Source of the DNA: Candidatus Terraquivivens tengchongensis
GTDB taxonomy: Archaea > Thermoproteota > Nitrososphaeria_A > Caldarchaeales > Wolframiiraptoraceae
Assembly (NCBI GenBank): GCA_023261845.1
Contig: JALNJZ010000003.1
Location: 32,001-96,000, forward strand
Length of the DNA stretch: 64,000 nucleotides
Direction: 5' to 3'
This document shows, one piece after another, positions 1 to 64,000 of this stretch. Within the stretch, counting starts at the first letter, position 1, and every line of letters begins with the position of its first letter. Under the pieces are notes generated by a model. That model made no database searches. It saw only the letters and a list, made by a program, of their open reading frames with translations, and was not told where the DNA came from. A program made the position numbers and the translations under genes.

Positions 1-646
1 CTTAAACGTCGGTCTCAAATTTAAGAACAGGGTTGTTGAATTGCCTTTAATAGGGCTGGTAGGACTGCCTGCTACATTTCTTTTATGGTTGCTCGTAATA
101 ATCTTACATCCACATGGGAGGTTATTTGGTTTCCTTTGGATCGCGATAGGGTTGGCATTATATACATTCTACCGCAAATCTCACAAACTTCCGTTGATAA
201 GCGAAGAGGAAGGCTCATGGGTAGTACCATCATCTTACGTCATGGAGATAACGGTCTTGGTAGACCCGATGGATGACTATGATGTTATCAAAAAGGCGAT
301 ACTGCACTCGTACGACAAGAGGTACAAACTAAGACTCTTAAGTGTTATAAATCATATTGTAGAAAAAGAACAACATCTGAAGGAATTACAGATATCTGTG
401 CTAAGCGACCTTGAAAAATTGGCGATAGAGTTCAGAAAAGAAGGGTACGATGTAACTTATGACGTCTTTTTAGGCAACCTCGATGAGGCGATCAAGCGAG
501 AGATCTCTGTCTTTAATGTAGAGTTCATAACATATGTAAAACATTCCATTAAAGAAACGTTAACGGGTAAGCATCGTGAAGAAATCATAAACAAGCTATT
601 ACAAGAATATCCTGGATGGTTCATAATATTAAGAAGAGTGGAATGA
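1..646 (+). CDS. 3' part of a membrane transporter (probably APC amino-acid permease) with a C-terminal USP-like domain; 5'-truncated by the window
   Basis: Two hydrophobic helices ending ...LYTFYRK, then a USP-like alpha/beta domain (ITVLVDP...LRLLSVI). Confidence 0.55.
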   Translation, partial: LNVGLKFKNRVVELPLIGLVGLPATFLLWLLVIILHPHGRLFGFLWIAIGLALYTFYRKSHKLPLISEEEGSWVVPSSYVMEITVLVDPMDDYDVIKKAILHSYDKRYKLRLLSVINHIVEKEQHLKELQISVLSDLEKLAIEFRKEGYDVTYDVFLGNLDEAIKREISVFNVEFITYVKHSIKETLTGKHREEIINKLLQEYPGWFIILRRVE

Positions 647-654
647 TCGTGCAA

Positions 655-1116
655 TCAAGCCCAAAGCGTGGGAACTTCCCTAATAACCCGAAGCAAAGCA
701 GCAAAGAGTATTAATGATTTAGCAGTGAACGTAGGGTTAGAGTATATCTTTCCTAAGGGTTTTACCTTAACTAACCTGCTTACGAAAGCTGTTCCGGGAT
801 TCAGCTCTCCAGAAAAGATCTTCCTTGCAACCTCGTACGTGCTCTCCACAATGTAGTCAGGATTGACACCGTCGGGTATGTCTTTAGTAACAACAAAACG
901 TTTGGTGACGCCCTTATCCAGCTCCACATAAATTGTTAGGCTTTTACCAAATATCCTCCTAAGCATATCCGGCAAATCCTTTATCACATACGCCACATTA
1001 AGGCTAAAACCTGACGCTAAGGACATGATTTCTGGGTTAGTTGACTTTGCCTTTTCGATTGCTGTGACGGCTTTACGAACCCAGCCCTCCGATAAGAAGT
1101 ACTCCGCCGCTGACAT
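655..1116 (-). CDS. SCP2 sterol/lipid-binding domain protein
   Basis: 'FLSEGWV' N-terminus and 'STYEVARKIFSGELNPGTAFVSRLVKV', typical of SCP2. Confidence 0.7.
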   Translation of the reverse strand: MSAAEYFLSEGWVRKAVTAIEKAKSTNPEIMSLASGFSLNVAYVIKDLPDMLRRIFGKSLTIYVELDKGVTKRFVVTKDIPDGVNPDYIVESTYEVARKIFSGELNPGTAFVSRLVKVKPLGKIYSNPTFTAKSLILFAALLRVIREVPTLWA

Positions 1117-1149
1117 CGTAAATATAGATGAATTTTTTCTTTTTTAAAT

Positions 1150-1162
1150 GTAACGGCGTTAC
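1150..1162. promoter_or_regulatory. Palindrome GTAACG-G-CGTTAC between divergent TATA-like boxes; candidate operator
   Basis: Perfect 6-bp inverted repeat between TTTTTAAA and TTTATATA in the SCP2/hemerythrin intergenic region. Confidence 0.4.
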
Positions 1163-1189
1163 GTTTATATATTTGTTTTAGTTAATTTT

Positions 1190-1693
1190 TTGGACATGAA
1201 CGAAGAATTAGACCCTATTAGAGAGTTAAGGGAGGACCATAAAAAAGTCAAGGATTATCTATTAGAGCTGATCGATGCACTTAACAAAAAAGACGCTCAA
1301 AGGTCTCTCGAAATTCTGATATTGCTCGATAAGCTCGGAGGACCACACTTCAGGTTCGAGGAGGAAACCTTGTACCCAACGTTAAAGAAGTTCTTCGGAG
1401 AAGAATACTATCGATACCTGCTGAAGGCTCATGACAGGGTTATCACTGCGGCTAAAAAAATTGCCGAAGTCTTGGGCAAAGGGGCTATTACAGAAGATGA
1501 GGTAAGGATGCTAATAAGTATAGTTAGATCAGAAGTCTTGCCACACCCTATAGAGTGTGAGGGCTTAGCGTTGTTGATGGATAGGTTATCAAAAGAAGAA
1601 ATTAGGGCTATCGCGAAAAGTATTGAACGAAGCAGGAACGAGAATGTCCCTCTACTTGAGTGGGCCGAGACTATTAGAGTCAAAAAGGTATAA
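1190..1693 (+). CDS. Hemerythrin/HHE domain protein
   Basis: EDH...HFRFEEETLYP...AH...HPIECE di-iron ligand pattern. Confidence 0.8.
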   Translation: MDMNEELDPIRELREDHKKVKDYLLELIDALNKKDAQRSLEILILLDKLGGPHFRFEEETLYPTLKKFFGEEYYRYLLKAHDRVITAAKKIAEVLGKGAITEDEVRMLISIVRSEVLPHPIECEGLALLMDRLSKEEIRAIAKSIERSRNENVPLLEWAETIRVKKV

Positions 1694-1698
1694 CTAAA

Positions 1699-2103
1699 AT
1701 GAAAAAGATAGCACTGATAGTGAACACGGCATCCTTTGAGAGGGTTGCTTATGCACTTTCTTTTGCAGTAGTGGCGGCGGCATACGGTACCGAAGTATTT
1801 GTACTCTTTGGGTTTGAAGGTTTGTATAGGCTGATTAAAAGAAAGACTGATGTGCTAGGTGATGAAACGAATCCTTTCATAAGAAACGAAATAGAATCGG
1901 GTTTGAAAAAAGGTAGTATGATGCAAATATCCGAGCTTATAAAGAACCTAAAGAATCTTGGAGGAAAGATATATGCTTGCACCTCCGCCATGGCCTTACA
2001 TAATGTGACGAAAGACGAACTTATAGAAGAGGTTGACGGTGTGCTGGGTTTAGCTGCGTTTCTTGAATTAATAGATGATCCCTCAACGATTATTTACGTT
2101 TAA
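1699..2103 (+). CDS. DsrE/DsrF/DrsH-like sulfur-relay family protein
   Basis: 'KIYACTSAM...ELIEEVDGVLGLAAFL' with the conserved Cys. Confidence 0.8.
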   Translation: MKKIALIVNTASFERVAYALSFAVVAAAYGTEVFVLFGFEGLYRLIKRKTDVLGDETNPFIRNEIESGLKKGSMMQISELIKNLKNLGGKIYACTSAMALHNVTKDELIEEVDGVLGLAAFLELIDDPSTIIYV

Positions 2104-2447
2104 TCTTCTTTTTTATTTTTTGGCTTTTCAGATCCAGAAGAATGCTCTAGTATTCTGCATATTTCGCAGACCATGTTGTCCACGGATTCTTTTGTAGCCC
2201 CATTTTTAATAATGGCACTAACCGTTCGACTTATTAACTCACGAACAGCGGGATGCGTTCTCAACCGTCTTATCATTTTAGAGCCACGCTTTGCAGATAA
2301 GTACTGGCTTATCGCTGGTCTCGTGGTACCGATAATCTTTGCCACCTCTGTCTGAGATAGCGCATATTTCTCAATAAGCTCTTTAGCTATAAGTGCACGC
2401 ACGGATGGCATTATTTCGAGGACAAATTTTTCGCATGGCGACCTCAA
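2100..2447 (-). CDS. HTH transcriptional regulator (COG2522-like)
   Basis: 'PCE...PSVRALIAKEL...SQTEVAKIIGTTRPAISQYLSAKRG' and a C-terminal CxxC. Confidence 0.8.
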   Translation of the reverse strand: MRSPCEKFVLEIMPSVRALIAKELIEKYALSQTEVAKIIGTTRPAISQYLSAKRGSKMIRRLRTHPAVRELISRTVSAIIKNGATKESVDNMVCEICRILEHSSGSEKPKNKKED

Positions 2448-2493
2448 TTCGAAACCTCAATATAAATTAATGAATCATAGGTTAAATATAAAT

Positions 2494-3576
2494 TTACTTA
2501 CTAACTGGGGGAACGGCAAATTTCTCGACCAATTCATCGTAAAGTTCCAAAACCGTCCCTTCATCGTAAATTCCGGAGCTTGGTCCGACTTGGACTACAG
2601 TAACTCCACCTTTCAGGAACGTTATCGTGACATCCTTTCTATACTCGAATGTTATTCCTAACTTTGTCCTATTCTTTGGATGTATGTTGTGTTGGGCAAG
2701 CAGACGATCAATAGAATCCAATGCAATCTCCGAAGTGGTTGTTACCATGAATACGCCCTTACCATCCCTCCCACATACTCCGCTCACAACTTTCTCTTCA
2801 AGCGGTCTTAAGGCAACCCTGCCGCTTCCGCATACGGGACAATCAGGTATCTTAGCAATTTTGACAAAATCAAATGACAGTTTGTTAAGGTCAATGTAGA
2901 GTAGGCGATTCTTTAACAGTGGGTCCTTGTTCAGCAAAACCCTTACCGCCTCCGACAACTGTACACCAGATACGACATCTAGCAACGGAGGTAAGACGCC
3001 GACTATGGCACACTTAGGCAGCTCTTCATCTTGAAGACCAGAATAAAAGCACTCAAGACAAGCCGTTTCATTAGGTAAGATTGTGGAAACCACTCCGGTG
3101 GTTTCTATTGCAGCAGCAAATATGTATGGTATCTTAAGCTTCACAATTGCTCTATTTATCACGTACCTTGTCTTAATGTTGTCGAGACCATCGATTACTA
3201 TGTCAACATCTTCTAACAACCTTTCAACGTTTTTTGAGGAGATGCTAGTTGCAACGGCATCAACTTTTACGTTGGGATTCAAAGAATTTATCCTCTCCTC
3301 TAAGACCTCGACTTTTGGCACACCAACGAAATTTTCCCCATAAAACCTTTGCCTGTGCAAATCCGACAAAGATACTACATCCCTATCCACTATTCGGATA
3401 TAACCTACACCCATGGCCGCCAGTGTGATGGCAGCAGGTGAACCCAGCCCCCCGGCTCCCATTATACAAACTCTGCTGGACTTCAGCTTAGTCTGACCAG
3501 TGTAGTCGATATAGTCGAGTACGAGTTGTCTCGAGTACCTCTCCAACTCTCTATCGGTAAGCTCCTCCATTTTCAT
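2494..3576 (-). CDS. ThiF/MoeB/UbaA family E1-like adenylyltransferase
   Basis: RYSRQ, GAGGLG, DRDVVSLSDLHRQ, DGLDN and two CxxC; start moved to MKMEEL. Confidence 0.9.
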   Translation of the reverse strand: MKMEELTDRELERYSRQLVLDYIDYTGQTKLKSSRVCIMGAGGLGSPAAITLAAMGVGYIRIVDRDVVSLSDLHRQRFYGENFVGVPKVEVLEERINSLNPNVKVDAVATSISSKNVERLLEDVDIVIDGLDNIKTRYVINRAIVKLKIPYIFAAAIETTGVVSTILPNETACLECFYSGLQDEELPKCAIVGVLPPLLDVVSGVQLSEAVRVLLNKDPLLKNRLLYIDLNKLSFDFVKIAKIPDCPVCGSGRVALRPLEEKVVSGVCGRDGKGVFMVTTTSEIALDSIDRLLAQHNIHPKNRTKLGITFEYRKDVTITFLKGGVTVVQVGPSSGIYDEGTVLELYDELVEKFAVPPVSK

Positions 3577-3628
3577 AGTAATGATAACAACGTTAACTAT
3601 ATATAAAGGCGTTGCTAATTTAACAGTA

Positions 3629-3877
3629 ATGACTTTAAAACAGTATGTAGTTGTGGATGCTCGTTTTAAGTCCTGTCCCGGTCCCTTGATAAGTCTTATC
3701 GAAGCTATCAAGAAAGCCGAATCGGGTCAAGTAATAAAATTGCTTACAACCGATCCAGCATCACCCATGGACGTTAAAGAGTGGATTAAGACTAAGAAGC
3801 ATAGGTTATTAGAAGTGAAGGAAAAAGATAACACCTACGAGATATACATAGAAGTAGTGAGTGGTGACTTTGGCTAG
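3629..3877 (+). CDS. tusA: TusA/SirA family sulfurtransferase
   Basis: D-x-R-x-x-S-CPGP motif and 'TDPASPMDV'. Confidence 0.9.
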   Translation: MTLKQYVVVDARFKSCPGPLISLIEAIKKAESGQVIKLLTTDPASPMDVKEWIKTKKHRLLEVKEKDNTYEIYIEVVSGDFG

Positions 3878-5114
3878 CGATGTGCGTGTAGGTATAAGGG
3901 AACTATTAGAGACGCACGGGAAACCTGTTAAAGAAGTATACTTAGATTCTGAAAATTCAGGCATGATCTTCCCTGAAGCCTTGAATTTGATGATTGATGC
4001 GTACAAGGAGTATTTTGCGGGTCATCCGTCCATCACCCACAGGCGTGGTTGGGAATCCTATGAGATGCTCTATAGAGCATCCTCAATAATAGCCAAGTTT
4101 ATAAACTGTAAACCTGATGAGTTAGTTTTTACGCATAATGGTACTGAGGCAAACAACTTAGCGATCCTTGGGCTAAACAAAGAGAATGAAAGAAGAAAGA
4201 TAATCATTTCAGCGATAGAGCACTTAAGTGTGGTCTTTCCTGCGGAACAACTCCAGAAGCACGGTTACAAAGTAATCAAGGTGCCGGTTGACCGAGAAGG
4301 TTTCATGAATTTAGACTTTTTGATGAATAATGTGGACAAGGATACGCTACTGGTAAGTGTTGGAGCTGTAAACCACGAGATAGGGACCATACAAGATTTG
4401 AGGGCAATAGTGGAATTAGTTAAGGATAAGGATGAAAACATAATGGTCCATACGGATGCTTGCGATGCTCTTGGAAGGGTGAGCTTAGACGTTAAGAAAC
4501 TAAATGTTGATCTAGCATCGTTCAGCAGCCACAAGGTATGCGGTCCTAAGGGTGCTGGGGCGCTGTACATAAGAGAGGGGGTTAAGTTGGAACCAATAAT
4601 ATATGGTCAGTTGAGTACACAGAAATTATGGCCGGGGTTGGAAAACGTACCTGCCATAGCTGGTTTTGGGAAAGCTGTTGAATTGTTTGCCTTAAACTTT
4701 GATTCGTACGTAAATCATATGACTAAGCTTAGGGACTCACTCATTCAAGGCATTCTGTCACGTGTTGAGTATGTCCTTCTAAACGGCCCCTCAGGAAATA
4801 AACGCTCGCCCGACAATGTTAACATAAGCGTGTTATATTGCGAGGGCGAGGCGCTGAGTGTGGAGCTCAGCCTTAAGGGCATTTACGTATCCAGCGGAAG
4901 TGCGTGTACCAGTCGCATTTTACAACCCAGCCACGTATTGCTCGCAATAAAGAGAGAGTTCCATGAGGCACATGGAAGCATTTTGATGAAGGTAACTCCC
5001 CTTCATTCTTATGAAGACGTGCAGTATGTGGTTGAAAACATCCCCCAGGTAGTACAAAGGTTAAGGTCAATAAGTCCTTTAAAACCTAAAGAAGGTGGCG
5101 AATATGTCGGATAG
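3861..5114 (+). CDS. iscS: Cysteine desulfurase (IscS/NifS group I)
   Basis: GTEANN, EHLSV, SSHK (PLP lysine), SSGSACTS. Confidence 0.95.
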   Translation: MVTLASDVRVGIRELLETHGKPVKEVYLDSENSGMIFPEALNLMIDAYKEYFAGHPSITHRRGWESYEMLYRASSIIAKFINCKPDELVFTHNGTEANNLAILGLNKENERRKIIISAIEHLSVVFPAEQLQKHGYKVIKVPVDREGFMNLDFLMNNVDKDTLLVSVGAVNHEIGTIQDLRAIVELVKDKDENIMVHTDACDALGRVSLDVKKLNVDLASFSSHKVCGPKGAGALYIREGVKLEPIIYGQLSTQKLWPGLENVPAIAGFGKAVELFALNFDSYVNHMTKLRDSLIQGILSRVEYVLLNGPSGNKRSPDNVNISVLYCEGEALSVELSLKGIYVSSGSACTSRILQPSHVLLAIKREFHEAHGSILMKVTPLHSYEDVQYVVENIPQVVQRLRSISPLKPKEGGEYVG

Positions 5115-5616
5115 AATACCCCTTCCCTATACACCAAAAGTTCTTGAACTCTTCAAAAACCCGAAAAATTTAGGAAAGATGCCGGATGCAAACGCCTCCG
5201 CTGTAGCGGGAAGTCTTGCATGTGGTGACATGATTGCCATATACCTTAAGATAGATGACGAAACGCAAACGATACTCAACGCTACCTTCGAAAGCTATGG
5301 GTGCGCAGCCAACATAGCTGCATCGAGTATATTAACGGAGATGCTTAAGGGTAAAAAATTGGAGGACGCGTGGAAAATCTCCTGGAAGGATGTATCGAAC
5401 GAGCTCGGAGGGCTACCTGCCGTTAAGTATCACTGCGGCGTGATGGCTGTGGGTGCCTTCAGAAGGGCGGTCAGGGAATATTTCAAGAACAAGAAAAAGC
5501 CGGAGTGGATTCCTGAGGAGTTAACAGCGGAAGAGAGGCATGTCGTTGAGGAGGAGAAGCTTGTAGAGATACTCTCCAAAAGAATGTCGTCCGGCTCATT
5601 ACCGCCAACTTGCTAA
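5104..5616 (+). CDS. iscU: Fe-S cluster scaffold IscU/NifU-N
   Basis: NPKNLG, ACGD, GCAA, KYHC (three conserved Cys). Confidence 0.95.
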   Translation: MSDRIPLPYTPKVLELFKNPKNLGKMPDANASAVAGSLACGDMIAIYLKIDDETQTILNATFESYGCAANIAASSILTEMLKGKKLEDAWKISWKDVSNELGGLPAVKYHCGVMAVGAFRRAVREYFKNKKKPEWIPEELTAEERHVVEEEKLVEILSKRMSSGSLPPTC

Positions 5617-5643
5617 AACTCATTCAGGTTATTTAACAAATAT

Positions 5644-5741
5644 TGGCGCCGCGGGTCGGATTCGAACCGACGACCAACGGGTTAACAGCTTCAGCCCCCT
5701 TCTGCGAGGTCCGCTGCTCTACCGAGCTGAGCTACCGCGGC
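5644..5741 (-). tRNA. tRNA-Asn(GTT) with a 21-nt intron at position 30/31 (5690-5710) and encoded CCA
   Basis: Cloverleaf GCCGCGG...CCGCGGC, anticodon loop CTGTTAA, T-loop TTCGAAT; the intron forms a bulge-helix-bulge. Confidence 0.95.
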
Positions 5742-5790
5742 TTGATTGTTAGCTTATTATTAGGACGCTTTAAATTTTTAGTTAAATTTA

Positions 5791-7443
5791 TTACCTCAAA
5801 GGTAGCGAGATATTTCTCGACCTGCTGTAATTCTCAAGATTCTTTCTTCTATTAAGTGCGGCCCTTATAAATCCTAGGTATACCGCTTCAGGTTTTCCTG
5901 GCTTTGATACAAATTCCGCATGGTATTGGGTCGCTATAAAGTATGGATGACTCGGTAATTCGATGATCTCGACTCTCCGTCCATCCTCGGACATACCTGA
6001 GAAGACCATGCCTGCACGTGTTAGTACATCCCAGTATGCCGGATTGACCTCATATCTATGACGATGTCTTTGTCGCGTCACTCTAGTGTTGTAGAGCTTA
6101 TATGCTAACGTTCCGGGTTTTATGATTATCTCAAACGCCCCGAGCCTCATCGTGCCCCCTAAGTTTTCAAGGCTACGTTGTTCTGGTAGAAGGTCTATTA
6201 CCGGATGCGGCGTATCTGCCGCTACCTCCGTACTGTTAGCCCCCTCAAGACCGCAAACGTTCCTCGCGTATTCGACGACTGAAAGCTGCATACCAAAGCA
6301 TATTCCGAGAAACGGTATGCCGTTTTCTCTAGAATATTTGATTACGTTGATCTTCCCCTCAACACCTCTTTGACCGAATCCACCAGGTACCAGTATGCCA
6401 TCATACCTACTAAGTAAGTTTACCTTTTCAGGATATGCCTCAAACTCCTCCGTATCTATCCAGTCTATAATTGCCTTTGCACCTGCATAAGCGGCGGCGT
6501 GTATTAGCGCCTCCCTCACACTAACGTAAGAATCTATGAGCTTAGTGTACTTACCACAGACGGCAATCCTGACTTCCTCTCTAGCGTTCTTCATCGAAGC
6601 GACTATATCGCTCCACTCTTTCAGCTTCGGTTGTCTCCAGCTAAGGTTAAGCCTGCCGGTTATAAAAACGCCCATGCCCTGCTCTTCCAGTATCAATGGC
6701 ACCTCATACACGTGCTCCACGTCATAGGAACAAAAAACTGCGCTTTCTGGAAGCGTACCGAATAAAGCTATCTTGCTCTTTGTTGCTTTATCTATCGGTT
6801 TTTCGCATCTTGCTACTATAGCGTCTGGTTGTATACCTATCCTGCGAAGTTCGTTTACGCTGTGTTGTAAGGCTTTGGTTTTGAATTCTTCAGTGGCCTT
6901 CAGTATGGGCACTAGGGCTACGTGGATAAATAGCGTGTTCTCGAACCCCTCTTCGAGACGCATTTGTCTTGCTGCCTCTAAGAATGGCTGCCCCTCTATA
7001 TCGCCCGCTGTACCGCCTATCTCGACTATGGCTATATCAACACCATCATTCTCTGCCGCTAGCCTTATTCTACGTTTAATCTCATCGGTTATATGGGGTA
7101 CTATTTGGACACATTTACCTAAGTAATCTCCGCGTCTTTCTTTAGTGATAACCTCCAAGTAAACCTGTCCGGTCGTGATGTTATTACGCTTCGAAAGCGT
7201 AATGTCCAAGAATCGTTCATACCATCCTATATCTAGGTCAGTTTCGCCACCATCGTCAGTAACGAAGACCTCACCATGAGCATAGGGGTTCATCGTACCG
7301 CTATCGACGTTTAGATATGGGTCTATCTTGATAGCCGTTACCTTGTAGCCCCTTGCCTGTAAAATTCTGCCAACAGAGGCTGCAACTATGCCCTTACCAA
7401 CTGACGAGACTACGCCGCCTGTTACGAAGATATACTTCGGCAC
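5791..7443 (-). CDS. pyrG: CTP synthase
   Basis: KYIFVTGGVVSSVGKG, GICFGMQ, RHRHRYEVN. Confidence 0.98.
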   Translation of the reverse strand: MPKYIFVTGGVVSSVGKGIVAASVGRILQARGYKVTAIKIDPYLNVDSGTMNPYAHGEVFVTDDGGETDLDIGWYERFLDITLSKRNNITTGQVYLEVITKERRGDYLGKCVQIVPHITDEIKRRIRLAAENDGVDIAIVEIGGTAGDIEGQPFLEAARQMRLEEGFENTLFIHVALVPILKATEEFKTKALQHSVNELRRIGIQPDAIVARCEKPIDKATKSKIALFGTLPESAVFCSYDVEHVYEVPLILEEQGMGVFITGRLNLSWRQPKLKEWSDIVASMKNAREEVRIAVCGKYTKLIDSYVSVREALIHAAAYAGAKAIIDWIDTEEFEAYPEKVNLLSRYDGILVPGGFGQRGVEGKINVIKYSRENGIPFLGICFGMQLSVVEYARNVCGLEGANSTEVAADTPHPVIDLLPEQRSLENLGGTMRLGAFEIIIKPGTLAYKLYNTRVTRQRHRHRYEVNPAYWDVLTRAGMVFSGMSEDGRRVEIIELPSHPYFIATQYHAEFVSKPGKPEAVYLGFIRAALNRRKNLENYSRSRNISLPLR

Positions 7444-7545
7444 AAAGATGATGTTCTCGAGTTTAATATAAACGTTTGCAAGAAACTGACAGTTGCTTCG
7501 CGAACGTTGTTGACTGAAGAAATTCTTTGGCCAAAAAGCTTAATA

Positions 7546-7562
7546 GTTAGGCAGTGCCTAAC
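7546..7562. promoter_or_regulatory. DtxR/MntR-type operator GTTAGGCA-G-TGCCTAAC
   Basis: Perfect 8-bp inverted repeat with TTAGG/CCTAA core just upstream of the regulator's GTG start. Confidence 0.7.
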
Positions 7563-7569
7563 ATTAATC

Positions 7570-8004
7570 GTGCCAAGGAATCTTAGTAGGGTCGAATCCT
7601 GCTATCTCAAGCGTATATACGCCTCAACGGTTGAGGATGGAAAGCAGATTACGAGCGGTGACCTTGCTAAGATATTCAACGTCAGAATACCTTCGGCTAT
7701 AGATGTTTTGAATAAGCTGGAAAAGAAGATGTACATCAAGAAAGAGAAGTACGGATACATCACACTTACCCAAGCAGGTTGTGAGGTTGCTATCGAACTA
7801 TTACATGCCCACAGGGTCTTTGAAGTTTTTCTTGTTAACAGTCTTAAAATGAAGTCTAACGAAGCATGCAAGGTAGCAGACTATGTAGATCATATACTTG
7901 ATAAGGATGTCATAACCAGACTTTGCGCCTACCTCAATAAACCCATGAAGTGTTGTCACAATCGTACAATAATCCATGTAGGTTGTGGGGCGAAGAGTAA
8001 ATGA
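7570..8004 (+). CDS. DtxR/MntR family metal-dependent repressor
   Basis: YLKRIY, wHTH, HRVFEVFL, DH, 'CCHNRTI'; GTG start inferred from operator position. Confidence 0.9.
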   Translation: MPRNLSRVESCYLKRIYASTVEDGKQITSGDLAKIFNVRIPSAIDVLNKLEKKMYIKKEKYGYITLTQAGCEVAIELLHAHRVFEVFLVNSLKMKSNEACKVADYVDHILDKDVITRLCAYLNKPMKCCHNRTIIHVGCGAKSK

Positions 8005-9002
8005 ACCTGAAACCATTCTTTTTAATGTCGTTTATACTAATCATGTCCCTCCTTTCGTTACAGTTTGCTGTTAATGCAACGACGAAGATAAATGTCGTGG
8101 TATCTACGCCGACGCTAATGTCGCTTGTTAATTCTGCTGCCGGAAATTATGTCCAAGTTATGAGTGTTGTGCCATTTGGGACCGACCCTCACGAGTACCA
8201 ACTCGTCCCTAAGGATTTAGAAAAAATATCTAACTCAGACATGCTGATCATTACAGGACATTTCAAATGGGAGGAAGAACTAGTATCCTACGTGAATCGC
8301 GGTACAGTCCTAGACCTGCACAAAGCATTAGACGGAAAACTGAAACTGCTTAACATTCCGGATGATGATATAAACTTACATGAATGGTGGCTCTTACCAT
8401 ACAACGCCAAGCTCGTTATACATGAGATAGCATCCAGATTGGCAGAGATAGACGTGTACAACGCTAAGGTTTATATGAACATCGCCGAAAAATCCACAGA
8501 ATCTATAGACAAGATTATGGCTGAAGTGAAAAGAACGTTAAGCGAAAAGGGTCTTATTGGCGATGTCGCGATCTGCTCGACACCAATTGAACAATACTTA
8601 ATCGAAGGGTTTGGTATGCGTTGCACACTTATCTTGGCAGAAGAAGAGTTATCTGGTGTAAAACCCTTAACGCTCGAGAAGGCGAGAGCAATGCTTGCTG
8701 AAAACTCTCCTAAGTTACTCGTATTGGCCGACATTAGCGAAGGTACTGCTGGAGCAGATGTGATAAAGAAATTAGCTGATGAAACGAACACGTACCTTTT
8801 GAGACTCACTATGATGCCAGAAGATAACTGGACTTATGAAACACTCTTAGCATACAACGCGGGCTTAATTAACAGCGTGCCTTACACATCTAAGACGAAC
8901 TCTGGAACGGATATAATCATGAGCATTTTGGTCCCAATATTGTCCATCGTTGTAGTAGTCGAAGCAATAATCATACTGAGGTTAAGGGTGAGAAGGTCAT
9001 GA
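8001..9002 (+). CDS. Zn/Mn ABC transporter substrate-binding protein with C-terminal membrane anchor
   Basis: Signal peptide, DPHEYQL, NLHEWWLLP, C-terminal TM helix. Confidence 0.9.
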   Translation: MNLKPFFLMSFILIMSLLSLQFAVNATTKINVVVSTPTLMSLVNSAAGNYVQVMSVVPFGTDPHEYQLVPKDLEKISNSDMLIITGHFKWEEELVSYVNRGTVLDLHKALDGKLKLLNIPDDDINLHEWWLLPYNAKLVIHEIASRLAEIDVYNAKVYMNIAEKSTESIDKIMAEVKRTLSEKGLIGDVAICSTPIEQYLIEGFGMRCTLILAEEELSGVKPLTLEKARAMLAENSPKLLVLADISEGTAGADVIKKLADETNTYLLRLTMMPEDNWTYETLLAYNAGLINSVPYTSKTNSGTDIIMSILVPILSIVVVVEAIIILRLRVRRS

Positions 9003-9775
9003 ACTCCGTTGAGGCCTCGGGGTTAACCGTTAGGTTGAATGGCTTTGAGGCGTTAAGTAACGTCACTTTGTCGTTGAATCATCCGAGTTTTACGGTAATC
9101 ATTGGACCAAACGGTGCTGGTAAGACTACGTTGCTTAAAACAATTCTTGGGCTTCTAAAACCACAAAGCGGAAACATCAGAGTGATGGGATTGGACCCGA
9201 CAAAAGAGCCACAAAAGGTTAGATTGATGATCGGCTATGTTCCGCAGAGGGATAGGATATCATTCTTCGTACCGATGAAGGTCAAAGATGTCGTTATGAT
9301 GTCAAGACTGGCATGGAAAAGACCGCCGAGGTGGGTAACGGAGCATGACGAGGCTGCTGTAAAAGAGGCCCTAAGAATCGTAGGAGCTGAGGATTTAGCG
9401 AATAGGATGTTCAATGAACTTAGTGGTGGTCAACAACAAAGGGTCTTGATAGCTAGGGCTATAGTTTCCGAGCCCAAGTTACTGTTACTTGATGAACCCT
9501 TTAACGGCATCGATGTAACGACCCAGCATGAGATAATGAACCTCATTGCGAGCCTTAGGAAGAACGGTGTTTCCGTCATAATGGTCACACACGACGTAAG
9601 CGACGTTATTGACCTCATAGATAACCTCGTCTTACTCTACAGGAGTATTGTAGCAATAGGGAAGCCGGAGGACGTTTTAAGGGAAGACGTTCTAAAAAAT
9701 GTTTACGGTAACAGAATCAGGGTTTACTCTAATGAACCATGCCTAATGTTCGTACCAAGAGATTCACATGGTTGA
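8999..9775 (+). CDS. Metal ABC transporter ATPase (ZnuC/MntA-like)
   Basis: GPNGAGKT, YVPQ, LSGGQQQR, LLDEP. Confidence 0.95.
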   Translation: MNSVEASGLTVRLNGFEALSNVTLSLNHPSFTVIIGPNGAGKTTLLKTILGLLKPQSGNIRVMGLDPTKEPQKVRLMIGYVPQRDRISFFVPMKVKDVVMMSRLAWKRPPRWVTEHDEAAVKEALRIVGAEDLANRMFNELSGGQQQRVLIARAIVSEPKLLLLDEPFNGIDVTTQHEIMNLIASLRKNGVSVIMVTHDVSDVIDLIDNLVLLYRSIVAIGKPEDVLREDVLKNVYGNRIRVYSNEPCLMFVPRDSHG

Positions 9776-10595
9776 TCCATTATCGCCTTTTTTGATAAAG
9801 GCCTACGTCGCTGTCCTACTCATGGCAGCCACGTCCATAATAGGTTCTATCTCCGTATTGAGGGGCGTTGCCTACATGCCTGCCGAAGCGGCACATGCGG
9901 CATTAGGTGGCGCAGCCTTAGGAATCCTGCTCGCTCATGTAGCCAATCTGACGTTAGACCCATACATGGTCGCGGCAATCTTCGCTAGCATTACAACACT
10001 TTCTGCGGGCTATATAGGAAGGAAAGGTGGTCCTGAGGCGATTGCGGCAGCACTCGCTGGTGCACTGACGATTGGTGTCTCCATTTATGCGTTCGTGAGG
10101 TACATTTTACCCGCGAAACTCAGGGTCGTTTTGGACGGCTATCTTGTAGGCGATATACTTCTCTTAGGAGATTTTGACATAGTCGCATTATCGATTCTAA
10201 CTGTGGCATGCATGACAATTTTCGCCATGTTTTACAACGAGATAGTTTACGTGTGCTTCGACCCTGAAGGTGCCGAGGCTATGGGCGTAAACGTTCTATT
10301 CTACGACTTCGTGATCTTCTTTTTGATAGGTCTGGCTGGCAGCATAGTCACAAAGACTGTGGGCACGCTTATCGTTTATGCGCTTGTGATAGCGCCTGCC
10401 ATAACAGCAAAAGAGTTATCGAGGAGCGTCAACGGTATGCTAACACTCACCGCGGCTATAACTCTAGTGGCTGGCTATAGTGGTTTACTGCTCTCAATAG
10501 TATTCAACATACCAAGCAGTGGCTCCATAGCGATATTCGCGAGTGCTATATATGTTGGCACGATGCTGGCTAAGAGGCTGACCCTAAAACGGTGA
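9768..10595 (+). CDS. Metal ABC transporter permease (ABC-3, ZnuB/MntB-like)
   Basis: AHAALGG, YLVGDIL, FDPEGAEAMG. Confidence 0.93.
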   Translation: MVDPLSPFLIKAYVAVLLMAATSIIGSISVLRGVAYMPAEAAHAALGGAALGILLAHVANLTLDPYMVAAIFASITTLSAGYIGRKGGPEAIAAALAGALTIGVSIYAFVRYILPAKLRVVLDGYLVGDILLLGDFDIVALSILTVACMTIFAMFYNEIVYVCFDPEGAEAMGVNVLFYDFVIFFLIGLAGSIVTKTVGTLIVYALVIAPAITAKELSRSVNGMLTLTAAITLVAGYSGLLLSIVFNIPSSGSIAIFASAIYVGTMLAKRLTLKR

Positions 10596-10639
10596 AGGTA
10601 TAATTACGGCTTCGTTCCATGAAAGGGTAAAGGAGAAAT

Positions 10640-10711
10640 GGGCCGGTAGCGTAGCGGAAGCGCGCCCGCCTCGCACGCGGGAGGTCGCGGGTTCGAGTCC
10701 CGCCCGGTCCA
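10640..10711 (+). tRNA. tRNA-Ala(CGC)
   Basis: GGGCCGG...CCGGTCC-A with G3:U70; anticodon loop CTCGCAC. Confidence 0.95.
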
Positions 10712-10754
10712 ATAATCAAATTTTTTTAAATTTTGATATTGGGTAGGAGCACCG

Positions 10755-11076
10755 TTAAGGCAACGACATGTAGTAGTATCCATAATTGTCTTTGTTTGTG
10801 ACTGTGTAGGTGACTTCCGACCATACCTGCGGCCCACTCTTCAACTGGAATGCTTGCGATGTTATCGGGTCTATTATGACGGGTGCTGTAAAGTCATTCA
10901 ATGAGCCAGAGCCGGTGAACTCCTTCAAGATATCAGTAACGTCTGAACCGGAAGTTATTTGGACAGTGTGGGTTCCAGGTGCTGCTGGAAACGTCTGTTT
11001 CCATGCATCATATGCAACCACTGATGAAAATGCGTTGAGACCGAAGAGTAGTAAGGCTTGAAAGGGTAACTATCAT
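10755..11076 (-). pseudogene. Remnant of a secreted/surface beta-rich protein
   Basis: Thr/Ser/Gly/aromatic-rich 88-aa ORF; upstream hydrophobic leader cut by TAG (11070-72); nearest ATG (11076) is one base out of frame. Confidence 0.4.
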
Positions 11077-11117
11077 ACCATTCGGAACTGAAAAATTCTC
11101 GCGTCAAAATGGGATGC

Positions 11118-11852
11118 TTAGCGGTATAGGTTGCGTAGTGAGCTTATAAGTGATTGTATGTCTTGCTTGAGTGACAGGACGAATGGTATGCCTTCGTGCT
11201 CTGCCAGCGTTATGGCTAGCTCGTCCACATCTTCGGGCTTTGTGGGCCCATGGATTACTATCATCCTGGGCTTTATCGGGTATATCTTCACTGCGATCAA
11301 AGGTGAGCGACCCCTGCTTACGCCGACGAAGACCAGCGCCCTCATGGAGTTCGTACCGAACAATCTTAGAAAATCTGTTGCGTCCATGAATTTTATGGCG
11401 TTCAGGCTGTCCACGACTGTGTACCCGTATACTGGCTGGTCCTGTCCTTCCTTGCCGGCCAGGATTACACCATCCACAGCCTCCGTAACTTCTTTGACAG
11501 ATTTTGCCTTAGGAAACTCTGCCATGTCTAAGATAACGTTACTGAGATCTTTCGTCGTTGTTGTGAACTTCTTTATATGAACGCCACCCCTCTTGGAATC
11601 TATCTCTATCAGCGCTGTGACGAATTTCCTAAGAAAGATAGTTCCTGGCGATTTTCGTCGATTCTTTTCGTAATCGTTCAAAACAGACGGTGCTATGCCC
11701 ATGTGCCTTGCCAGCTCACTTTGGCCGAGCTCAAACAGAAGCCTCCATTTCTTCATCACGTCGCCAGGAGTTTTAGAAAGTATTATCTCACCAGCTATTC
11801 TGTTCATTAAAGCCTCTTCCATCGCCCCATACGTGCCAGCAGAGCTACCCAT
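11118..11852 (-). CDS. XRE-HTH transcriptional regulator (COG1709-like, with DRTGG-like C-terminal domain)
   Basis: RIAGEIILS, DYEKNRRKSPG, GYTVVDS, GRSPLIA. Confidence 0.85.
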   Translation of the reverse strand: MGSSAGTYGAMEEALMNRIAGEIILSKTPGDVMKKWRLLFELGQSELARHMGIAPSVLNDYEKNRRKSPGTIFLRKFVTALIEIDSKRGGVHIKKFTTTTKDLSNVILDMAEFPKAKSVKEVTEAVDGVILAGKEGQDQPVYGYTVVDSLNAIKFMDATDFLRLFGTNSMRALVFVGVSRGRSPLIAVKIYPIKPRMIVIHGPTKPEDVDELAITLAEHEGIPFVLSLKQDIQSLISSLRNLYR

Positions 11853-11918
11853 CTACAATGATTTTATTGAGGAACCTAAATATATTAATATTTTAGTGCT
11901 GAAGTAAGACAATATGGG

Positions 11919-12653
11919 ATGGGAAAGAAAAACACACGTATGAAGAAGGTTAAACCACCTGTCGCAATAGAAGTCTCGGATATTTTAAACCTGGCTAGGC
12001 TAGCTATGAGTAGGGTTGACATTCAACCATTATTCTGGCACTTCAGGTGGAAAAACCAGCCGATACTCGGCTACCTTTCGTCCATACCGTATTGGTACGG
12101 AAATTTGCCGATATTTACATACACAAAACTCGATTGCAAATTGAAAAGTTACATAGCGTACATGAGTGTCGAGAAGGAGGAGGTCTTATTGACAGATAGC
12201 AACGACGATAGCCGGTACATGTATGGCGCGGTTGTTGAAACGGAGAACGAACCTCCGTTTATAACGGAAGCCCTTTCTGGGCGCAACAAGCTGAAAGATA
12301 AGCCAGTACTCATAAAAGCAGGAAACCTAAACTCTCTAATCAGGATGCTGATCATACTATCAGATACGAATTCTTCGCCACCTTTATGGTACTTTGAGTT
12401 TAAGGGCAAGCATGTGCTAGGTCTTATAGCTCCTTTCTTTGACTATTATGACGCCAATGCTTTACCGGTTTTCTTCTACATAGAAAGCGATACAAAGCCT
12501 CCAGCGTCATTCATAAGATACATCTCACTTAAAACTGGAGAGGAGATTTCGTACGTGCCATACATAAGCGATATGAAGTACTTCTACGGCAGGATAGTGA
12601 ACGTTAAGTCTATGCCCTTCTTTACCGGCCCGGATTTGGAGTACCGCAGGTAA
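11919..12653 (+). CDS. Hypothetical protein made of two tandem homologous ~110-aa domains
   Basis: The two halves align by eye (see findings). Confidence 0.7.
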   Translation: MGKKNTRMKKVKPPVAIEVSDILNLARLAMSRVDIQPLFWHFRWKNQPILGYLSSIPYWYGNLPIFTYTKLDCKLKSYIAYMSVEKEEVLLTDSNDDSRYMYGAVVETENEPPFITEALSGRNKLKDKPVLIKAGNLNSLIRMLIILSDTNSSPPLWYFEFKGKHVLGLIAPFFDYYDANALPVFFYIESDTKPPASFIRYISLKTGEEISYVPYISDMKYFYGRIVNVKSMPFFTGPDLEYRR

Positions 12654-12876
12654 ATTTTTACAAACTCCCAACCTCTTGATGGATGCCAGCTCCTTATCGA
12701 ACTCTATTCATTTTAAATACTGTAGAGGTTTTTCATGCATTGACTACATAATTTATTTTATTGCTAAAGGGTGAATTCAGGCAAAAAACCTGTAAATGTT
12801 ACAATTTTAGCCCAAGATTGTGTTAAAATTTATTAGATGGCTAAGTTAGCCGTTGTTTCTGGAGTGTGAGTATTGT

Positions 12877-14538
12877 ATGGCTTCAGCTGAAGTAGGTGTA
12901 GCACAACCAGTCATAATTCTAAAAGAAGGTACGCAGAGATCTAGGGGTAGAGATGCACAATCATCAAACATCATGGTTGCAAAAATTATAGCGGAAAGTA
13001 TGAGGTCGTCGCTCGGACCAAGAGGGATGGACAAAATGCTGGTTGACAGCTTCGGTGACGTCGTCATAACAAACGACGGTGCCACGATACTTAAGGAGAT
13101 GGACGTTGAGCACCCCGTGGCTAAAATGCTCGTCGAGGTAGCTAAAGCGCAGGACTCAGAGGTCGGTGACGGGACAACTACGGCCGTCGTCTTGGCAGGG
13201 GAACTCCTTGCTAAAGCTGAGGAATTAATCGAGAAAGAAGTGCATCCAAGCGTAATAATTGAGGGATACCGTAAGGCGGCCGTGAAGGCCCTCGAGATAC
13301 TTGATGAGATAAGCTACCCGGTAAGCCCGAACGACAGGGATATGCTGATTAAGGTCGCTAAGACCTCGATAGCAAGCAAGCTCGTATCCGAGGAGTCAGA
13401 TTACTTGTCGAACTTGGCAGTAGATGCTGTGCTAAAGGTTGCTGAGAAAGTTGACGGAAAGTGGCACGTTGACTTGGATGATATTTTGCTCGTTAAGAAG
13501 AGCGGCCAGTCGCTACGCGACACGAAGCTCATCGAAGGGATCGTTCTGGACAAAGAAGTCGTTCACCCAGACATGCCGAAACTGGTCAGGAACGCAAAGA
13601 TAGCCATGCTCGACGCGCCCTTAGAGATTGAGAAGACGGAGTTTGATGCAAAGCTCCACATTGAAACTCCGGAACAGATGAAGGCTTTCATGAAGCAGGA
13701 AGAGGATATGCTAAGAGACATGGTCAACAAGATTATATCGGTCGGCGCAAACGTTGTCATCTGTCAGAAGGGCATCGATGACCTAGCGCAGTACTTCCTA
13801 GCAAAAGCAGGTATTTTGGCGGTACGCAGGGTTAAGAAGTCTGATATGGATAAACTCGCCAAGGCCACAAACGGTAGGGTCATCTCAAGAATTGACGACT
13901 TAACGCCTGAAGATCTAGGAAGGGCAGCACTCGTCGAGGAAAGGCGTGTTGGTGAAGACAAAATGGTCTTCATCGAAGGATGCGAGAACCCGAAGTCGAT
14001 AAGCATACTCATTAGGGGAGGTACACAGAGGATAGTTGACGAGGCTGAGCGCTCGCTAAAGGATGCGATAAACGTTGTCAAGGATGTTATAGTCGAGGGC
14101 AAGGTGGTAGCGGGCGGTGGTGCTCCCGAGATAGAGCTAGCCATGAGACTCCGCGATTATGCTAATACCTTGGCCGGTAAGGAGCAGCTGGCTGTTAACA
14201 AGTTTGCCGAAGCGTTAGAGATAGTGCCATCGCAACTTGCCGAGAATGCGGGCATGGACCCAATAGAGACGATAGTTAACCTGACGAGCGAGCACAAGAA
14301 GGGCAACAAGTGGGCAGGTGTCGACATCTTTAATGCCAGGATATCCGACATGTTTAAGCGCGACGTTATTGAGCCGTTACTCGTTAAGAAGCAGACAATA
14401 AAGTCGGCGGTCGAGGCCGCCTCGATGATACTCAAGATAGATGATATAATCGCCGCATCAAGATTAGAAGAAAAAGCTCCAAAGACTGGAAAGGAAGAAG
14501 GAAAAGTTGGAGAAGGAGAAGAAGGATCTTTCGATTGA
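12877..14538 (+). CDS. ths: Thermosome (group II chaperonin) subunit
   Basis: [32 protein letters not shown]. Confidence 0.98.
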
Positions 14539-14770
14539 ATACAAAGGATTGACAAGGTACGAGAAAGCAAGGATAATTGGTGGGAGGGCACTTCAGCTTT
14601 CGCTTGGTGCCTTCCCACTCATTGAGACAAGGCCCGGCGATACCGTAATAGACATAGCCAAACGAGAACTCGAAGCAGGTGTTCTGCCGATTATAATAAG
14701 ACGGAAGAGACCTGACGGCTCTTATGTTGACATCCAGCTCCAAGAGTTGCTTGAAAAACAAATTGTTTAA
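14507..14770 (+). CDS. rpoK: RNA polymerase subunit Rpo6 (K); exact start uncertain
   Basis: [21 protein letters not shown]...LPIIIRR. Confidence 0.93.
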
Positions 14771-14906
14771 TTTTTTATTGTATTTCTATCGTACTTCTCT
14801 ATAAAATCGTTAGTACATACTACTCGAATGTTTTTGACATCAACCTTTATAAGAAATAACCGCTTCTCCATAAATTACGCACATAATATTCAGGTGATGC
14901 TGACAG

Positions 14907-16004
14907 ATGTATCGAGCAGGAATAAGAGAACTTGAAGCATCGTACAAAAAGCTCTCGTCTTGGTACTATAAAGTTGCAAGGTCCATCACCTGGAGCGTTA
15001 TAAGGGCTTTTATAGATAATTACAGTCCATCAAAGTTCACACGAATTTTGGCCAGCCCTTTATGCTTTGATCTTTTAACAGTCGCTACTGGGTTAGACGA
15101 GTTGGGTAGTGGGTCTACCACGATCATTGGTGCCATACTAAAAGATGTTCTCACACCCGCTGACGGCATAGCGATACTTGGTGGAAAGAGTCTTGCTAGG
15201 TTCGACGTTCCCAATGAGCTTGATGCTGTTGCAACTGAGCTTGGCCTTACGAGCGAAGAGGTTGAGCACCTAAAGTACTGTAGCCGAATGGTGGCAAAGG
15301 TGGACGAAGCAGCCATACAAGATGGTTTCCACTTATACCATCATATGATGGCTGTATCGTATGACGGTTTTTGGGCCGTCGTCCAACAGGGAATTAACCC
15401 AATATCTTGCAAGGCCAGAAGGTACCACTGGTTCTCCGGCAAAGTCAAAAGCTTCGTAGAAGAGCCTCATGAGGGCATAGTCAGCCAAGAAAAGTCGAAG
15501 CTTGTCCTGGATATGACTGCGAAGGAGAGCGAAGAGGCAAGGCATGCATCGATCGAACTAATAGTTTACGACTTCAAAAAATTGAGGCACGTGTACAACG
15601 TTGCTAAACAAAGGACGCAAACGAATCTTTCTTTATGGTTTGATTCGCCTAGGATAGAAAGCTTCGTCGAGCTGCCGCTTAGGATAAACTGGAAGTTAAT
15701 CAAGAGCATCAACTCGAATCCGCCAGCAAACTATGAGGGTTTGCTGGCAATAAGGGGCGTAGGGCCGGAGACAGTAAGGTTCCTCGCCTTCGGGTGTAGA
15801 TGGTTATACGACATAGTACCGAGCATGAACGACCCTGCCGTGATTTTGGACGAATTTACCACTTACACTCCGAACAAAGAAGAAGAAAGGATGATTTTCG
15901 AGGTAATCTCAGCAATAGAGTTATCCAACCTTCCAGTTGAATTGAAAAATCGCGCACTCCATAAAGCAAATGCGTGGTTGACACAAAAGGAGTTTAGTGC
16001 TTAA
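14907..16004 (+). CDS. DUF763 family protein, divergent paralog
   Basis: [30 protein letters not shown], HhH-like [10 protein letters not shown]. Confidence 0.85.
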
Positions 16005-17088
16005 CGTCACTTGCTGCGCCCTTTATGAATTCTTCTACCATCGCCCTTGCAACCTCGTCTGGATATTGAATCGGCGGCGATTTCATGAAATATGCCGAGG
16101 GGCCTATTAACACACCAGCTATGCCCCTGTCCATCGCTATCTTCACACAACGTATAGCATCTATGGCGACACCAGCTGAATTTGGTGAATCCCACACTTC
16201 AAGCTTCAGCTCTATATTAAGGGGTGCATTGCCAAAGGCCTTTCCTTCTATCCTGATGTAAGCCCACTTTCTGTCCAAAAGCCATGGGACGTAATCGCTG
16301 GGTCCTATATGGATGTTCTGCTCACCTATGTCGTAAGGTATGAGCGATGTGACGGCCTGCGTTTTGGAAATCTTCTTTGACGTCAGCCTCTCCCTCTCGA
16401 GCATGTTTAAGAAATCCGTGTTTCCACCGACGTTCAGCTGCATTACCCTCTCGACCTTCACGCCCCTATCAACGAGTAGCTTCACCAAAACCCTGTTGAC
16501 GATAGTAGCACCTACCTGAGACTTGATGTCATCGCCGATAATTGGTACGCCCCTCTTCTCGAATATCTTCTGCCAACGGGGTTCTCTAGCTATGAAGACT
16601 GGTATGCCGTTGACAAAGCCGCAACCTGCTGCAAGCGCCTGCTCGACGTACCACTTGGTAGCGGACTCACTTCCTACTGGTAGGAAGTTTATGACGACGT
16701 CTACCTTGTTGCTCTTCAGAACGTCTGCAACATCGACCGTAGGTGACGGGTGCTTTTCGATTACCTCAGATAGGTACTTCCCTAAACTGTCATGTGTCAT
16801 ACCCCTCATCACCTCGACACCGAGCCTCGGCACGTCTGCGAACTTTAGGGTGTTATTTGGTGGGGCGAATATCGCCTCGGAGAGGTCCTTCCCTACCTTG
16901 TTTTTGTCTATATCAAAAGCCGCTGCGAACTCTATGTCGGAGACATGATAATCTCCAAGCCTTACGTGCATGAGACCGGGTACTAATTCGTTCTCGTCCG
17001 CATTTTTATAGAACTCCACACCTTGCACAAGCGCCGATGCACAATTACCTACGCCAATTATACCTACCCTGATCTTACCCACGTCCAC
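15994..17088 (-). CDS. ino1: myo-Inositol-1-phosphate synthase
   Basis: [35 protein letters not shown]. Confidence 0.97.
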
Positions 17089-17121
17089 CTCACCAGAATT
17101 TTATGGTTATAAACTACTGTA

Positions 17122-17454
17122 TTAATCTTTTTTCTCGGCAAAAAGTTGGGCCCTGAGGTTATCCAAGAACTCTTTGGCTTTCTCGAGGAACTCTTCGCCC
17201 TTTTTTGTTATCCTGTAATACGTCCTGGGTGGTCCCACTTCGCTCGGAACGGTTTGGGATACTGCTACAAGCCCTTCCTTCTGCAGCATGTAAAGCACGA
17301 CGTAGCATGTAACCTTCCCTGGTCTGAACCCAAACCTCTTCTCTATCATCCTTTCGACCTCGTAACCGTAGAGGGGCCCCTCCCTTAGCAAGCTGAGTAT
17401 GTAGAGCCAAAGGTTTTCCTTCGTCAGCTTTCGAACGAGGCGCTGGAATGCCAT
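17122..17454 (-). CDS. PadR family transcriptional regulator
   Basis: ILSLLREGPLYGYE...YVVLY...RTYYRITKKG. Confidence 0.9.
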   Translation of the reverse strand: MAFQRLVRKLTKENLWLYILSLLREGPLYGYEVERMIEKRFGFRPGKVTCYVVLYMLQKEGLVAVSQTVPSEVGPPRTYYRITKKGEEFLEKAKEFLDNLRAQLFAEKKD

Positions 17455-17548
17455 GGTTAATCCGTATGATGCAGTAGCCCTTTGAATAAGAACGTTTTGC
17501 CGAACATGTTAATATCAAACCGTTAGTTCGTTTAATTACGATGCAACC

Positions 17549-18331
17549 TTGGTAGATATCAGCAATCTGAAGGCCGTAATCCTAGACCTAGATGGTTGTG
17601 TGTACATAGGCGAAAAACCGGTTGAGGGTGCGGCTGAAACCATCGAAAAGCTAAGGCAGATGGGCTACCGCATACTGTTCCTTACAAACAACTCGACGCT
17701 CTCGACAGCAGGTTACGTTAACAAGCTTAGTAGGATGGGCATACAGGTCAAGGATGAAGAAATACTAACTTCAGGTATGGCGACTGCAAAGTACATCTAT
17801 GATGTCTACGGTCCATCCAAGATACTCGCCGTGACGGAGGAAGGTTTCGTTGAAGAAGCTAACCGGATGAGCCATGTCGTGGTACCTTTTGAACGTTTCC
17901 ACGAAGCGGATATAGTCGTGGTAGGGCTGGATCGTAGATTCAACTACCAAAAGTTAAGAGCGGCAGTTAGGGCGATAATGTCCGGCGCGAAGTTTATTGC
18001 CACGAACGAGGACAGAACGCTTCCAACAGAAACTGGTCCGGACCCGGGTGCGGGCTCGATCGTAGCAGCAATCAAGGCCGCCACGGGTGTTGAGCCTATA
18101 GTTATAGGAAAACCCTCCAAAATTATAGTAAACATAGCCATCGAAATGTTAAACGTCAAGAACTACGAGACGATCATCGTCGGTGACAAGCTAGAGACGG
18201 ATGTTCAGGCAGCAGCATCCGCAGGTATGCTTAGCGTCCTCATTTCGAGCACAGAACCAGTTGGGCATCCAAAACCTGACTTTGTTATCAGTAGCATAAC
18301 TTTATTACCAGAGCTCCTATCACGAAGATAG
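17549..18331 (+). CDS. HAD-IIA (NagD-like) phosphatase
   Basis: DLDG, LTNNS, GKPS, GDKLETD. Confidence 0.93.
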   Translation: MVDISNLKAVILDLDGCVYIGEKPVEGAAETIEKLRQMGYRILFLTNNSTLSTAGYVNKLSRMGIQVKDEEILTSGMATAKYIYDVYGPSKILAVTEEGFVEEANRMSHVVVPFERFHEADIVVVGLDRRFNYQKLRAAVRAIMSGAKFIATNEDRTLPTETGPDPGAGSIVAAIKAATGVEPIVIGKPSKIIVNIAIEMLNVKNYETIIVGDKLETDVQAAASAGMLSVLISSTEPVGHPKPDFVISSITLLPELLSRR

Positions 18332-18802
18332 AGTGTTGAAAATATACACGTTCGGGCTTTCCTTTAAAGTTCGTAGGACAACTCTCGTCTCGGTTGAGAC
18401 CACACCTTCCATCTTTCCTATCTCATCCAGTATTTTTGCAAGAGCTTCCCTATCCTTTACCCTTAGCTTAAGCAAGCAATAATAGTCGCCCGTTACATCA
18501 TGAACTTCTTGCACTTCTGGAAGAGAAACAAGTGCCTCTAACACTTTGTCGTATAGGTGCGGTTGGGCCTTTACGGCGATGAAGGCCGTCATCGTTTTCC
18601 CTATCTTATTTTCATCGATTACCGCCTGGAACTTTTTGATGTAACCTTGCTTGATTAGCTTCTTTACCCTGCTATAAACCGCCGCCTCACTAATGCCCAA
18701 CCTCTTGGCTATCTCGGAGTAAGAAGCCCTACCGTTCTCTTGGAGTATGTTAAGAATCATTACGTCTTTTTCGTCTAATCCAGCTTTCATAATCATCCAC
18801 AA
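18320..18802 (-). CDS. Lrp/AsnC family regulator
   Basis: LDEKD..IL..LQENGR wHTH plus RAM domain (VTGDY). Confidence 0.93.
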   Translation of the reverse strand: MWMIMKAGLDEKDVMILNILQENGRASYSEIAKRLGISEAAVYSRVKKLIKQGYIKKFQAVIDENKIGKTMTAFIAVKAQPHLYDKVLEALVSLPEVQEVHDVTGDYYCLLKLRVKDREALAKILDEIGKMEGVVSTETRVVLRTLKESPNVYIFNTLSS

Positions 18803-18874
18803 TAAGCGTTTTAGGGATATTAAGATTATGGTTATGTTTATAAATAGTCAGCGTACCAAAAAAGATTAGCAGTT

Positions 18875-19831
18875 ATGTTGACTACGGTAGCTTTGGTTAA
18901 GGGTCCTGAACTTCTGAAATACAGCTTTCCGGCACCGCACCCGATGAACTCCCGCAGAATCGAGAGCTTCTACGAAAAGGTCGAAACTTTGCCCAAGGAG
19001 ATGTTAGAGGCATTAAAGATTGTTGCGCCCAAAATGGCGACGAGGGAAGAGGTAGCGCTATTTCATGACGCCGATTATATAGAGTTCGTGAATAAAAAGT
19101 CCATGGAAGGGAGGGGGTACTTAGACTCTGGCGACACACCGTCCTTTCCTGGAATCTTTGAGGCAGCCTGCTACGTGGTGGGTTCGACGCTCGAGTTATG
19201 CAGAATCATCCTTTCAGGGAGTGTAAAGAGAGGGTTCAATCCTATGGGCGGCCTCCACCATGCACGTAGATCATCGGCCTCGGGTTTTTGCGTCTTTAAC
19301 GACCCAGGAGTGGCCATAACTTACCTACTCGAGGTGGCGGGCCTCGGGGCTGTCGCATATGTAGATATAGATGCCCACCACGGAGACGGCGTCTGTTATG
19401 AGTTTTATGAGGATAAAAGGGTCGTGTTCGCAGACATACACCAAGACGGTAGGACGCTTTATCCTGGTACTGGTTTTAGGCACGAGAGGGGAAGGGGCGA
19501 GGGTGAGGGTTTGAAGTTGAACATACCTTTGCCGCCAGGCTCGGGTGACGAGGAGTTTAAGGCTGCTATGCTTGAGGTGAAGGACTTCCTCATGGCACAC
19601 GACTTCGATTTTATACTCTTCCAATGCGGGGCTGACGGTATAATGGGAGACCCAATCACCGATCTGAACTATACACCAGCTTCGCATAAGCTCGCTGCCG
19701 AGATTTTATGCGACGTCGCAAACAAGAAATGCGGCGGTAGGATACTCGCCATGGGTGGCGGCGGCTACAATCCAGAAAACGTAGCAGATGCTTGGACTAA
19801 CGTTGTGAAGGTTTTCGTCGAGAAGCCTTAG
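18875..19831 (+). CDS. Zn-dependent histone deacetylase/AcuC family protein
   Basis: HPM, GGLHHA, SGFCVFND, DIDAHHGDG, GGGGY. Confidence 0.95.
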   Translation: MLTTVALVKGPELLKYSFPAPHPMNSRRIESFYEKVETLPKEMLEALKIVAPKMATREEVALFHDADYIEFVNKKSMEGRGYLDSGDTPSFPGIFEAACYVVGSTLELCRIILSGSVKRGFNPMGGLHHARRSSASGFCVFNDPGVAITYLLEVAGLGAVAYVDIDAHHGDGVCYEFYEDKRVVFADIHQDGRTLYPGTGFRHERGRGEGEGLKLNIPLPPGSGDEEFKAAMLEVKDFLMAHDFDFILFQCGADGIMGDPITDLNYTPASHKLAAEILCDVANKKCGGRILAMGGGGYNPENVADAWTNVVKVFVEKP

Positions 19832-20406
19832 CTCGACACGAACTTCATGACCTGCTTGGCTATCAGCTTCGAAAGCCTTACAGGTTCCGGTATGCGACCG
19901 TGTAGTGTGAACTTATCTAACAATCTCTTACCAACGTTCAACTCAACGCCTAGACATCTGATGAACACAGCGTATCCCGTCCAGAGTTTTACCGCGCACC
20001 TTGCACCGTTCCTCTCATAAACCTCCACCCTGGCTTGCCAGTCGTCAGGAAAATTTTTTATGAAATATTCCCTTATGCCCTCGGATTCTTCGTAGGTTAT
20101 ACAGACCAGTGGCAGACCGATTGCCTCATACACTGCGTTGAGGTCCACTACGTTGTACCAGCTTATCACACAACCGCTCAGAATCATGGCGTTTATGTCT
20201 GTCCTGCCGAGCTTCCTGTAAAGTGAGATAACGGCCTCTGTTGCATCCATGCCGCCCACAGTACATTTAGTTATCGCCAGCCCGTCCACCACAAAGTCAC
20301 TCCTCATCACGACGCCTGCAACTATCGAGTTCTTGTTAAGCGTCCTATCGAAGCTCTCGGCTATCCCGAGGACACGGATGGCTGGCTTATCTAACCTTAA
20401 CTTCAA
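19828..20406 (-). CDS. DUF99 family (endonuclease V-like) protein
   Basis: RVLGIAESF, VGGMDAT, PEPVRLS; TTG start inferred. Confidence 0.85.
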   Translation of the reverse strand: MKLRLDKPAIRVLGIAESFDRTLNKNSIVAGVVMRSDFVVDGLAITKCTVGGMDATEAVISLYRKLGRTDINAMILSGCVISWYNVVDLNAVYEAIGLPLVCITYEESEGIREYFIKNFPDDWQARVEVYERNGARCAVKLWTGYAVFIRCLGVELNVGKRLLDKFTLHGRIPEPVRLSKLIAKQVMKFVSS

Positions 20407-20410
20407 ATAG

Positions 20411-21583
20411 CTATCCCTCCTGCCAGTAGACCTCTCCGGGCTCCAAGACCGTTCCAGCTGGAACTCTGCTGTAAGGTGATATGACTGCGCCGAACTCCCT
20501 TCTACCGGCATCGACTAGTTTGCCTGAAACCATGGCCTTGACGGTCTCCTGTCCAACTGCCCTGTATCGTGTGGTGCATCCAGCGCCGAGCAAAGCACCT
20601 TCACCGACGACAGAATAGAATATTACAGAACCATCACCGATTGTAACGTTCTCCAAGATGAGCGAATTGCCTAGCATAACACCATCGCCCACCAAGGCAC
20701 CATCCAATACAACGGTGTACGGTAGGACCGAGGAACCTTTGCCCAGCTTTACGTTTTCGCCTAAGAAACAGGGGCCGAAGAGTTTAGCACCATTCTCTGT
20801 CTCGACGTAAGCGCCCGGCCGCAAGAATTTACCATTCCTAGGTGAATAGTTGTGCTTGGATGAGAGGTATTCTAGGAAAGCGGCGTTAGCGTCCAATAGG
20901 TCCCATGCCCTTCCGATATCGAACCACAGACTATCGCTCACCTTCAGTACGTGTATTTTGTAGCCATCCTCAACGAGTAGGTTCAGTATGTCCGTCAGCT
21001 CATATTCGCCCCTCGCCGACGGCTTAATCTTAGAAAAGTAGTCGACAGACTCTGATGGAAGTATGTATGCGCCGGCATTCACATAGGCCTCGGCGACTTT
21101 CCCCTCAGGTTTTTCTATCACGCACTCCAGAATTCCATCCTTCTCCTTCAACATACCAAAACTACTTGCGTCCTTAACCTTAACGGCCAGCATGACACCA
21201 TCGCAACTACCTTTGCTGAAGGATGAGAGCAGCCTTCCCACAACATCCTCGGTTATCGTTATGTCGCCGTAGATGGTGAGGAAAGAATCCTCGCCCTCTA
21301 GGAAATCTTTACACACGTAAAGAGCGTGGGCTGTACCCAACAACACCTTCTGCGGAATGTACGTTATGTTCATCGGAAGACGTTCCTGTTCAACCACGCG
21401 CTTGATCGATTCGTCCATGTAAGCGACCGTCATGCCTACGTTGACTATTCCGTTGTTGAGGAGAGCCTCAAGTACCCTAATAAGTACGGGCTTATCAACG
21501 AGCGGTAGTAGGTGCTTAGGTCTGAAGCTCGTGAGAGGTCTCAGTCTTTTGCCCAGGCCTGCGGCAAAAACTACGGCCTTCAA
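20411..21583 (-). CDS. Sugar-1-phosphate nucleotidyltransferase with LbH domain (GlmU-like)
   Basis: AAGLGKRLRPLT..RPK, EKP, RGEYELTD, hexapeptide repeats. Confidence 0.9.
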   Translation of the reverse strand: MKAVVFAAGLGKRLRPLTSFRPKHLLPLVDKPVLIRVLEALLNNGIVNVGMTVAYMDESIKRVVEQERLPMNITYIPQKVLLGTAHALYVCKDFLEGEDSFLTIYGDITITEDVVGRLLSSFSKGSCDGVMLAVKVKDASSFGMLKEKDGILECVIEKPEGKVAEAYVNAGAYILPSESVDYFSKIKPSARGEYELTDILNLLVEDGYKIHVLKVSDSLWFDIGRAWDLLDANAAFLEYLSSKHNYSPRNGKFLRPGAYVETENGAKLFGPCFLGENVKLGKGSSVLPYTVVLDGALVGDGVMLGNSLILENVTIGDGSVIFYSVVGEGALLGAGCTTRYRAVGQETVKAMVSGKLVDAGRREFGAVISPYSRVPAGTVLEPGEVYWQEG

Positions 21584-21646
21584 TCGGCTTTACCAAATCT
21601 ACGTCGTTTTAAAGGATATTAAGCTTTAATCTAAAACCTCTACCGC

Positions 21647-22684
21647 ATGAACATAACTTTCGTAGGTCTTGGCCTTGGTCCGAAGCGTTACATCACGGAG
21701 GCAGCACTCGACAGCATCAAGGCTGCGGACGTTGTGTTCCTTGACACGTACACCGGAATCCTTCCTAAAGAAACCGTAGAATTTCTGCGTACGGTCAGCA
21801 AACATTTTGTCCTGGCCGACCGCCGTCTGCTGGAAGATGGTATAGAGACGGTGCTGGCGGAGGCCGCTAAGAAGGATGTAGTCATAGCCGTCCAGGGCGA
21901 CCCGTTCATAGCCACGACGCACGTCTCCATAATGCTCGAAGCACGTAAACGTGGAATCAAATGCAAGATAGTTAACGGTATATCCTCATACTCTGTAGCG
22001 GCAAGCCTATCTGGCCTCCAGGCTTACAAATTCGGCAGGGCCGTTACGTTGCCAGCTGAGGGATGCGTCGAGCATGCGAAGTCTGTCTACGAAAGTATCT
22101 TGGAGAACATGTCCAAAGGCCTGCACACGCTCGTCTTCCTTGACACCAAGGATGGCGGGTTAACCATACCCGTCGCCCTCAAACGTTTGAGAGAATTGGA
22201 AAGCTTACTAAGGAAGGGTTTGGTATCGGACGATAGGCTTGTAGTAGCCCTCGCAAGGTTAGGATATGAAGATGAGCTCATAAAGGCTGGGAGGGTTGCA
22301 GAGATTGCTGCAACGGATTTCCCAGAACCTCCGCACATGCTGATATTTCCCGGCAAGCTACACTTTCTAGAACGTGAGGCACTCATAAGGCTTCTCGGCG
22401 CTCCCCGCGAGTATGTCGAGGCTTACGAGCCGATAAACTATGAAGTAGACAGGGTGAAGCGCTACATCGATACATGCGAGAGGGTTCTGTCCAGCCTATG
22501 TGCCTCTGCTAAGGGGACAAGAGTTAATGACGTGCTGAACGTTGCCAAAAGCTATTTGGATGGTTCAAAATTTTTCCTGAAGTCAGGAGAAATCTTCGAT
22601 TCGCTATCCGCGATATCATACTGCGAAGGTTTGCTCGATGCTCTAAGAATGATGGGCTATGTCGAGTTCGATTGGAGGTTATGA
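21647..22684 (+). CDS. dph5: Diphthine synthase fused to a DUF357 domain
   Basis: GDPFIATTH, GLQAYKFG, GLHTLVFLD, LHFLE; C-terminal 'AISYCEGLLDALR'. Confidence 0.93.
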   Translation: MNITFVGLGLGPKRYITEAALDSIKAADVVFLDTYTGILPKETVEFLRTVSKHFVLADRRLLEDGIETVLAEAAKKDVVIAVQGDPFIATTHVSIMLEARKRGIKCKIVNGISSYSVAASLSGLQAYKFGRAVTLPAEGCVEHAKSVYESILENMSKGLHTLVFLDTKDGGLTIPVALKRLRELESLLRKGLVSDDRLVVALARLGYEDELIKAGRVAEIAATDFPEPPHMLIFPGKLHFLEREALIRLLGAPREYVEAYEPINYEVDRVKRYIDTCERVLSSLCASAKGTRVNDVLNVAKSYLDGSKFFLKSGEIFDSLSAISYCEGLLDALRMMGYVEFDWRL

Positions 22685-24432
22685 TTCTTCGGCTTAAGCG
22701 CCCCAGCTAAGACCTCGGATATGTCTTTTATCTTCGCCTCGCACACTTTGTATAGCTCCTCGTAGACTTTCAGAGCTTGCTCGAGGCACTCGTCGTACGT
22801 CTTTGTGCCTTTGTTGACCATTTCCATAAATTCTTCAACAAACTTTCTTGTATCGGGCGTAACGAGCCTTTCGTCCACACTGGACAAAGCCTCGACAAGC
22901 TTCATGCCCAATTCCGTCGGATAAAAACTCCTGCCCCTCCTCACGGCATAGCCCCTCTCCATCACTATCTTTGGGTACTCAGCACGTGTGGCATCCGTTC
23001 CTATGCCGTTCTTCTCCATGAGCTCCAATAACGCCGATTCCGTGAGCCTCGGCGGAGGTCTGGTTTTATCTTCCTTCAGCTCCGACTTAACAACCTCTAA
23101 GATATCACCAGGCGATAATCTGGGCATGGGTGCATCTTTTGGCATAAAGTACTCGAATATTTCAAAGAACCCTTTCCTTCTAATTACGGCACCCGATGTC
23201 TTTACAACTGCACCTCCCACTCCTATTTCTGCAGAACTCTCCGCAAGCTCGGCGTCGTTGAACAACGTGTTCGCGGCAAACCTCCTCGCTATGTATTCCC
23301 AGACAGTCCTCTTAAGCGAACCATCCTTAGGATATGGCTTTATGGGGTATATTGGAGGATGGGCACCGTCGTCCTTTCTTCCGTTGAGCGGCTCGATCCG
23401 TATTTTCTCCAAGTCTCCGAGCAGCTCCGATAGGTCGGATTGGGCCAAAGCCTCAATGGGTTCTTTGAAGTTAAAGTCGTACCTGAACCTGTTGGTCTCA
23501 GTCCTCGGATAAGAGCAGTAACCCTCAGCATAAAGCTCCTCTGCCACGGAGAGCAGAGTCGCCGCCGATGCTCCTGTTATCTTCGTCAAATCCTTGAGGA
23601 GCGTATCGGTATCGAGGGGTAATGGTCTGCGGATTGTCTTTCTTTCCTCATCATAGGATATGACGTGCCCAGTCTTCTGCCCCTCAACGCTTTTCCAAAC
23701 GGCCTTGGCCCTTTCGGCGTCTTTCATGTTTTCGCTTTTAGCCTCAAACTCCTTGCCGTCTTTCGTTCTGAACTTTATCCGAATGTACCAGAACGGCTCT
23801 GGCGTGAAGGATATTATTTCTTTCTCCCGTTTAACGATAAAGCCCAAAGTGGGCGACTGGCAGGAGCCCCACGATATTAGCCTGACGTTTCGGCGTTTTC
23901 TCGTCTCCTTTGTAAGAAGTCTCGTGAAGGCCGCTCCAGTCACGAGGTCGAAGTGTTGTCTGAGCATAGCTTTCATGACCCAGTTCATGTTTAATGAATC
24001 TTCGAGGTTGTTCCATGCCCTCCAAAGCTCGCCTGGGTTCGTCGAGTTAAACCTCATCCGCTTGTATGACGCTTGGTTACTCTTAGTAGCCCTATAGATT
24101 GAAAGTATCTCATAACCTATAAGTTCGCCTTCTGAATCGTTGTCCGTCGCTACGACGAGCACACCGTCTTTTTTGAAAGCCTTCTCAAGTTCTTTGTAAG
24201 ACCTCTCGTCGGAGACGATGCTTCTAAATTCTCTGACCGAAAATAGCTTGGACGGATCTATGCTGTTCCATTCATAGCCTTCAGGGAAGTCTGCGTTCAG
24301 TACGTGACCCCTAACAGAAGTGACGTAAGCGTTTATGCCTTTACTCTTCAGTAACCTTGCTATGCTCCTTGCAACGCTCGGCTTTTCCGCCACGACTATG
24401 TAGTGATATGTTTCGTCTCCGTTCACGTGCAT
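22657..24432 (-). CDS. topA: Type IA DNA topoisomerase (Topo III-like, no Zn ribbons)
   Basis: AEKPS, DNDSEGE, SYPRTE (catalytic Tyr), AHPPIYP, GIGTDAT. Confidence 0.95.
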   Translation of the reverse strand: MHVNGDETYHYIVVAEKPSVARSIARLLKSKGINAYVTSVRGHVLNADFPEGYEWNSIDPSKLFSVREFRSIVSDERSYKELEKAFKKDGVLVVATDNDSEGELIGYEILSIYRATKSNQASYKRMRFNSTNPGELWRAWNNLEDSLNMNWVMKAMLRQHFDLVTGAAFTRLLTKETRKRRNVRLISWGSCQSPTLGFIVKREKEIISFTPEPFWYIRIKFRTKDGKEFEAKSENMKDAERAKAVWKSVEGQKTGHVISYDEERKTIRRPLPLDTDTLLKDLTKITGASAATLLSVAEELYAEGYCSYPRTETNRFRYDFNFKEPIEALAQSDLSELLGDLEKIRIEPLNGRKDDGAHPPIYPIKPYPKDGSLKRTVWEYIARRFAANTLFNDAELAESSAEIGVGGAVVKTSGAVIRRKGFFEIFEYFMPKDAPMPRLSPGDILEVVKSELKEDKTRPPPRLTESALLELMEKNGIGTDATRAEYPKIVMERGYAVRRGRSFYPTELGMKLVEALSSVDERLVTPDTRKFVEEFMEMVNKGTKTYDECLEQALKVYEELYKVCEAKIKDISEVLAGALKPKNHNLQSNST

Positions 24433-24533
24433 CCAGCCCTATTGACATGAATGCGTGAAATCTTTGCTTTATTACGTTTATGCGTGGAAAGTTTAAACAA
24501 GAAATAAATACTCGCGAAATTTACAGTACGATC

Positions 24534-24896
24534 ATGAGTAGAAGCGAGTCGTGTTATAAATGGGCAGACGTTCCAGAGGATAAGTTAAGACCTGATCTAA
24601 GTAGGAAGGTAATACACGGAGAAAACGTCACGATTGCTATGTTCTCCCTCAAGAAAGGAGCAAAAGTCGATTCGCACAAGTACGTTAACGAGCAGATGAG
24701 TTGTGTCCTTTCTGGAGCTGTTAAGTTCATCATGGCTGATGGAAAGGAGTATGTGTTATCGCAAGGTATGGTGATGCATCTCCCACCAAACGTTGAGCAT
24801 GCTGCCCTAGCATTAGAGGACTCGGTTGTTATGGACGTCTTCAGCCCTCCAAGGGATGATTGGAAAAAAGGCACTGACCAATACTTAAGAAAATAA
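24534..24896 (+). CDS. Cupin domain protein
   Basis: H-x-x-x-x-EQ...PPNVEH...DVFSPPR. Confidence 0.85.
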   Translation: MSRSESCYKWADVPEDKLRPDLSRKVIHGENVTIAMFSLKKGAKVDSHKYVNEQMSCVLSGAVKFIMADGKEYVLSQGMVMHLPPNVEHAALALEDSVVMDVFSPPRDDWKKGTDQYLRK

Positions 24897-24950
24897 AACG
24901 TTTAAAAGAATGCCCCCTCTTTTTCTACATAATAATGGGCGATATCGTTA

Positions 24951-25424
24951 ATGGCCAGCGCTACACAAAAGAAGACTGTCTTAGCTTCTGGTGCCTTTGA
25001 TATTTTGCATCCTGGTCACATAAAGTTTTTGGAAAAAGCGAAGCGAATGGGCGGCAAAAATTCCAGGCTTATAGTGATCGTTGCTAGGGATAAGACAATC
25101 AAAGAAAATAAGGGAAGGGATGCAATCTTCAGCGATAAGGCTAGACTCTCCATAGTTCAAGCCCTGAAGCCTGTGGACAAGGCTGTATTGGGATACCGGC
25201 CGTTCTCCTTTGAAAAGGTAGTCAAGAAGTACAAGCCGGACATCGTAGTCTTTGGTTACGATCAGGTATGGCTCATGAAGCGGTTCAAGGAGCTATGCCG
25301 AAGAAGGAAATGGAACATCAAGGTCAAGGTGCTGAAGAAGTACAACCTCGGAAGCCTTAACAGTAGCTCAGATGTGATAAAGAAGATCAAAAAGCTTCGG
25401 ATACTCAAAAGAAGAGCAAGATAA
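24951..25424 (+). CDS. ribL: FAD synthase (cytidylyltransferase family)
   Basis: SGAFDILHPGH, VIVARD, GYDQ. Confidence 0.85.
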   Translation: MASATQKKTVLASGAFDILHPGHIKFLEKAKRMGGKNSRLIVIVARDKTIKENKGRDAIFSDKARLSIVQALKPVDKAVLGYRPFSFEKVVKKYKPDIVVFGYDQVWLMKRFKELCRRRKWNIKVKVLKKYNLGSLNSSSDVIKKIKKLRILKRRAR

Positions 25425-25593
25425 TACCAGCGATTATCAGCAATATTACCATGAATGCTATCAACCCGCTTGCAATCGAAAAGACGAAAGAAGGCGTCGT
25501 AAGCCAATAGAGAAAAAGTATGCCGAAAACGAGCATGATCGCTCCCAGAATTTTCGTCCATATCGTAACCAGATACGACTTGATTGTACTCAT
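25405..25593 (-). CDS. Small two-TM hypothetical membrane protein
   Basis: Two hydrophobic helices; no recognised family. Confidence 0.55.
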   Translation of the reverse strand: MSTIKSYLVTIWTKILGAIMLVFGILFLYWLTTPSFVFSIASGLIAFMVILLIIAGIILLFF

Positions 25594-25773
25594 GCTTTTC
25601 ACCATCCTTTCGGTACCAGGAATTATATTTACGTTACGCGAGCTTGTGCGGCGTGCGGACAAGATATTATGAGGTTTGATAAATGGATAGTCTCGATGTG
25701 ATATTCTTCATCAAGATACTAAGAAGGGCTAAATACTTCGCTGAACGAAGTGGTTTTCAAAGGTAGATAATAA

Positions 25774-26406
25774 ATGAAAATCCCAGGAATAACGAAAAAA
25801 AGGGATGAGGAAGTAAAGGTAGTAGGTGTGACCGATATGGGCTTTGCCAGGGATAGGCTCATGGACGTTATCACGCAGCTTAAGATCCAAGCGGAGAAGC
25901 TAAACAGAACGTCCCAGAGACTCGCAGCAAGGGGCAAGGAACTGTTCGAGATGTGTGTAAGGGCGGAGCAGGAGAGGGATAAGGGCAGGGCGACGATATA
26001 CGCCAACGAAATAGCTCAGCTCAGGAAGATATCTCGTACGATACTGAAGAGCCAGCTTTCCTTAGAGAAGGTGATCCTAAGACTAGAGACGGTGAAGGAA
26101 TTTGGAGACGTTATGAACGTCCTTGGTCCGGCAACGAGCATAATAAGGCAGGTGCAATCGGAGATTTCTGGCCTAGTCCCAGAGGTTGCCTATAATCTGA
26201 GACAAGTTGACGATATGCTCGAGAGCATAATCGTCGAGGCTGGAAGTGTAACAGGCGCATCCGTCCAGGTTATGGTGAGTGACAGCGAGGCACAGAGGAT
26301 ACTCGAAGAAGCTGCTGAGATAGCTGCTCAGCGCATGAAGAGCACGTTCCCCGACTTGCCGGAAGGTTACAAGCACCTGGAGACCTCGACAGAGCCGAAG
26401 CAGTAG
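25774..26406 (+). CDS. ESCRT-III/Snf7 (CdvB-paralog) protein
   Basis: 'ATIYANEIAQLRK', 'LRLETV..FGD', C-terminal FPDLP. Confidence 0.9.
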   Translation: MKIPGITKKRDEEVKVVGVTDMGFARDRLMDVITQLKIQAEKLNRTSQRLAARGKELFEMCVRAEQERDKGRATIYANEIAQLRKISRTILKSQLSLEKVILRLETVKEFGDVMNVLGPATSIIRQVQSEISGLVPEVAYNLRQVDDMLESIIVEAGSVTGASVQVMVSDSEAQRILEEAAEIAAQRMKSTFPDLPEGYKHLETSTEPKQ

Positions 26407-26534
26407 CCAGTAGCCGACGACACTAATACATCGATAGCCCCGCTACGGTTACGATAAAGCGTAGTATAGAAAGGAAGACGACCTACCAAATACCAAAAAA
26501 TTATGTATATTTACTTATGCTAACATGCTTTTAC

Positions 26535-28130
26535 TTAACATTGTGTTTTCGATGACGATGACCGTCTTTCTAAGACTCCGAGTTTGTAAACATAACCGTC
26601 GACTATAGCGTTTAAACTTGCTTCTAGTATATTTTTTGATACATACGTTGTTGTCCAAGAGGCATCCTTACACATGAACTCTACGAAAACCCTCACAGAT
26701 GCTGCTGTACCGTCTTCGCTGTCTACAACGCTTACCTTGTAGTTAACAAGTTTCGTATCTTTCAACTCTGGGAACTTACTCGATAAGGCCTCCTTAAGGG
26801 CCACATCCAACGCATGAACCGGACCAACACCTTCTCCTATTGCTGCGATAACATTCCCGCCTATGTCTACGGACACTATTGCCCTAGATACGGGACCGTC
26901 TTTGGATTTAGAAGTCTCGACCCACCAGAAAGTTACTTTAAAACATGTGGGGTCTATTCCTAGGGACTTTAGCATCAAGAGCTTCACAGTAGCGTCGGCG
27001 AGTTCAAGATGATATCCTTCAGCCTCCAGCCTCTTTACTTCCTCTAGACATCTTGCCATATCTTGCTTTGATAATTCCAGACCGAGTTCCTTTGCCATAT
27101 TCACAAGTACGGACCTTCCCGAAAGTTCTGACACAGACACTATTCTGCTGTTTCCGACAAGTGTTGGCTCTACGTGCTCGTAACTCCTCGGGTTCTTAAG
27201 CACGGCATCCACGTGCACCCCAGCCTTATGCGCGAATGCATTCCTCCCAGTGTAAGGTTGTCCCAAAATTTCCGGCATGCCTGTAACTTCGTATACATAT
27301 CTCGAGACCTTCGTTAGCATTTTTAGGCCCTCTTTATTCTTAAGAACATCGTACCCCATCTTCAGCTTTAGGTTCGGTATTATTTGACAAAGGTCAGCGT
27401 TCCCACATCTTTCTCCAAGCCCGTTTATAGTTCCTTGTACATGTCTAACACCTGATTCCACGGCAATTAATGTATTAGCAACAGCAAGTCCCGAATCATT
27501 ATGTGTATGCACTCCCGGCTGACAACCAACAATATTCCTGACGTAAGTTGTTATGCTTTTAACATCATTAAATAACGAACCGCCATTTGTATCACAAAGC
27601 ACAATAGTTCTGGCCTTAGAGTCTAATGCTGCTTTAACGACCTCTATGGCATAGTCTTTGTTATCCTTAAACCCATCATAGAAATGTTCCGCATCGAATA
27701 TGACATCCAAGCCATGCTCCCTAAGGTAGTCTATAGTATCAGTAATCAACTGTATGTTCTCTTCTGGTGTACACTTAAGAACTTCTTTAACATGCAGAAT
27801 CCAACTTTTCCCGAATATAACAGCAATCTCCACATCTGCCTTTAGTATAGCATTCAAAGATGGATCATCGTTTACCTTTATGTCCTTTCGTTTTGTGCTA
27901 CTGAACGCGGCTATCTTGCTATTCTTTAAGGATATTTCTTTAACGAATTTAAAGAATTCTTCATCCTTTGGGTTTGAGCCTGGCCATCCTGCCTCGATTA
28001 TATCTACGCCAAGCTCATCTAGCATATTTACTATGTTAAACTTATCTCGAAGGGTAAAAGTAATACCTCTCGTCTGCGCCCCGTCCCTGAGCGTCGTATC
28101 GAGAATTTCAACATAATCGAAACCATTCAC
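26535..28130 (-). CDS. cimA: Citramalate synthase (LeuA-family, Geobacter-type CimA)
   Basis: DTTLRDGAQ, GWPGSNPKD, DAEHFYDG, HTHND, AFAHKAGVH; GTG start. Confidence 0.9.
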   Translation of the reverse strand: MNGFDYVEILDTTLRDGAQTRGITFTLRDKFNIVNMLDELGVDIIEAGWPGSNPKDEEFFKFVKEISLKNSKIAAFSSTKRKDIKVNDDPSLNAILKADVEIAVIFGKSWILHVKEVLKCTPEENIQLITDTIDYLREHGLDVIFDAEHFYDGFKDNKDYAIEVVKAALDSKARTIVLCDTNGGSLFNDVKSITTYVRNIVGCQPGVHTHNDSGLAVANTLIAVESGVRHVQGTINGLGERCGNADLCQIIPNLKLKMGYDVLKNKEGLKMLTKVSRYVYEVTGMPEILGQPYTGRNAFAHKAGVHVDAVLKNPRSYEHVEPTLVGNSRIVSVSELSGRSVLVNMAKELGLELSKQDMARCLEEVKRLEAEGYHLELADATVKLLMLKSLGIDPTCFKVTFWWVETSKSKDGPVSRAIVSVDIGGNVIAAIGEGVGPVHALDVALKEALSSKFPELKDTKLVNYKVSVVDSEDGTAASVRVFVEFMCKDASWTTTYVSKNILEASLNAIVDGYVYKLGVLERRSSSSKTQC

Positions 28131-28246
28131 CTCAAACTTTTGGGCATTATAAATCGATGGATGTATATAAATATTTTTTTGGATATCATGCGGTTCAGCA
28201 TTTATTAGTAAAATTGTAGTAATTGGTGTCAAGAATTTTGAGGGCG

Positions 28247-28651
28247 TTACTTTCTTTTATATTGAACAAGCTCGTACAAGACACCATGAAGATCGTTTGG
28301 GCTCACGAATGCTATAAGCATATTTAGAACTTCGCTTATTGGCTTCTCGCCTACGAATGACATTCCAAGCTTCTTTAGCCTCTCAACTTCTTCCTCTATA
28401 TCGTCAACCTCCACACCGATATGATGTAAGCCCTCGCCCCTTTCTTCAAGCGATCTATAAATATCAGAATCGGAAGATAGGGGTTGCAAAAGCTCTAGTA
28501 TTGTGTTATTGAACTTTATCCAAACGAGCTTCAGCCTCCCTTCATCGATTATATGTTCTCCAACTAGCGAACCATTCAGCAACCTCAAGAAAGTTTCCTT
28601 CGCCCTATCGGCATCTTTTACAACTATGCTAATATGGTGAAGCCTTACCAT
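28247..28651 (-). CDS. VOC family protein, methylmalonyl-CoA epimerase-like
   Basis: HISIVV, ELLQP, GEGLHHIGVEV, HGVLYELVQ. Confidence 0.85.
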   Translation of the reverse strand: MVRLHHISIVVKDADRAKETFLRLLNGSLVGEHIIDEGRLKLVWIKFNNTILELLQPLSSDSDIYRSLEERGEGLHHIGVEVDDIEEEVERLKKLGMSFVGEKPISEVLNMLIAFVSPNDLHGVLYELVQYKRK

Positions 28652-28717
28652 ACGACGTCATGATTGAATGATCCGCACTCTTATTAAGCGTTGCGCTATA
28701 GATGCGTACAAAGGTTG

Positions 28718-29572
28718 CTAACGATGACGAGAGAATATCTTATCTAGCTCCTCATAATCCTCTATACTCATAGACCAGCCTACGGACCCCGCATTCTCTT
28801 TAACGTGCTCGGTTTTCACAGCTTTCGGTATCGCTATCACGCTTGGCCTTCTTGTAACCCAATTTAGAGCTATCTGGGATGATGTCTTTCCGTACTTATC
28901 CGCTAATTTTTGCAGGACGTTCGCCTCACGTCTATCCAAATGCCTTCTGGGTTCTGATAGCTTGCCACGTGCAAGCGGACTGTAAGCGATCACGGTTATT
29001 CTCTCTTTTTCGCAAAAGGGTAGTAAGTCATCCTCTATGCTCCTATCAAGCAGGCTATACTCAACCTGATTCGATACTATCTCCTCCCTAGCAAGAGATG
29101 CCATGGCCTCCTCCATCTCGCTTACCGAAAAGTTGCTCACACCTATGAACCTCACAAGGCCGTCCTTAACCAGCTTCTCCATGGCCCTCATCGTCTCCTT
29201 GATGGGTATTCTCGGGTTTGGCCAATGAACCTGGTAAAGGTCTATTGTCTTGATGTTGAGTCTGCTCAAGCTGGCCTTTGCTGACCTTATCACGGATTCA
29301 TAAGAGAGATGTTCCGGAGATACCTTCGTCGCCACGAAGACCTCGGCCTTTGAATCTGCTATGGCTTTGCCTACGACTTCTTCAGAGTGTCCTGCTCCAT
29401 AAGCTTCGGCCGTGTCTATCAACGTCATGCCCAACTCTATTCCAAGCTTAAGGGCCGCTATGGCTTCAGCATCCCCGCTTTCGTCCCTGCTGTAAAACCC
29501 TCCTATGCCCCAGGTGCCTTGACCCAAGACTGGGACTTTCCATCCCGTCCTACCAAGCTCCCTATGCTCCAC
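28718..29572 (-). CDS. Aldo/keto reductase
   Basis: DTAEAYG, DLYQVHWP, IGVSNF, IPKA. Confidence 0.95.
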   Translation of the reverse strand: MEHRELGRTGWKVPVLGQGTWGIGGFYSRDESGDAEAIAALKLGIELGMTLIDTAEAYGAGHSEEVVGKAIADSKAEVFVATKVSPEHLSYESVIRSAKASLSRLNIKTIDLYQVHWPNPRIPIKETMRAMEKLVKDGLVRFIGVSNFSVSEMEEAMASLAREEIVSNQVEYSLLDRSIEDDLLPFCEKERITVIAYSPLARGKLSEPRRHLDRREANVLQKLADKYGKTSSQIALNWVTRRPSVIAIPKAVKTEHVKENAGSVGWSMSIEDYEELDKIFSRHR

Positions 29573-29609
29573 ACCGAGATTTTGAGCAGGGTAGGATTTT
29601 AGTTTTCGG

Positions 29610-29657
29610 AATTAGTTCAGCACCACGGAAAATTTTTTCCAGCATGCTGAACTAATT
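29610..29657. repeat. Intergenic inverted repeat (13-bp arms plus inner GGAAAA/TTTTCC hairpin)
   Basis: AATTAGTTCAGCA (29610-22) / TGCTGAACTAATT (29645-57). Confidence 0.75.
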
Positions 29658-29700
29658 GGAGCGGTACGCTGTACCCCTGGTACTATGGTCTTATTGTCCT

Positions 29701-30564
29701 CTACTGGACCTTAGCAGCGGATTGTAGTGAAAGGGCCTCCGCATGGGCTTTCTTGAGGAGGTACGGAAGCGTCTCCTTCGTTACGTAAGACACCTCTACA
29801 GCAACGGCGAGCGCTTTCATGTAAGCAAACGCTACAACCTGCGCCGCAGTCTCTTTGCTCACGTAGCCGACGTTCACGGCAAAGTTGAATGCACTCTTTA
29901 TTGCGCTTTCTATATCTTGCTTCACCTTGTCCAAGTCTATGATCAGCTCGTCGCCCGAGTAAATCCTGCCACCCTCGTAAGCTGCATCAATCGTTACTCC
30001 CTTTAGCACGGCCTTTATGTCTAGCTTCATGAGAAGGCTGGCCAGAGCTGACGATATCACATCGCCCTTTTTCGCCACGAGTGTATCTTTAGCTATCCAG
30101 ATGCTGCCGCCATCTATCCTCGTCGGTATCTTCATTTTACCTAACTCGCTCAGTATGGGGCCTGGTGGTATGCCCGTGTTGCACTCCGGAATTACGACGT
30201 CGACATCAGCCTTTTCACCTGCTTTTGCATGCATAAGCACCCTGCTTTTCTGTAGTGTGAGCGCAAGCTTGAACGCCGATACGTTGCTGAATACCAGGCC
30301 GATGGGCTTAAGCTTACCCTCCACGAGACTCTTCAGTTGGGGAATGCCGGCCTTTTCTGCTGCCTTTGCAAAGAGCGTTTTCTTAGTTACCTTAAACACG
30401 GTATCTTGCCTAAGCTTTGCCCTCAATTCATGCAGAACGTTCGCCCTTACGCCCGTAAGCTCGAATACAGCGATCGTTGGATACTTTTTTATGTACTCTA
30501 CAAGCTCGGCTAGCTCATGCTCCTTCCAAGCCTTACCAGCCCTTTTCTTTATAACCAACGCCAA
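29701..30564 (-). CDS. rpl10: 50S ribosomal protein uL10/P0 (no acidic C-terminal tail)
   Basis: KKTLF, NTGIPPGP, position in the L11-L1-L10 operon. Confidence 0.95.
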   Translation of the reverse strand: MALVIKKRAGKAWKEHELAELVEYIKKYPTIAVFELTGVRANVLHELRAKLRQDTVFKVTKKTLFAKAAEKAGIPQLKSLVEGKLKPIGLVFSNVSAFKLALTLQKSRVLMHAKAGEKADVDVVIPECNTGIPPGPILSELGKMKIPTRIDGGSIWIAKDTLVAKKGDVISSALASLLMKLDIKAVLKGVTIDAAYEGGRIYSGDELIIDLDKVKQDIESAIKSAFNFAVNVGYVSKETAAQVVAFAYMKALAVAVEVSYVTKETLPYLLKKAHAEALSLQSAAKVQ

Positions 30565-30610
30565 GCTAGTTCACCGACCTCCCAACGCGCCAGCCCGGTA
30601 CACCTCTTAC

Positions 30611-31276
30611 CTACTTCTCCTCGATTTCAACCTTTACGGGCTTGCCCATGGTTTTTTTGATGTATATGGATGCCACGTTTTTGAACCTTTTTTCTAATTT
30701 TTCCACAATCCTGCTGATTACGGCCTCTGCATTTTCGGCCAACGCCTTAGAGTCCATGTCTTCCGTTCCAATTATGCAGCCGAGCGTTGGACCCTTTCGC
30801 AACCTGAGGGTTACGCTCTTCGAATACTTTTCTATGAACTTCTCGAGCTCCGTGCCTGGAGGTATTGGTACGGGCGCCTTCCCTTTCGCACCGAGTGCTG
30901 CACCGAGTGCCTTCGCCGCTATACTCATCATGGATGGGTCAACGAGAAAGTAATCGTAGCTTCTTGCGAGCTTCTTCGCCATCCTTTTGTTACCTACTAA
31001 AGCCTCCAGGTCTTCCTTTCCCAAAACCTTGTCCACGAGCGGTACCCTCTCCGCCCTAAGCGCCACGTCGCCGGATGCTATCACGCATATCTTCCTCCTC
31101 TTTTTTCCAAGGCCGTGCGGAAGCTCGATGGTTTCTGTAAATCTATTTTCGGGTTTTGTTAGGTCAACATCTTTTACGTTTATAGTAAGCTCAACCGATT
31201 GAATAAACTTTCTAGCGGATGAGTTCTTTGCCGTTTCTATGGCATCCAATAATTTTGATGATAACGTTCTTAACAA
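30611..31276 (-). CDS. rpl1: 50S ribosomal protein uL1
   Basis: RKFIQSVEL, LPHG, IGTEDM, KTMG. Confidence 0.95.
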   Translation of the reverse strand: MLRTLSSKLLDAIETAKNSSARKFIQSVELTINVKDVDLTKPENRFTETIELPHGLGKKRRKICVIASGDVALRAERVPLVDKVLGKEDLEALVGNKRMAKKLARSYDYFLVDPSMMSIAAKALGAALGAKGKAPVPIPPGTELEKFIEKYSKSVTLRLRKGPTLGCIIGTEDMDSKALAENAEAVISRIVEKLEKRFKNVASIYIKKTMGKPVKVEIEEK

Positions 31277-31277
31277 A

Positions 31278-31760
31278 CTAACCACCCAGCATGTTATCAT
31301 ACAGCCCTGAATCTATGTCCTTAAGTACTTGCTTAGGTTCCTTACCATCGACCTTTATTCCCATGCTCACACACGTACCAACAACCTGCTTCAGGGCGGC
31401 TTTTAAGGTCTTGGCACGCATGTCAGGCATCTTTATCTTTGCTATCTTGATAGCGGCGTTCATCGATATGCTGCCGACATATTCCTTACCAGGGTTGCCC
31501 GAGCCCTTCTCAACTGTCGCCTCTTTTACTATTAAGGCAGCAACAGTTGGTGTTCCTACCTTAACCGAGAACTCTTTCGTATCTGTGTTAACGGTTACTT
31601 CGACTGGAACACGCATACCCATGAACTCTGCCGTGACCTCGTTTATTTTTTCCACGACCATGGGTACGTTCAACCCAAGCGGTCCTAGAGCCGGACCTAT
31701 GGGCGGACCTGCCGTAGCTTTCCCTCCTTCTATTATGAACTTGAACTGCTTTTCAGGCAT
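31278..31760 (-). CDS. rpl11: 50S ribosomal protein uL11
   Basis: GGKATAGPPIGPALG, GTCVSMG. Confidence 0.97.
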   Translation of the reverse strand: MPEKQFKFIIEGGKATAGPPIGPALGPLGLNVPMVVEKINEVTAEFMGMRVPVEVTVNTDTKEFSVKVGTPTVAALIVKEATVEKGSGNPGKEYVGSISMNAAIKIAKIKMPDMRAKTLKAALKQVVGTCVSMGIKVDGKEPKQVLKDIDSGLYDNMLGG

Positions 31761-31767
31761 CCTTAAC

Positions 31768-32235
31768 TCACGCCCCTCCTTTCTGGGAAGAGAGAATTCT
31801 TACCTGGTCAGCCGATACTGATATCGGCAAAGGGAATGCCGCCTCGGACAACTCTACAGTAACCTCCTTCTTTGCCTTATCCACCCTTATGACTTTGCCA
31901 GTTATCCCCTTCAATGGGCCTGCAGTTATCTCGACAGTGTCACCTTCTGAGAGCATGTCTATTATGGGTTTCTCAACCAGATGGTTAGATATTTCTTTTA
32001 TATCTATCGGTATTATAGGTTTGCTCTTTATGTGCCTTATTCCTTGTATGAGCGCGTTTATGACTTCCTTATTCTTCGCCTCAACGAAGATGTAGCCCTT
32101 GACCTCTGGAAGCGTCAGGATAGAGGCCACCTCGGCGTTCTCACCCTTTATCCTGCCCTCCAGTATCCTTGCCACATTCCTCTCTTGCCCTACTGTCGTC
32201 TTTATCGCGAACAGCTTATACTTCTCCGCGCTCAA
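31768..32235 (-). CDS. spt5: Transcription elongation factor Spt5/NusG
   Basis: TTVGQE, KGYIFVEA, KOW motif. Confidence 0.95.
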   Translation of the reverse strand: MSAEKYKLFAIKTTVGQERNVARILEGRIKGENAEVASILTLPEVKGYIFVEAKNKEVINALIQGIRHIKSKPIIPIDIKEISNHLVEKPIIDMLSEGDTVEITAGPLKGITGKVIRVDKAKKEVTVELSEAAFPLPISVSADQVRILSSQKGGA

Positions 32236-32327
32236 ACCTTAGCATCCCCAAGCCTCATCGATCGTCGGACCTTTAGCTACCCTCTCTAACCAAACCGTCC
32301 TTAAATATCTATTTTTGCCCTCTAACG

Positions 32328-32498
32328 CTAAATCGTCTGGAGGGCGAGGGCCACGAACCTCACTATAAAAGCGATCGCACCTAACACAACTATGCCTAGA
32401 AGTGTGATTTTTAAAGCTACCGTGAACTCGGCCCTGCTGGGTTTCTTCGCTACTTTCATGAGCATCTTCACGGATTTAAAGAACTCAATAAGCTTCAT
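32328..32498 (-). CDS. secE: Preprotein translocase SecE/Sec61-gamma (not in the ORF track)
   Basis: MKLIEFFKSVKMLMKVAKKPSRAEFTVALKITLLGIVVLGAIAFIVR; upstream of spt5. Confidence 0.92.
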   Translation of the reverse strand: MKLIEFFKSVKMLMKVAKKPSRAEFTVALKITLLGIVVLGAIAFIVRFVALALQTI

Positions 32499-32519
32499 GT
32501 TTTTCACGGGCTCCTTCCT

Positions 32520-33050
32520 TCATGTAGGATATATCTTTTTTCTAAAAGATTTTCCCACCTCATAAAGGTAGACCCTATGCAGCCTTCCATCCTCAGCAGA
32601 GACTTTATCCACGACGACTAGGGGCCACCATCCCGGAACAGGAAAGTCATGGGCGACTACCCTCGCTCCAGGCTTAGCGTAAAGCTCAAGCCTTGGTTTT
32701 AGTATTTTCAAAGCGTCGTGGGTTAAATACAGGGTTATGACATCTGCCGGTCTAACATCAAACTCGAATAGATCTCCTCTTATTATCTTGAAGTTTTTGA
32801 TTCCTTTCTCCAGCAGTCTGTTATATGCATAGCTCGCCAGTATGGGTTTGGACTCAACACCTACGACGGAACACCCGTAATTACTGGCCGCCTCTACCAA
32901 TATTCTTCCATCACCACAGCCTAAGTCGACGAGTATCTGCCCTTCCTTCGGTTCTGCAAGGTCTACCATTAACTTAACTATGTCAATTGGTGATGGATAG
33001 AAGGGTATCTTCGAAGAAACGTTCTTTTTGGAGATGTGCGGATGGGACAT
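32520..33050 (-). CDS. Class I SAM-dependent methyltransferase, aKMT-like protein-lysine methyltransferase
   Basis: PFYPSP, DLGCGDGRI, VITLYL, GARVVAHDF. Confidence 0.8.
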   Translation of the reverse strand: MSHPHISKKNVSSKIPFYPSPIDIVKLMVDLAEPKEGQILVDLGCGDGRILVEAASNYGCSVVGVESKPILASYAYNRLLEKGIKNFKIIRGDLFEFDVRPADVITLYLTHDALKILKPRLELYAKPGARVVAHDFPVPGWWPLVVVDKVSAEDGRLHRVYLYEVGKSFRKKIYPT

Positions 33051-33082
33051 GATCCGCGTATGGTTTACCAGAAGAGCTTAGA

Positions 33083-34015
33083 TTAAAATCTTCCCCCGTC
33101 CTGAAGCAAATATAACAACAAAGCAGCCTCGGTATGTAGCCTGTTAGCAGCCTGTTGCCAAACAGCTGACCTTTCGCCGTTGATTACCGATGCCTCTACC
33201 TCCTCCTCTCTATGCGCTGGCAAACAATGCATGAATATCGCATCAGGTTTTGCTAAGGACATGAGCCTCTCGGTCACCTTGTATTTTGGATAAAAAATCT
33301 TCAACCTTTTTTCCCTCTCTTCCTCCTGACCCATCGAAACGAAAACGTCCGTGTAGACGACGTCAGCATCTCTCACGGCATCCTCTGGGTTTTCCGTCAG
33401 CTCTATCAAGCTCCCAGATTTCTTTACCCACTCCTTCGCCTGTGTTATCACAGTTTCCGGTGGCTGATACTCCTTAGGCGATGCTACCGCGATTCTGACA
33501 CCGAGTAACGAACATGCTTGGATAAGAGAATTACAAACGTTGTTTCCGTCACCCACATAAGCAACTTTAACGCTATGGATGTCGCCCTTTAGCTCCTTGA
33601 TCGTCATGATGTCAGCAAGTCCTTGGCAAGGATGGAATCTGTCGCTTAAGGCGTTAATTACCGGGACTGAACTATATTTTGCCATCTCGGAAAGCGTCTC
33701 ATGTTTATAGACTCTTGCAACGATAGCATCCACATAAGCTGATAGAACACGCATGGTGTCGCTTATTGGTTCTCCCCTGCTCAGCTGCATTTCGCTAACG
33801 CTGAGCGGTATGCTCTCGCCGCCGAGCTTTGTTATCGCTACCTGGAAGGATACTCTAGTCCTTGTAGAGGGTTTTTCAAAAATCAAAACCACGGACTTGC
33901 CGGATAGCGGTTTGTTATCAGGATATCCCTTTCTCTTAAAATTTATAGCCATGTCTATTATGTGAAGTATTTCTTCCGCAGTGTACCCTTCGAAGTCTAA
34001 GAAATGTCTGACCAT
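33083..34015 (-). CDS. argF: Ornithine carbamoyltransferase
   Basis: STRTR, HPCQ, SMG, HCLP. Confidence 0.97.
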   Translation of the reverse strand: MVRHFLDFEGYTAEEILHIIDMAINFKRKGYPDNKPLSGKSVVLIFEKPSTRTRVSFQVAITKLGGESIPLSVSEMQLSRGEPISDTMRVLSAYVDAIVARVYKHETLSEMAKYSSVPVINALSDRFHPCQGLADIMTIKELKGDIHSVKVAYVGDGNNVCNSLIQACSLLGVRIAVASPKEYQPPETVITQAKEWVKKSGSLIELTENPEDAVRDADVVYTDVFVSMGQEEEREKRLKIFYPKYKVTERLMSLAKPDAIFMHCLPAHREEEVEASVINGERSAVWQQAANRLHTEAALLLYLLQDGGRF

Positions 34016-34126
34016 GTCCAAATCGTATTACAAATGAATATTTAAGCGTACTAACTCATGGGGCACCGATAACCTTTATCTTAACTATCGCCTATAACGT
34101 AACGCAGCCTATAGGGGGCGGTTCAT

Positions 34127-35962
34127 ATATTTGTTGACGATGAAGGAAGAACGCTGGATAGGATACTGGAGGCATTAGCGTCACCTATAAGGATTGAGAT
34201 GCTGAAGCAGCTCTCGAAGCATGATATGAACTACACGGAGTTGATACGCTCGGTGGGCATGAACCCTCAGAAAGATGCAGGAAGGTTTTCTTACCACTTA
34301 AAAAAACTACTCAGCTCAAAACTCATAAGGATTAATGAAAAGACAAAGCTTTACGAGCTCTCGCATAGTGGTAGGGCAATGCTGGAAGTAATCGAACAAG
34401 CGAAGAGGAAGCTATCAGGCTCGGACTTGCTGATCGTCAGACGCAGTGAATGCTCGATAGAGTCCTTTGATAAGAATAAGATAGTGAACGCTTTAGTCAA
34501 GGAGGCAGGTATGCCAGCAAAACTCGCCCATAAAGTTGCATCCAGCGTGGAGGAAAAACTTCTCGACCTTAAGATAGAGTACCTCTCCGCACCTCTGATT
34601 AGGGAGCTTGTAAACTCTGTTCTGATAGACCAGGGTTTAGAAAAGTACAGACACAAGCTTACAAGGGTCGGGATGCCCATTTATGACGTCACTCAAACAA
34701 TCAAGAATGCCTCAAAGCAAGGTGGAGCCAATGCTGTCATGAGGACAGCAGCAAACTCAGTTTTGAAGGAGTACGTGCTGCTCAATGTGCTACCAAGAAA
34801 CGTAGCTGACGCTTATCTTTCCGGAATGATAGATATCTGCTTTCTAGAATCGTGGGTCATGTCGGTTTATGGTAAGGCGTACGATGCGAGTATGTTAAAC
34901 AAAGATGAGGGCGCAGATGTGTGCGAGGCTCTCATGATGAAATTCATGGAGGATATGTTCGCCGTCGAAAGAGAGTTCCTTCTGTACAATCTTAGCGACG
35001 TTATAGCAAATAAGAAGTTATCAAAACAGCTTGCATCAACACTCATAAAAACCTCATCACTAAGCCTGTTTGAAGGGCGTAAGTTTGTTCTCAATATTGC
35101 CGACGGTTTGGAAAACGTAGAGGACTTTGTGGAGACCTTTGATAAACATCAGAAGGATAACATCTCTATCGTAGTAAGTAAAGATTTGGTTGAGAATGCA
35201 CTCGCACGTTGTATTTCCAGAGAAGGACCCGAACTAGTATTCACAACAGGCTCCAAATCAGAGATTTTGGCGAGCGATGGATACAAAATCTCCGTTAATA
35301 ATCCAGAAAATACCGAAAGCTTTCTATGCGGCGTGGCTGCAGTAAACATGCCAAGATTGGCGCTACAGTGTGCAGGCAACGAAGAAGAATTTATGGAATC
35401 TATAAGAAGAACGATGCAGCTTATCATAACGGCATTCATGAAGAAGATGAACCTAACGAACATGCTTTATGGAAACGTGAACATCAAGCACCACTTTATA
35501 GTATCGCCGTGCGGAATATTCGAAGCGATAAAATGTTTAACGGGAGAGTATCCAACACACGAATCTTCAGATATTTTGTTGAATGTGTTGAGGGAAATGG
35601 TTAAACTAGCGTTGAAAGGCTCTAAGAAGGACTTCCAAATAGGAGTCGCCAATGCCTGTTCACTACAATCTTCTAAGAGGATGATTAAATCTGATATAGA
35701 GAAGTTCGGCTTTAAAACAGTATCAAACCTATCCCCCTATCACACGTCGTCTAACTTCACCTACTCGTCAACCGTCGTGCCCTATGATACAAAAATACCG
35801 CAGGAAGATAGGCTACAACTCGAAGCAAAAGTTGCCAAAGTTTTGAATGGTGGTTATATAGCGATGCTGCCTAAACCTACAAAGGATAAAGAAGCCCAAG
35901 AAGCTATTGAGCTTGCCGAGAGGTACCTAGAGGTCGGTTGCGATTCCTTAAAGTTCATTTAG
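34127..35962 (+). CDS. ArsR-HTH + ATP-cone + degenerate class III RNR (NrdD)-like fusion; start uncertain (first ATG at 34199)
   Basis: ALASPIRIEML HTH; VRRS...FDKNKI...APLIRELVN ATP cone; NMPRLA and GGYI NrdD-like segments; no glycyl-radical domain. Confidence 0.8.
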   Translation: MFVDDEGRTLDRILEALASPIRIEMLKQLSKHDMNYTELIRSVGMNPQKDAGRFSYHLKKLLSSKLIRINEKTKLYELSHSGRAMLEVIEQAKRKLSGSDLLIVRRSECSIESFDKNKIVNALVKEAGMPAKLAHKVASSVEEKLLDLKIEYLSAPLIRELVNSVLIDQGLEKYRHKLTRVGMPIYDVTQTIKNASKQGGANAVMRTAANSVLKEYVLLNVLPRNVADAYLSGMIDICFLESWVMSVYGKAYDASMLNKDEGADVCEALMMKFMEDMFAVEREFLLYNLSDVIANKKLSKQLASTLIKTSSLSLFEGRKFVLNIADGLENVEDFVETFDKHQKDNISIVVSKDLVENALARCISREGPELVFTTGSKSEILASDGYKISVNNPENTESFLCGVAAVNMPRLALQCAGNEEEFMESIRRTMQLIITAFMKKMNLTNMLYGNVNIKHHFIVSPCGIFEAIKCLTGEYPTHESSDILLNVLREMVKLALKGSKKDFQIGVANACSLQSSKRMIKSDIEKFGFKTVSNLSPYHTSSNFTYSSTVVPYDTKIPQEDRLQLEAKVAKVLNGGYIAMLPKPTKDKEAQEAIELAERYLEVGCDSLKFI

Positions 35963-36329
35963 ACTTTAGTAAGAGGATGGCCTTTGCTAAGTCTCCGCCT
36001 ACTTCTATGAGTGCCCTCTTCGCCTCATCCTCGGATACGCCTGCCTGTAGCGCTACGATGGTTATGTCCTCTGGCGTTGGCTCATAGGTTGGGGCCTTCT
36101 CTTCACTTACTCTGGGTTTTTGTTCAGAAACTTCGCCCCCTATGATCTGGTAGACTTTCTCGTCACCAACCTGCAAAACAACGACGGTTGGCTCTTTTAT
36201 TATTACGTCCTTGTCTGGCAAACGGATCAACACTTCTTTAGCAACGTTTTGTTCCCTCACGTCAAGACCCAAGCTGCCAAGTAGCTTTGATTGCATCCTT
36301 CTAAGTTCGCGCGAACTCAGCTTTCTCAT
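35955..36329 (-). CDS. nac: Nascent polypeptide-associated complex protein
   Basis: RELRRM, YQIIG, UBA 'QAGVSEDEAKRAL...GDLAKAI'. Confidence 0.93.
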   Translation of the reverse strand: MRKLSSRELRRMQSKLLGSLGLDVREQNVAKEVLIRLPDKDVIIKEPTVVVLQVGDEKVYQIIGGEVSEQKPRVSEEKAPTYEPTPEDITIVALQAGVSEDEAKRALIEVGGDLAKAILLLKSK

Positions 36330-36787
36330 AAAGTCCCGCCCCTGACCTTTCTAACCTTCACAGCCAGACCCCGCCTAAACTTACCCATCTCGCAACCGCT
36401 AATCACAGCTTTACCTACGGCCAATAGTTCACCCTTATCGTTTTCTATGATAACCTCTTCCCCAGGTAGAATTTTTGGGTCAGCCTCAAGAACGTGTTTA
36501 GAGAATAGAGATTTCCCCTCAACGATGAATCTAACAGCATCATCGGATGCAATGACTCTAAACCTACCAGGTGGTAACAAAGCCCTCAACCTCATCGCAC
36601 CCTCGACCGTCAACACTATAAAACCATCGTTGCTCCTTACGGTCGCCAAAAGTTTACCGTCTAGGTAGATCCTCTTGGGTTTACCTGTACGTTTTGACAC
36701 TTCAATAACGGTCCCGTCCGGGAAAAGCTGTTCACCCACATCCGTGCCGAATTGATAATTCAAAATTGCCCTGACAACGTCTAACAA
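36326..36787 (-). CDS. PUA-domain protein (archaeosine TGT C-terminal-like)
   Basis: YQFG, GKSLFSKHV, GEEV, AVKVR. Confidence 0.85.
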   Translation of the reverse strand: MLDVVRAILNYQFGTDVGEQLFPDGTVIEVSKRTGKPKRIYLDGKLLATVRSNDGFIVLTVEGAMRLRALLPPGRFRVIASDDAVRFIVEGKSLFSKHVLEADPKILPGEEVIIENDKGELLAVGKAVISGCEMGKFRRGLAVKVRKVRGGTL

Positions 36788-36788
36788 C

Positions 36789-38042
36789 TCAACTACCCTC
36801 TATCCTGAACGATTTAACTAGGCGGAGCCTCTTCAACTTTTCGGCTAGATGATTAGGTGCCTCTACCCTCAGCTCTATGAATCCATCTTCATATTTTAAC
36901 TCTAAAACGTTTGACTTCTCACATATCTCAGACAAAACCTTCACAGAACTTTCATCACTTCCGTCTATCTTGGCTGTAGCTATCACATAATTTCCCATCA
37001 TTGAAGCTATGGTTTGCTCCAATACGTCTATATTGGTACGGTACAGGGCAGATATCATTACGTAGGGTAGTGTTAGGCCAAGACTTTCAACCTTTTTTTT
37101 GACATCGCTTACAAGGTCCATCTTGTTCAATATGATAAGCGTCGGTATTGAGTGAGCTCCTATCGAGCCTAAGGTTTCTAGTGAGTAGGCTAGCTTTTCC
37201 CTGATGATTTCTACAGGTTCTGAAAAATCTGCGACCAAAAGTATTAAGTCTGAGAACAGTATCTCGCTCAACGTAGAATGGAATGCATCGATGAGTGTTG
37301 AAGGCAGGTTTTTGATGAACCCCACAGTATCGGATAGGAATGCACTCCTGCCCTTTATCTTAACGAGCCTGACCGTCGTAGAAAGTGTTGTGAAAAGCCT
37401 GTTATCAACAGGTACGCTCTCTGATGCTAATACGTTGAAGAGTGTTGATTTACCCGCGTTAGTATAGCCGACGAGCGATATCGTTGGGATTCCGTACTTT
37501 TCCCTTCGAAGCCTGAACAACTCGCGTCTTTTCTTTATGCTGGCCAGCTTCTTGATCACCGTATGTATTCTTCTGTTAATCTCGTTATAGTAAACGTCAG
37601 CTTCATAAGCACCTAGTCCGTGGAAACCTGGCTGCTCACCCATCTTCGCAAGCCGAACTTTTTCCTTAGCCCTTGAGAGCTCGTACTTTAGCTCCGCTAG
37701 CTTTATTTGCAGCTTGGCCTCTTTCGAGGATGCATGAAGGGAAAATATCTCCAATATTAGTTGAGTTCTTGACATAACAGGGATGCCTAAGGCTTTAGCC
37801 AGGTTATATTCTTGGACGGTCTTTATGTCGTTTTCGAAAATTACCTTTTCTACGTTAAACTTCTTGATTGCGTCCTTTAACTCCGCCAGCTTTCCAGGTC
37901 CGATGTTATACTTTGGATGCGGATAGCGGTATTGCACTAACTCGTACACCACTTCATAGCCAGCAGTCAGACATAACTCCCTAAGCTCGTCTAAGTTCGG
38001 CCTCTCGCCAGGCTGCACACGATGAACTATCGCTACCCTCAA
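36789..38042 (-). CDS. hflX: GTPase HflX
   Basis: LILEIF, GYTNAGKS, LFTTL, DTVGF, NKMD. Confidence 0.95.
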   Translation of the reverse strand: MRVAIVHRVQPGERPNLDELRELCLTAGYEVVYELVQYRYPHPKYNIGPGKLAELKDAIKKFNVEKVIFENDIKTVQEYNLAKALGIPVMSRTQLILEIFSLHASSKEAKLQIKLAELKYELSRAKEKVRLAKMGEQPGFHGLGAYEADVYYNEINRRIHTVIKKLASIKKRRELFRLRREKYGIPTISLVGYTNAGKSTLFNVLASESVPVDNRLFTTLSTTVRLVKIKGRSAFLSDTVGFIKNLPSTLIDAFHSTLSEILFSDLILLVADFSEPVEIIREKLAYSLETLGSIGAHSIPTLIILNKMDLVSDVKKKVESLGLTLPYVMISALYRTNIDVLEQTIASMMGNYVIATAKIDGSDESSVKVLSEICEKSNVLELKYEDGFIELRVEAPNHLAEKLKRLRLVKSFRIEGS

Positions 38043-38073
38043 AGGCTTATATGTAGTACTTTTACGAGTTATA

Positions 38074-38451
38074 TCAACCTTCCTTCTTTTCTTCTCCGAG
38101 CTTCTTCATAACGTCGCCTAACGTATACCCGCCGGGTTGTGGTTTGCTGAGGAATGGTCCATATCGGTAGTCTTCCGTCACCTCTTCTATTATCTGTATC
38201 TTCAAAAATTTCTCGAGCTTCCTAGCAAGCTCGATGGAAGGTTTGACCTCTCCTTGCTCGATTTTCTTAATGAGCGTTGCTTTCTCGTTTAGTTGCGCAG
38301 CGAGTTCCTCTTGCGATAAACCCATGCGCTCCCTCGCATTCTTTATTCTTACGTGAAATCCCTCCACATAATCGATTTTTTCCATGGGCATAAGGCTTTT
38401 CGGGGTTGCGCCCTTCTTAGCCTCAGCTCTTTTCTGGGGCTTAGAAGTCAT
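38074..38451 (-). CDS. mbf1: Multiprotein-bridging factor 1 (no N-terminal Zn ribbon)
   Basis: IKNARERMGLSQEELA...LEKFLKI and TLGD; next to hflX. Confidence 0.88.
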   Translation of the reverse strand: MTSKPQKRAEAKKGATPKSLMPMEKIDYVEGFHVRIKNARERMGLSQEELAAQLNEKATLIKKIEQGEVKPSIELARKLEKFLKIQIIEEVTEDYRYGPFLSKPQPGGYTLGDVMKKLGEEKKEG

Positions 38452-38558
38452 GTTAATTCATTAAAAGCACTCGAAACGCCCTAATATATTTAATCGCGAA
38501 CATCATTGACCTGTTGCGATTAAACGCTTAATTTTAACGATATGATCGTAAAGCTTGT

Positions 38559-39293
38559 ATGATATTCGTGGACAGTAAAGAGGCGTCGAAGAGTAAGAGG
38601 ATACTTGAAATGTTAACTAACGTGCTTGGCCAACAGGTTGGCATAAAGAACTTAGAGGTCGGAGACTATCTTCTTGATGGTAGTGAGGGTATGGCCGTTA
38701 TCGAGAGGAAGACTGTAACCGACCTGCTGAGTTCTCTGAAACCCGACGAATCGGGCCGCGGGAGGATATGGTCCCAGTTAGATAGATTCGCTGAAATGAA
38801 TTCCTTCGAGAAGATTCTGATAATTGAGGGGTGGCTGGGTGCGATAAGAAAGATGACAGAGTGGAACGAGGCCAGCGTATACAGAGCGCTAGAAAGCATC
38901 CAGAAAGGTTACGAAGTCGTCGTTATCCACACACCAGATTGGAAAGGTACTGGAGCTTACGTGATAGCAAAATACAAGAGCCTCTCGGAGAAACCGGAGC
39001 CGAGGGACATAAGACTTCGGGTGAGTTCTGTTTCTATGACGCCGGAACAACAGGCGCTCTACATCGTGGAAGGGCTTCCAAGGGTTGGACCTAGTTTAGC
39101 CAAAGCCCTCCTCAAGGCCTATGGTTCCGTGAAGAACGTGTTCGATTCATTGGCCTCGAAACCCGTTGAACTCCTAAGGGATGAGGTGGCTAAGTTTTTG
39201 GGCAGAAAACCTCCCGAGGTTGTTATAAAGAATGCTAAGGATGTTATCACGAAGGAAATAAAATTAGAAGAACTTGAAGAAAGAAAATCTTAG
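38559..39293 (+). CDS. xpf: Short XPF/ERCC4 structure-specific endonuclease
   Basis: VDSKE, GDY, IERKT..DL..S, HhH (LPRVGPSLA). Confidence 0.9.
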   Translation: MIFVDSKEASKSKRILEMLTNVLGQQVGIKNLEVGDYLLDGSEGMAVIERKTVTDLLSSLKPDESGRGRIWSQLDRFAEMNSFEKILIIEGWLGAIRKMTEWNEASVYRALESIQKGYEVVVIHTPDWKGTGAYVIAKYKSLSEKPEPRDIRLRVSSVSMTPEQQALYIVEGLPRVGPSLAKALLKAYGSVKNVFDSLASKPVELLRDEVAKFLGRKPPEVVIKNAKDVITKEIKLEELEERKS

Positions 39294-39305
39294 AGCGTGT
39301 ATGAT

Positions 39306-40145
39306 TTAACCTAGGTTGCCGAGTAGTAGTGATGCAACGGTAGCGGCCATAATTATGAGTAATGTCTCCAGTAATATCTTCTTCCAATTAATCCGGGATT
39401 TCTTGGAGCGGTATCTAATGAGGTACGCATTCATCGCACCTACGATTGTTAGTGCCGTTATGAGATTCGCTGGCTCCGGCAAAACGATGTATGCAACAAC
39501 AGGAATACCTCCCGCTAGAAAAGTAGTTATGCCACATATAAGCGCGGCATACAAATTAGATAACCTCACTTCTTTATGAAGCAACATGAATAACCTCTTA
39601 ACTAGCATGAGAGATTTATTCCGCTCATTCTTGTCAGGGATGTCACTCAAGCTAAACCTCATCAAAATTTGAAGAGACCTTATGTCTGCTAGGTCTTCAG
39701 TTATTCCGCCCAAAAGAAAGCTTGAAAAGTTCGTTATGGCTACAGCTACTAACGTCAAAAGAGCGGCGAATGTTACAACCTTAGCAAACAGGCCGGACAT
39801 GAAAACAGAAAGGACAACAACGAGTCCTGCTATGGAGCCATCTACGAGGCCGGCTACAACCTCGAGTATAGGCTCCCTCTTCAACAAAAGGTTTCTCCAT
39901 TCCTTACCTAACTTCAAACCCTGAGGCGTTGGCCGGATGTAATCACCATCCTCAATTATTAGCCCTTCAGAAACCATCTCTTTTAAGGCCTTATCTAAAT
40001 CACTCGCTTCGACACAGACATCGTTGGCACAAATTTCGTCGATGCGTTTTTTGAGAAGAGACTTATGCGTACTCGTCTTTCTTTTCAGATTCAACAGAAT
40101 GAACACTTTTATAACGTCGGGCAGCTCTTGGATCTCAAAGGACAC
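39306..40145 (-). CDS. Winged-helix + VIT1/CCC1-like membrane protein
   Basis: N-terminal wHTH (LKEMVSEGLI...PTPQG); 'EVVAGLVDG' first TM and about five TMs. Confidence 0.6.
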   Translation of the reverse strand: MSFEIQELPDVIKVFILLNLKRKTSTHKSLLKKRIDEICANDVCVEASDLDKALKEMVSEGLIIEDGDYIRPTPQGLKLGKEWRNLLLKREPILEVVAGLVDGSIAGLVVVLSVFMSGLFAKVVTFAALLTLVAVAITNFSSFLLGGITEDLADIRSLQILMRFSLSDIPDKNERNKSLMLVKRLFMLLHKEVRLSNLYAALICGITTFLAGGIPVVAYIVLPEPANLITALTIVGAMNAYLIRYRSKKSRINWKKILLETLLIIMAATVASLLLGNLG

Positions 40146-40331
40146 TCAGCGTTTCACCGCTCGCATTTTAGTGAATATGTTCGTCGATCTAATAACCCTT
40201 CTGCCATCCATATATAAATACGGCTATCGGAGTGCGCTGGAAGCAAGGCTTTACAGAATAGATAAAAATGGTTTTAAGTTTCCCTCAACACTCCATGCTT
40301 TAAACCTGCGGCATAAGAAGGTTGGCGTGGA

Positions 40332-40934
40332 TTGAATAAAACTTCAGAAATCTTAAGCGTTCCATGGATAAGGTCGTCCTTGATTTTGGGTGGAATGCTT
40401 GCGGCTGTAGGTGTAGCATTAATTTTGGTCTTCAAGCTTTTGAACCTTGGGAGCTCTCCCTTCTTCACGGATTTAAAAGCTCTTGTTATGAAGTATGGGC
40501 TTGCAGGCATATTCATAGTTACGATACTAGCTGGCACGATCGTACCCGTTGGAAGCCCGGCACTCGTCGTGGCAGCAGCATCTTTTGGTGTTCACCCGGT
40601 GCCCTTAACAATTGTAGCCACGACTGGTTTCACGGTGGGCATGATAATAAACTACGTGTTGGCTTACGGTCTTGGAAGACCTTTCGTGATAAAGAAGTTA
40701 GGGATGGAAAGGCTTGAAGAAATATCTGCGTTATGGAACCGATGGGGCTGGATCATATACGTGCTCTTCGGGATTATACCTGTGCTTCCAGTTGAGTTCT
40801 TGGCACTATTCTGCGGGTTGATCAAAGCGCAATTCGGTCGCTTCATTGTCCTGAGCTTCATTCCACGTTTAATAGTGTTCGCTTTTCTATCTTACTTCGG
40901 AACTCAACTTGGTTGGTGGCTCGAAATAATGTAA
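40332..40934 (+). CDS. DedA/VTT (SNARE-associated) membrane protein
   Basis: GMIINYVLAYGLG, RWG, IPVLP...GL. Confidence 0.85.
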   Translation: MNKTSEILSVPWIRSSLILGGMLAAVGVALILVFKLLNLGSSPFFTDLKALVMKYGLAGIFIVTILAGTIVPVGSPALVVAAASFGVHPVPLTIVATTGFTVGMIINYVLAYGLGRPFVIKKLGMERLEEISALWNRWGWIIYVLFGIIPVLPVEFLALFCGLIKAQFGRFIVLSFIPRLIVFAFLSYFGTQLGWWLEIM

Positions 40935-40955
40935 TAACTCTTTGACGAAATACTT

Positions 40956-41013
40956 AAAGATAAGCTTTTAAAGATAAGCTTTTACAGAAGAAAAGATAAA
41001 CTTTTACAGAAGA
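40956..41013. repeat. Tandem direct repeat: 3x AAAGATAARCTTTT (last two extended by ACAGAAGA)
   Basis: Copies at 40956, 40970 and 40992, upstream of the P-type ATPase. Confidence 0.75.
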
Positions 41014-41021
41014 AGTGAGGT

Positions 41022-43772
41022 GTGTTTTTCTTGTCACAAGAAAACGTTTGGCATGCATTGTCCATCAAAGAAGTATTTGAAAAATTAAAAACTAATGCTC
41101 ATGGATTAACGATAGCTGAGGCTGAGAAGAGGCTAAAAGAGTATGGGCCGAATGAGTTCGAAGAAGAAAGAAAAATAACAAAACTAGCTTTGCTAATCCA
41201 TCAGTTAAAGAATCCATTAGTTGGAGTACTTCTTGCAGCCATGTTAATTTCTTTAGTAGTGGGCAAGACAATCGACGCTACGGTTATTGTTATCGTAATA
41301 ACAATTAACACATTAGTCGGCTTCATTCAGGAATATAAGGCCGAAGCTGCCCTTCGTGCTATAAAGTCCTTGGCAGCACCGGAAGCTGAAGTTCTTCGAT
41401 ACTATCCAGAAAAAGGTGTCAGTATCGAAATGCGAGTTAAGGCAAGGGAGATCGTTCCTGGGGATGTGATCCTCTTGGAGGCCGGTGACAAAGTTCCGGC
41501 CGATGCACGCATTTTTGAAGCAATAAACCTAGAAATAGATGAGTCAATACTAACCGGCGAATCCATCCCTGTTAGAAAAACCACTGAACCTTTGGATGCC
41601 GATTTGATCGTTGCCGATAGGCGGAATATGGCTTTCTCAGGAACAATCGTTACGCAGGGTCGGGGAAAGGCCGTTGTCGTAGCAACTGGTATGAAAACTG
41701 AGATGGGCAAAATAGCTTCCATTATCAAAAAAACAGAAAAGGTTGTAACCCCAATTCAAAAACGAACTGCCGATTTAGGTAAAAAACTTGGTTTACTCGC
41801 TATTTTGGCGAGCGCTATAGTGTTGGTAATAAGCCTCCTACGGGGTTTTGAATTTTTTGAGGGTTTTCTGTTTGTTTTAGCAATGGCTGTTTCAGCCATA
41901 CCCGAGGGCCTTCCAATAGTCATTACTATTGCTTTGGCGATTGGGGTGCACAGAATGGCTAAAAGAAACGCCATAATCAGAAACTTGCAAGCGATTGATA
42001 CTTTAGGTTCCGCCACCGTAATCTGCACGGACAAAACGGGCACCCTAACGACTAACCAGATGACCGTCAAAAAAATATTTGTTAATAACAAAATGGTTAC
42101 CGTTGGAGGGGTTGGCTTTACTCCTGAAGGCAACTTTGAATTAAATGGAAAGGTTATAAATGTAAAAGAGGACGATACGCTTGGTCTATTGCTTCAAGTG
42201 GGCGCCCTTTGTAATAACGCAAGGCTTAGAGAACACAAGCTTAATGGTATGAGCAGATGGGAAATTTACGGAGATCCAACCGAAGGTTCTATAATTGTTG
42301 CTGCGGCAAAAGCTGGCCTTTATAAAGACGAATTAGATGAAAAATATCCACGTGTTGACGAAATTCCATTTGACCCGGAAAAAAGGTACATGGTCACATT
42401 TCATAAGACTGCAGAAGAAACTTTACTAGTTTGCATGAAAGGAGCACCAGAAACAGTTTTGGAACTTTGTCCAAGTTTTCTAGAGGAAGGTCAAATAAAG
42501 AATTTAACCAAGGAAAAAAGGGAGCAAATTCTCAAAGTTAACACTGAAATGGCTAAAGAGGCTTTAAGGGTTCTGGCGGTAGCATACCAAATAATAAAGG
42601 AGGATAACCTAGAGGCTTTTAAAGAAAGCATCATGCATAAACACGCCAAGTTGGTTTTTATTGGCCTCTTGGGCATGATTGACCCTCCGAGACCTGAGGC
42701 AAAAAAAGCAGTGGAACTTTGTAAAAAAGCTGGAATAAAAGTTATCATGGCAACAGGAGATCATAAGCTCACTGCAGAAGCCATCGCGAAAGAAATCGGA
42801 ATTCTAGAGTCAGATTCTGGAGTTTTAACTGGAGCGGAGATGGACCATATGAGCGACGAGGAATTGGATAAAGTAATAGAAAAAACTTCGGTTTTTGCCC
42901 GCGTGTCTCCTGTTCATAAGTACAGAATAGTCGAATCTCTTAGGCGTAAGGGTCACATAGTAGCCATGACGGGCGATGGTGTAAACGATGCTCCAGCTCT
43001 AAAGACAGCAGAAATAGGAATCGCCATGGGTATTGCTGGCACCGATCTCGCAAAAGAAACCGCTGATATGGTGTTGGTGGACGATAATTTCGCGAGTATT
43101 GTAAACGCTGTTGAAGAAGGACGAGTCGTTTTTGAGAACATTCGTAGGGTTGTAAAATACTTGATTTCTACAAATATGGGTGAAATAATCACGATAATTG
43201 GTGCTTTACTCTTCTTACCGGACGCTCCATTAATTTTTACTCCGGTTCAAATATTATGGGTAAACTTGGTAACCGACGGATTACATGACAAATTTCTGGC
43301 AATGGAACCTAAGGAAAGAGACGTTATGGCACGACCACCGAGAAAACCAACTGAAAGAATAATTAACCGTGATGTTGTCCTAAACATAATGTATGTGGGC
43401 TTATTTATGGCCGTTGGAACTCTATGGGTTTTCAACAATGCATGGATTAACGGGGATCTGCAGAAAGCACGAACAATGGGCTTCACAACTATGGCAATGT
43501 TTCAAGTTTTCAACGCAATGAATTGTAGATCAGCAACAACATCTATATTTAAGATTGGCTTTACAACAAACAAGTATTTGTTAATGGGCACGATGACGTC
43601 TGTTACGCTACAAATACTGGCGACTCTCTTATATCCGCTGCAAATTGCTTTAGGCACAGTTCCCCTATCGCCTTGGGAATGGATAACAATCTTCCTCGTC
43701 TCCAGTTCAGTATTCTTTGTAGAGGAACTAAGAAAATTTGTTATGAATAAAATAAGGCGAAGACGATTATAA
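41022..43772 (+). CDS. P-type IIA cation (probably Ca2+) transporting ATPase
   Basis: TGES, IPEGL, DKTGT, KGAPE, GDGVND, QILWVNLVTD. Confidence 0.95.
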   Translation: MFFLSQENVWHALSIKEVFEKLKTNAHGLTIAEAEKRLKEYGPNEFEEERKITKLALLIHQLKNPLVGVLLAAMLISLVVGKTIDATVIVIVITINTLVGFIQEYKAEAALRAIKSLAAPEAEVLRYYPEKGVSIEMRVKAREIVPGDVILLEAGDKVPADARIFEAINLEIDESILTGESIPVRKTTEPLDADLIVADRRNMAFSGTIVTQGRGKAVVVATGMKTEMGKIASIIKKTEKVVTPIQKRTADLGKKLGLLAILASAIVLVISLLRGFEFFEGFLFVLAMAVSAIPEGLPIVITIALAIGVHRMAKRNAIIRNLQAIDTLGSATVICTDKTGTLTTNQMTVKKIFVNNKMVTVGGVGFTPEGNFELNGKVINVKEDDTLGLLLQVGALCNNARLREHKLNGMSRWEIYGDPTEGSIIVAAAKAGLYKDELDEKYPRVDEIPFDPEKRYMVTFHKTAEETLLVCMKGAPETVLELCPSFLEEGQIKNLTKEKREQILKVNTEMAKEALRVLAVAYQIIKEDNLEAFKESIMHKHAKLVFIGLLGMIDPPRPEAKKAVELCKKAGIKVIMATGDHKLTAEAIAKEIGILESDSGVLTGAEMDHMSDEELDKVIEKTSVFARVSPVHKYRIVESLRRKGHIVAMTGDGVNDAPALKTAEIGIAMGIAGTDLAKETADMVLVDDNFASIVNAVEEGRVVFENIRRVVKYLISTNMGEIITIIGALLFLPDAPLIFTPVQILWVNLVTDGLHDKFLAMEPKERDVMARPPRKPTERIINRDVVLNIMYVGLFMAVGTLWVFNNAWINGDLQKARTMGFTTMAMFQVFNAMNCRSATTSIFKIGFTTNKYLLMGTMTSVTLQILATLLYPLQIALGTVPLSPWEWITIFLVSSSVFFVEELRKFVMNKIRRRRL

Positions 43773-43880
43773 AACCAAGATACAAAATCGAAAATGGATG
43801 TTACATCAAACTATCAGCGGATACGAATTACCTGAATGCACGTCAATTAGGAAAGTTTTCATATAATGTAGAAAATTAAG

Positions 43881-43972
43881 TGGACCGGCGGGGATTCGAA
43901 CCCCGGACCTCGCGCAGTCTAGCCAAAAGCCGAGGTCGCCAGGCGCGCGATCTTCCGCTGATCTACCGGCCC
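43881..43972 (-). tRNA. tRNA-Ala(GGC) with a 20-nt canonical 37/38 intron (43917-43936)
   Basis: GGGCCGG acceptor stem, CTGGCG|intron|T; BHB helix CUGG/CUAG. Confidence 0.95.
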
Positions 43973-44013
43973 CGGTTTTAGATAGATTCGTTAGCAGCGT
44001 TTAAAGCTTTTCT

Positions 44014-44190
44014 TTAAGTTTTCATTTTTAATGGCTTTAACCACCTGTAAGATCTCAGCTTCTTTGAAGCACCAAAGCCGCACGCAGCGCACCGTTTCTT
44101 AGAAACATGGAATGACCTGCGCCCGCATCTCCTGCAACGTATGTGCACCGGCTTATTTCGCTTTCCTAAGGAGGGTGTACCCTTCACCAT
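44014..44190 (-). CDS. rpl37e: 50S ribosomal protein eL37 (not in the ORF track)
   Basis: [40 protein letters not shown]. Confidence 0.97.
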
Positions 44191-44236
44191 ACATGCTCAA
44201 CCAGACCGTCAAAATCCTTCTAATAAGCTTATCATG

Positions 44237-44470
44237 CTACTCCTTGGGGCTGGTGCTTATCATTATTATGTTATCCCCTCTTACAACTATAGTCCCGATC
44301 TGATTACTGTTGTTCTGATCTATGACTTCCTCGGCATTTTCTAGGACTAGGTTTAGATGCTGATCATAACCCTGAAGGAGACCTCTGATCAGCTTACCAT
44401 TCCTGAGCTTTACGAGAACTTTTTCACCCAGGCTTTTGGAAAGAACCTTTAGCGATATGTCACCGGACAT
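44237..44470 (-). CDS. Sm-like archaeal protein (SmAP/Lsm)
   Basis: GYDQHLNLVL, VRGDNI; adjacent to L37e. Confidence 0.95.
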   Translation of the reverse strand: MSGDISLKVLSKSLGEKVLVKLRNGKLIRGLLQGYDQHLNLVLENAEEVIDQNNSNQIGTIVVRGDNIIMISTSPKE

Positions 44471-44546
44471 GTCTCACGCAACCTCTTGCCTCTGCCCCTC
44501 TGGTATTTCTTTTAATAATTAAATCTATCGTTCAAACAACGATTAT

Positions 44547-46448
44547 TTATCCAAAAAGCGATATGGTTTCAAGGTTCTTTGGCATGTATATGTTTGCCGT
44601 AACGATCTTCGAAGCAGACTCTGCTAGGCTCTCAATAGCCTTGGCCTCACCATGTAATAAGATTACGTTCTTCGGCTTCGGTGTGAACTTCTTCAGATAG
44701 TTCAATAGTTGTTGTCTACTGGAGTGTCCCGAGAATCCATCTACTTTTTCTATACGCAACTTAATGTTTAAGACTTCGGTCTTACCCTTCTCGTCTATAA
44801 ACGACACTTCTCTTATGCCTTTAAGCAACTTTCTGCCCAGTGTTCCCTCTACTTGGTAGCTGACGAATATCAACATGTTCTTTTCATCGTTTGCAAACTC
44901 CTTCAAATAATTCAGTACCGGTCCGCCTTCTAACATTCCTGACGTGGAAATCACGATGGCAGGTCCTTTAGCATTTAGTGCCTCATCTCTTTGCGAATGA
45001 CTCCTTACTGGCGTGAAGTAGTCTGACATGAACACATTCCCTTGAGATTCTATAACGTTCTGCAATTCTTGGGAAACGTATTCGGGAAAGGCTGTATATA
45101 TTGCGGTTGCCTCTATGACGAGACCGTCTAAGTAAATGGGCACCTCTGGTATGTTCTTTGAATTTAGAAGGTCGTTGAGGACGAGCATTATCTCTTGAGC
45201 CCTACCGACAGCTGGTACGGGTATGAGCACCTTCCCGCCCGACTCTACCGTCTGCTTTATGTAATCGGCTAGCAATGCCTCGCTTTCTTCTCTGGTAAAC
45301 GGTATTGGTGTCGCACCATAAGTGCTCTCCATCATCAGAGTCTCTGCCCTTAAGAATTTGTGCGCACATGCATCCAGCGTCCTAGTCTTCTCAAACTTGA
45401 AGTCGCTAGTGTAAACGACGTTGTATAACCCCTCACCTATGTGTATATGAACGACTGAAGAGCCAAGGATGTGTCCTGCGTTGTACATAGTTACCCTTAT
45501 GTCAGGCGTTATGCTTGTAACGCTACCATACTTAAGGGTTATAGTATGCTGTACTGCAGTTTTTACGTCATTCTCATTATATAATGGAAATATCCCCTCT
45601 TTTTCTGCGACATTAATGAAGTCTAGCTGTTCCATCGTCATAAGGGGTAACGTCGGCTCAGTACAGTAAACAGGCCCCCTGTAACCGTACTTAAACAGAT
45701 ATGGTATGGCGCCGGTGTGGTCGAGATGCGCATGCGTTGCTATCACCGCATCGAGCTCATCAAAGATTGAAGGATAAGCATCAAACCTGGGTAGCATATC
45801 GAGCTTGCTCGTAGCGCCGACGGCAATACCGCAATCTAGCAATATCTTGCTTTCATTGGTCTGGAGCAATATGGCGGACCTACCAACTTGCCTTCCGGAG
45901 CCAAGTACGCTGAGTATTACATCACTCGTTTCGAAAGTTTTTGACCCGAATACTCTTTCACCTATCGCCCGTAATATGCTGAGCCTTTTATCCGAATCTT
46001 TGTAAAGGTATTGGTTAATCTTCTCGATAGTCTTTGAGGGCATTAGCATTTTCTTTACTAACTTTACATGCCATCCTGTAGCCTTGCAAACATTCTTGAT
46101 AACCTCCCCGTTTTTGTTGGCGTTGAAATCCTTAACCTCAACTATAGCCTCACCCAACGTCTCATCAAAGAACACAGTGACATCTTCGCCGAACGTTGAC
46201 TTGAGCACGCTTTCCGCCTCTTCTTGGGGTAACCTTATCGCTGGGTCGGACCTTATGACCACGCGTTTCTTAAGTATGTTCACGAGGTCTTTTGCGATCT
46301 GATCCCTTTCCACGAACAACTCAGGATTCTTAGTATATATAGCGAGCCTTGTACCTTCGTACTCGATTCTTGTAATAGCAGCCTCTCTAGGGCTAACTAC
46401 AGAGAAGTACCTTAATATCTCAGCTCTGAGCCTATCCGCTGCACTCAA
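44547..46448 (-). CDS. fttA: beta-CASP ribonuclease aCPSF1/FttA
   Basis: KH domains, HAHLDH, NAGHILGS, GFSGH. Confidence 0.95.
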   Translation of the reverse strand: MSAADRLRAEILRYFSVVSPREAAITRIEYEGTRLAIYTKNPELFVERDQIAKDLVNILKKRVVIRSDPAIRLPQEEAESVLKSTFGEDVTVFFDETLGEAIVEVKDFNANKNGEVIKNVCKATGWHVKLVKKMLMPSKTIEKINQYLYKDSDKRLSILRAIGERVFGSKTFETSDVILSVLGSGRQVGRSAILLQTNESKILLDCGIAVGATSKLDMLPRFDAYPSIFDELDAVIATHAHLDHTGAIPYLFKYGYRGPVYCTEPTLPLMTMEQLDFINVAEKEGIFPLYNENDVKTAVQHTITLKYGSVTSITPDIRVTMYNAGHILGSSVVHIHIGEGLYNVVYTSDFKFEKTRTLDACAHKFLRAETLMMESTYGATPIPFTREESEALLADYIKQTVESGGKVLIPVPAVGRAQEIMLVLNDLLNSKNIPEVPIYLDGLVIEATAIYTAFPEYVSQELQNVIESQGNVFMSDYFTPVRSHSQRDEALNAKGPAIVISTSGMLEGGPVLNYLKEFANDEKNMLIFVSYQVEGTLGRKLLKGIREVSFIDEKGKTEVLNIKLRIEKVDGFSGHSSRQQLLNYLKKFTPKPKNVILLHGEAKAIESLAESASKIVTANIYMPKNLETISLFG

Positions 46449-46469
46449 CCTATTACACCCTGAGCTATC

Positions 46470-47150
46470 CTACTTAACGCTAATCTTCAGAAACTCCTCA
46501 TAAAGCGGCATCTTCTCATCTAACGTTAACTCAGTATATGGCTTGGTAGTGGTAATGTATGCAACGTCAATGCTATCTCCCGTACCTACATCTCTTCTGA
46601 TGGCCGACGCGACGCTCTTAAAGGCTAGCCTAATCCCATCCTCAAGCTTTAGGTCTGGACTGTAGCTTGACTCGATTATTCCATATGCAACAGGTGAGCC
46701 CGAACCTGTTGCGATCATTAACTCCTCGGTCATAGAGCCCATCGGGTCTAGGTTATACAGATGCGGCCCTTGACTATCCACACCGCCTATTATTAACTGC
46801 GCTATTAACGGAAAGTATCTATAGCTGAAGAGCATGTTCGAGGCAAGCCTAGCTACAGACGCGACATCCATACGCCTCGCCCATTGGATTTGATAGTAGT
46901 TAATGTTAGCGCGGAGTACGTCTATAATGTTCTGCGCATCGGCAACTCTACCCGCGATCGTTATCGCCACATGATCGGCTAGCGGAAAGAGCTTCTTTCC
47001 TTTTTTATGGGCTATGAAATATCCTGCCGTAACCCTGGTGTCCGTAGCAAACACCACGGCATCCTTTACAACTAGACCTACCGTCGTGGTCCCCGTCTTT
47101 AAGAGTTTGCTCCCATTTACCTCATGCCTAAACATCGTCTTTGACACCAA
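46470..47150 (-). CDS. psmB: Proteasome beta subunit
   Basis: KTG/TTTVG processing site, ATGSGS. Confidence 0.97.
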   Translation of the reverse strand: MVSKTMFRHEVNGSKLLKTGTTTVGLVVKDAVVFATDTRVTAGYFIAHKKGKKLFPLADHVAITIAGRVADAQNIIDVLRANINYYQIQWARRMDVASVARLASNMLFSYRYFPLIAQLIIGGVDSQGPHLYNLDPMGSMTEELMIATGSGSPVAYGIIESSYSPDLKLEDGIRLAFKSVASAIRRDVGTGDSIDVAYITTTKPYTELTLDEKMPLYEEFLKISVK

Positions 47151-47271
47151 CTAATGCTCCAATAACTTATTCACGGCTTTGTGCAGAAGCCATAAAGTTC
47201 ATAATTCTGCCAAAATAAAAATGTTTGCACGTTAACACTTTAATAAAAGCCATTAAGCAAAAAGTTGAGAA

Positions 47272-48036
47272 ATGTCCTCGGAAGATTTAGAAACTCCTAA
47301 GGAAAAAGGAAGCACCGGCGAGAAGCAGGCATCGGAGGCCCCTAAACCTGTTCTATCTTCAGGTAGCTTCCTCTTAGTAGACTACATGATAAGAATCAAA
47401 GAAACCGGTGAACTTGTTGACACAACCTCGGAGAAGGAAGCGAGAGAGGCAGGTATCTATGATGCTTCAAAGCTTTACGAACCCAGGTTGGCGATAATCG
47501 GTAAGGGCATGTTACTCAAAGCAATCGAGGACGAATTAGTCACAATGTCTGTTGGCGAGTCAAAGACGTTTGAAATCTCACCAGAAAAGGCCTTTGGCCA
47601 GAGGGACCCAACAAAGGTTAAGGTTTACCCTATCAGGAAGTTCAAAGACGTCGAGGCACCGCTGGTCGTAGGTGCTAGGGTTAACATCAATGGAAAAGAG
47701 GGCATAATACGTTCTATAGGTTCTGGAAGAGTCCAGGTGGATTTCAATCCGTATCTTGCTGGCAAGACACTCGTCTGTAACGTTACCATAAAGAAGATCA
47801 TAACTGACGACAAGGAAAAGGTCCAGCAGATATTGCATAACAGGCTACCGGATGTAGATATTCAAAAATTTACTATTGAGCTTGCACCTCCGGAGGTGGT
47901 CATTACCCTGCCAGAGGAAGCATATCTTCTGCCAAACCTGCAGATAGCCAAGAGACTCATAGCTAAAGAAATTCAGGAGAACATCCAAGGTATAGAAAGG
48001 GTAAAGGTTATCGAGCTTTACACGAAGCAGACATAA
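47272..48036 (+). CDS. FKBP-type peptidyl-prolyl isomerase (long archaeal SlyD type)
   Basis: DTT, PEKAFG.R, VDFNPYLAGKTL. Confidence 0.92.
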   Translation: MSSEDLETPKEKGSTGEKQASEAPKPVLSSGSFLLVDYMIRIKETGELVDTTSEKEAREAGIYDASKLYEPRLAIIGKGMLLKAIEDELVTMSVGESKTFEISPEKAFGQRDPTKVKVYPIRKFKDVEAPLVVGARVNINGKEGIIRSIGSGRVQVDFNPYLAGKTLVCNVTIKKIITDDKEKVQQILHNRLPDVDIQKFTIELAPPEVVITLPEEAYLLPNLQIAKRLIAKEIQENIQGIERVKVIELYTKQT

Positions 48037-48086
48037 TACTGTAAGTTAAATCTTATAATTCGTTACTGAGTTACTGTAGTGTGCTG

Positions 48087-48170
48087 GCCGGGGTACCCGA
48101 GCCTGGTCAAGGGGGTGGGCTCAAGACCCACTGGCGTAGGCCATCCTGGGTTCGAATCCCAGCCCCGGCA
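48087..48170 (+). tRNA. tRNA-Leu(CAA)
   Basis: GCCGGGG acceptor, CTCAAGA loop, long variable arm. Confidence 0.95.
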
Positions 48171-48305
48171 CTCTTATGTCTTTCATTAACAGTCAGAAGT
48201 CAACGCACTGTGGTGCGGATACATCAAAAAGGATAGCAGTAGGCATATGTGCGACAATCGAGAAGAAACCATGATTCACTGCACAAAACAGTATGATTAT
48301 ATTTA

Positions 48306-48319
48306 AATATAGCTATATT
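48306..48319. promoter_or_regulatory. Palindrome AATATAGCTATATT overlapping the acr3 TATA box
   Basis: Perfect 14-bp palindrome next to TATTTAAA. Confidence 0.4.
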
Positions 48320-48370
48320 CGCCTCTCTTGTTAAAATTACGAACACAAAGCTAGTTTGGTGAGGAATAAT

Positions 48371-49438
48371 ATGACTGGACAAAAAGCCGGCCTACCGATC
48401 TTGAGCAAGTTTCTAACGCTTTGGATCTTCTTGGCAATGATAATCGGCATAGGCTTGGGCTATGTCTTCCCAGATATTGCTGATGTGCTGGGTCAGCTAA
48501 GCATAGGCACGACCTCCATCCCTATAGCGATAGGTCTAATCTGGATGATGTACCCGCCTCTTGCCAAGGTAAGGTATGAGGAACTTAGGAAGATAGTCAC
48601 AGCCAAGGGTTCGAAGACTATGCTTACAGAGTCGCTTATACTCAACTATCTGGTAGGCCCGTTTCTTATGTTCGTCCTTGCATGGATATTCCTCGCAGAT
48701 TACCCTGAATTCAGAAACGGCGTAATCCTAGTAGGCTTAGCAAGATGTATAGCGATGGTTATCGTCTGGAACGACCTTGCTGATGGTGACAGGGAGTGGG
48801 CTGCCATACTCGTCGCCCTGAACTCGGTCTTCCAGATTTCGTTCTATTCCGTATATGCCTACTTCTACATTACCTTCGTAAGTTCTTGGATTGCCGGTAC
48901 CGGCACGGTAGTTGATATATCCTTTATAGAGGTTGCCACATCGGTCCTCATATACCTCGGCATACCGTTCTTTGGCGGAATGATTACGCGCTTTTATTTC
49001 CTTAAAAAGAAGGGAAGGGAATGGTACGATAGAGTTCTCATACCGAAACTCGAGCCAACATCCCTCTTTGCCCTGCTGTTCACCATAGTTGTGATGTTCT
49101 CCTTAAAAGGCGAATACATAATCACGCTTCCGATGGATGTCGTAAGGGTAGCAATGCCGTTGCTTTCTTACTTCGTTATAATGTTCCTCGTATCCTTTCT
49201 GGTTGGCTACAAATCTGGTCTTGATTACAGCAGGGTCACTTCACTGGCTTTTACGGCCGCAAGCAACAACTTTGAGCTCGCGATAGCCGTGGCTGTGTCC
49301 GTTTTTGGCTTAGCCTCAAAGGAAGCCTTTGCTACAGTGATCGGCCCCTTAATAGAGGTTCCAGTGATGATCTCTTTGGTAAACGTGGCACTCTGGTTTA
49401 GAAAGCGCCTTTACGAAAAAATAAAAGCAGTCGTATAA
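48371..49438 (+). CDS. acr3: ACR3 family arsenite efflux transporter
   Basis: [29 protein letters not shown]. Confidence 0.95.
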
Positions 49439-49623
49439 ATCCACAAAATTCAAAAACTTGTTTGGTAAGGAGTGCTAAATGTAACATAGCGTTTCGCCGT
49501 GCGCTCTGGCTAATTTGGAATCCAGATTGAAGTTTAGGATTTTCTTGAAGGTTAGCTTTGTACAAATTTCCAAAAGCTTCCCCATCATTAGAATTGTAAA
49601 GTGACGTTTTTACTATTTTAGAG

Positions 49624-49637
49624 TGAAATGTATAAAT
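49624..49637 (+). promoter_or_regulatory. BRE/TATA promoter for the structured RNA
   Basis: TGAAATG-TATAAAT ending ~23 nt before the RNA 5' end. Confidence 0.6.
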
Positions 49638-49660
49638 CAGTGTAAGTATTGTGTTAATTT

Positions 49661-49867
49661 GCGTCGTCCGGAAAAGGAGAGGCTGGCGCTAAGCAACACC
49701 TGGGGGAAGCCTCAGGTGTTGTATGCGTCGACCCATGCCCAGCGCTCCGGGGCTGCTTTGGCAGTACCTCCAAGCTGGGTATGGGTGGGAGGTGCCCGTA
49801 GGGCATCAGGGGTTAATCCATGGAGGGTGCCCTAGCAGGGAGGCCCGCCATCTCCGAAAGACGACGC
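49661..49867 (+). ncRNA. Unidentified highly structured non-coding RNA (~207 nt)
   Basis: 132/207 G+C in AT-rich flanks; terminal helix, two 13-bp helices with G-U pairs and further hairpins; upstream TATA. Confidence 0.75.
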
Positions 49868-49889
49868 AATTATAATTAATTCTTGTCAT

Positions 49890-50561
49890 TTAGGCCTTTT
49901 CATATGAACCGCATGATGCGTTCTTAAGTCTCATCATTTGCTTAACAAACTCGTAATATTCCTGCGGCGACAACTCGCTAACCATTACTTCGTCAACGTT
50001 TATCACGTAGATCATGTAAAGCCTTGCGTTAAGTATCTCTTCAAGACTAACGGGCGGTTTCGTGTAGTAGAGGTCGCAGATTCTTTTAATGTAAAGTATC
50101 TCTTCCTTAGTCCTGTCCCTTGGTGGTTTTAAGAATACATGTGGCACTTGGACGATGTTATGTGGCGGCGTTCCGATGCCGAACTTTTTTGCAAAAGCGC
50201 TGTACCTAGCTATTTTGCTGGCAACCCTGGCTAAGAGATAGGTATTGGGGTCGAGTGCATGCTCAGGAGGCACGAAACCTGTCTCTATCTCGATTATGAT
50301 GTTACCATCACCTTTTACTCCATATATATCGCATGTGAGTATCTCGTTAAGCTTATGCTCAGCGTCCACCTCATATCCCTTAACGATTAGGTCGGCAGCG
50401 CAGACGACCTCCATCACGGAATGGTTTATCTTAACCATGTTGGCTTCGTATAACTTACACAATTTTTTATACACGTCGTCAAGTTTGTTTACAACTTCTT
50501 TGCCGTACTTATCGCCTATTTGCGCGATGACTTTCAAGACGTCTTCTTCGAATTTATTCAT
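49890..50561 (-). CDS. Hypothetical protein with a PD-(D/E)XK-like motif
   Basis: HSVME...EH...CDIYG.KG...IEIETG; start inferred at MNKF. Confidence 0.75.
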   Translation of the reverse strand: MNKFEEDVLKVIAQIGDKYGKEVVNKLDDVYKKLCKLYEANMVKINHSVMEVVCAADLIVKGYEVDAEHKLNEILTCDIYGVKGDGNIIIEIETGFVPPEHALDPNTYLLARVASKIARYSAFAKKFGIGTPPHNIVQVPHVFLKPPRDRTKEEILYIKRICDLYYTKPPVSLEEILNARLYMIYVINVDEVMVSELSPQEYYEFVKQMMRLKNASCGSYEKA

Positions 50562-50742
50562 CAAAGCTGTCAAAATGCTTGATAAAGATAAACTTTTGAT
50601 AAACTCCAGAAGCCACCGCAAATAACGAATGAACTGGTTTTTAAGCTCTGGCCATAATTGTAGAGCTGCTCTATGGATTAATACCGTCTTACTACTCGTG
50701 TTAAACACTTAAAACGTGATTGATGATATTACATAACCAGAG

Positions 50743-52791
50743 ATGGCAAAAGACCCCGTGTGCGGAATGTTCGTGGAGGAGACTGATGATGCTCTAAAAA
50801 CTACCGTGAGGGGTAGAACGTACTACTTCTGCAGCGAAACTTGTCTCAAGACATTCTTGATGCCTGAGGTTGAGGTTAGAAATCTGAAAAGGATGACCAT
50901 CCTTAGCTTCGCGCTAGGAATACCTGCCCTCATGTTGACATGGTTCTTGAGCCTACCCTTACCTATACCCAATAGTCTCCTGCTATTCTTTTTAGCAACA
51001 CCGGTTCAGTTTGTCGCGGGTTGGTCTTTCTACAAGGGCATGTGGCACGCTATTAAGGTCAAGTCAGCAAACATGGACACACTTATAGCCATAGGGACTT
51101 CTGCGGCATGGCTTTACAGCACGCTAGTTACGTTCATACCTTCCGTATTTCCTGAGGGTTTATACTATGAAGTATCGGCGTTAATAATAGCATTCGTACT
51201 TCTCGGAAGATTACTCGAGCATGTTGTAAGGAGGAAGGCATCGGATGCTGTGAGGAAGCTTATGGAACTCCAACCAACCACAGCAAGAGTGCTACAGGAT
51301 GGCACCGAGACAACAGTCCCCGTCGAGAAGGTAAGGGTTGGCGACCTTTTGTTGGTTAAACCAGGCGAGAAGATACCGGTAGATGGTGTAGTCGTCGATG
51401 GTCATTCGACAGTTGATGAAAAAGTGATCACAGGTGAAAGTATTCCTGTAGAGAAGGAAGTGGGCAGCGAGGTCATAGGTGGTACGATGAACAGAAGCGG
51501 AATCCTCTTGATTAGAGCTACTAGGGTTGGAGCCGACACCACTTTATCCCAGATAGTAAGACTTGTCGAAGAAGCTCAGGCCGCACAAGCTCCGATAGAA
51601 CGTTTAGCAGATAGAGTGGCCTCCTACTTCGTTCCCGTGGTCGTGGGCATCAGCATAACCGCATTCTTAATATGGTACTTCCTTTTCAGTAATCCGCTCA
51701 CCGGTCTTACGGCATTCATAGCAGTTTTGATAATAGCTTGCCCTTGTGCCTTGGGTTTAGCGACACCGGCAGCCGTGGTGGTTGGTTTAGGAAAGGGTGC
51801 TGAAAACGGTATTTTGATAAAAGGTGGCGAAAATCTTGAAAGGGCATATAAAATAACTACCGTGGTCTTTGATAAGACGGGCACACTCACAAAAGGTGAA
51901 CCAACAGTAACTGGCATCATCCTGTTAGATGAAATGGATGAGAAAGAAGTCATGAGGCTGGCCGCATCCGCAGAGTCTGGCTCGGAGCATCCTTTAGGGG
52001 AGGCCATAATTAAGAAGGCGAAAGAACTCGGAGTAGAACCTGTCAGACCGGAAAGCTTCGAGGCAGTTCCCGGCAAAGGTATTCTGACAACCGTGAATGG
52101 AAAACGTGTAGCAATAGGCAACAGGAAATTATTCCTTTCGTTGGGTCTTGAATTATCCGAACTGGAAGAAATTTTGAGGGCACTTGAGCAGGAAGGTAAA
52201 ACGGTGTTGATAATTTCGATTGATAAAAAGCCGGTTGCCCTAATAAGCGTGGAGGACGTTCTGAAGGAGCATGCGGCCGAAGCAGTGAACCAGCTGAAAT
52301 CCATGGGCCTCGAAGTCGTAATGCTTACGGGTGATAACGAAAGGACGGCGAAGGCTATAGCAAAGCAGCTGGGGATCGAACACGTGGTGGCAGAGGTCTT
52401 GCCTTCTGAAAAGCTCGAAAGCATAAAAAAGCTTCAGACGAAGGGAAAGATCGTGGCGATGGTCGGTGATGGCGTGAACGATGCTCCGGCGCTGGCTCAG
52501 GCCGACGTAGGAATCGCCATAGGTAGTGGAACAGACGTTGCGATAGAGACTAGTGGTATAGTCCTGATAAGAGAGGACTTAAGAGATGTCGTGGCAGCGA
52601 TAAAGCTCAGCAGAGCTATGATGCGCAAGATAAAGCAGAATCTTTTTTGGGCTTTCGCTTACAACATGGCGCTTATACCGGTGGCCGCCATAGGCTACCT
52701 CAACCCTATACTGGCCGGTATAGCCATGGCTCTGAGCTCGGTCAGCGTAGTCACGAACTCTCTTACGTTAAAAAGGCTGAGACTAAGATAA
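50743..52791 (+). CDS. copA: Cu(I)-transporting P1B ATPase with N-terminal YHS/TRASH domain
   Basis: DPVCGM..FCS..C, CPC, DKTGT, SEHP, YN, MALSS. Confidence 0.95.
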   Translation: MAKDPVCGMFVEETDDALKTTVRGRTYYFCSETCLKTFLMPEVEVRNLKRMTILSFALGIPALMLTWFLSLPLPIPNSLLLFFLATPVQFVAGWSFYKGMWHAIKVKSANMDTLIAIGTSAAWLYSTLVTFIPSVFPEGLYYEVSALIIAFVLLGRLLEHVVRRKASDAVRKLMELQPTTARVLQDGTETTVPVEKVRVGDLLLVKPGEKIPVDGVVVDGHSTVDEKVITGESIPVEKEVGSEVIGGTMNRSGILLIRATRVGADTTLSQIVRLVEEAQAAQAPIERLADRVASYFVPVVVGISITAFLIWYFLFSNPLTGLTAFIAVLIIACPCALGLATPAAVVVGLGKGAENGILIKGGENLERAYKITTVVFDKTGTLTKGEPTVTGIILLDEMDEKEVMRLAASAESGSEHPLGEAIIKKAKELGVEPVRPESFEAVPGKGILTTVNGKRVAIGNRKLFLSLGLELSELEEILRALEQEGKTVLIISIDKKPVALISVEDVLKEHAAEAVNQLKSMGLEVVMLTGDNERTAKAIAKQLGIEHVVAEVLPSEKLESIKKLQTKGKIVAMVGDGVNDAPALAQADVGIAIGSGTDVAIETSGIVLIREDLRDVVAAIKLSRAMMRKIKQNLFWAFAYNMALIPVAAIGYLNPILAGIAMALSSVSVVTNSLTLKRLRLR

Positions 52792-52845
52792 AAAGCATCA
52801 AACAAGATTTTTATCCTAAATGTTGAAGTTTTAATCGAATAAAAT

Positions 52846-53613
52846 ATGAGCGTAGGCAGGAGCTTACTAAACATCATATACAACAGAAGAACTATCAGAA
52901 AGTTCAAACCCGCTGATATACCAGAAGAGTTACTCAACATGATAGTAGAGGCGGGTCAAAGAGCACCCTCATACAACCAGGCATACTCGTTCATACTCGT
53001 CAGCGATAAAGAAAAGAGGAAAGCACTCGAGGATATTTGTGATGTAAAGTACATATCGAATGCTTCTGCGATAATAGTCATATGTAGCGACCTTAATAGG
53101 GTTAGTAAGATGTATGATTACCTCAACCGAAACCATGTTTTGACCTCTGATGAATATCCTGTCGAGACAATATACAGCATATTTGAGACGGGGCTTGCAA
53201 CGCAGAACATGATCATTGCAGCCGAAGTTTTGGGCTTCGGCACCGCTCTACTTGACTGTGTGCTTGTTGAGGCAGAGCGAGTAGCGGCCTTGCTGGAGCT
53301 CCCAAAGGGGGTGATTCCCATAGGCCTCCTCTGTATAGGTGAAAAAGATGAACTGCCACCCAAGAGACCTAGGTGGCCGTTACGCATAGTTTTTCATAAA
53401 AATAAGTACCGAGAGCCGAATCCTTACGAAATCGCTAACTACGTCGAAGAATCTGCAGAAATATATGACCAAGAGGGTTATTTGATGAAGTACGCGGGTA
53501 TACCTATGAAATACAAGGATTACTTAATAGCAAAGGTTGAACGAACGAAAGAGGTAGAAAAGAAGTATGAAAAACTATCAAAATTCCTCAGGAAGTTAGG
53601 CTTTAAGATATAA
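52846..53613 (+). CDS. Nitroreductase/flavin reductase (NfsA-like)
   Basis: RRTIRKF, APS, AAEVLGFG, RPRWP. Confidence 0.88.
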   Translation: MSVGRSLLNIIYNRRTIRKFKPADIPEELLNMIVEAGQRAPSYNQAYSFILVSDKEKRKALEDICDVKYISNASAIIVICSDLNRVSKMYDYLNRNHVLTSDEYPVETIYSIFETGLATQNMIIAAEVLGFGTALLDCVLVEAERVAALLELPKGVIPIGLLCIGEKDELPPKRPRWPLRIVFHKNKYREPNPYEIANYVEESAEIYDQEGYLMKYAGIPMKYKDYLIAKVERTKEVEKKYEKLSKFLRKLGFKI

Positions 53614-53677
53614 TTGCACCGCTAGATAACAATCCTAAGCTTTTTATACTATTGATGTAAAAAGCGTACCCGAAAGT

Positions 53678-54751
53678 ATGACGGAAATAGAACAACAAGT
53701 ATTGAATATGCTAAGGGAATACTCCCAACTTGTCGAGAGGGCTATAGAGCGTTACATGCCAAGAAAGTTTACACAGGAAGCTGCTACTAGGTTATTTGGT
53801 AAGCCGAGGTTTTCGTACGAACCTGAATCATTGACCAAGGCGATATCCGAACCATTCTGGGACCTTATAGATAGAGGCGGAAAGAGATGGAGACCAGCCT
53901 TGCTTTTACTGACGTATGAAGCGTTGGGCGGTAACGCTGAGGATATAGTGGACATAGCCATAATACCCGAAATCGTCCATAACGGTACGCTAATAATCGA
54001 TGACGTAGAGGACAACGGAGATTTTAGGCGCGGCAAGGAGTGCATCCACAAAATTTATGGTGTTGATATAGCGGTCAACGTTGGCAATGCGATGTATTAT
54101 CTCCCGCTTTTGGGTCTGCTGAACGATGATAGGATACCTGCCGATAAGGTTCTTGCGATCATGCGGTGTTATGTTGAGGAAATGCTTAAGCTGAGTCTAG
54201 GTCAGGCAATGGATATAGCTTGGCATAAAGGACTCGTTGAAGAAATTACCGAAGAGCACTATATGCAGATGTGTGCTTTCAAAACAGGTTCGCTGTCGCG
54301 TATGGCGGTCGGAATAGCCGGTATAATGGCCGGCGCTAGTCATGGACTCTTAGAAGGCCTAAAGGAGTTCGCGGAATCTCTCAGCATAGCTTTCCAGATA
54401 CAGGACGACATACTAAACATCGTGGGCGATATGACGAAGTATGGTAAGGAGATAGGGGGCGATATAAAGGAAGGCAAGAGGACGTTGATGGTGATATACG
54501 CATTGAAGCATTTGCCGAAGGATGAGGCAAACAGGCTCAAGGAAATCCTTTCGTTACACACGAACGAGCCCAGCCTAATAGAGGAGGCAATCACTCTGAT
54601 AAAGAAGAGCGGAGCGATAGAGTATGCGAGCGGAGTCGCCAGGGAGCTGGTCAGCAAGTCTTGGACGGTGCTAGATAAGCTCCTACCAGATACACCCGCA
54701 AAGAAGAAACTCAAGGCTTTAGCGGATTTTCTAATCACCCGCGAATTCTAA
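53678..54751 (+). CDS. Polyprenyl diphosphate synthase (GGPP synthase-like)
   Basis: GGKRWRP, DDVED..RRG, GQAMD, KTG, FQIQDD. Confidence 0.95.
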   Translation: MTEIEQQVLNMLREYSQLVERAIERYMPRKFTQEAATRLFGKPRFSYEPESLTKAISEPFWDLIDRGGKRWRPALLLLTYEALGGNAEDIVDIAIIPEIVHNGTLIIDDVEDNGDFRRGKECIHKIYGVDIAVNVGNAMYYLPLLGLLNDDRIPADKVLAIMRCYVEEMLKLSLGQAMDIAWHKGLVEEITEEHYMQMCAFKTGSLSRMAVGIAGIMAGASHGLLEGLKEFAESLSIAFQIQDDILNIVGDMTKYGKEIGGDIKEGKRTLMVIYALKHLPKDEANRLKEILSLHTNEPSLIEEAITLIKKSGAIEYASGVARELVSKSWTVLDKLLPDTPAKKKLKALADFLITREF

Positions 54752-55879
54752 CACAGTCGTTTGTTCGGCACGTGCTAGCCTTTTAAGAGCCTCAATTTTT
54801 GATGCTTTCTCCAACTCTGCTGCCTCGATCATCTCTCTTAAGAAATTCGTTACCTCATCCATAGTCCTCCTTGATACAGGATATGGCACACCATCCTTTC
54901 CGCCAACAGCAAAACTATACTTCACAGGGTCCCTCCAGTCAATCTCTGCGCCGAATATGAGTGTAGCAATAAGAGCCAGCGCCCTGACGGTCGACGGCCC
55001 AACTCCCCTTATCTCGACAAGTTCCTCATAATTTCTTGGCTTGAGCTCGTACACCTTTCTCAACAAATTCCAGTTAATAGTTTTTGGCATGCGAAGATAT
55101 GCTGGGGTTTTTTCTATCACCATCGCATCAGTCCCTTCATCCAACCATCTGGTCAAGCTTTCCTGCTTATTGAGATTGTTGAACATGCGTATCAACTTTG
55201 ATGGTGATTCGCATACAAGGTCAACAGAAACTTTTCTAGCGTCCTCGCACTTTCTTGATGTCATGTTAAGAACCACGGATGATACGCCGTCGCTGACTAT
55301 GGAAGAGTGTGGTTCAACAACGAAGTTCTTCACGGCCTCACCGAGCCAGTGGTACCTTCTTGCATAACCTTCTGAAACATTCATTCCTTGTTGCACTACT
55401 GCCCACTTTCCTTTTTCATCTATAAATATAGTATGATGGTAAAGTTCATAACCATCCTGGACGAGCGCGTTATCAACCTTTGCGGACAATCTGCTTGCAC
55501 GTAGCAAATACTCCACCATTCCTTCATCAAATCCATACGAGATGAGCGTCGACCTTAACTCATCAGGCGTCCTTTTGCTTTTCAAACCCTTTCCGCCAGC
55601 GACCATGACACCATGTTTATCGAGGTTTAAGCTATCCCTAAGAACTCCAGTCACCACGGTGGTCAGACCACTTGAGTGCCAATCAAAACCAAGGACGCAA
55701 CCGAACGACTGGAACCACAAAGGGTCTGATACCCTCCTGAGAAACTCTCCTGTATCGTAACTATCAACGATAACGGAGACTATGGCATCCGCAAGCTTTT
55801 TCATCTTCTCTATAAGCCAGATTGGTGCATGGCCAGAATGTAGTGGTAGCTCGGCAATACCCGTCTTTACAGGTGTCAT
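54731..55879 (-). CDS. DUF763 family protein, canonical copy
   Basis: LPLH.GHAP, GFDWHSSG, AKVDN..VQDG, GGKDGVP. Confidence 0.92.
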   Translation of the reverse strand: MTPVKTGIAELPLHSGHAPIWLIEKMKKLADAIVSVIVDSYDTGEFLRRVSDPLWFQSFGCVLGFDWHSSGLTTVVTGVLRDSLNLDKHGVMVAGGKGLKSKRTPDELRSTLISYGFDEGMVEYLLRASRLSAKVDNALVQDGYELYHHTIFIDEKGKWAVVQQGMNVSEGYARRYHWLGEAVKNFVVEPHSSIVSDGVSSVVLNMTSRKCEDARKVSVDLVCESPSKLIRMFNNLNKQESLTRWLDEGTDAMVIEKTPAYLRMPKTINWNLLRKVYELKPRNYEELVEIRGVGPSTVRALALIATLIFGAEIDWRDPVKYSFAVGGKDGVPYPVSRRTMDEVTNFLREMIEAAELEKASKIEALKRLARAEQTTVLEFAGD

Positions 55880-55999
55880 TCATATTTATCAGAAACTCGG
55901 ATGATAATAAATGTAGTGTTCGTTAGAGCATTTGTGTCGTGGTTGAAAATGAACGTTTTTATCAAACTGTAGGCTCCCGATTATTATGGTGTATGCAAG

Positions 56000-56482
56000 T
56001 TGAAGATGGAGATAATAGATGTAAAGGTGCCTGAAGGTTGTAATGTTATATTCGGCATAACGCACTTCATAAAGAGTGTGGAAGACATCTATGAAGCGAT
56101 AGTGAACTCCGTACCAGGAGCGAAGTTCGGCTTGGCGTTTGCTGAGGCCAGCGGTCCATGCCTCATCAGGCATGAGGGTACGGACGGGGAACTAAGAAAG
56201 CTCGCGGCCGAAACGTTGCTCAAGATCGGGTGCGGTCATACGTTTTTGGTTTTTATAAAGGACATGTATCCTATAAACGTGCTGAACAGGTTAAAAGAGG
56301 TGCCCGAGGTCTGCACAATTCTGGCAGCCACAGCTAACCCGCTTCAGATTGTTATAGTCGAGTCGGAGCAGGGCAGGGGCGTGCTTGGTGTGATTGATGG
56401 TTACAAATCAAAGGGAATAGAAGGAGATGAGGACATAAAGAAAAGGAAGGAATTCCTAAGGAAGATAGGATACAAATTGTAG
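56000..56482 (+). CDS. DUF355 adenosine-specific kinase family protein
   Basis: HFIKSVED, FAEASG, PINVLN, ATANP, IGYKL. Confidence 0.9.
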   Translation: MKMEIIDVKVPEGCNVIFGITHFIKSVEDIYEAIVNSVPGAKFGLAFAEASGPCLIRHEGTDGELRKLAAETLLKIGCGHTFLVFIKDMYPINVLNRLKEVPEVCTILAATANPLQIVIVESEQGRGVLGVIDGYKSKGIEGDEDIKKRKEFLRKIGYKL

Positions 56483-56490
56483 CCGAGCGT

Positions 56491-57834
56491 TTAGAGGGTA
56501 CTCTTTGTGAATTCAACGTCGGTAACGAGTGCCCAAGGTGCATAGACTGGCGTTTCTACTTCCCACCACTCTATCCAGTGCCTCTCCGCGCTTAGAGCCG
56601 CTACGGAGCCCAGGAGCTTTATCATGTTACCGACGAGTCTTAGACCCTTGATTGGCACCTCTATGCTACCGTTCTTTATCATGAAGAGACCGTCCCTCGG
56701 TACTGTGGAGAAATCCCCCTCTCTGTAGTTTGAATATCTTAGATACCAGTCATTCGTTACGTATATGCCTCTATCGATCCCAGAAATCAATTTCTCAAAA
56801 GTCTTATCACCAGCTTCAACAACCAGGTTAAACGGTGTAGGGACTATTATCCCAGCATTCGCAGTACTTACAGTACCGTGCCTCTTCGCTGTTGTGCTGT
56901 TATGAAGATAGGTTTTCAAGATACCGTTTTCTACGATTACGTTCCTCCTAGTCGGCAACCCCTCATCATCGAAAGGCTCGGCACCATAGGTATTATGCAA
57001 CGTAGGATCATCGATTAGCGTGAATTTCTGCGAAGCGACCTGCTTTCCTAGCATATCGACCAAAAATGACGCCCCGATGTCAACGTTAAAGGCGGACGCT
57101 GCTGAGCCGAACTCATCGACGATATGAGCAAACGTCATAGGTCCTAAAATCGCGTCGTATTTGCCCGGCTCACCTTCGACAGGATTCAGAGCCATCTTTG
57201 CTATCTCACCAGCAATAGAACCAACCTCTTCTGGCCTAAATTCTGAACTATCAGCAGCAACCGTGGCAAACTGTCCCGTGGCATCGTCTGCCGCAAACGC
57301 TCTCACAGAAAGCGCTACAGCACTCTTCGTGGACGAGGCCTCTACGTTACCACTAGTGCAAAGCACGGTCTTGTCATTCATAGACCTAAGGGAACCCGCG
57401 ACCCTTTTAGCACCGGCGGATATCGCAGAGTTTACGGCAGCATTTACGTGATCGATGAGTATGTTGGGCTCCATAGCAACCTTGCCAACTTTTAGAAGAC
57501 GTTTATTATACTTAAACGGGCCATTTGGAAGGGGCGCATAAACATCCGAAGGTTGAACGGTCTTAGCGGTAGATACCAATCGTTCAACCGTTCGTTCAAT
57601 TGAAGCTTGTGAGAGGTCAGTTATTGTGCCCGTAACCCTTCTCTCTTTAAATGCTACGTACATTTCTAGCATAACGTTCTTGAAAGAGTTCGAAATGGTG
57701 ATGTTGTTATTCGAAAACCTTATCATCGTAGAATTTGATATGTTTAACCTTACTGCCGCATCGGAAGCGCCTAGCTTCAGAAATTTTCTAACAAGCTTTC
57801 TCGGAAGTTCCTGGACCTCTAAAGTGGTTGACAT
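56491..57834 (-). CDS. TldE/PmbA family protein
   Basis: RFSNN, FDDEG, STANAG, GDFS; no HExxxH. Confidence 0.9.
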   Translation of the reverse strand: MSTTLEVQELPRKLVRKFLKLGASDAAVRLNISNSTMIRFSNNNITISNSFKNVMLEMYVAFKERRVTGTITDLSQASIERTVERLVSTAKTVQPSDVYAPLPNGPFKYNKRLLKVGKVAMEPNILIDHVNAAVNSAISAGAKRVAGSLRSMNDKTVLCTSGNVEASSTKSAVALSVRAFAADDATGQFATVAADSSEFRPEEVGSIAGEIAKMALNPVEGEPGKYDAILGPMTFAHIVDEFGSAASAFNVDIGASFLVDMLGKQVASQKFTLIDDPTLHNTYGAEPFDDEGLPTRRNVIVENGILKTYLHNSTTAKRHGTVSTANAGIIVPTPFNLVVEAGDKTFEKLISGIDRGIYVTNDWYLRYSNYREGDFSTVPRDGLFMIKNGSIEVPIKGLRLVGNMIKLLGSVAALSAERHWIEWWEVETPVYAPWALVTDVEFTKSTL

Positions 57835-57900
57835 GCCGAGCCTCGTTACGCTGAACGAGAATAAAAGTTTAAACCTTGAACTTGACCGATTTATAAGGGA

Positions 57901-59553
57901 ATGTACGCAATTCCAGAGGATAGGTTAAATCTATTCGCACAAACAGCGCTCGAAGCTTCGAGAAACCTCTTTAAAGAAGATGACGTATCATGCCTCTGCA
58001 TTTATGGATCGCAAGTTTCTGGCTATTCTTCAAAGAGTAGCGACTTGGATGTGTTGTGTGTAGTGAAAGGTTTCAAAGAGGACATAAAGTATTACTATCT
58101 AAGGAATTTCGAGCCTACCGTCGCCGTCTTAGCGGTTGACGAAGATGCTATGAGGAGTGATGTGACAAGCGGTTCTTTGGGAGAATTCGTTGCAGGAAGA
58201 CTCCTAACGCCGTTTTATCCTGTTGTAGGCGTCGCGCTTTTGAAAGAATTCGATAAGACCTACAAGAAGAATGTTGTTTTGGAACTATGTGATAATCTGA
58301 TACTGGAACACAGGATGGCGGCGAGCGAGCTCTTGATACGACCCGAGTATTTTCTCTTCGAGAAGTTAAGGAGAAGGGCTTTGATGTACCCGCCAGCGCG
58401 CTATAGTTATTCAAAGATATTTTCTGGTCCCTATAAGAAGGTGAATACAGAAATTTGCATGAAAGGGTTCCATGCAGCTTTTGCGGAATTGGAATCTGAA
58501 GGTCTACTGGTCAAGGATGGCGAGTATTATCGCCTGTCTAACAAGTTTGTAGTTTCAACCTTAAACAGGGTAAGCACATTTGCCAAGAAACTTTATGATT
58601 TCGAAAGAATGTTTAAGATGTATCTCGTGCACGGTTATGCAGGGCGCTTTAACCCGCGTATCATAGCGGAGGAACTCTACTCAAAAATCAGGAGGTCGCT
58701 ATTTTACAAAGTTGAAGATGAACTTCCGGACCCGGAAGAATATGTGTTCATAAAAACCGCCATAGGAGAACAACCGTTAAAAGAGCGATTTGACATCCTA
58801 GATTTCGTTGAACAAGTTTATGACGTAGACAGAAATCAAATATCTATAAAGAAAATAGGCAGGATGCTTAACTCGACTTACGCGGTCACGATCCGCACAA
58901 AAGATTCAGAAGAGAAAATCTTTGTGAAGAAATACCTTAACTGGACAGATCTGAAGTGGGTAGTGGCGAGAATTTGGACCGTCGGTGTGAAGAATTTTTC
59001 GGTCGTAGCTGAAGTCAGACTTTCAAATGAAGTTTACTTCGTTAACAAGCTAGCGGAACTTGGCTTTAATACAGCTGACATATACCATGTAAATTGGAAG
59101 AAGAAGATGTTGTTCCAAAAATTCATCGAAGGACAAGACCTCATGCAGATATGGACGTCAGGAAGTGAGCAAAACGTGCGACAGAAGGCGGCGTTTATAG
59201 TAGGGAAAGAATTGGCAAAGATTCATCAATACAACATCACATTAGGTGATTGTAAACCTGAAAACGTCATAATCTCTGGAGACAAAGTTTACATAACAGA
59301 CTTAGAACAAGCTTCGTTCAACGGTGATAAGGCATGGGACTTAGCAGAGATTATCCTTTACATAGGACATTATCTCGATGTAAATAAATCGGTAGAATAT
59401 GCGCGCTCCCTTTTATCTGGATACCTATCCGTCGGAAGCAAGGATGTTCTGGAGAATGTTATTAGTGGTAAGTATACATCGCTCTTGGTACCTTGGACAC
59501 CCGTATGGGTGCAGAAGAGAGTTCTTAGCGAGGTGAAAGCGTTTCTTCGATAG
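57901..59553 (+). CDS. Pol-beta-type nucleotidyltransferase fused to an APH/Bud32-like kinase
   Basis: YGS-x9-DLD at the N-terminus; VKK, IH..LGDCKPEN, DLE and WDLA at the C-terminus. Confidence 0.8.
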   Translation: MYAIPEDRLNLFAQTALEASRNLFKEDDVSCLCIYGSQVSGYSSKSSDLDVLCVVKGFKEDIKYYYLRNFEPTVAVLAVDEDAMRSDVTSGSLGEFVAGRLLTPFYPVVGVALLKEFDKTYKKNVVLELCDNLILEHRMAASELLIRPEYFLFEKLRRRALMYPPARYSYSKIFSGPYKKVNTEICMKGFHAAFAELESEGLLVKDGEYYRLSNKFVVSTLNRVSTFAKKLYDFERMFKMYLVHGYAGRFNPRIIAEELYSKIRRSLFYKVEDELPDPEEYVFIKTAIGEQPLKERFDILDFVEQVYDVDRNQISIKKIGRMLNSTYAVTIRTKDSEEKIFVKKYLNWTDLKWVVARIWTVGVKNFSVVAEVRLSNEVYFVNKLAELGFNTADIYHVNWKKKMLFQKFIEGQDLMQIWTSGSEQNVRQKAAFIVGKELAKIHQYNITLGDCKPENVIISGDKVYITDLEQASFNGDKAWDLAEIILYIGHYLDVNKSVEYARSLLSGYLSVGSKDVLENVISGKYTSLLVPWTPVWVQKRVLSEVKAFLR

Positions 59554-60568
59554 GGATGGCATACTCCTTATTCATACCCTCGAACGTACCGATTAGTAAC
59601 CACTTAAAGTGACGCCCACTTCTCAAATTCGTAACGCATTCTACCTTCCCAAAAGCCTCTATCCGTGTACCCTCTTTGAACATCGCGGTGAATGTTCCAT
59701 CAAAACATGCTAATATTTCTACATCCTTAGCGTATTCCTGTTCCGCCTCCACATCGGATAACTTGTAGATGGCTGGCATGAAGCACGATTCTGATGCATC
59801 AGAAATTACGGCCCTTATTTTAGCAAGACCCAGCCTACGGTAAACAACCTCACCATAACTTCTTGTCACTTCTTCGTCCAACCTAACGCCATGGATCGAG
59901 AAGGGCGTCCCTTTGTAGATGCATTTGTTCCTCAATAGCCTCGCCAGCCTTGATATTTTGCTCACCGGAATGGGGTACTTCATGCTTGTCCTCCTAATCC
60001 AATCATTCAACCTGAATTCATCAAGAGGTTTAACACCGTCAATTGAGTGCAGGTTATGCAATACCTTCCAAAAGTTGTTTTTCCCGTATACGACAAGGTC
60101 TATGTCCGACCTTTGATGATGCATTTTTAAGAGTATGGAACCGGTAATTCCCATGTTTTTAATTTCTACACCAGAGACCGCGGTTATTAATTCCACTAAT
60201 TCCTTAGTCTTACTCTCAAGTTCGTCCAAATTATCGCTTTCCATCATATCATGCAATCTTTCATCACATCTATATAATTTCGATATCTTGTTAAACGGAA
60301 CGCAAGACATCTCGGCATCTGTTGTTTCGTCGTAAAAAACATACTCAGGTTTATTTTTCTTGAGAAAATTTATCGTGTCAAGTAACTCTTGCATCGAATA
60401 CGTACATATGGTCCTCTTAAAACTTTTTCCCCATCTTGACCATACACCGTCACCTGGCAAATATTTTAAATAAGCGATAACTCTATCATGGGGGTGCTCC
60501 TCGCCTACTATGCAGAAGAACCACTCCTCTTGCGTTTCAACATAATCTTTGTCTCTAAACATTCTCAA
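59525..60568 (-). CDS. COG1665-like predicted nucleotidyltransferase (paralog A)
   Basis: HP...AYLKY, GITGSIL...SDIDLVVYG, C-terminal OB-like domain. Confidence 0.8.
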   Translation of the reverse strand: MRMFRDKDYVETQEEWFFCIVGEEHPHDRVIAYLKYLPGDGVWSRWGKSFKRTICTYSMQELLDTINFLKKNKPEYVFYDETTDAEMSCVPFNKISKLYRCDERLHDMMESDNLDELESKTKELVELITAVSGVEIKNMGITGSILLKMHHQRSDIDLVVYGKNNFWKVLHNLHSIDGVKPLDEFRLNDWIRRTSMKYPIPVSKISRLARLLRNKCIYKGTPFSIHGVRLDEEVTRSYGEVVYRRLGLAKIRAVISDASESCFMPAIYKLSDVEAEQEYAKDVEILACFDGTFTAMFKEGTRIEAFGKVECVTNLRSGRHFKWLLIGTFEGMNKEYAIPIEETLSPR

Positions 60569-61566
60569 GATGAATCGACCATTAAAAAGTCCTTTGGATC
60601 GTTTCCGATGAATAATCTTAACTCTCCGTCACTTGATATCTCAAGTCTCCCCGAAGCTATGCCAACCTCACCATCACGAAGTTGTTCGGCAAATCTGCTT
60701 CTGAATGATACGATCGAGGATACCTTCGCTGAGATATCCGGCCCATCGATTACACCAATTACATCAACATCATAACGGCAAGGTGTGAAGATGCCCTTTG
60801 ATGCATCATTCGCTTGGAAGTGTATTGTGCTTCTACCGATTTCCTTAAAACTGCGCTCTCCGTATTTATCCCAAAACTCTTCTGGGAAAGGAACAAGCTT
60901 TAATGTGTAGGGTCTTCCCATGAATACTCCGTTTGTTAACTTTCTCCTCTCATGCATCTCCCATATGACAGATTCTACACAGGTATCAGACCTTGATTCC
61001 AAGACCTTTTCTAAAGCATTTCCAGAGAGACAGCTAGTCACGTTACTTTCACGCATAAGCTTTAGGGCATCGTAAACTTTCAGACAGTTCTCTATACCAT
61101 AAACTACGATGTCAACGTCAGAGGATTCGTTGTAAAGTCCTAAGAGGATGGAACCCGATACGCCAATAAAATCACTTCCTATCCCGGACTTTTCAACAAT
61201 TAGGCCCGTCATTCTAAGGGCGATGCTTGACGCCGCATCTTTTCTCAAACTATTCTTTCCATTGACCGGATCGTAAACTCTCTTAATCTCCTCAAAAGGT
61301 ACGAGCGGCACCTCCTGGCCTATATATTCATCATATACCAAAAATTCGCAAAAGTGTCTTCTGAGAAAATCCATTGAAGCATTGAAACTGTTCAACTTAA
61401 TGGTTGAACCTTCCGTCCTTAAATATTTTGGAACAGCTATGACGCCTTTAGGTGGGTGCGACACACCTTTCACTGCAAATATCGCACCATCTTTCACTTC
61501 GACATAACTACCCTCTATTAGGACTGGTCTTTTAGCGTTCAAATGCACCCCTACCCCCATACGCAT
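60565..61566 (-). CDS. COG1665-like predicted nucleotidyltransferase (paralog B)
   Basis: VKG.SHP...PKY, GVSGSIL...SDVDIVVYG, C-terminal OB-like domain. Confidence 0.8.
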   Translation of the reverse strand: MRMGVGVHLNAKRPVLIEGSYVEVKDGAIFAVKGVSHPPKGVIAVPKYLRTEGSTIKLNSFNASMDFLRRHFCEFLVYDEYIGQEVPLVPFEEIKRVYDPVNGKNSLRKDAASSIALRMTGLIVEKSGIGSDFIGVSGSILLGLYNESSDVDIVVYGIENCLKVYDALKLMRESNVTSCLSGNALEKVLESRSDTCVESVIWEMHERRKLTNGVFMGRPYTLKLVPFPEEFWDKYGERSFKEIGRSTIHFQANDASKGIFTPCRYDVDVIGVIDGPDISAKVSSIVSFRSRFAEQLRDGEVGIASGRLEISSDGELRLFIGNDPKDFLMVDSS

Positions 61567-61629
61567 TCATTGAGGATAAGCCTTTCTTGAGCAACCTTTA
61601 TTATTAGACTCCAGCTTATTACTTCAGCC

Positions 61630-62979
61630 TTGAACCCAATAACTTCGCTCGGCGAGCTCATAAAGCAGGCCATAAGCAAGTTCATGTCAGCGCCAGGAGT
61701 AGATAAAAATGTTGTCGAGGAACTCATAAGGGGTATACAAAGAGCTCTCCTAGTTTCGGATGTAAATGTCGAGCTCGTTATGAAGCTTTCAGAGAAGATA
61801 AGGAATAGGGCGCTGACAGAGAAAGTTCCGCCGGGTATTTCCAAGAAAGACCAAATCATAAAAATAGTGTACGAAGAACTCGTCTCGTTGTTAGGCGAGA
61901 AGCCCTATAAGTTTACCATAGATAAATCCAAGCAGTACGTAATCATGGTCGTTGGCATACAAGGACACGGAAAAACAACTACGGTTGCGAAACTGGCAAA
62001 TTATCTCAAGAAATTGGGCTACTCTGTAGGTGTGGTCTGTGCCGATACGTTTAGGACTGGAGCATACGAGCAATTAAGACAGCTCCTCGACGGAAGGGAT
62101 ATGCCCGTATACGGCATGCCTGGAGAACGTGATGCAATCACCATAGCTACAAAGGGCATTGAATATCTGTCTAAGCAACAAAAATGTAACGTTATACTTG
62201 TGGACACGGCTGGTAGGCACAAAGACCAACAATCATTAATGCAGGAAATGAAAGCGTTGGAAGAAAAGATTAAGCCTAACGAGATAATGCTGGTCTTGGA
62301 CGGAACGATAGGTCAGCAGGCTGGCACACACGCTGAGGCATTTCACAAAGCAACGCCGATAGGTTCCATAATAGTCACTAAGATGGACACGTCTGCGAAA
62401 GGTGGCGGTGCGCTGTCGGCTGTAGCGGCTACTGGAGCACAGATAAGATTCATAGGTACTGGTGAGAAGCTTGAAGATATAGAGGTATTCAACCCGCAAG
62501 GTTTCATCGGTAGGCTCCTGGGTATAGGCGACCTAGAGGGTTTGTTAGAAAGAATAAAGATTGCTGAATTAGAGCTTAGCAAAGAGAAGCTTAAGAGTTT
62601 TACAAGTGGCACGTTTACCCTAGAAGATTTCATAAAGCAGTTTAAAGAAATGAAAAAGCTGGGACCTTTAAAGAAAATATTATCAAAGCTACCTTTGCCC
62701 GGGCTTCCCAACTTACCTGATGAGGAGCTCGAAAAGGTTGAGGCCCAAATCGAAAAATGGTCGGCAATTCTACTTTCCATGACGCCCGAGGAAAGGGAGA
62801 ACCCCCACATCATAGACTCTTCGAGGATAAGGCGTATAGCTAGGGGATCTGGTGTGACAGAGAAGGACGTTAAGCACTTCCTCCAACAATATAATTTATT
62901 AAAGAGGATGATGAAATCCATAAAAAGATCTCCTTGGAAGCTACCGAAACATATGTTCAGCGCAGAATTAGAAGAATAA
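61630..62979 (+). CDS. srp54: Signal recognition particle protein SRP54
   Basis: GIQGHGKTTT, DTAGRH, TKMD, SMTPEE, RIARGSG. Confidence 0.97.
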   Translation: MNPITSLGELIKQAISKFMSAPGVDKNVVEELIRGIQRALLVSDVNVELVMKLSEKIRNRALTEKVPPGISKKDQIIKIVYEELVSLLGEKPYKFTIDKSKQYVIMVVGIQGHGKTTTVAKLANYLKKLGYSVGVVCADTFRTGAYEQLRQLLDGRDMPVYGMPGERDAITIATKGIEYLSKQQKCNVILVDTAGRHKDQQSLMQEMKALEEKIKPNEIMLVLDGTIGQQAGTHAEAFHKATPIGSIIVTKMDTSAKGGGALSAVAATGAQIRFIGTGEKLEDIEVFNPQGFIGRLLGIGDLEGLLERIKIAELELSKEKLKSFTSGTFTLEDFIKQFKEMKKLGPLKKILSKLPLPGLPNLPDEELEKVEAQIEKWSAILLSMTPEERENPHIIDSSRIRRIARGSGVTEKDVKHFLQQYNLLKRMMKSIKRSPWKLPKHMFSAELEE

Positions 62980-63002
62980 GCGCGCGAAGTTGGTGAATGC
63001 GA

Positions 63003-64000
63003 ATGGAGGAAATACTCAACTTAGCTTATAGAATGTTGCAGAAGTATGCGCTTTGTGATTACTGCCTCGGGAGACAGTTTGCAAGATTGCTATCCGGTGT
63101 GGGCAATAAAGCAAGGGGCGAGGCTCTTAAAGTTGTGTTGGCGATGGAGGCGAACATGAAGTTGCTCATGAACGATAAGGATGCGGCAAATGTTTTGAAG
63201 ATTGTCGCAGAAAACGGCATGAACAAGTATGCAAAAAAGCTTGCTAAGTCGCTTAATTACCAGATTAATGAAACTAAAACATGTTATGTATGCGAAGGCA
63301 AATTGATTGACGAGAACATTCGTCGCATGGCTGAAGAGATAATAGAAGAGTTAAAAGGATACGAGTTTTCGAACTTTCTAATAGGTGCATCCGTCCCAGC
63401 TCATGTAAAAGAAAGGGATGACCAAATAAAGGCTGAATTTGCTTTAACCTTCGGCGAGGAGATCAAGAGCGATATAACGAGAGAAATAGGAAAAATTATT
63501 GAAGGGGTCATGAGAAAACCTGTTGAGTTTGCCACACCAGATATAACAATAATCGTTGACATTTTTTCAGGGACGTTTACAATCAAATCAAACCCTGTAT
63601 TTATCAAGGGCTACTATAGGAAGTTGCAACCTAACATACCTCAAGCACCATGGATATGCAGGAAGTGTCGGGGTAAGGGATGTGACGCTTGTGGTCATAC
63701 TGGAAAAGAGTATCCTGATTCCATTAGCGAGCTTATAGGAGATCCGGCCTTAAGCCTCTTCGAAGCCCTTGACTACAAATTCCATGCGGCGGGAAGAGAA
63801 GATGTAGACGTAACGGTTCTTGGAACTGGAAGACCTTTCATCCTTGAGTTAAAATCACCGAGAAAGAGGTTTGTCCAGCTTAACCAACTACAAGACGCCA
63901 TAAATGAGCATGCGAAGGGTAAGGTTGAAGTCTCGTCCTTATCCTATGCAACAAAAAAAGATGTGAGGGATATGAAAGCAAAATCAGCAATCGCTTCAAA
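63003..64000 (+). CDS. pus10: tRNA pseudouridine 54/55 synthase Pus10; 3'-truncated by the window, absent from the ORF track
   Basis: LCDYCLGRQF, CYVC, GYYRKL...PQAPW, FHAAGREDVDV..LGTGRPF. Confidence 0.95.
   Translation, partial: MEEILNLAYRMLQKYALCDYCLGRQFARLLSGVGNKARGEALKVVLAMEANMKLLMNDKDAANVLKIVAENGMNKYAKKLAKSLNYQINETKTCYVCEGKLIDENIRRMAEEIIEELKGYEFSNFLIGASVPAHVKERDDQIKAEFALTFGEEIKSDITREIGKIIEGVMRKPVEFATPDITIIVDIFSGTFTIKSNPVFIKGYYRKLQPNIPQAPWICRKCRGKGCDACGHTGKEYPDSISELIGDPALSLFEALDYKFHAAGREDVDVTVLGTGRPFILELKSPRKRFVQLNQLQDAINEHAKGKVEVSSLSYATKKDVRDMKAKSAIAS

Follow-up and report, generated by a model that had tools for sequence, protein, structure and literature searches.

The window, the whole stretch of 64,000 nucleotides analysed here from the hot-spring archaeon Candidatus Terraquivivens tengchongensis, contains a gene that joins a wHTH domain, an ATP-cone, and an RNR-type barrel without catalytic residues (Table 1). 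An earlier note, made from the DNA letters, had the gene transcribed divergently from argF, an arrangement confirmed by the TIGR00658 match on the minus strand. All motifs quoted in that note fall in a single plus-strand frame in the ORF translation, which runs without a stop from 34115 to the stop codon at 35960-35962 and yields 615 residues; the chain ends 37 residues past NGGY, soon after GGYI, as had been stated. Aligned across four genomes of the genus, the region between the two genes shows 87% mean column identity; it includes an A/T-rich stretch at 34125-34132 that may be TATA-like. Inverted and direct repeats in 33990-34210 were limited to weak short pairs, and Rfam models gave no match at E <= 1 within 33000-37000.

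Table 1. Features of the locus, given in window positions with the evidence or detail for each.
Feature	Position	Strand	Evidence or detail
argF (ornithine carbamoyltransferase)	33083..34021	-	NCBIfam TIGR00658, 403.8 bits against a cut-off of 280.85
132-bp intergenic region between argF and the wHTH/ATP-cone/NrdD-like gene	34022..34153	.	Four-genome alignment
wHTH/ATP-cone/NrdD-like gene (barrel dead)	34154..35962	+	602 codons from CTG 34154, 587 from ATG 34199; stop 35960-35962
CTG codon at the site of the congeners' TTG start	34154..34156	+	Alignment with congeners
wHTH (DUF7347, ArsR/SmtB-like), recognition helix motif DAGRFSYHLKKL	34166..34393	+	Pfam PF24038, family-profile matches
ATP-cone, hairpin and first helix IVRRSECSIESFDKNKI	34436..34648	+	Pfam PF03477
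Conserved linker and first helices (YRHKLTRVGMPIYDV ... LPRNVADAYLSG)	34649..34858	+	Invariant alignment columns
RNR-type alpha/beta barrel without catalytic residues	34715..35959	+	AF2 model, VIA-align, residue counts

Pfam models matched the 615-residue translation in three places, namely the DUF7347 wHTH (PF24038) at residues 18-93 with 38.6 bits against a cut-off of 27.6, the ATP-cone (PF03477) at residues 108-178 with 36.2 bits against 25.8, and NRDD (PF13597) at residues 398-597, where profile positions 272-489 of 562 were covered with 65.9 bits against 26.2. The NCBIfam NrdD equivalog TIGR02487 scored 67.4 bits, below its cut-off of 326.35. An AF2 model (pLDDT 82.7, pTM 0.69) folds residues 2-69 into helices and a beta-hairpin. 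Comparison of an AlphaFold model with NrdD by Foldseek, which the earlier note had proposed, revealed a ten-stranded alpha/beta barrel of the RNR/glycyl-radical-enzyme type, with NrdD structures as top matches (E 1e-15 to 1e-9). Structural alignment with VIA-align gave a Z of 28.4 against Prevotella copri NrdD (8p27_A) and 28.2 against phage T4 NrdD (1h7b), with 393-394 residues aligned at 2.9-3.0 A. Within the family to which the protein belongs, mean pairwise identity across 58 sequences is highest in the ATP-cone (66%), followed by the wHTH (53%), the linker (49%), and the barrel (20-28%), making the cone the most conserved domain. The recognition helix of the wHTH is nearly identical in members from Bathyarchaeia and from ammonia oxidisers, and the stretch formed by the linker and first helices is common to one clade of true NrdD (P0066-P0071).

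Catalytic features were counted by alignment of 62 family proteins with nine true NrdD. The strand-A Cys, present in all nine NrdD, is a Gly in the window protein and is retained in a single family protein (P0045). Columns corresponding to the finger-loop CC within the (S/E)CCR motif are deleted throughout the family and occupied in all nine NrdD. The HxHD motif, which reads DICF in the window protein, is likewise found in 9/9 NrdD and in none of the family proteins; PMC11226230 describes this motif as holding the substrate triphosphate in NrdD. At the position of the radical Gly, seven of the nine NrdD carry the residue as opposed to 0/62 family proteins, whose rows show a gap in 54 cases, Ala in three, and Ser in five. 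The window protein ends before the glycyl-radical motif R-x-x-G-[YF] would be reached. It also lacks the C-terminal Cys4 Zn ribbon; among 79 related loci, 53 encode this ribbon and 26 do not, and RxxG[YF] follows the ribbon in none of the 53 ORFs that have it. The finger-loop Cys, Zn site, and glycyl-radical loop, described in the earlier note as unrecognisable, are thus all absent from the alignment of catalytic residues, and this alignment shows the barrel of the window protein to be catalytically dead.

This genome is 99.42% complete. The observation that no nrdG lies nearby extends to the whole of it, where NrdG models with cut-offs of 131.15 and 126.1 bits scored at best 53.1 and 34.4 bits, respectively, both from generic radical-SAM proteins. 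No second NRDD match occurs elsewhere in the genome, nor did the NrdR model TIGR00244 find a match at E <= 0.001. The search for a separate active RNR, which had also been suggested, identified one candidate, a predicted 907-aa protein combining PF02867 with an ATP-cone. This nrdJ-like gene of class I/II type is the sole PF02867 RNR of the genome and is located on the same contig, 65 kb from the wHTH-bearing gene.

Relatives of the gene are widespread: of 301 genomes sampled from the phylum, 210 carry one, as do all 43 sampled members of the taxonomic family that holds the AmoA-positive genomes. Public records often name them 'anaerobic ribonucleoside-triphosphate reductase', including proteins from Nitrosopumilus and Nitrosotenuis, and literature searches found no paper on the family. 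A phylogenetic tree placed 26 family rows on one side of a branch and 19 NrdD rows on the other (SH-aLRT 100), showing that the family has a single origin. Judged from these sequence relationships, NrdD is the clear evolutionary parent of the family.

The gene neighborhoods of these relatives back the proposal in the earlier note that the protein is a regulator. A true nrdD is situated directly downstream of the family gene in 12 Bathyarchaeia loci, nine of them complete with RxxGY and three cut by contig ends, and a glutaredoxin-like gene (grx) is placed between the two in five of the 12. Among AmoA-positive genomes, i.e., ammonia oxidisers, a nrdJ-like RNR gene adjoins the family gene in 10/10 loci. 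Twenty further loci, drawn from some 17 taxonomic families, contained an adjacent RNR in four cases and pyrB, pyrI, or pyrH in 11. Across the 79 loci analysed, out of at least 563 for the family, one of these pyr genes was found at most 3 kb from the family gene in 38, and argF was a neighbor in eight.

In Bathyarchaeia, the stretch separating the family gene from grx/nrdD contains a conserved 17-base repeat. Its exact site occurs once in a complete Bathyarchaeia genome, and searches of that genome with up to three mismatches returned eight matches versus 23 in a reversed control, i.e., no enrichment, so the repeat is tied to the family protein by position alone. A position weight matrix built from nine such sites reached at best 18.1 of a possible 26.9 in the genome studied here, with no match at nrdJ or at the wHTH-bearing gene. 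By eye, the gene preceding nrdJ ends in a sequence that resembles the 17-mer at 12-13 of 16 positions, below the scan threshold. Upstream of nrdJ in ammonia oxidisers, a conserved block expressed as an IUPAC pattern gave 13 matches in five genomes and two in the control. Eight of these matches are located away from nrdJ: six inside ORFs, one intergenic (L170), and one in a duplicated copy of a promoter fragment. We rejected a regulon defined by this block, the matches away from nrdJ lying mostly within ORFs. No 8-mer was common to the upstream regions of the family gene and nrdJ in more than two of ten related genomes, which counts against the regulator reading, and no conserved palindrome was found upstream of nrdJ, where one genome had two weak pairs and two others had none.

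Taken together, we judge it moderately probable that the gene encodes a nucleotide-sensing transcription factor derived from a fossil class III RNR and acting, like NrdR, on genes of dNTP and pyrimidine supply. In the mechanism we propose, the N-terminal wHTH would bind DNA, the ATP-cone would sense adenine nucleotides, distinguishing ATP from dATP, and the dead NrdD barrel would serve as a scaffold, probably dimeric by analogy with NrdD. Nucleotide binding would then, via this scaffold, alter how two wHTH domains are presented to DNA. Targets would be deoxyribonucleotide and pyrimidine supply genes, for which candidates in this genome are its own promoter and argF, which have the intergenic region in common, as well as the distant nrdJ-like gene. 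That the gene adjoins argF here, and not an RNR gene, counts against this reading, as do the 65 kb that separate it from the nrdJ-like gene and the loss of its canonical start codon. The earlier note had proposed the RNR scaffold as a (d)NTP sensor. The dead RNR fold agrees with that proposal, and we refine the position of the sensor, which is likely the ATP-cone as the most conserved domain of the family, and unlikely the old active site, since the triphosphate-binding HxHD motif is gone from all 62 family proteins.

Comparison with known systems helps to place this architecture. Bacterial NrdR is genetically tied to RNR genes, as is the family described here, and the expected logic would be alike, with the ATP/dATP state of the cone setting DNA binding. 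With targets in dNTP and pyrimidine supply, the protein would work like bacterial NrdR, though its DNA-binding part is unrelated: NrdR (TIGR00244) consists of an N-terminal Zn ribbon and an ATP-cone in about 150 aa, whereas the window protein starts with a wHTH, is about four times longer, and includes an entire dead RNR barrel. The protein falls outside the NrdR family, and the candidate cis elements do not resemble NrdR boxes. PMC9110341 describes NrdR as rare in archaea.

When compared with solved NrdD structures (P. copri 8p27/8p28, Streptococcus thermophilus 9d3x, Thermotoga maritima 4coi, and phage T4 1h7b), the window protein shares the fold, the ATP-cone with its linker, the motif N-x-P-R, and the S-A-x-R..D block. 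It differs in lacking the catalytic features listed above together with the glycyl-radical domain, in the loss of the Zn ribbon from its clade, in the absence of NrdG from its genome, and in the added wHTH. With a family profile, its N-terminal 90 residues align to ArsR/SmtB proteins at E 1e-5 to 5e-3; solved NmtR (2lkp), NolR (4omy), ArsR (6j05), HlyU, and SmtB (1r22) were matched, all but HlyU also serving as structures for comparison, and the recognition helix ends in H-L-x-x-L as in this group. The best model for the wHTH is nevertheless DUF7347, with HTH_5 (18.4 against a cut-off of 22) and NF033788 (29.4 against 55) both below threshold, and the predicted effector part consists of an ATP-cone and barrel in place of a metal site. 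Enzyme-derived transcription factors are exemplified by MocR/GabR, in which an aminotransferase fold is combined with a wHTH. The family resembles these in joining a DNA-binding domain to a full enzyme fold that, with catalysis given up or changed, serves as effector or oligomerisation module, and differs from them in that the fold is that of a radical enzyme, an RNR. Literature searches found no transcription factor derived from an RNR.

An alternative reading keeps the same architecture and sensor and assigns the protein to the carbamoyl-phosphate branch point between arginine and pyrimidine, with argF and itself as targets here and pyrB, pyrI, or pyrH in Bathyarchaeia. ArsR-type regulators often act on divergent neighbors, which fits the well conserved intergenic region common to argF and the gene, and the argF and pyr neighbors counted across the 79 loci and the 20 further ones point the same way. 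Nevertheless, we consider this job assignment unlikely. Bathyarchaeia pyrB genes are mostly convergent with the family gene, so the two would have no promoter in common; moreover, synteny alone poorly explains why the family gene stands in tandem with RNR genes belonging to two classes in two lineages, and the protein descends from an RNR and carries an RNR-type ATP-cone.

The protein could instead bind DNA without sensing adenine nucleotides any longer, responding to another ligand, playing a constitutive structural or chromatin-like role, or partnering the active RNR. The canonical ATP-cone hairpin reads V-x-K-R, and the family hairpin V-R-[RK]-[ST] departs from its K-R pair, which counts against an ATP/dATP sensor. 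The Pfam score of the cone is also modest, at 36 bits where cones in the scanned RNRs reach 78-83, and substrate motifs are gone from the barrel. On the other hand, both the hairpin pattern and E-x-F-D-[KR]-x-K-I persist in almost every one of the 62 family proteins, and the cone is the most conserved part across much of a phylum, which argues for a retained ligand site. Loss of adenine sensing therefore appears improbable to us.

The start of the gene is uncertain, since CTG stands at 34154-34156, where three congeners start with TTG. The start at 34127 given in the earlier note is wrong, the codon there being ATA, and an in-frame codon check found no ATG, GTG, or TTG between the stop at 34112 and ATG 34199, where initiation would cost the wHTH its first helix. 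Although a lost start codon could mark a decaying pseudogene in this genome, we regard this as very improbable. The frame is open over 615 codons, and the protein is 82% identical over its full length to the nearest named congener. Relative to L017, the codons from 34154 to 34199 show two synonymous changes and one Glu/Asp change, and such few and mild differences suggest that the stretch is still coding. In addition, DNA contigs of three other runs, which stem from three studies, show no variant of the CTG, and RNA-library contigs include the gene, one of them spanning 34145-35102, with 33952-34119 left uncovered.

That the protein is an active, unorthodox class III RNR, as the database names of its relatives would have it, is the least credible of these alternatives and can practically be set aside given the missing NrdG, the TIGR02487 score far below cut-off, and the presence of members in ammonia oxidisers, which are aerobes. 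T. maritima NrdD, according to PMC4493059, is active despite having Ile, not Cys, at the finger-loop tip (Ile359 in the crystal structure, with the SCCR motif nearby); however, that enzyme retains Cys125, the SCCR motif, and Gly621, for which the window protein has no counterparts, in addition to its missing HxHD.

Returning to the reading as a nucleotide-sensing regulator, the distribution of the family invites a bolder and more tentative scenario, to which we assign slightly less than an even chance. The protein may be an ancient regulator dating to the common ancestor of Bathyarchaeia and Nitrososphaeria and the missing master switch of archaeal dNTP and pyrimidine supply. A duplicate of a class III RNR would have lost its activity and gained a wHTH by fusion; the resulting regulator would have outlived the enzyme in lineages moving to oxygen, and it may now control the class II-type RNR in ammonia oxidisers. 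The conversion would be recorded in a decay series among living members, leading from a Zn ribbon with a Gly-to-Ala/Ser tail through the Zn ribbon only to no ribbon at all.

We regard the family protein as a probable, hitherto undescribed switch governing how DNA building blocks are supplied. Regulation of RNR is textbook knowledge in bacteria, where it is exerted by NrdR, and, if our reading is true, a family found across so many of the sampled genomes fills the archaeal gap left by the rarity of NrdR. The current label of its members as anaerobic reductases can steer metabolic reconstructions wrongly towards anaerobic dNTP synthesis. In named ammonia oxidisers the gene lies beside its likely target, which should make the hypothesis directly testable. 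If confirmed, the protein would be unusual among pseudoenzymes as a transcription factor whose body is a retained radical enzyme.

The gene under study, a plus-strand fusion of a winged helix-turn-helix (wHTH), an ATP-cone and a dead NrdD, occupies a single frame that is open from 34115 to a stop at 35960–35962 and preceded by a TAG at 34112–34114. All strings that the earlier note had quoted lie in this frame, but the start it had proposed, 34127, falls on ATA. The open frame contains no in-frame ATG, GTG or TTG upstream of an ATG at 34199. At the position of the window's CTG at 34154–34156, three genomes of the same genus carry TTG, at which their public gene models begin, reading MDRIL... 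Set against L017, the family locus of a related genome, the window has two synonymous substitutions and one Glu/Asp exchange between 34154 and 34199, so that this stretch still looks coding. No variant at 34154 was found in DNA contigs (three further runs, three studies; the window DNA itself may stem from one run that is nearly identical). Because of the congener TTG, the coding-like stretch and the absence of a variant in further DNA runs, we give the gene from the CTG onwards. Translation from ATG 34199 would remove the first helix of the wHTH; the gene may have a non-canonical start or begin at this ATG, 45 bases downstream of the CTG. Metatranscriptomic contigs cover the gene in one run, a 958-base contig spanning 34145–35102 and shorter ones lying over parts of 35333–35840. 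These RNA-library contigs are a hint of expression and no more; they may derive from DNA and cannot fix the start.

Features of the family gene, its surroundings and the candidate elements (residues are numbered in the 615-residue translation; L-numbers denote genomic loci)
Feature	Position	Strand	Remark
wHTH/ATP-cone/dead-NrdD gene	34154-35962	+	start uncertain: CTG 34154 or ATG 34199
DUF7347	residues 18-93		Pfam, over cut-off
ATP-cone	residues 108-178		Pfam, over cut-off
NRDD	residues 398-597		Pfam, over cut-off; profile positions 272-489 of 562
Ribosomal proteins, NusG, methyltransferase, argF	before family gene	-	minus-strand side in window
NAC, PUA protein, HflX, aMBF1	after plus-strand family gene	-	in window
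17-base element	L058:10357, L085:10351, L088:10372, L091:10354, L044:10505, L072:5304, L075:2579, L094:2343, L059:4212		
CGGTGT[AC]AA..TTGA block	L131:8092-8108 and matching places in L126, L127, L132, L133, L135		~50 bases upstream of nrdJ-like TATA-like box

Against the NCBIfam NrdD equivalog, the gene product scores 67.4 bits, with a cut-off of 326.35. An AlphaFold2 model built with 58 family sequences as input has a mean pLDDT of 82.7 and a pTM of 0.69, and the Foldseek comparison with NrdD that the earlier note had suggested places class III RNRs at the top of the PDB matches (P. copri, S. thermophilus, T. maritima and phage T4; E 1e-15 to 1e-9). VIA-align of model residues 188–602 yields Z scores of 28.4 and 28.2, with 393–394 residues aligned at 2.9–3.0 Å. 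The first 90 positions of the family profile match solved ArsR/SmtB-type regulators.

Catalytic positions were compared in an alignment of 62 proteins of this architecture (the family) and 9 true NrdD, i.e., class III RNRs, from the same search. The strand-A cysteine is present in 9/9 NrdD versus a single family member (P0045) and is Gly in the window protein, while the finger-loop CC of (S/E)CCR, found in 9/9 NrdD, is deleted in 62/62 family proteins. Seven of the nine NrdD carry the radical glycine (one remaining row is truncated, one diverged) and 0/62 family proteins do, which have a gap (54), Ala (3) or Ser (5) in that column. The HxHD motif, to which PMC11226230 assigns recognition of the substrate triphosphate in NrdD, occurs in 9/9 NrdD versus 0/62 family proteins and reads DICF in the window protein. 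T. maritima NrdD is active with Ile at the finger-loop tip, according to PMC4493059, and retains Cys125, SCCR and Gly621; the window protein lacks all three. These results bear out the original reading that finger-loop Cys, Zn site and glycyl-radical loop are unrecognisable, the clade of the window protein being without the Zn ribbon. Judged by these residues, the enzyme is catalytically dead, and in one chain the wHTH and the ATP-cone are joined to an RNR barrel that is complete but lacks its catalytic residues.

In the host genome (completeness 99.42%), this gene is the sole NRDD match, and no NrdR and no NrdG above cut-off were found, which extends the reported absence of a nearby nrdG to the whole genome. 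A search for a separate RNR returned one PF02867 protein of 907 aa with its own ATP-cone, encoded ~65 kb further along the same contig. Upstream of this nrdJ-like gene (L002:3894-3960), a Metallophos_2 gene precedes at a gap of only ~37 bases. The annotated GTG start is not conserved across the genus, and the true start may be a TTG deeper in the gene that is preceded by GGAGGT, which would give a leader of ~80 bases. The nrdJ-like genes of two order-level relatives match in two or three pieces, each gene within one uninterrupted frame (1298 and 1736 codons; G014:C20:27950-31774 and G017:C43:664-5787), a pattern that resembles intein-like insertions around residues 376 and 487.

A word-based search ranked 65 proteins of this architecture (535–706 aa) ahead of the first true NrdD, and a scan of species-representative genomes yielded at least 563 family loci. 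Among the matches listed, the nearest are from Candidatus Terraquivivens yellowstonensis (82% identity) and T. tikiterensis (73%), and Bathyarchaeia account for most other loci. An even phylum sample (E <= 1e-20) contains the family in 210/301 genomes and 86/123 genera; some taxonomic families are wholly positive (f5 43/43, f1 17/17) and others have no member (f14 0/20, f7 0/13, f21 0/10, f25 0/10). Since AmoA is present in 5/5 genomes tested, f5 is ammonia-oxidising, and exact look-ups recovered members in Nitrosopumilus sp. K4 and Candidatus Nitrosotenuis cloacae. L089, from a record titled Krumholzibacteriaceae bacterium, has a family gene of the Bathyarchaeia type accompanied by pyrB, pyrI, NAC and HflX, arranged as in archaea, and its bacterial label is probably a binning error. 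At L074:3032-9176 (Bathyarchaeia), one family gene is in fragments and another, intact copy lies on the opposite strand, the two separated by pieces of pyrB; the locus was either rearranged or misassembled.

A maximum-likelihood tree (quick IQ-TREE search, 45 rows, midpoint root for drawing only) places 26 family rows on one side of a branch with an SH-aLRT of 100, and the window's ribbon-less clade (11 rows, support 99) is nested among Zn-ribbon-bearing forms. The ribbon is kept in 53/79 loci and absent in 26/79. RxxG[YF] follows it in 0/53 ribbon-bearing loci, many of whose tails read R-x-S-A-[KR]-Y or end at F-D-R-F. The family members form a decay series. Mean pairwise identity is highest in the ATP-cone (66%), followed by wHTH (53%), linker (49%) and barrel (20–28%), and the recognition helix D-A-G-[KR]-F-[SA]-Y-H-L-[KR] is near-identical in all lineages.

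As the earlier note had described, the gene is transcribed divergently from argF; the whole gene order given in the table is common to its order-level relatives. A 244-aa ORF of the window at 38559–39293 resembles Hef/XPF in the nuclease end alone (NF010337, 99.6 bits, cut-off 610) and is thus a short XPF-like nuclease that lacks the helicase. Twelve Bathyarchaeia loci have a true nrdD immediately after the family gene and co-oriented with it; nine of these nrdD genes are complete (Zn ribbon or RxxGY present), contig ends cut the other three, and a glutaredoxin-like gene lies in between in 5/12 (an automatic count also gives 12/79, but includes the second family copy of L074 and misses the L094 fragment). 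In AmoA-type genomes, a nrdJ-like RNR lies beside the family gene in 10/10 loci, nine in tandem with the RNR downstream and one divergent. This neighbour is a homologue of the window genome's RNR (46–48% identity) and shows PF02867 and an ATP-cone in the four loci checked with Pfam. Within 3 kb of the family gene, pyrB occurs in 36/79 loci, pyrI in 18, pyrH in 3 and argF in 8; none of these is present in 27, often on short contigs. Restricting the count to the 51 loci with flanks of 1.5 kb or more to the left and to the right leaves 10 with an RNR near by, 27 with a pyr gene, 32 with at least one of the two, 7 with argF alone and 12 with none. A further 20 loci from some 17 taxonomic families show an adjoining RNR in four (one nrdJ-like, three nrdD), pyrB, pyrI or pyrH in 11, with L153 having both, argF in one and none of these in five. 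The family combines strong conservation of wHTH and ATP-cone with genetic linkage to RNR and pyrimidine genes. What speaks most strongly for a role in RNR control is that two lineages link the family gene to working RNRs, and that these belong to two different classes.

In nine Bathyarchaeia loci, the stretch between the family gene and grx/nrdD carries a common 17-base element of the type TATACAGAATTTTATAC, mostly ~70–100 bases before the next start; in two of the loci the distance is greater, perhaps because of an intervening small gene; palindromic variants occur in L069/L079 and L048/L065. A matrix from the nine sites gives 16 matches (score >=14) in 970 kb of loci, nine of them the training sites; fifteen of the 16 follow closely after the family gene and the remaining one precedes it. 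Ammonia oxidisers have a different block, CGGTGT[AC]AA..TTGA, conserved upstream of nrdJ. By position only, both are candidate operators; in genome scans neither defined a wider regulon, and neither was found in the window genome. One genome holds, at a separate site, a near-identical second copy of ~100 bases of its nrdJ promoter region (L167:1480-1600; G212:C1:~957100), adjoining ORFs without Pfam-type identity, one of which, by eye, is small and AbrB-like; this copy may be the border of an integrated element.

We propose that the barrel retains the NrdD dimer and that the ATP-cone would bind ATP or dATP. Nucleotide binding would move or re-associate the cones, as in active NrdD and NrdR, and the cone shift would alter how the two wHTH domains are arranged or how the protein oligomerises them; promoters of nrd, pyr and possibly arg genes, its own promoter included, would be occupied accordingly. 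In its own genome, the gene is physically linked to a single promoter region, the one it has in common with argF; that it also controls the distant nrdJ-like gene there is plausible but unsupported. The likeness to NrdR would lie in the mode of working, whereas the protein fails membership, lacking the N-terminal Zn ribbon and a TIGR00244 match. NrdD is the parent of the family by descent, yet the window protein fails seven of the eight NrdD features tested. Full-text literature searching found no description of the family, though subscription journals and some supplements may hold one, and look-ups within an RNR phylogeny preprint, the RNRdb paper and the NrdR paper gave none. The family would be a variant of a kind already known, the enzyme-derived, nucleotide-sensing transcription factor.

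Follow-up and report, generated by a model that had tools for sequence, protein, structure and literature searches.

A stand-alone archaeal gene for an abundant circular structured RNA with BHB ends, adjacent to a gene for a predicted PD-(D/E)xK-fold protein

Archaeal circular RNAs that arise at bulge-helix-bulge (BHB) motifs have been known as processing intermediates and as introns, and a dedicated gene has been described for one such circle, a rearranged SRP RNA. The BHB motif is defined as a helix of 4 bp with a 3-nt bulge at either end, one in each strand (PMC4090602, available text); relaxed versions of this motif are tolerated by (alpha-beta)2-type EndA (PMC6379350, available text), and the combination of EndA and RtcB is the accepted route for circularisation of RNA in archaea (available text of PMC12918454 and PMC12558985). 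With regard to the lineages of interest here, the available text of PMC12918454 reports that no circles of pre-16S rRNA were observed for Bathyarchaeia and Nitrososphaeria.

The RNA gene analysed here is located at positions 49661-49867 (+) of a 64-kb stretch of the genome of Candidatus Terraquivivens tengchongensis (hereafter the window). Like the permuted SRP RNA gene of Thermoproteus (PMC4731332, available text), it appears to be a free-standing non-coding RNA gene, with a transcript that is excised at a BHB motif and closed into a circle as its working form; unlike the Thermoproteus SRP RNA, the RNA described here has no match among known families, and the genome carries a normal SRP RNA gene elsewhere. 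Circular pre-rRNA intermediates and tRNA introns of archaea (PMC12918454, PMC12558985, and PMC4090602, available text) share with this RNA the BHB motif and the presumed use of EndA and RtcB; however, unlike circles that originate from rRNA operons or tRNA genes, the RNA is transcribed from a promoter of its own, lacks functional exons, and adopts an elaborate fold that is conserved. A third comparison is with the circular isoforms of the omega RNAs of archaeal IS200/IS605 elements (PMC12558985, available text), which are also circular RNAs encoded beside a nuclease or nuclease-like gene. The omega RNAs, in which no BHB motif was found according to the available text of PMC12558985, are multi-copy and belong to mobile elements, whereas the RNA described here has a canonical BHB, is encoded by a single-copy gene, and neighbours a protein with a predicted PD-(D/E)xK fold rather than TnpB. 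In the literature searched, neither this RNA nor its association with the protein is described; the supplementary circRNA tables of PMC12558985 and PMC12918454 may list the RNA. We consider it very probable that this stand-alone gene gives rise to a BHB-processed circular structured RNA; EndA and RtcB would be the acting enzymes, and an RNA-protein particle is proposed with less confidence.

A single-copy gene for an uncatalogued structured RNA

Positions 49661-49867 (+) represent a single-copy, promoter-driven gene for an uncatalogued structured RNA. A previous sequence-only reading of this DNA had described a GC island of approx. 64% in AT-rich flanks, and GC content is 0.64 in this region as compared to 0.36-0.375 in the 200-nt windows directly upstream. 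The same reading had proposed a folded structure; its helices (i.e., the closing helix P1, GGAGA/UCUCC, two 13-bp helices, and small hairpins) were recovered both in the minimum-energy fold of the + strand (-119.9 kcal/mol; z -7.5; 0/200 shuffles as good) and in the circular fold, and the folding z of the - strand is only -4.7. No serious candidate ORF was found in 49661-49867, as homologues show single-base insertions and deletions. An archaeal promoter specific to this gene had also been proposed and was substantiated by comparison of genomes; TATAAAT (49631-49637) is part of a putative promoter block (49607-49639, +), the 33 nt of which are near-invariant in all seven genus genomes. The 21-nt spacer between this block and the RNA is variable, and conservation ends exactly at 49867 when the seven genomes are compared with 60-nt flanks.

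Searches against known families support that the RNA is uncatalogued. At the gathering score, Rfam returned three tRNAs only for the whole window; for the linear RNA (49661-49867), Rfam 15 yielded no match at the gathering score and none inside the RNA at E ≤ 10, with the 5-nt edge of a chance snoRNA match (E = 3) representing the sole overlap. Among 10 homologous loci, no RNA-internal Rfam match was found at E ≤ 0.1, and inspection of the RNA loops by eye for K-turns and C/D boxes revealed nothing consistent. Archaeal RNase P RNA (166 bits) and SRP RNA (120 bits) are encoded elsewhere in the genome searched (1.22 Mb, 99.4% complete), and the RNase P type T model had no match in the whole genome. 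An identity as SRP RNA, RNase P RNA, or type T RNase P is ruled out by the Rfam result for the linear RNA together with the canonical SRP and RNase P genes elsewhere, in agreement with the sequence-only reading, which had seen no SRP helix-8 or RNase P P4 motifs and had suggested a possibly undescribed stable archaeal RNA; the absence of an Rfam match, full-length covarying homologues, and strong + strand expression all bear out that suggestion. A known RNA (SRP, RNase P, or other) in permuted or reduced shape that escapes linear models would have a precedent in Thermoproteus, where the SRP RNA is made by BHB circularisation of a permuted gene (PMC4731332, available text), but is very unlikely here, given the canonical SRP and RNase P RNAs encoded elsewhere, the empty type T model, and the lack of even a partial Rfam match for the linear sequence at E ≤ 10 or for the 10 loci at E ≤ 0.1. 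In a separate part of the window (5647-5741, -), an Rfam tRNA match with a 30-nt insertion (52.8 bits) coincides with no ARAGORN tRNA; it presumably represents an intron-bearing tRNA with an unusual anticodon arm.

The terminal inverted repeats of the gene, along with its viroid-like size and shape, would fit a MITE, which had been named as the alternative to an RNA gene, another mobile element, or a viroid-like replicon. However, the 99.4% complete genome contains one copy of the RNA (one full copy by BLAST, one by nhmmer), which rules out a MITE, and relatives also carry one copy per genome. Since the gene furthermore has a fixed neighbour and its own conserved promoter, a mobile or viroid-like origin appears vanishingly improbable.

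The 184-nt circle and its BHB ends

Expression of the RNA was assessed with metatranscriptome reads mapped on positions 49300-50900 of the window; runs X2 and X3 had zero reads there and hence provide no test, and X4, a stranded hot-spring run, yielded 691 reads. Read depth in X4 is 360-525 across 49678-49839, 0 over 49300-49623 and 49894-50163, and 1.6-4 over the neighbouring protein gene, with the RNA approx. 100-fold more abundant than neighbouring genes. The first mate maps to the - strand in approx. 98% of reads; as this pattern matches that of the copper ATPase gene (+) and is the opposite of that shown by the protein gene (-), the RNA is transcribed from the + strand.

A back-joint, 49856>49673, is present in 226 X4 reads from 74 start positions, i.e., approx. 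one third of the mapped reads (226/691), and two minor variants of this joint are represented by 11 and 3 reads. Read depth falls away outside 49673-49860, with nothing over P1 beyond the junction reads. In X1, which represents a separate study, a 214-nt contig (depth 110) maps to 49802>49673 and then to 49856>49773, and thus circles round a 184-nt molecule. The mature RNA is a 184-nt circle with its joint within the BHB bulges, located at 49675-49858 (+) or, as the same product, at 49673-49856; with AAAG after each cut site, the register of the joint has a 4-nt ambiguity, which includes the canonical BHB position, and 49675-49858 are the coordinates if the second base of the bulge is the last before the cut. 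The circular fold of this RNA has a free energy of -102.6 kcal/mol (z -6.8). Reads in these data sets stem from close relatives in environmental samples and not from the exact strain, with C for T at 49684 in nearly all X4 reads and an extra G after 49748 in 61/395 reads; both differences are most simply explained by strain variation of the RNA within the community sampled.

The sequence-only reading had predicted a linear + strand RNA of approx. 207 nt closed by P1, and these data uphold the strand but not the size or form. P1 is a perfect covarying 8-bp helix and the linear fold is very stable, as would be expected for a linear stable small RNA of approx. 207 nt closed by this helix. P1 is nevertheless removed in processing and absent from the mature RNA; read depth begins at approx. 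49673 and stops at approx. 49860, 226/691 reads cross the back-joint, over P1 there is no depth beyond the junction reads, and a role as the outer helix of the BHB accounts for the conservation of P1. A linear product is thus highly unlikely.

The ends of the precursor match the BHB definition, with CGGA/UCCG between AAA and AAA and helices on either side. Specifically, the central helix, designated H, is formed by CGGA (49669-49672, +) and UCCG (49853-49856, +), with the latter also contributing the 3' strand of stem P2 in the mature RNA. The 5' bulge AAA (49673-49675, +) is the site of the 5' cut, as the back-joint falls here, and the 3' bulge AAA (49857-49859, +) is the site of the 3' cut according to the back-joined reads; the head-to-tail junction is located inside both bulges in the 226 reads and the one contig. 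Outside the bulges, the outer helix h (identical to P1) pairs 49661-49668 with 49860-49867 (+) and is removed from the mature RNA, and the inner helix h' completes the motif. Among 34 homologous sequences, 8/8 pairs of helix h covary with 100% of cells paired, and helix H shows changes on both sides at 3/4 pairs, with 94.9% of cells paired and with CGGG/CCCG, CGAA/UUCG, and CAGG/CCUG among its variants; h' is weak in the same sequences (2 bp, 82% of cells paired). The RNA-level selection that the sequence-only reading had proposed from G-U pairs is evident in these 34 homologues, which keep their helices by compensatory change with 97% of cells paired; none of 500 shuffles reached the observed covariation score, and pairing drops to 34-47% when helix partners are slid.

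The canonical BHB cut falls after the second bulge base; a cut at this position yields the circle 49675-49858, identical to the observed product, and we infer the exact cut register at the bulges on this basis. The genome encodes two EndA paralogues (PF01974; 105 and 61.5 bits; G000:C2:162594-162851 and G000:C1:8741-8998) as well as one RtcB match (579 bits). The presence of two paralogues suggests a heterotetrameric EndA, the type that accepts relaxed BHB motifs, and from these gene predictions we infer that EndA would make the cuts and RtcB would join the RNA ends. In the mechanism that we propose, transcription from the TATA promoter would produce a short precursor, the ends of which would fold as a canonical BHB with an 8-bp outer helix, CGGA/UCCG, and two AAA bulges. 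Both bulges would then be cut by the housekeeping splicing endonuclease, probably of the alpha2-beta2 type in view of the two EndA paralogues, and the ends would be ligated by RtcB. The resulting 184-nt circle would refold such that stem P2 arises from pairing between GGAGA and the former 3' strand of the BHB helix, yielding a P2 capped by a GAAA tetraloop made by ligation, with three arms on a four-way junction.

Conserved architecture and distribution of the RNA family

In the circular fold, P2 is closed with G-A-A-A across the junction; its 5' strand (49676-49683, +) pairs with 49847-49855, and after ligation its tetraloop is composed of G49856, A49857, A49858, and A49675. All five P2 pairs tested covary, with 90% of cells paired, and the ligation junction is a GAAA or GAGA tetraloop in every lineage inspected. 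Arm I (49684-49730, +), which is present in both the linear and the circular folds, consists of a 6-bp and a 13-bp helix with the apical loop GGG-NN-GCC; 4/6 pairs of its apical stem covary with 100% of cells paired, and MAFFT with RNAalifold identified 10 pairs in this arm, nine of them covarying. Arm II (49731-49786, +), also found in both folds, contains a 13-bp helix, an internal loop, a 5-bp stem, and a stable tetraloop. Covariation was observed for 3/5 pairs of its apical stem and for its basal stem as well; the MAFFT and RNAalifold alignment of this arm returned no structure.

The region of arm III (49788-49846, +) can fold into either three small hairpins or one long arm; these alternative folds are possible in this genus because a GGUGCCC segment is duplicated. 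The three small hairpins drawn in the sequence-only reading are indeed present in the minimum-energy fold, but a single long arm, as found in other genera, is the more likely form of this 3' third. With constraints limited to the outer helix and to 4 bp of P2, 28/34 homologues folded by themselves into P2 plus exactly three abutting arms of approx. 50, 57, and 55 nt. As judged by covariation, selection is visible on two conformations, i.e., the BHB of the precursor and the mature stem with its ligation-made tetraloop.

Excised BHB introns persist as circles in archaea (PMC12558985, available text), and the RNA could by analogy be a long-lived but functionless by-product with no tie to a protein. 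By contrast, the gene has no meaningful exons, as the excised part is flanked by an 8-bp stem only, compensatory change preserves the three arms, P2, and the tetraloop at the junction in lineages with little shared sequence, and the abundance of the RNA is approx. 100 times that of neighbouring genes. We thus regard a functionless by-product as improbable and favour a circle that is itself the product of the gene.

The homologue search and covariation analysis that the sequence-only reading had put forward as a check yielded full-length covarying homologues in related genomes. BLASTN identified full-length copies with 84-90% identity in 6/6 other genus genomes and in 0/34 genomes outside the genus. 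R1, a covariance model derived from the seven sequences of the genus, returned full-length matches in 14/35 genomes of the family Wolframiiraptoraceae (7/7 in genus g1, which includes the window, 3/3 in g4, 3/8 in g5, 1/14 in g2, and 0/3 in g3). A regex-and-pairing script detected the RNA, each time with a perfect 8-bp terminal helix, in all 15 of the 15 loci missed by R1. In L111, the sequence directly before the RNA (approx. 2379-2395) consists of N, i.e., masked or withheld bases, and the promoter comparison does not extend to this locus. Genes for the RNA and for the neighbouring protein are therefore adjacent in 29/29 protein-bearing genomes of Wolframiiraptoraceae (14 + 15 loci), a count that leaves out a broken second copy in genome G043 (L131). 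The protein is encoded in 29/35 genomes of the family (0/3 in g3); the six genomes without the protein had no R1 match for the RNA, and a scan of five of these six (G045 left out) for the loop motif gave 10 matches, none of them in an RNA context. At one g2 locus (L021:1-1111, -), a 16S rRNA gene starts approx. 390 nt upstream of the RNA gene in divergent orientation, an arrangement absent from nine other loci scanned.

Beyond the family, a scan of species-representative genomes identified at least 553 relatives of the protein, and 80 loci were kept; the closest named records among the matches listed are MAGs titled Candidatus Terraquivivens. R1 matched two Terraquivivens loci, Nitrosocaldus (L061), and a related record (L089) among these 80 loci; in L061 and L089, the RNA shares the strand of the protein gene and is located approx. 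65 nt downstream of it. Three further loci, all from ammonia oxidisers (L065, L069, and L088), were identified by a descriptor scan and have the same layout and architecture as in Nitrosocaldus. Within the order, sister families encode the protein in 15/19 (f2), 3/4 (f3), and 1/18 (f4) genomes; its presence in just one f4 genome indicates that the RNA-protein pair is dispensable. R1, run without filters, placed the RNA next to and convergent with the protein gene in 5/14 sister-family loci, namely four in f2 (L151, L152, L154, and L155) and L145, which represents the single protein-bearing f4 genome. In six g9 loci, the search for the RNA remained negative; relaxed scanning of another 16 loci from Nitrososphaeria and Thermoproteota yielded no convincing candidate, and nhmmer with the family profile yielded no further members among the 80 loci. 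These wider searches used R1, nhmmer, and our own scripts, an approach of reduced sensitivity; a generic BHB scanner was too permissive (167 matches in shuffled loci and a comparable number in real loci) and was used for recurrent motifs only. According to these searches, the predicted RNA family is represented in three families of Aigarchaeota, Wolframiiraptoraceae among them, as well as in Nitrosocaldus and some of the ammonia oxidisers.

The adjacent protein and a second class of BHB-flanked RNAs

The gene convergent with the RNA (49890-50561, -) encodes a protein of 223 aa; its start, which was placed by alignment of 14 orthologues, is Met50 of a 272-aa ORF, and its stop codon is located 22 nt from the end of the RNA gene. 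Genes for this protein of approx. 223 aa represent the only neighbour common to 14/14 loci, on the opposite strand and with abutting or overlapping 3' ends; an arsenite-carrier-like gene upstream of the RNA is common only within the genus. No Pfam, NCBIfam, or PADLOC match was found for the protein and PHROG gave weak noise only; in a protein atlas, its relatives are solely clusters of "hypothetical protein". These relatives are numerous, with 3966 at E ≤ 0.001 (50-58% identity) in Aigarchaeota, Thaumarchaeota/Nitrososphaerales, and Bathyarchaeia records.

An AlphaFold2 model based on 15 sequences (pLDDT 91.6) indicates that the protein has a PD-(D/E)xK restriction-endonuclease-like alpha/beta core fold. 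With residues 43-200, VIA-align identified 3dnx (SPO1766; Z 11.2, rmsd 2.5 over 104 residues), 1y88 (AF1548; Z 9.0), 2okf (XisH; 8.9), and the C-terminal domain of NucS (2vld; 7.3), and the Foldseek list is in agreement with a PD-(D/E)xK core. The predicted core fold is common to SPO1766, AF1548, XisH, and the NucS C-terminal domain over residues 43-200, with only 12-14% identity and with an N-terminal helical hairpin that the 223-aa protein adds. E51, D78, E91, E93, and K116 are invariant in the 15 sequences, with the classic (D/E)xK represented by ExE. Eight Bathyarchaeia loci (L027, L028, L047, L049, L060, L072, L077, and L090) also contain a candidate gene for a small GIY-YIG nuclease approx. 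100-200 nt after the stop codon of the protein gene, identified from the motif GKGAKYT as read by eye from the DNA.

Orientation of the two genes varies, as they are convergent in the Aigarchaeota families and on the same strand in Nitrosocaldus and the three ammonia-oxidiser loci; adjacency is kept in both layouts, and the link hence survives changes of orientation. Regulation of the convergent protein gene in cis or by antisense pairing could account for adjacency, as the 3' ends of the genes abut or overlap and, in g4 and g5, the protein gene ends with codons encoded opposite the P1 3' strand. Antisense action is impossible, however, in Nitrosocaldus and the ammonia oxidisers, where the RNA is downstream on the same strand and its structure is yet kept, and the overlapping part is absent from the mature circle, making a regulatory role of this type improbable. 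We are instead inclined to think, on balance, that the circle and the adjacent PD-(D/E)xK-fold protein may work together as an RNA-protein particle, because adjacency persists through three gene arrangements and because both genes are present or absent jointly.

A second class of RNAs, approx. 150 nt long, was identified by nhmmer in 29/80 loci (e.g., L032:1058-1220, L035:1041-1202, and L079:1039-1200, all -, and 26 more loci), which are mostly from Bathyarchaeia and include one Geothermarchaeales record. Directly upstream of the protein gene, these RNAs occupy the opposite strand, in divergent orientation, in 28/29 loci and the same strand in L045 (Geothermarchaeales), and end in a canonical BHB with a RAGC/GCUU helix and bulges ANG and AGA; a short version of approx. 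110 nt is found upstream of the protein gene in 3/3 f3 loci (L156-L158, at approx. 2285-2395, +). The second class gave no match with R1, is absent from Rfam, and does not occur in the genome of the window. It is probably circular as well. A BHB-flanked RNA of one class or the other adjoins the protein gene in 36/80 loci; in the 44/80 protein loci of other lineages and the six g9 loci where these methods detected no RNA, either the methods missed diverged RNAs or the link is non-universal, and these loci weaken the case for a joint particle.

Prior to this study, circles with BHB ends were thus known from intermediates, introns, and one rearranged SRP RNA, and the locus described here adds a dedicated, promoter-driven gene for a highly abundant circle with its own conserved fold. 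Our findings also suggest that other unexplained archaeal RNAs of approx. 200 nt are worth checking for BHB ends and circularity. It is possible, if doubtful, that a new ribonucleoprotein nuclease is formed by the circle together with the PD-(D/E)xK-fold protein; such a nuclease would be widespread in Nitrososphaeria, including ammonia oxidisers, and would have a counterpart in Bathyarchaeia, with the second class of RNA beside the protein. A bolder form of this reading would have the particle act in RNA processing, with the lack of circular pre-16S rRNA reported in PMC12918454 and the 16S rRNA gene near the RNA gene in L021 as possible hints. If this were true, the protein would be defined by its partnership with BHB-derived circles. 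An orphan protein family with relatives in ammonia oxidisers, Bathyarchaeia, and hot-spring Aigarchaeota gains, in any case, a concrete candidate partner.
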